Below, one piece after another: positions 1 to 9,771 of a stretch of DNA of 9,771 bases. The stretch is from a virus (Duplodnaviria; Heunggongvirae; Uroviricota; Caudoviricetes). The stretch lies in IMG/VR virus record IMGVR_UViG_2706794699_000003; one strand, written 5' to 3'. The notes under the pieces were generated by a model. It saw only the letters and a program-made list of their open reading frames with translations. It did no database searches and was not told the origin of the DNA. Positions within the stretch are counted from its first letter, which is position 1; every line of letters begins with the position of its first letter. The translations under genes and the position numbers were made by a program.

Positions 1-24
1 GATCAAGAGCCTGTCCAATGTGCA

Positions 25-60
25 TAAAAAAATCCGGAAACAAGTGAGCGTTTCCGGATT
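25..60 (-). terminator. Intrinsic terminator about 35 nt downstream of the portal stop
   Basis: Perfect 11-bp inverted repeat (31-41 aatccggaaac / 50-60 gtttccggatt) with an 8-nt loop. The plus-strand A run at 26-32 gives a U7 tract immediately after the hairpin on the minus-strand transcript. Confidence 0.5.
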
Positions 61-92
61 CTTACACAGCCACTGGATCGGTCAACTGATCC

Positions 93-1249
93 TTAACTGA
101 TCGGCATTACACCACCGGGACGCGGATTCATATCTTCCAGGTCGCGGCAGTCATTGGAAGAGTAAATTCCCCAGTTGATCCCGGTGGCGTAGGCTTCAAA
201 ACGGGACTTCATATCCCCGCGCAGTAACGCCCCGGCGTTAAATTTGGCGTAATAAACGCCCTGCTTACTTTTTCGTACCAGTCCGGTGTTGATCCGCTGT
301 TCGATGCGGGTCAGATACGGCACCAGTGAATAGTTGATAAATCCCAGCCCCAGCTCTTCGATATTGTTGAAGGTGGCGCGATCGGTGTTCTGCACCATGT
401 GCAACGGCACCCGGAACAGACGACAGATTTCTTCCAGCTGAAACTTGCGGGTTTCCAGGAACTGACTGTCCTCGGCGTTCAGCGCCATCGACTTCCAGTC
501 CAGCCCCATTTCCAGAATCATCGGGCGGTGAGCATTGCCAAGCCCCGTGTGACACTCCTCAAAATCTTTCTTCAGACGCTCGTAAGCATCCGGCGTGAGC
601 TTTTGTTCCGTACGCAACACACCGGATGTCACCGCACCATTACTAAACAACCTGGCACCGTGCTCCTCGGTTGCCGCTGCCAGTGAAATGGCCTCACGCG
701 CATACGCAATGGGATTCAGCCCGACAAGTCCATCCAGCGTCAGGGTGCGCACATGCCAGATTTCATTCTGGGTCAACACATCCACGGAACCATCCGGAAA
801 CGTCACCTGATAAACCGGCTGCCACTGGCTGTTCAGCTTCGGTTCCACACAGCCCGGATCTATCGGAAGAAGCTCCACCACTTCTCCCAGTGCCTTTACC
901 TTGTAGGCGTAAAAATTCCCCCGTAGACACAGGCAGACAATAACCAGCTCCCAGAATTCCTGCGGTGTCATGTAGCCATTAGGTTTTGCCGAAACCAACT
1001 TATGCAGTCGTTCATCCACCGCCCGTGTTTTCAGGGTACCGCTGATTTTGTAGAGACTGCAGGGCAGCATACCAACAGACTCTGCCAGCACCCTGACGCA
1101 AGAATAGACCGCCGTCAGGCGCATGGCCCGCTGGCTACTGATCCGCTTTCCGGTATAGGTGTCGTATGACAGCCCGATAGCATCAGCAGTTCTGCTGGCG
1201 TGGTCACCGGCACATCGCTTTTTCGTTGAAATAATCCCGAAAAGAACAC
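93..1249 (-). CDS. Phage portal protein, HK97 family; N-terminal region appears frame-disrupted
   Basis: The 415-aa ORF 93..1340 has the conserved portal core (AMRLTAVYSCVRVLAESVGMLP...) and sits directly downstream of the large terminase. The long ORF only has TTG starts at 1340. A GTG at 1249-1247 with a GGAGGT Shine-Dalgarno 5 nt upstream opens a different frame (MFFSGLFQRKSDVPVTTPAELLMLSG...) that stops at 1117-1115. The first in-frame ATG of the main frame is at 1124. Confidence 0.8.
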
Positions 1250-1431
1250 TATTTACCTCCGCCGACAGACTGCCGTGTACGGTCGAGATATCGCGCCACC
1301 AGCCACGACCAGAACAGGCACAGCGCCCCGGCAACAACAAAACCCGCCGGGGGATAAATCAGCCAGGCACCATACGCCAGCAAAAGCGCACCCAGCACGC
1401 CCACCAGAGGCGCGAGAATCAGCATGATCAT
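1249..1431 (-). CDS. Small hydrophobic protein (60 aa, two predicted transmembrane helices), unknown function
   Basis: ATG at 1431-1429 preceded by GAGGT at about 5 nt spacing, 11 nt after the terminase large subunit stop. Product [60 protein letters not shown] has two hydrophobic segments and CTG-rich codon use. Its TAG stop overlaps the candidate GTG portal start (TAGTG). Confidence 0.45.
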
Positions 1432-1442
1432 AATTACCTCAG

Positions 1443-3176
1443 TTAAAGCGAGCGGATCCCGTAGGACTCAATGTGGTCAGACAGCGTGTCTTCTTTCTCG
1501 TACAGCATGGCTCTGCCAACCGCCATAATCAGCGCAACTGCACCATCGATTTTGTTTTCCGCCTGCTCTTTGACGGGTTTCACCACATCATCGTTACCCG
1601 GCATGTTTTTGCCGACCACGTTGCCGATACACCAGGTCATGATGGGATTGCCGTCATGATGAAAACGTCCCGATTCAATCGCTGCTTCCAGCTCTTTCAT
1701 CGGATCGGACATATTGGTGAAGTTCTGGACGATAGTGACGGGATTCAGGTCTTCATCAGCAAGGTCATGTGACAACCCGGTCGCCCCGAAGGGGTCGATG
1801 GGTGACTCACTGACCGGGCTGATTTTGTTCGCCGCTTTGGCCTCCTCGAGGATGTAGCGATAATCCACCTCCGCACCATCGGTAACGGTCAGAACGCCCA
1901 TTTCCACCCATTTCTGAAAGCGTTCGGCTGTCCGTCGATCTTCATTTTTCTCGACGCTGTACACCGTGTCATACGGTACCCAGAAACGCGGGGCCACACT
2001 GTAGTAATGCGTTTTACCGTCAATCTCGCGGGTATAAAGTCGCGCCATGCTGTTCATATCCAGCTTACGCGCCAGGTCAAAGGCCAGAATGCACGGCTGC
2101 CCCTCGAACTGCTCAAGGGTCAGTGATTTATCCTCGCAGCTCTGCCAGCTCACCAAGTTGAAATACGCCGAACGCGCCGACACCCAGATATTGAGGTGTT
2201 TTGTTTTAAAGACGTTTGCCAGACGGGCGTTATTTTTCGCACGCTGCTGCTGACTTAACAAAAATTCGCGATAAACCGACACGCCAATATTTGGATTGGC
2301 TTTTTCCAGCACCTGCGGGCCGGTCCAGTCGTCACCTTCATCAACGGTATAGATGATCCCGAACAGTTCATCGTTAGGCACCGAGCCGTTGAGCATCTCG
2401 ATGACTTCCCGCCGCTTGTCGTAGCACGGCCCCTCAATGTTGTACCCGGCGGTGGTGATGGCCCACATCAGTGGCTGACGTCGCGCCCCCATCCCGGTAA
2501 GCATTGTGGTATAAAGCGCATCGGTGGCATGCTCGTGATATTCATCAACCACGGCACAGTGGGGTGATGAACCATCACCTGGGTTGCCGATCAGCGGTTC
2601 AAACCGCGCGCCATCCTCCGGACGGTTCATGTTTGAGGCGTTAACCTCAATCCCGAACGCTTCCGTCAGCATGGGTGTGCGTTTACACATCAGTCGCGCC
2701 GGGCGAAAGACTTCCCACGCCTGTTTCTCTGTCGTGGCACCGGAATACACTTCCGCGCCAAACTCGTTATCACAGGCAAAACAATACAGGGCAACACCGG
2801 CAGAGATTGCTGATTTGCCGTTCTTACGGGGGATTTCGGTGTACACCTCCCGGAAGCGGCGCAACCGGGTGCCTTTATTGACCCAGCCAAACGCACAGCA
2901 GATCACAAATAGCTGCCACGGCTCCAGCGTGATGGGCATCCGTTTGAATGCCCACTCCCCCTTGGTGTGCGGCAACAGCTGAATAAATTTCGCGGCCCGT
3001 TCAGCCAGGTCCTTGTCGAAGCGGTAACGAAACGACTTACTTTTTTCCGCCATCAGGTCATCAAGATGGCGCTGGCAGGCCTGAATCACAAACTGGCAGG
3101 CAACAATCTTTCCGCGCACGACATCCCGGGCATACTGATTTGCAGCATTTACGTTGGGGTAAGATTTCCGGCTCAT
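1443..3176 (-). CDS. Terminase large subunit
   Basis: 577-aa ORF with terminase ATPase and nuclease-like regions. Its ATG overlaps the small-subunit stop in an ATGA arrangement at 3173-3176. Gene order is terS, terL, portal. Confidence 0.92.
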
Positions 3177-3667
3177 GATTCGATAATTTTCAGAAACGGG
3201 TTAGTGGCTTTCTTCTGCCCCGCCAGGCCAATCAGACGCTGGCGGCTGCTGGGGTCGAGTCCGAGCATTGCCCCCGTGCTGCTCATCTCGGACTCCTGTT
3301 CTTTTTTGGCGGTCAGCTCCGGATTTTTGACCCTGCCGCCCATTGCACCGGTGATGGTGTTGCCCTGTATGGCAATATTTTTCACGGCACGTCGCCAGAA
3401 CTCATAGGCCACGCACCACCGCTCAAGTACCGCCAGGTCAGTCACGCACAGCAGGCCCTGACCGCAGAGTTCTTTGGTTGTCAGTTGCCACATGATCGTG
3501 GCGAGAGGGAGATCTTCTTCAGCGAACCACTCTGGTGGCTCAACACCTTTGATGGGCGTAAAAACAGGTTCATCTTTGTTCAGGGCTCGCTTGCCGGGGT
3601 TTCCGGCCAGCGCCTTGCGCGCCGTTGGCTTGGGGCGACGCCCGGAACGCCCCGCCGTTCCAGCCAT
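3173..3667 (-). CDS. Terminase small subunit, P27 family
   Basis: N-terminus [34 protein letters not shown] is typical of P27-type small subunits. ATG at 3667 has GGAG 9 nt upstream; the GTG at 3676 abuts the Shine-Dalgarno and is less likely. Stop overlaps the terL start. Confidence 0.85.
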
Positions 3668-3699
3668 ATGCGGCACTCCTGGTTAAATTTCATTTTTCG

Positions 3700-3788
3700 C
3701 GGGTATAAAAAAACGATGGGGCGGGCAGTCCGGAAGACGTCAGGTCACAGGGATTTGCCCCGCCCCTCCCTACAAGTGAGAATAATTA
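3700..3788. other. Putative cos / packaging-site region between HNH and terS, with a terminator-like hairpin
   Basis: 89-nt intergenic region. G-rich imperfect inverted repeat (3718-3726 GGGGCGGGC / 3757-3766 GCCCCGCCCC) encloses a loop containing GACGTC. On the minus strand it is followed by ATCG and a T7 tract. HK97-like packaging modules place cos between the HNH gene and terS. Confidence 0.3.
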
Positions 3789-4139
3789 TCACCGGATTCG
3801 TTCGCGCGCTGTTTTCGCTTTATGGCAGGGCCAGCACAGACTCTGCAGGTTGCTGTCTGCGTCTGTTCCGCCATGCGCTTTCGGGATGATGTGGTCGACG
3901 GTTTTCGCCTCGCTCACCACACCGACACGCAGACACAACTGACACAGACCTTTATCGCGCTTCAGAATACGGGCACGAATCACCGTCCATTTTGAGCCAT
4001 AGCCACGCTGGTGGCGGCTCAGTCCGCGCTGGTGCTGCACCCAGCCTTCACCGCGATGTTTATCGCAGTAACCCGAACTGTCTGTGGTTGTACCTGCACA
4101 TCCACGCTTACGGCAGGCACGTGGGATTAGTGATGGCAT
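3789..4139 (-). CDS. HNH endonuclease, packaging-associated
   Basis: 116-aa product with Cys-rich N-terminus (CRKRGCAG...CDKHR) and HNH motif (VDHIIPKAHGGTDADSNLQSLCWPCHKAKT). GAGGT Shine-Dalgarno 5 nt upstream of the ATG at 4139. Position immediately upstream of terS matches HK97-type modules. Confidence 0.88.
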   Translation of the reverse strand: MPSLIPRACRKRGCAGTTTDSSGYCDKHRGEGWVQHQRGLSRHQRGYGSKWTVIRARILKRDKGLCQLCLRVGVVSEAKTVDHIIPKAHGGTDADSNLQSLCWPCHKAKTARERIR

Positions 4140-4181
4140 AAATACCTCATACCCTGCGAAATGTTTACCACGATAAAAAGG

Positions 4182-4436
4182 CTACTTAATGCACTGAGTG
4201 CGGATATACTCCTGTGCCCCTTCCAGTTGCATCTGCATCGTCATCAGCCGCTCTCTGAGGGTGAAATAATCCCGTTCAGCGGTGTCTGCCAGTCGGGGGC
4301 TGGTTGCATTATCCACGCCGGAGGCGGTGGTGGCTTCACGCACTGACTGACAGACTGCTTTGATGTGCAACCGACGACGACCAGCGGCAACATCAGCGCG
4401 CAGAGTTTCATTTTCAGCTTTCGCATCAGCTAACTC
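4182..4436 (-). CDS. Rz: Rz i-spanin, C-terminal 84 codons visible; N-terminus lies in the N run
   Basis: ELADAKAENETLRADVAAGRRRLHIKAVCQSVREATTASGVDNATSPRLADTAERDYFTLRERL... is near-identical to the recalled lambda Rz C-terminal half. TAG stop at 4182-4184. Confidence 0.85.
   Translation of the reverse strand, partial: ELADAKAENETLRADVAAGRRRLHIKAVCQSVREATTASGVDNATSPRLADTAERDYFTLRERLMTMQMQLEGAQEYIRTQCIK
4244..4426 (-). CDS. Rz1: Rz1 o-spanin, embedded in the +1 frame of Rz
   Basis: MRKLKMKLCALMLPLVVVGCTSKQSVSQCVKPPPPPAWIMQPAPDWQTPLNGIISPSESG has a lipobox (VVGC) and a proline-rich core, and closely matches recalled lambda Rz1. It lies wholly inside Rz in another frame. Confidence 0.85.
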   Translation of the reverse strand: MRKLKMKLCALMLPLVVVGCTSKQSVSQCVKPPPPPAWIMQPAPDWQTPLNGIISPSESG

Positions 4437-4802
4437 NNNNNNNNNNNNNNNNNNNNNNNNNNNNNNNNNNNNNNNNNNNNNNNNNNNNNNNNNNNNNNNN
4501 NNNNNNNNNNNNNNNNNNNNNNNNNNNNNNNNNNNNNNNNNNNNNNNNNNNNNNNNNNNNNNNNNNNNNNNNNNNNNNNNNNNNNNNNNNNNNNNNNNNN
4601 NNNNNNNNNNNNNNNNNNNNNNNNNNNNNNNNNNNNNNNNNNNNNNNNNNNNNNNNNNNNNNNNNNNNNNNNNNNNNNNNNNNNNNNNNNNNNNNNNNNN
4701 NNNNNNNNNNNNNNNNNNNNNNNNNNNNNNNNNNNNNNNNNNNNNNNNNNNNNNNNNNNNNNNNNNNNNNNNNNNNNNNNNNNNNNNNNNNNNNNNNNNN
4801 NN
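4437..4802. other. Run of 366 N (assembly gap or masked sequence)
   Basis: Uninterrupted n characters. The flanking reading frames imply it hides the endolysin C-terminus and the Rz N-terminus. Confidence 0.99.
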
Positions 4803-5088
4803 CCGGTATATCGACTTTGATGTACGGGTTAATTTGTCTGGCGACAGTGGCAAGGTCTTTATTCAGGAGGGCTTTGCATTCTGCTTCGGTATACGTTTTA
4901 CCGAGCATGATGTCTTTTCCGGTGTGTCCGTGACATACAGTCCATACACCAATGATATCTTTGTATGGTATGTAGCTGACACCTTCCAGACCATCGTTAC
5001 CACCTGGGCCAGTGATTAACACAGATGCTATAGCAACAGCCCCACCACCAATAGCAGCTGCAACAGCCTTGCGTAATGATGGCGACAT
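4803..5088 (-). CDS. R: SAR endolysin (phage 21 R-type lysozyme), N-terminal 95 codons visible
   Basis: [95 protein letters not shown] matches the recalled phage 21 / DLP12 RrrD lysozyme, including the Gly/Ala-rich signal-anchor-release segment. ATG at 5088 has a GAGG Shine-Dalgarno and overlaps the holin stop (TAATG). Confidence 0.85.
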
Positions 5089-5277
5089 TATTCACCTCTC
5101 GCAGCCTTACGCTTGTCTTCTCTTATTTTGAAATACAGATTTGTCAGATAAGTCAGAAGCCCCAGAAGCAGACTTCCCAGCACACCAATCGCAGCCCACT
5201 GTGATGGACTGACCTGATCCAACCACTGCAAAAACCAGTAGCCGGCACTGCCGGCGGAGGTGCCGTANNNNNNNNNN
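5088..5277 (-). CDS. S: Holin, phage 21 S-type pinholin-like; start lies in the N run
   Basis: Minus-strand translation of 5277..5091 gives [59 protein letters not shown], matching recalled S21. TAA stop at 5090-5088 overlaps the endolysin ATG. Not in the ORF track because the start is hidden. Confidence 0.8.
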
Positions 5278-5579
5278 NNNNNNNNNNNNNNNNNNNNNNN
5301 NNNNNNNNNNNNNNNNNNNNNNNNNNNNNNNNNNNNNNNNNNNNNNNNNNNNNNNNNNNNNNNNNNNNNNNNNNNNNNNNNNNNNNNNNNNNNNNNNNNN
5401 NNNNNNNNNNNNNNNNNNNNNNNNNNNNNNNNNNNNNNNNNNNNNNNNNNNNNNNNNNNNNNNNNNNNNNNNNNNNNNNNNNNNNNNNNNNNNNNNNNNN
5501 NNNNNNNNNNNNNNNNNNNNNNNNNNNNNNNNNNNNNNNNNNNNNNNNNNNNNNNNNNNNNNNNNNNNNNNNNNNNNNN
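5278..5579. other. Run of 302 N (assembly gap or masked sequence)
   Basis: Uninterrupted n characters. It hides roughly 9 holin codons and about 275 nt upstream of the holin. Confidence 0.99.
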
Positions 5580-5642
5580 GAGTCAGACATTCCCACACAA
5601 TATTGTGTCAGTGCAAATAACAACCTTCGTCTCAAATCTCGC

Positions 5643-5717
<75 letters not shown>

Positions 5718-5720
5718 ATA

Positions 5721-5796
<76 letters not shown>

Positions 5797-5798
5797 GC

Positions 5799-5875
5799 TG
5801 GCCCACCACCGAGGACTCGAACCTCGCACCGTCAACTTAGAAGGTTGATGCTCTATCCGGATGAGCTAGTGGTGG
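5799..5875 (-). tRNA. tRNA-Arg, anticodon UCU
   Basis: Reverse complement CCACCACTAGCTCATCCGGATAGAGCATCAACCTTCTAAGTTGACGGTGCGAGGTTCGAGTCCTCGGTGGTGGGCCA. Perfect acceptor stem CCACCAC/GTGGTGG (unusual C1:G72), D loop with GG, anticodon loop CTTCTAA, T arm CGAGG-TTCGAGT-CCTCG. Confidence 0.75.
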
Positions 5876-5876
5876 T

Positions 5877-5953
5877 TGGTGGCCCTTGCTGGACTTGAAC
5901 CAGCGACCTGGCGATTATGAGTCGCTCGCTCTGACCAACTGAGCTAAAGGGCC
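5877..5953 (-). tRNA. tRNA with CAU anticodon, most likely tRNA-Ile2 (lysidine type) rather than Met
   Basis: Reverse complement GGCCCTTTAGCTCAGTTGGTCAGAGCGAGCGACTCATAATCGCCAGGTCGCTGGTTCAAGTCCAGCAAGGGCCACCA. Anticodon loop CTCATAA; T arm GCTGG-TTCAAGT-CCAGC and anticodon arm resemble recalled E. coli ileX. Corresponds to the ileZ-like tRNA of lambdoid phages. Confidence 0.75.
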
Positions 5954-5962
5954 GGAGGCAGA

Positions 5963-5991
5963 ATAATAACCATATGTCATCACATCTGCAA
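5963..5991 (-). promoter_or_regulatory. Weak candidate sigma-70 promoter just upstream of the tRNA array
   Basis: Minus strand TTGCAG, 17-nt spacer, TATTAT, ending about 10 nt before the first tRNA 5' end. The -35 match is poor (3/6). Confidence 0.2.
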
Positions 5992-6040
5992 ACTCATCTG
6001 ACCACCAGCACGTTTAACGTCCTGTGCCGTTTTTCAGGTA

Positions 6041-6067
6041 TAAAAAAACCCGCTCATCGGCGGGTTT
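6041..6067 (-). terminator. Intrinsic terminator downstream of the ORF6N-domain gene
   Basis: Minus strand CCCGCCGATGAGCGGG followed by TTTTTTTA (plus-strand hairpin 6049-6064 with A7 run at 6042-6048), about 75 nt after the ORF6N stop. Confidence 0.6.
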
Positions 6068-6142
6068 AAGCTGTGTGGCGTAGTAACCACTCTTAACAGG
6101 ATATTCAACTTTTTACGATCGTAAAGTTTTCGGAAAAAATTT

Positions 6143-6706
6143 TTAAAACCGCATCAACCGCTCCACCAGTTGCTCTTTACGGGCAACGATCCACCCGTGT
6201 TGCTCCAGATAAAATTTAAACCGTTCCAGAGTACATACCATCGCATCGGCGGGTACCTTTTCCGTGAACTCAACCTGACCGTGTTTATCGAAGTGGCTCA
6301 GTAATGCGCATCCATCATTTTCGATAGATGTGTTTTGTGCCGCTGGTGGCTGTTTCTGGTTGAAATAACAGTCTTCCAGTTTTTCGAACACTTCCCACGC
6401 CTGATCGGTTTCGAGCATTTTGGCGTGACGGGCTGCGCCACGTTCTGTCCAGAGGATGAGGGAGCGAACGTTACGGGCAATTTTCACAGAAACTCTTAAA
6501 GAGTTTTCGTTCTTCAACTCTCGTAACGCATCACCTTCTATCAGGAAAAAATGTTTACCTTCTATAAACCGTTCTTTGTTTCGATTGAAATTGTTTGTCA
6601 AACGCTGGCGCTCTGTTCCGTACAAATCAGCCAGCAGCTCTGTTGTCATGACAGGAAGATGGTTATGCGTAAGTGACGGGAGTTTTTCAATAGACGTGCG
6701 ATTCAT
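6143..6706 (-). CDS. ORF6N-domain protein (N-terminal DNA-binding domain of the phage Rha/antirepressor class) with an uncharacterised C-terminal domain of about 90 aa
   Basis: Motif LPVMTTELLADLYGTERQRLTNNFNRNKERFIEGKHFFLIEGDALRELK fits the ORF6N pattern (LYGV-T-RLN-RN-RF-F-L). Preferred start is the ATG at 6706 with AAGGA 7 nt upstream; the GTG-initiated extension to 6904 looks like non-coding leader. Sits between tR' and the tRNA array. Confidence 0.75.
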   Translation of the reverse strand: MNRTSIEKLPSLTHNHLPVMTTELLADLYGTERQRLTNNFNRNKERFIEGKHFFLIEGDALRELKNENSLRVSVKIARNVRSLILWTERGAARHAKMLETDQAWEVFEKLEDCYFNQKQPPAAQNTSIENDGCALLSHFDKHGQVEFTEKVPADAMVCTLERFKFYLEQHGWIVARKEQLVERLMRF

Positions 6707-6849
6707 AGACATGTCCTTTCGAATATTTTGATTTACCCCTTTTGAGAGGGTGACCGGGCGCTCAAAACCGTCGAAAGTCGGCGGGCGTATTTCCATTGCT
6801 GGTATTGTATTAGCCGCACACCCGGTCATAAACCAAGAATTCTGGACAC

Positions 6850-6877
6850 AAAAAAACCACATGGCTATCGGGTGTGG
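6850..6877 (-). terminator. Second intrinsic terminator/attenuator downstream of pR'
   Basis: Minus strand CCACA-CCCGATAGCCA-TGTGG followed by TTTTTTT (plus-strand A7 run 6850-6856). Lies between the internal promoter candidate and the ORF6N start. Confidence 0.4.
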
Positions 6878-6912
6878 ATACCGCTTTCGAGGTGTTTTGA
6901 GCACCGCGGGGA

Positions 6913-6941
6913 AATGTAAACTGCAAACCTGAAACTGTCAA
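6913..6941 (-). promoter_or_regulatory. Candidate sigma-70 promoter internal to the Q-to-cargo intergenic region
   Basis: Minus strand TTGACA (6941..6936), 17-nt spacer, TACATT (6918..6913). Confidence 0.35.
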
Positions 6942-7065
6942 CACCGTCAGGTTCCAATCATCGGGTGGTGAGACGCACAGGGTTGGAACTACCGGGAAAC
7001 CGACCGGCGAGCTTTTCAGCTCCCCCATGCGCCCCACCATAATTCAGATGTGCGCGTGCATACGA

Positions 7066-7091
7066 CAATAAAAAACACGCTCGCGGCGTGT
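7066..7091 (-). terminator. tR'-like intrinsic terminator about 80 nt downstream of the pR' candidate
   Basis: Minus strand ACACGC-CGCGA-GCGTGT followed by TTTTTATTG (plus-strand stem 7075-7091, A run 7070-7074). Confidence 0.5.
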
Positions 7092-7152
7092 GTCTGTCGC
7101 GGTCTCTATCCGGGGTTCCAATCCCGACGCCAGATTTTGCTGGCGCGTGAGG

Positions 7153-7182
7153 AATATAGCCCCGGACAATGTGTCTGGTCAA
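7153..7182 (-). promoter_or_regulatory. pR'-like late promoter immediately downstream of Q
   Basis: Minus strand TTGACC (7182..7177), 18-nt spacer, TATATT (7158..7153), starting 5 nt after the Q stop. Position matches lambdoid pR'. Confidence 0.45.
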
Positions 7183-7186
7183 GCAC

Positions 7187-7573
7187 CTACATAATTCGTT
7201 CTACGTATCTGTCCATCTCCAGCCGGATATCAAGCATCATCAACATGCCATCAATAACCCCTTCCGCTTTCTGCAGGCGCTTGCCAATACAGGTATCCGA
7301 ACACCCATGTTTCCGTGCCAGACTCATAAAAGTCATTCCACCTACGTAATAATCCACCAGCAAATCGTGCAAATCCTGATTTTTCTTGTTCAACCGGGCC
7401 ATACAGCCACAAATTATCATTGCATCATCATCAGAACACTGAGGGCGTGATTTCACTTTCGACGGAATTAACCCTTTAAAACCAGCAGCGATCGACGCCC
7501 AGGATACATCTTCATGAGTGTTTGCAGCCCAAGCCCCCCACCGTTCCATAACCTGCTGAATATCACGCGCCAT
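7187..7573 (-). CDS. Q: Late-gene antiterminator Q (QuuD / phage 82-21 type)
   Basis: [61 protein letters not shown]...[20 protein letters not shown] closely resembles recalled E. coli prophage QuuD. ATG at 7573 has AGGTGA 5 nt upstream and overlaps the RusA end by 11 nt; the ATG at 7594 is less likely. Confidence 0.85.
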
Positions 7574-7934
7574 CGTTATCACCTGTGATTTCATAAATCT
7601 TCACGCCCAGTCGCCCACCAGGAACGAGCTGACCGCGCACAATATTGATTTCATCAAACTGCTCGTCGTCTATGAGTAGTCCGGCATGCGTCAGCGCATC
7701 CAGTGGTGCTTTCAGGATATTGTCCAGGTCACGACGGCGCTTATCCGGTGGCTCTGCAATAATCTTTATCGCCAGCCTTCCGGACAGGTTTAATTTCAGC
7801 CGCTGCTGGCGAACAATTAGCGTCACATCACGGCGATAACGCTCACCAACTTTTGATACAAAATATGTGCTGCCACGACGTCGCCAGTAAGTATTCACCG
7901 TCGGCGGATAAGGTAAAATAAACTCATGGCGCAT
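7563..7934 (-). CDS. rusA: RusA Holliday-junction resolvase
   Basis: 123-aa product with the RusA catalytic region ([30 protein letters not shown]). Sits immediately upstream of Q, as in lambdoid nin regions. Confidence 0.9.
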
Positions 7935-8191
7935 CAGCGCAGCACCTCCTGCACCATTTTTTCAAACTTTCCAACTTTGGTTTCCAGCTCTGCCACACAA
8001 TCAACGAGCTCATCCACCGCTTTTTGTGCGCGATGTTTCGCCTGCATCAGTTCCCTGAGCGCTGGCACCATATCCCGACGAATGGCATCTTTTGTTACAC
8101 CTGTTTTTTCCAGTTGTTCCGCCTGTCGCAACATTTCCTGCGCGTGTTTACGCAATTGTTCAGAGGTAAAAGTCATTGTCTGGTTGTTCAA
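7934..8191 (-). CDS. Small alpha-helical / coiled-coil protein of unknown function (80-85 aa)
   Basis: Heptad-like charged sequence (EQLRKHAQEMLRQAEQLEKTGV...KAVDELVDCVAELETKVGKFEKMVQEVLR). A TTG start overlaps the helicase stop (TTTGA) with GGAG about 9 nt upstream; the alternative ATG is at 8176. Its TGA overlaps the rusA ATG. Confidence 0.5.
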   Translation of the reverse strand: MNNQTMTFTSEQLRKHAQEMLRQAEQLEKTGVTKDAIRRDMVPALRELMQAKHRAQKAVDELVDCVAELETKVGKFEKMVQEVLR

Positions 8192-9579
8192 AAGAAACGC
8201 TCCATCTTACTGCTGTCGGTACGTGTATTGCTGTATCTGCGCGGCTGGGGCTGCCGCATTGGGGTGGAAAGAACCTGTGCGCTTTCCTGGTCCACAGGCA
8301 GAAAATGTCCGTTATAAAAACGCCGGTAAATCGTCCCCAGAGAACCGTTACGTTGTTTCGTGATATTAATTTCTGCTATGCCTGTAGCCTGTGTATCCGG
8401 GTTGTACACTTCATCCCTGTAAAGCATCAGAATGATGTCTGCATCCGCCTCTATTTCTCCGGAATTTTTCAGGTCTGAGTTCATGGGACGTTTATTGGGT
8501 CTGGACTCCACACCGCGGGAGAGCTGGCTCAGCGCAATCAACGGAAAACCACCGGATTTTGCCAGGCCTTTAAGCCCCTTTGAGATTTCACCCACGGCAA
8601 GGTCATGACGCCCCGTGGTTCGGGTTTTTATCAGCCCGAGATAATCAACCACCACCAGCGCCGTTTCCGGATGTTTAATCAGATGGTGTTTCGTTGTTGC
8701 GCATATCTCATCAATGGTCAGGTTCGCCTGGTCCACCATCCAGATATTGCGCCCGGTCATCCGCCCCACCCCTTGTGAGAAACGCGCCCAGTCTTCATCT
8801 TCAAAGTGAGCCACAGATTTCAGGCGTGATACTGGCATCCCTCCAGCCGCAGACACCATACGTTCACCAATCTGGATGTTCGCCATCTCCATGGTGAACA
8901 GAAGCACACCATGCCCCTGCTCAGTCACCTTGTCGATGATGTCCAGCGCAAGTTCGGTTTTCCCCATCGAAGGACGGGCGGCAATGAATACCAGGTCTCC
9001 GGGCTCCATACCGCCTGTTTTTGCGTCCAGTTCATCAATACCGGTCATCAACGTCCTGGATTTCTCCAGCCCCTGATTCCGGCATTCAACACGCTCAACC
9101 ACTTCCGGAAGCACATCATCAATATGTACCGGCTGAATGACGCCCTTTCCTGTCGACAGTGTGACCATCATGTTCTGCGCATCCTTCAGGGCATCTTCAG
9201 CTGCTTCACAGGTATGCGCATCACGTAATTTCTGCAGCGCCTCATTCAGTGTTTTTTCTGCATCGCGCAGTGCGGCATTGCGCCGCAACGCTGCAACATA
9301 GTGCTCCAGTGAAGACTTCACCCAGGTTTTACGCCCGGTATCAGTAATCACCGGGGCAAGTTCCGGCATCTCATTACACAACAGCACGGGGTCAATCACT
9401 CCTGAAACACGGGCCTGTCTGCAGATGCCTGTGTAGATATCCCGATACGCTCGTACAGAAAAAATGTCCGCCGGTAGTGTGATCAGAATATCCATCACTT
9501 CATGATCTGCCCCACGCAGAAAGAATGCGCCAATGACAGCGCCTTCCAGGTCATCATTACGCCAGACTGGTGTTGTCAT
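8188..9579 (-). CDS. DnaB-family replicative DNA helicase
   Basis: Walker A (ARPSMGKTELALDI), DnaB-type C-terminal RecA-like core (LIALSQLSRGVESRPNKRPMNSDLKNSGEIEADADIILMLYRDEVY) and DnaB N-domain. Preferred start is the ATG at 9579 with AGAGGTG 7 nt upstream; the ORF-track extension to 9720 lacks a good start. Confidence 0.9.
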   Translation of the reverse strand: MTTPVWRNDDLEGAVIGAFFLRGADHEVMDILITLPADIFSVRAYRDIYTGICRQARVSGVIDPVLLCNEMPELAPVITDTGRKTWVKSSLEHYVAALRRNAALRDAEKTLNEALQKLRDAHTCEAAEDALKDAQNMMVTLSTGKGVIQPVHIDDVLPEVVERVECRNQGLEKSRTLMTGIDELDAKTGGMEPGDLVFIAARPSMGKTELALDIIDKVTEQGHGVLLFTMEMANIQIGERMVSAAGGMPVSRLKSVAHFEDEDWARFSQGVGRMTGRNIWMVDQANLTIDEICATTKHHLIKHPETALVVVDYLGLIKTRTTGRHDLAVGEISKGLKGLAKSGGFPLIALSQLSRGVESRPNKRPMNSDLKNSGEIEADADIILMLYRDEVYNPDTQATGIAEINITKQRNGSLGTIYRRFYNGHFLPVDQESAQVLSTPMRQPQPRRYSNTRTDSSKMERFF

Positions 9580-9771
9580 GCAGCCACACCTCTGATACAA
9601 GAACGGTAGCTGGGCCAGTTGAACGACAACCAGTTGCGCCCCCCGTCTGTGATCCTGTCGGCAATGCGGGGGCTGATGAACGCTGGATTTGCCCCTATAT
9701 TTCCAGACACCTGTTATCACTTAACCCATTACTGGCTTGCTGCCGTAGATATTCCCGTGGCGAGCGATAAC

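Follow-up and report, generated by a model that had tools for sequence, protein, structure and literature searches.

The open reading frame (ORF) described here lies on the minus strand of the window, that is, the whole 9,771-nt stretch of viral DNA analysed, between an intact gene for the terminase large subunit (terL) and the remains of a portal gene (Table 1). It runs from an ATG at 1431-1429 to a TAG at 1251-1249, 60 codons plus the stop, and a spacer of exactly 11 nt (1442-1432) separates its start from the terL stop (TAA, 1445-1443). The GAGG 5' of the ORF is kept in phiP27, ST64B, a Klebsiella phage and other enterobacterial loci. At its 3' end the ORF stop overlaps the portal start, a GTG at 1249-1247 that is also the start annotated for the portal in phiP27, and the portal ribosome-binding site GGAGG (1260-1256; context GGAGGTAAATAGTG) forms the last codons of the ORF as well. 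CTG accounts for 8 of the 12 leucine codons, and the GC3 of the ORF (0.667) equals those of terL (0.648) and the terminase small subunit gene, terS (0.659). No promoter-like or terminator-like sites were found on the minus strand near 1249-1445. The Shine-Dalgarno sequence, the 11-nt spacing of the ATG, the CTG-rich codons, the two hydrophobic helices and the overlap with the GTG, all listed in a preliminary description made from the sequence alone, were each found where they had been placed, on the minus strand. The plus-strand ORFs at 1159-1446 and 1275-1427, which overlap the locus, were considered as coding sequences and set aside, since the minus-strand frame accounts for the conservation.

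The neighbouring genes form a packaging module followed by a decayed portal gene. Alignment with phiP27, ST64B and the Klebsiella phage reveals a 1-nt deletion in the portal gene at ~1187/1188, because of which the frame opened by the GTG is only 44 codons long. Portal homology ends at about 110, and the 3' ~100 nt of the gene are replaced from ~110. Identical lesions were present in five IMG/VR contigs. As the portal gene is both frameshifted and truncated, the prophage of the window is defective. A lysis cassette lies at 4182-5290; it contains a P21-type pinholin (PF04971), a lysozyme-like ORF that is probably the endolysin, and an ORF of Rz size within which an Rz1 lipoprotein (PF06085) is nested.

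Table 1 Features of the packaging region of the window, with the evidence for each
Feature	Position	Strand	Basis
Portal gene (PF04860), pseudogene	93..1249	-	Pfam E = 3e-107; alignment with phiP27, ST64B and Klebsiella phage
TAGTG stop/start overlap coupling the ORF to the portal gene	1247..1251	-	Sequence; homologous loci
YmfR-family gene, small two-helix membrane protein	1249..1431	-	ORF list, sequence, PHROG 502, K-12 YmfR, dN/dS
C-terminal tail, residues 47-60, basic, sequence-variable, predicted cytoplasmic	1252..1293	-	pN/pS, charges
Transmembrane helix 2, residues ~31-46, conserved G35, C38, W41 and S42	1294..1341	-	Hydropathy, AF2, alignment
Tight turn IYPPAG, residues 25-30, most conserved stretch	1342..1359	-	Alignments of close and distant members
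Transmembrane helix 1, residues ~2-24, conserved G11, G14, G21 and W23	1360..1428	-	Hydropathy, AF2, invariant columns
Shine-Dalgarno core GAGG, 5 nt 5' of the YmfR-family ATG	1437..1440	-	Sequence; conserved in homologous loci
TerL C-terminal tail, co-varying with portal and ORF type and not with the rest of TerL	1446..1499	-	Mosaic-locus comparison
Terminase large subunit gene, intact, 577 aa	1443..3176	-	PF03354, PF20441, PHROG 9
P27-family terminase small subunit gene	3173..3676	-	PF05119
HNH endonuclease gene of the packaging module	3789..4139	-	PF01844

Identity and conservation of the small membrane protein

The profile of PHROG 502 ("membrane protein") matched residues 1-55 of the ORF product over profile positions 3-57 of 58, with E = 2.8e-28. 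The product was identical at 58 of 60 residues (97%) to YmfR of E. coli K-12 (b1150, e14 cryptic prophage) and at 59 of 60 to L37 of phiP27, and a RefSeq feature named "ymfR" is located beneath the match. K-12 YmfR, phiP27 L37, Sb3 of ST64B and the SfI and SfII proteins, which are annotated as "putative integral membrane protein", are all of equal length to it, at 97-98% identity, and share its place between terL and portal as well as the TAGTG junction. In e14, ymfR likewise stands between terL (aaaE/ymfN) and the portal gene (beeE) with a TAGTG junction, and there too the adjoining portal gene is decayed. The full family pattern was found in the window: a match over the whole profile, a length of ~60 aa with two helices, a YxPAG turn and a basic tail, and a position between terL and portal with an overlap. 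On these comparisons, it is virtually certain that the ORF at 1249-1431 is the prophage gene ymfR, already known and annotated. As a sequence feature YmfR is ordinary, a named gene of E. coli K-12, and about two-thirds of the complete E. coli genomes have a match to the packaging-module DNA around it.

Searches of Pfam, NCBIfam, PADLOC and PDB sequences with the ORF protein returned sub-threshold noise and no characterised relative; the PADLOC models gave 0 families at E <= 10, and Pfam holds no family for the protein. In the literature, "ymfR" was found in gene lists only (e14 deletions, SOS/antibiotic transcriptome, ASKA screen), and searches on membrane proteins encoded between the terminase and portal genes returned unrelated cases only, namely a 49-aa holin candidate of Neisseria located elsewhere, P20/P22 of PRD1, SPP1 and the mycobacteriophage Patience.

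Several GenBank records carry the label "head-tail joining protein W". Lambda gpW, a head-tail adaptor of 68 aa, does occupy the same slot between terL (A) and portal (B) and overlaps both, but it is soluble and highly charged, whereas the YmfR-family protein is a hydrophobic hairpin; BLASTP between the two gave nothing at E <= 100, and no gpW family appeared in the Pfam scan. The label is a positional mis-annotation without gpW similarity, and it is wrong in these records.

The 60-residue protein has a GRAVY of 1.16. Its Kyte-Doolittle 15-residue means reach 2.7 over residues ~2-24 and 2.2 over residues ~31-46, and the charged residues R47, D50, R51, R53 and K60 all lie within the C-terminal tail. 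The AlphaFold2 model is a helical hairpin (H2-25 and H27-57) with a mean pLDDT of 74, and the core motif of the family, SYGAWL[IV]YxPAG[FY]I, includes the turn motif YxPAG. From these data we infer an inner-membrane hairpin whose two ends lie in the cytoplasm and whose turn of 5-6 residues (IYPPAG) is periplasmic, the N-in/C-in topology being predicted solely from hydropathy and charge (the positive-inside rule). A Foldseek search of the hairpin against BFVD gave nothing at E <= 0.001 and generic helical hairpins only; the two-helix hairpin is not a discriminating fold in such searches. The PP of IYPPAG was also considered as an EF-P-dependent stalling site regulating the portal, and this was rejected as distant members conserve only xPAG.

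Since the window has 73 ORFs of at least 40 aa, a single ORF of such size is not significant alone. It is lifted above chance by more than 160 close homologues, by the 401 cluster representatives recovered in the profile search and by its low dN/dS. A distant profile gave more than 1271 matches, and across both sets the length stays at 50-77 aa. Against 10 homologues at 47-65% identity, dN/dS was 0.19-0.57 (about 0.2-0.3); pN/pS was ~0.25 in the core of helices and turn and ~1 in the C-terminal tail, and helix and turn residues were strongly conserved among sequences with saturated synonymous sites. Comparison of the homologous genes thus shows purifying selection on the helices and turn and marks ymfR as a conserved protein-coding gene. 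Related phages do carry a conserved in-frame ORF at the terL-portal junction, with a purifying pattern of substitution, and this bears out the earlier suggestion that the ORF is a real gene, looks translated, encodes a small membrane protein of two helices and is coupled to its packaging and portal neighbours.

Position next to the portal gene and co-inheritance with it

The terL sequence, the ORF and the portal gene followed one another in this order at 17 of 17 genome loci, terL being only a fragment at three e14-type loci and at L103, and the overlap between ORF and portal was TAGTG, TAATG or TGATG at every homologous genome locus. Among distant viral loci, the gene 3' of the ORF was an HK97-family portal homologue at 77 of 80, these portals being 27-89% identical to that of phiP27; a stop/start overlap of -1 or -4 between ORF and portal was present at 71 of the 80, and the gene 5' of the ORF was terL at 63 of 72. 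Precomputed Pfam annotations of independent contigs gave the series HNH, Terminase_4, TerL, ORF, Phage_portal, Peptidase_S78 and Phage_capsid, and the order HNH-terS-terL-ORF-portal was repeated in marine and Pseudomonas contigs. By gene order and homology, ymfR is shown to be a fixed part of P27/SfV-type head-packaging modules (HNH, terS, terL, ORF, portal, S78 protease, capsid).

The assumption that no gene intervenes in the terS, terL, portal series of HK97-type modules holds for HK97 itself, which couples terL straight to the portal, and fails for the P27/SfV-type modules, including that of the window. The gene is likewise absent from mEpX2 and from several phages of Gram-positive and Gram-negative hosts that have related portals. 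Its absence from HK97 indicates that the gene is probably accessory rather than universal, and the phages with related portals and no ORF indicate that YmfR is not needed for every portal of this family to work. The notion of an extra, inserted ORF gives way to that of a known gene (YmfR/PHROG 502), deeply conserved and vertically co-inherited in the portal module and with neither a promoter or terminator of its own nor odd composition.

Other hairpin ORFs between terL and portal share the slot, the two-helix architecture and the basic tail with YmfR. They were found in SfV (53 aa), Ralstonia phage YO021_1, Pseudomonas PG1 (57 aa), Vibrio K259 (67 aa), Mycobacterium phage Yeet (gp9, 62 aa) and Bacillus phage rho14 (gp4, 76 aa). 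In small searches, the family HMM matched the SfV ORF with E = 9e-8 and the Ralstonia ORF with E = 7e-6; the ORFs of PG1, K259, Yeet and rho14 lie at or under its detection limit and may be very distant members or analogues. The SfV copy is unannotated, an annotation gap, and the SfV portal start has probably been mis-set. The idea that SfV lacks the gene, so that its presence tracks portal type, was dropped in view of this divergent copy, and a restriction to Gram-negative hosts was dropped in view of the hairpin ORFs of Yeet and rho14 in the same slot. A hydrophobic portal N-terminus (MFFSGLF...) was rejected as a marker of hairpin-bearing phages, as phages that lack the ORF can have a similar one.

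The ORF was found to be co-inherited with the portal rather than with the bulk of TerL. ORF identity followed portal identity with a Mantel r of 0.74, and the partial rank correlation of the ORF was 0.41 with the portal when terL was controlled, as against 0.03 with terL when the portal was controlled. Phage pairs with terL above 80% and portal below 50% identity had an ORF identity of 26%, and pairs with portal above 70% and terL below 50% identity one of 58%. Homology with SfV stops at about window position 1504. Alignment of the mosaic phages shows the ORF, the portal and the last ~18 TerL residues to be inherited as one block, and work on lambda has implicated the C-terminal end of TerL in binding to the prohead (portal). 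The ymfR gene very probably belongs to the portal module, and the co-inheritance could merely reflect overlapping genes that recombination cannot part.

Candidate roles of YmfR at the membrane

The reading that we prefer, with a probability of about 0.45, is that YmfR may take part, from the inner membrane, in portal assembly or packaging, in a way loosely comparable to gp40 of T4. The likeness to gp40 is proposed as a functional analogy only, that of a factor linking portal assembly to the inner membrane; no homology between the two is known, and genes 40 and 20 of T4 are not known to be neighbours. YmfR would act with the portal at the cytoplasmic membrane: its hairpin would be inserted co-translationally and would draw the terL-ORF-portal mRNA to the membrane during translation. 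Synthesis of the portal, and then the nucleation of portal rings, procapsid initiation or packaging, would take place at the membrane surface. The T4 portal initiator assembles on the inner membrane in dependence on gp40 (PMC9958956), and this membrane-bound initiator would be the functional counterpart. The specific mechanism, membrane tethering or chaperoning, is suggested by analogy and gene linkage and is tentative, less likely than not. Against a role with the portal count HK97 and the other phages whose related portals come without the gene, and the chance that the co-inheritance reflects no more than the gene overlap.

Several other roles were weighed, and among them the moron, holin and toxin readings of YmfR are poorly supported. 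As a second holin, an antiholin or a lysis-timing protein, the last of which the preliminary description had named among three possibilities, YmfR would have the right build: class II holins and pinholins (phage 21 S, PF04971) are similarly small, with two transmembrane helices, a basic C-terminal tail and the N-in/C-in architecture predicted for YmfR. Its late-operon placement also implies late expression in infection, and lysis genes may lie within packaging modules, as do genes 17.5, 18.5 and 18.7 of T7. Such a role is nevertheless improbable. The holin function is filled in the window by the P21-type pinholin of a complete, separate lysis cassette and in distant relatives by a separate Phage_holin_3_5 gene; YmfR matched no holin family in Pfam or NCBIfam at E <= 1, and its ORF always adjoins the portal and never the endolysin. 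In addition, an ASKA ymfR clone grew with 0.1 mM IPTG in a published screen (PMC10299036).

A superinfection-exclusion or host-takeover membrane protein is suggested by the category given to PHROG 502, "moron, auxiliary metabolic gene and host takeover". HK97 gp15, an inner-membrane superinfection-exclusion protein, is like YmfR a small membrane protein inside a structural operon, and exclusion factors are commonly small inner-membrane proteins. Morons have their own promoter and terminator, an odd composition and a patchy distribution. In contrast, ymfR lacks a promoter and a terminator of its own and has a GC3 like that of its neighbours, and neither its place nor its translational coupling varies among very distant phages, with portals 27-100% identical; it also has no PADLOC match. 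In a published table (PMC10012262), e14 ymfR was up 4.5 log2 after an SOS-inducing treatment along with other e14 prophage genes, and this co-induction does not point to a gene expressed in the lysogen. We therefore see little likelihood in exclusion, which had also been raised earlier.

Co-inheritance with the portal would also suit a virion-associated or ejection protein: packaged at the portal vertex, the hairpin would enter the recipient inner membrane and aid DNA entry. The conserved part of the protein is the periplasm-proximal half of the hairpin. So short and hydrophobic a protein, with no soluble domain, would however be hard to hold in a capsid, and no virion proteomics was found in the literature; we think this role hardly probable.

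The ORF might instead be a translational spacer only, passing ribosomes from terL to the portal and setting portal dosage through a functionless peptide. Stop/start overlaps occur at one or both ends of the ORF in most loci, and its C-terminal codons serve the portal as a ribosome-binding site. This is very improbable given the strong conservation of the helix and turn amino acids where synonymous sites are saturated, and HK97 needs no such ORF for its direct coupling of terL to portal. A small hydrophobic toxin of the type I kind, the third possibility of the preliminary description, to which only size and hydrophobicity point, or a chance ORF is already largely refuted, as the gene lies inside a coupled operon rather than forming a stand-alone locus, Rfam shows no antisense RNA family there, the IPTG-induced ASKA clone mentioned above was viable, and the homologues and dN/dS exclude chance.

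The comparisons place YmfR in a new context. It is neither a moron nor an insertion; it accompanies the portals of one large lineage as a constant neighbour inherited together with them, across a range that includes enterobacteria and viral contigs of marine and soil origin. The role in portal assembly proposed above can be extended to the suggestion, which we regard as doubtful, that a large, so far unrecognised class of HK97-type phages uses a dedicated two-helix inner-membrane anchor or chaperone for portal or procapsid initiation or for DNA packaging, a protein whose translation would be coupled to that of the portal and which would be co-adapted with both the portal and the C-terminal tail of TerL. 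Members of this class would be the phages that have a P27-family terS and modules of the SfV type; mycobacteriophages of cluster J and phi105-like phages of Bacillus may belong to it as well. Membrane-bound head assembly has, to our knowledge, been documented so far mainly for T4; if the suggestion is true, it would be widespread among HK97-type phages, and if YmfR tethers or chaperones portal assembly, a missing component would be added to the HK97-type assembly pathway, which is a structural model system.

A YmfR-family gene at the terL–portal junction

The preliminary description had taken a 60-codon ORF between terL and the portal gene for an extra membrane ORF inserted in an HK97-type module. 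Our analysis confirmed the ORF as observed and partly supported its interpretation. All of the sequence elements reported for it (a Shine-Dalgarno sequence, an 11-nt spacing from terL, CTG-rich codon use, two helices and a stop/GTG overlap) are present in the window. CTG accounts for 8 of the 12 leucine codons; the hydropathy profile gives hydrophobic stretches at residues ~2–24 and ~31–46, with IYPPAG between them and a basic tail (R47, R51, R53 and K60) after the second; and the stop codon overlaps a GTG (TAGTG) that is the annotated portal start in phage phiP27. AlphaFold2 with a 20-sequence alignment predicted a hairpin of two helices (H2-25 and H27-57), with a mean pLDDT of 74. Since the window contains 73 ORFs of at least 40 aa, the length of this one is unremarkable alone, and the case therefore depends on comparison with other sequences.

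Features of the packaging junction, lysis cassette and RNA genes in the window
Feature	Coordinates	Strand	Basis or remark
YmfR-family ORF, 60 codons	ATG at 1431; TAG 1251-1249	-	sequence
terL stop TAA	1445-1443	-	11 nt upstream of the ORF ATG
GAGG	1440-1437	-	5 nt before the ORF ATG
Pinholin, P21-type	5088-5231 visible	-	PF04971; lysis cassette 4182-5290
Lysozyme-like ORF, hydrophobic N-terminus, probable SAR endolysin	4426-5088	-	lysis cassette
Rz-sized ORF	4182-4853	-	by position
Rz1 lipoprotein, nested in the Rz-sized ORF	4244-4426	-	PF06085
Four tandem tRNA genes (Gly-tcc, Thr-tgt, Arg-tct, Met-cat)	5643-5953	-	between the Q/antirepressor region and the lysis cassette
isrK	7070-7146	-	Rfam
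C4 antisense RNA	6961-7044	-	Rfam
c4-a1b1 targets	7107-7159	-	Rfam
sRNA-Xcc1	6744-6827	-	Rfam

The ORF belongs to a previously described and named gene family. PHROG 502 ("membrane protein") matched its full length (E = 2.8e-28), and Pfam, NCBIfam, PADLOC and PDB gave zero matches for the protein. Megablast matched the 4.1-kb region 1–4100 in 3631 of 5426 complete E. coli genomes, and RefSeq names the ORF "ymfR: protein YmfR" in the top-ranked records. The e14 prophage of MG1655 has the order ymfN (chimeric terminase), ymfR (b1150; "IPR020297 domain-containing protein YmfR") and beeE (portal fragment). The window protein is identical to K-12 YmfR at 58/60 residues, to phiP27 L37 at 59/60 and to ST64B Sb3 at 58/60. 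For phiP27, SfII and 118970_sal3, GenBank gives the ORF the product name "putative integral membrane protein"; for SfI, the RefSeq entry reads "membrane protein". It is named "head-tail joining protein W" in GenBank ON470603, ON470584, ON470580 and PQ793804; because the family has no detectable similarity to lambda gpW, this label is a positional mis-annotation. Lambda W occupies the same slot, but gpW is charged and soluble, unlike the YmfR-family membrane hairpin. Near-identical enterobacterial terL-ymfR-portal DNA also appears under Gram-positive names in the MAG "Bacillota bacterium" JAEWTL010000102 (L088) and in OR844959 ("Enterococcus phage Efm 3-10"), likely through binning or labelling errors.

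Distribution and conservation of the family

The order terL–ORF–portal was found in all 17 loci from species-representative genomes (only part of terL is left in L103 and three e14-type loci), with TAGTG, TAATG or TGATG at the ORF/portal junction. Among 80 distant viral contigs retrieved by the motif W[LR][IVT]YxPAG[FY], 77 carried a homologue of the phiP27 portal downstream of the ORF (27–89% identity), and the stop/start gap was -1 or -4 in 71. TerL lay upstream, often overlapping too, in 63 of the 72 distant loci having an upstream ORF. Independent precomputed Pfam annotation of marine and Pseudomonas contigs gave the order holin, HNH, Terminase_4, TerL, ORF, Phage_portal, Peptidase_S78 and Phage_capsid.

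Other phages with a two-helix ORF at this position are Yersinia phage YeP2, Marinobacter phage AS1, Pseudomonas phage PG1, Vibrio phage K259, a Ralstonia phage, a Halomonas phage, Mycobacterium phage Yeet (gp9, annotated "membrane protein") and Bacillus phage rho14 (gp4). No ORF separates the two genes in HK97, mEpX2, Streptococcus phi29854, Terrisporobacter TPDSL_ph1, Clostridium phiCp-B, Stenotrophomonas BUCT603, Xanthomonas NR08 and Sinorhizobium AP-16-3, and Moraxella Mcat12 has a short gap with no ORF seen. Given this distribution, the premise that no gene separates terL from portal is true for HK97 but false for P27/SfV-type modules, where the ORF is present. The slot can also host genuine insertions, since a MazF toxin gene fills the gap instead in Campylobacter phage CJIE4-1 (L193, 117-551). 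Frameshifts split the family ORF in one of two Shigella flexneri copies (L096, CP182557, 3001-3179) and in the record of Halomonas phage QHHSV-1 (L188, 599-790), reflecting either real decay or sequence error.

Searching 1.84 billion cluster representatives with a family profile returned 401 proteins at E <= 0.001, nearly all of 45–80 aa. A profile of distant members matched over 1271 clusters; every one of them carries the label "hypothetical" and lacks a Pfam domain. The core motif across the family is SYGAWL[IV]YxPAG[FY]I[VT]xG. Ten homologues sharing 47–65% protein identity with it served for comparison; they come from genomes of Klebsiella, Mangrovibacter, Scandinavium, Serratia, Citrobacter and Martelella and from a Marinobacter phage. 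Overall dN/dS was 0.19–0.57 with synonymous sites near saturation, and pN/pS was ~0.25 for residues 1–47 and ~1 for the tail. G11, G14, L17, L18, G21, W23, the I-Y-P-P-A-G turn, G35, C38, W41 and S42 are invariant or nearly so. The tail is conserved in length, basic character and a terminal GG[DEK], whose codons (GGAGG, GGTGA, GGGGA) also serve as the ribosome-binding site of the portal gene. Judged from these substitution patterns, the ORF encodes a protein under selection.

Co-inheritance with the portal and the TerL tail

Across 49 non-redundant loci, ORF identity followed portal identity (Mantel r = 0.74). The partial rank correlation of ORF with portal was 0.41 when terL was controlled, and that of ORF with terL was 0.03 when portal was controlled. 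By sequence comparison, the ORF thus belongs to the portal side of the junction. SfV (NC_003444) shares 98% of TerL with the window and only 28% identity in the portal; between the two genes it carries an unannotated 53-aa two-helix ORF (2289-2450; MKSLIADVIGLAGFGLLTCGVYLQFGMAPALILSGALLLVGALAMARRGTRAA), a divergent member matched by the family HMM at E = 9e-8 and only 21–29% identical to YmfR-type members. The annotated SfV portal start (GTG 2392) probably lies upstream of the true one; agreement with homologues is better for a GTG near 2437, which has a GGGGGA ribosome-binding site before it. Serratia loci show 35–37% identity in TerL, 74% in the portal and 52–66% in the ORF.

The module break lies ~60 nt upstream of the terL stop codon. 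TerLs that are otherwise 35% identical have their last ~18 residues (...SLS.HIE[ST][YH]G[IL]R[ST]L) in common, and in SfV TerL these residues are replaced despite its 98% identity, a pattern that places the packaging/head recombination joint inside terL at this point. In the window (1446-1499, minus strand) and loci L097, L100, L102 and L005 (SfV), this tail co-varies with portal type, not with the remaining TerL. The C-terminal end of lambda gpA is the prohead (portal) binding determinant. The shared tail and the tracking of ORF with portal make TerL tail, hairpin ORF and portal one co-inherited unit.

State of the window copy and possible function

The portal gene (93-1249, minus strand) is a pseudogene: compared with phiP27, ST64B and a Klebsiella phage, it lacks 1 nt at ~1187/1188. 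Its homology ends at ~110; the gene has lost ~100 nt at its 3' end, and none of the head and tail genes that would follow is present. These lesions are not read errors, as five IMG/VR contigs are 100% identical over them. Just past the truncated ORF (25-60, minus strand), the inverted repeat AATCCGGAAAC...GTTTCCGGATT and the T-run after it resemble an intrinsic terminator. Positions 1–98 had no match among complete E. coli genomes, which makes another enterobacterium the probable host. The intact ymfR copy, as in e14, now sits in a prophage remnant unable to make heads. N runs (4437-4802 and 5268-5579) hide parts of the lysis cassette. The Rfam matches at 6744-7159 (minus strand), all above gathering score, lie between the antiterminator Q gene (7187-7594) and an ORF6N-domain protein (6143-6904), an arrangement that we take to resemble Salmonella Gifsy-1 isrK/anrP/antQ.

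On these data, the ORF product is a small membrane hairpin; its synthesis and that of the portal are physically coupled, and it diverges in step with the portal and the TerL tail. The most economical reading, still tentative at a probability of about 0.3, is that the hairpin may act as a membrane tether or chaperone for the portal. Its co-translational insertion would carry the terL-ORF-portal message and nascent portal to the inner membrane, where it could tether or chaperone portal-ring formation, procapsid initiation or motor docking. A precedent is the T4 portal initiator gp20, which is membrane-bound and gp40-dependent (PMC9958956). Our literature search found no experiment on any YmfR-family member.

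Each rival role taken singly, whether lysis modulator, exclusion factor, virion or ejection protein, or pure translational spacer, has less support than portal tethering. Lysis timing, exclusion and toxicity had been raised in the preliminary description. In e14, ymfR rose by 4.5 log2 alongside other prophage genes under an SOS-inducing treatment (PMC10012262, transcriptome table), and it is probably not a lysogen-expressed gene. Strong toxicity is also unlikely: a screen (PMC10299036) yielded a growing ASKA ymfR clone under IPTG induction, weak evidence because the construct is tagged. A holin is poorly supported, the window carrying a separate lysis cassette with its own pinholin, as is a moron, the ORF having GC3 equal to terL and terS and no sigma-70-like promoter or intrinsic-terminator-like site flanking it on its strand. 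The value of the ymfR finding lies in the portal linkage, which is open to clear experiment, and in some annotation corrections.

Follow-up and report, generated by a model that had tools for sequence, protein, structure and literature searches.

The window, as we call the whole 9,771-nucleotide stretch of DNA analyzed here, carries on its minus strand a run of prophage genes in the order terminase large subunit, ymfR-type small hydrophobic protein and phage portal protein, the last of which ends against the insertion sequence IS4 (Table 1). All coordinates of the portal region are window positions and refer to the minus strand. The exact terminase protein of the window occurs in eight complete chromosomes, contains the Pfam domains TerL_ATPase and TerL_nuclease, and has homologs annotated as terminase large subunit. 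The exact 60-residue protein encoded by the adjacent gene is named YmfR in Shigella sonnei. Its one-base overlap with the portal gene is kept in E. coli prophages and in the phages phiP27 and ST64B, where it is annotated as ymfR or as a membrane protein. We also observed that a ymfR gene sits between the large terminase and portal genes in E. coli prophages, phiP27, ST64B and the K-12 prophage e14. Searches of Pfam and NCBIfam assigned no family to ymfR.

At the opposite end of the window, positions ~9670-9771 match IS2, a member of the IS3 family. A 510-residue ORF designated "DnaB" (8188-9720) extends into this IS2 sequence; other annotations give a helicase of 463 residues, and the 5' end of the longer ORF may be IS-derived or truncated. 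With IS4 at one end and IS2 at the other, the window is thus a draft contig whose limits are set by repeated IS copies. A scan of positions 1-1600 for promoters and terminators gave counts that were not above those of shuffled sequences.

Table 1. Features of the portal locus and neighboring genes, in window positions
Feature	Position	Strand	Remarks
IS4 end	1..109		Begins TAATGCCGATCAG at 109, reading downward; continues past the window edge
Portal codons 22-380	111..1187	-	-1 frame; entire Pfam Phage_portal domain inside
Remnant of the original portal frame	1115..1249	-	44 codons, GTG start, TGA at 1117-1115 (from translation)
ATG equivalent to Met43 of the intact portal	1122..1124	-	Start used by gene callers for the 343-residue "portal protein"
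One-base deletion site	1186..1188	-	Single G at 1187; only gap in the coding alignment
ymfR-type small hydrophobic protein gene	1249..1431	-	60 aa; one base of its TAG (1251-1249) is shared with the portal GTG
Shine-Dalgarno-like GGAGGT	1255..1260	-	Invariant across all aligned homologs
Terminase large subunit gene	1443..3176	-	577 aa, intact; upstream neighbor in the packaging module

Two reading frames at the portal start

The GTG at 1249-1247 is the portal start codon, and the GGAGGT motif (1260-1255) precedes it by five bases. The ORF that opens here contains portal codons 1-21 (1249-1187), the products of which are the same as in intact portals except for A13V, followed by 23 out-of-frame codons and the TGA. 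The rest of the portal is encoded by a second ORF, 1340..93, which contains AIGLSYDTYTGKRISSQRAMRLTAVYSCVRVL and reads ADAIGLSYDTYTGKRISSQRAMRLTAVYSCVRVL in the -1 frame; the spacing between the GTG and an ATG at 1124 (1249-1124 = 125 = 3x41+2) sets this frame at -1 relative to the first. Upstream of its conserved part, the second ORF offers as in-frame starts only the TTG codons at 1340, 1337 and 1334 and the ATG at 1124. These readings bear out a preliminary description of this DNA, which had split the portal N terminus between a frame starting at GTG 1249 behind GGAGGT and stopping at 1117-1115 and a core in another frame, here found to be the -1 frame, and had named TTG codons at 1340 and the ATG at 1124 as the only starts for the core.

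The TGA closing the 44-codon frame comes seven bases downstream of the ATG at 1124, and a 343-residue gene is called at the equivalent position in complete genomes. No Shine-Dalgarno sequence is evident in front of it, the upstream bases being GCCAGCGGGCC.

Once the frame is repaired, the family of the encoded protein is clear. The repaired protein scores 359.2 bits against the Pfam family Phage_portal (PF04860; cut-off 39.1) over residues 47-373 and 263.7 bits against the NCBIfam family portal_HK97 (TIGR01537; cut-off 112.05) over residues 39-379. The Phage_portal domain thus lies, at residues 47-373 of the intact protein, wholly downstream of Met43. The phiP27 ortholog aligns over residues 17-387 to the solved, dodecameric portal of HK97 (8CEZ) with E = 1.5e-53. 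A chance resemblance of the two ORFs to portal sequences is excluded, because residues 1-21 and 22-380 are collinear with single 413-residue portals and are interrupted by only one alignment gap in the gene.

A one-base deletion and its distribution

When the window was aligned with six intact homologs using MAFFT (the E. coli prophages of A36, UPEC129 and C311 and the phages phiP27, SfIV and ST64B), the coding region showed one gap and no other. At this gap the window has GAACT-GCTGATGCT, and the other sequences have GAGCTGGCGGAGGCT or GAGCTGGCGGATGCT. The window therefore reads CTGCT at 1189-1185 where intact genes read CTGGCT (Leu21-Ala22), having lost one G of GG. The preliminary description had anticipated a single-base indel somewhere between about 1117 and 1248 and had proposed alignment to portal homologs as the way to find it; the deletion falls inside that interval, at 1188/1186, and the alignment locates the frame switch at codons 21/22.

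The portal gene of the window is 89-96% identical in DNA sequence to its close relatives across the gene. In A36, UPEC129, C311, phiP27 and SfIV, the portal is a single 413-residue ORF that begins at the same GTG, and the ST64B portal is annotated as one codon longer. Of 5426 complete E. coli genomes, 1385 have homologs of window positions 900-1500, and all of these homologs carry the annotations terminase large subunit, ymfR and phage portal protein. In a spread sample drawn from the 1401 E. coli records that match, 58 matches are full-length. Each covers 160 bases per 159 query bases, so the deletion is present in none, and all 58 are annotated as one "phage portal protein".

Beside the gap are three substitutions, each at a third codon position of the portal frame: a synonymous pair, and one that replaces Glu23 with Asp, a residue also found in SfIV, ST64B and E. 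coli C311. This pattern indicates that the allele diverged as a working gene and afterwards lost one base, and it leads us to expect an ancestral allele GAA CTG GCT GAT GCT (E L A D A). When either form was admitted, scanning for the pattern found the undeleted allele, GAACTGGCTGATGCT, twice: in an IMG/VR contig (L017) and, as part of a complete 413-residue portal ORF, in a metagenome contig (L024). Overall identity to the window is only 82-95% for both contigs, which are therefore not its direct ancestors. Complete E. coli genomes held no close undeleted ancestor, the best match to the repaired query being only 95.0%. Codon changes specific to the window comprise 15 synonymous and 4 non-synonymous substitutions (A13V, D/E162N, R233C and P365S), of which R233C and P365S fall where the six homologs do not vary. 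These proportions are compatible with divergence of the gene under selection and a rather recent inactivation, and are at most a weak sign of relaxed constraint.

The deletion itself recurs widely. The same 251 bases around the break, deletion included, are found with 0 differences in all eight of the complete chromosomes identified through the exact terminase protein; these derive from separate projects and include that of Shigella sonnei Ss046 (CP000038.1). The frameshifted allele is also present in six IMG/VR contigs. Moreover, the 343-residue product, which runs from ATG 1124 to the stop at 93 and depends on the frameshift, is encoded on at least 1000 contigs, as is a partial form of 336 residues, and every named member listed for the cluster of the 343-residue product is S. 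sonnei. The Ss046 record carries a 414-residue version named "putative portal protein" (AAZ89394.1). One degenerate and one exact scan of a genome-contig collection, presumably one with no S. sonnei representative, returned 0 matches to the junction.

IS4 at the portal 3' end and the surrounding chromosome

The 3' end of the portal gene is interrupted by an insertion sequence. Alignment with the IS4 end of the K-12 lineage and with the SfIV portal shows that portal homology ends at 110, with the boundary at 110/109. The left end of the element, TAATGCCGATCAGTTAAGG, is identical to IS4 of the K-12 lineage; window positions 1-109 match IS4 in 2649 E. coli genomes, and the IS4 transposase gene comes next in complete genomes. 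The portal is thereby cut after codon 380 of 413, and its open frame gains the IS4-derived residues VMPIS and a stop codon (110-93). This portal/IS4 junction is common to all eight complete chromosomes. The 3' truncation was absent from the preliminary description.

We found the reciprocal junction on an IMG/VR contig, L023, where positions 4184-4213 join the IS4 right end to GTCCCGGTGGTG and the portal 3' end, followed by protease, capsid and tail genes. The 12 bases of GTCCCGGTGGTG precede the IS4 left end in the window and trail the right end on L023. IS4 generates direct target duplications of 11-13 bp. The terminal sequence of the element thus abuts its target and is accompanied by a 12-bp direct duplication, and the occurrence of the same 12 bases at both junctions points to canonical IS4 transposition. 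The portal part of L023 (1-2818) has the frameshift allele, differs from the window at P365S, and reads through the IS4 site to a scaffold N at 2819; IS4 occupies 2839-4196 and lacks its first 68 bases; and a segment of 386 bases is repeated with 99.2% identity on both sides of IS4. L023 may thus be two prophage copies joined in scaffolding, or it may show that the frameshift is older than the IS4 insertion.

The portal sequence just outside IS4 (window 110-130, AATCCGCGTCCCGGTGGTG) resembles the IS4 flank beside yjdN (AATCCGCCACGATGGAG) in J53, an E. coli strain of the K-12 lineage (L015). BLAST extended the IS4 match 19 bases beyond its true end. This likeness may reflect a target-site preference of IS4.

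Prohead protease or capsid homologs were found within 10 kb of the locus in none of the eight complete chromosomes. Beyond IS4 (in L003-L010, past locus position ~14200), the neighboring genes differ between complete S. sonnei chromosomes. Some have an IS4 truncated by an IS3-family element, with bamE-recN-nadK-grpE coming next; others have a full IS4 and then raiA-pheL-pheA-tyrA-aroF. These differing neighbors are what IS-mediated rearrangement would give, and indicate such events between strains. A member of the portal family is typically one ORF of ~410 residues beside the terminase gene, with prohead protease and capsid genes after it, and the locus lacks this arrangement. With a frame break at codons 21/22, an IS4 cut after codon 380, and no protease or capsid gene nearby, it holds a pseudogene of the family and no working member.

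Interpretation and known systems

We conclude that the window very probably contains the S. sonnei remnant of a lambdoid prophage of the phiP27/SfIV/ST64B type, carrying an HK97-family portal pseudogene that bears two lesions, a one-base deletion and an IS4 insertion. One G was lost from the GG of CTG GCT (codons 21-22), probably through an ordinary replication error. Ribosomes initiating at the native GTG at 1249 would then join 23 wrong residues to 21 correct ones before stopping at 1117-1115, and the portal core (residues 22-380) would be left untranslated in the -1 frame. The other lesion arose when IS4 entered codon 381 with a 12-bp target duplication, removing the last 33 codons, and IS-mediated rearrangement in S. 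sonnei chromosomes has probably parted the portal from the protease, capsid and tail genes. Such a locus should make no functional portal, and the prophage should be unable to package DNA. We suggest that, with selection relaxed, drift fixed both lesions in the clonal lineage of S. sonnei.

A different fate for the gene would be that the break is bypassed or exploited, whether by -1 ribosomal frameshifting, by transcriptional slippage, or by coupling of the stop at 1115 to reinitiation at ATG 1124, the last yielding a 343-residue truncated portal with a role such as interference with incoming related phages. The seven bases that separate the stop at 1117-1115 from ATG 1124 are a geometry compatible with termination-reinitiation, and judged from the sequence a truncated product of 343 residues may be made from this ATG. 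The entire Pfam core is moreover still open over 343 codons, and the non-synonymous changes specific to the window number only 4. However, an open frame of this length is expected by default in a young pseudogene, intact relatives require no recoding, the 33 C-terminal residues are replaced by the IS4-derived VMPIS, and no cognate protease or capsid gene lies nearby. Positions 1115-1249, where the two ORFs overlap, contain no in-frame X XXY YYZ slippery heptamer and no homopolymer longer than 5 (the longest is A5). We accordingly regard a bypass or exploitation of the break as highly unlikely. In the specific form in which the 343-codon frame (Met43-Gly380 plus VMPIS) is translated by termination-reinitiation and retained as a domesticated decoy, it is equally doubtful; were this so, a portal subunit truncated at both its N and C termini could poison procapsid assembly of incoming phages of the phiP27/SfIV type.

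Programmed frameshifting and transcriptional slippage were considered separately and rejected: a signal for either is lacking, and the two-frame arrangement is not kept in the relatives sampled outside S. sonnei.

Nor does the locus appear to hold two genuine genes, a conserved 44-residue ORF and a short portal with its natural start at ATG 1124. Gene callers do begin their 343-residue "portal protein" at this codon, and the whole Phage_portal domain (residues 47-373) lies past Met43. Yet relatives sampled outside S. sonnei have one 413-residue ORF from the GTG, ATG 1124 has no evident Shine-Dalgarno sequence, and residues 22-44 of the short ORF (LMLSGCHTT...) are without counterpart in relatives, whereas the -1 frame has one. 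We saw no 44-residue ORF conserved under purifying selection in phages with a short portal. TIGR01537 aligns from residue 39 and the HK97 portal structure from residue 17; the latter places the stretch before the break within the conserved protein, so an independent 44-residue gene fails. The preliminary description had kept this arrangement as its alternative, and the single ORFs of the homologs, together with the HK97 alignment, refute it; we give it next to no credence.

The same description had left two causes for the frame break, a genuine inactivating frameshift marking a defective prophage and an assembly error. The former is upheld by the eight chromosomes, the at least 1000 contigs, and the presence of IS4 in the same gene, and the latter falls away. 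The runs of N that had been noted in the contig do exist, at 4437-4802 and 5268-5579 (366 and 312 bases), but lie >3 kb from the break and have no part in it. In Ss046, the two runs correspond to 418 and 653 real bases (L010 8323-8740 and 7205-7857), and they are scaffold gaps of estimated size whose lengths are not the true ones; the former segment is inside the lysozyme and Rz genes, and the latter is upstream of the holin gene. An assembly or sequencing error, in which the true genome would read CTGGCT and encode an intact portal N terminus, has a negligible probability despite the draft status of the window, N runs with lengths unlike those of complete genomes, and the IS copies at its bounds, because the GG to G difference recurs across so many independent assemblies, and GG is not a homopolymer length that gives systematic errors on any platform.

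For annotation, the correct label of the locus, read as a decayed prophage gene, is one portal pseudogene with a frameshift and an IS4 truncation. Many deposited S. sonnei records mislabel it as a "portal protein" of 343 or 414 residues accompanied by a hypothetical 44-residue ORF. In the genomes seen here, the loss of the single G and the portal/IS4 junction are both fixed and specific to the lineage, and as markers they could be targets for S. sonnei typing. Otherwise the locus is an ordinary pseudogene, sequenced before, within a cryptic prophage of an IS-rich pathogen that has itself been sequenced heavily. It represents routine decay, a further example of how Shigella prophages erode through point mutation and IS activity, with little import beyond annotation.

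The decay seen here has parallels in known systems. IS-driven pseudogenization and rearrangement are typical of Shigella and well documented (PMC8072062). The window is likewise bounded by IS4 and IS2 and has a gene interrupted by an IS; the frameshift itself is a point deletion and did not involve an IS event. Among characterized portals, HK97 gp3 (PDB 8CEZ/8FQL; PF04860/TIGR01537) has clear sequence homology to the phiP27 ortholog, with ~30-35% identity estimated by eye from the alignment, whereas the window copy is not translatable as one chain.

The closest intact systems are phiP27 (L38, NP_543090), SfIV, SfII, ST64B and the ymfR-linked E. coli prophages, which share with the window the order small terminase, large terminase, ymfR and portal, including a GTG that overlaps the ymfR stop codon. 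In them, the portal is a single 413-residue ORF with the prohead protease and capsid genes behind it; the window, in contrast, is without one G at codons 21/22 and without codons 381-413, and has IS4 next. The nearest analogue is the cryptic prophage e14 of E. coli K-12 (ymfN-ymfR-beeE), in which the same module has decayed: ymfR is followed by beeE, a 157-residue N-terminal portal fragment, beside pseudogenes, and the K-12 copy matches window positions 1100-1260 at 89.4%. The two remnants differ in how the portal was lost. In e14 the N terminus remains in frame and the gene is shortened by deletion or fusion, whereas in the window a frameshift disrupts the N terminus and IS4 cuts off the 3' end.
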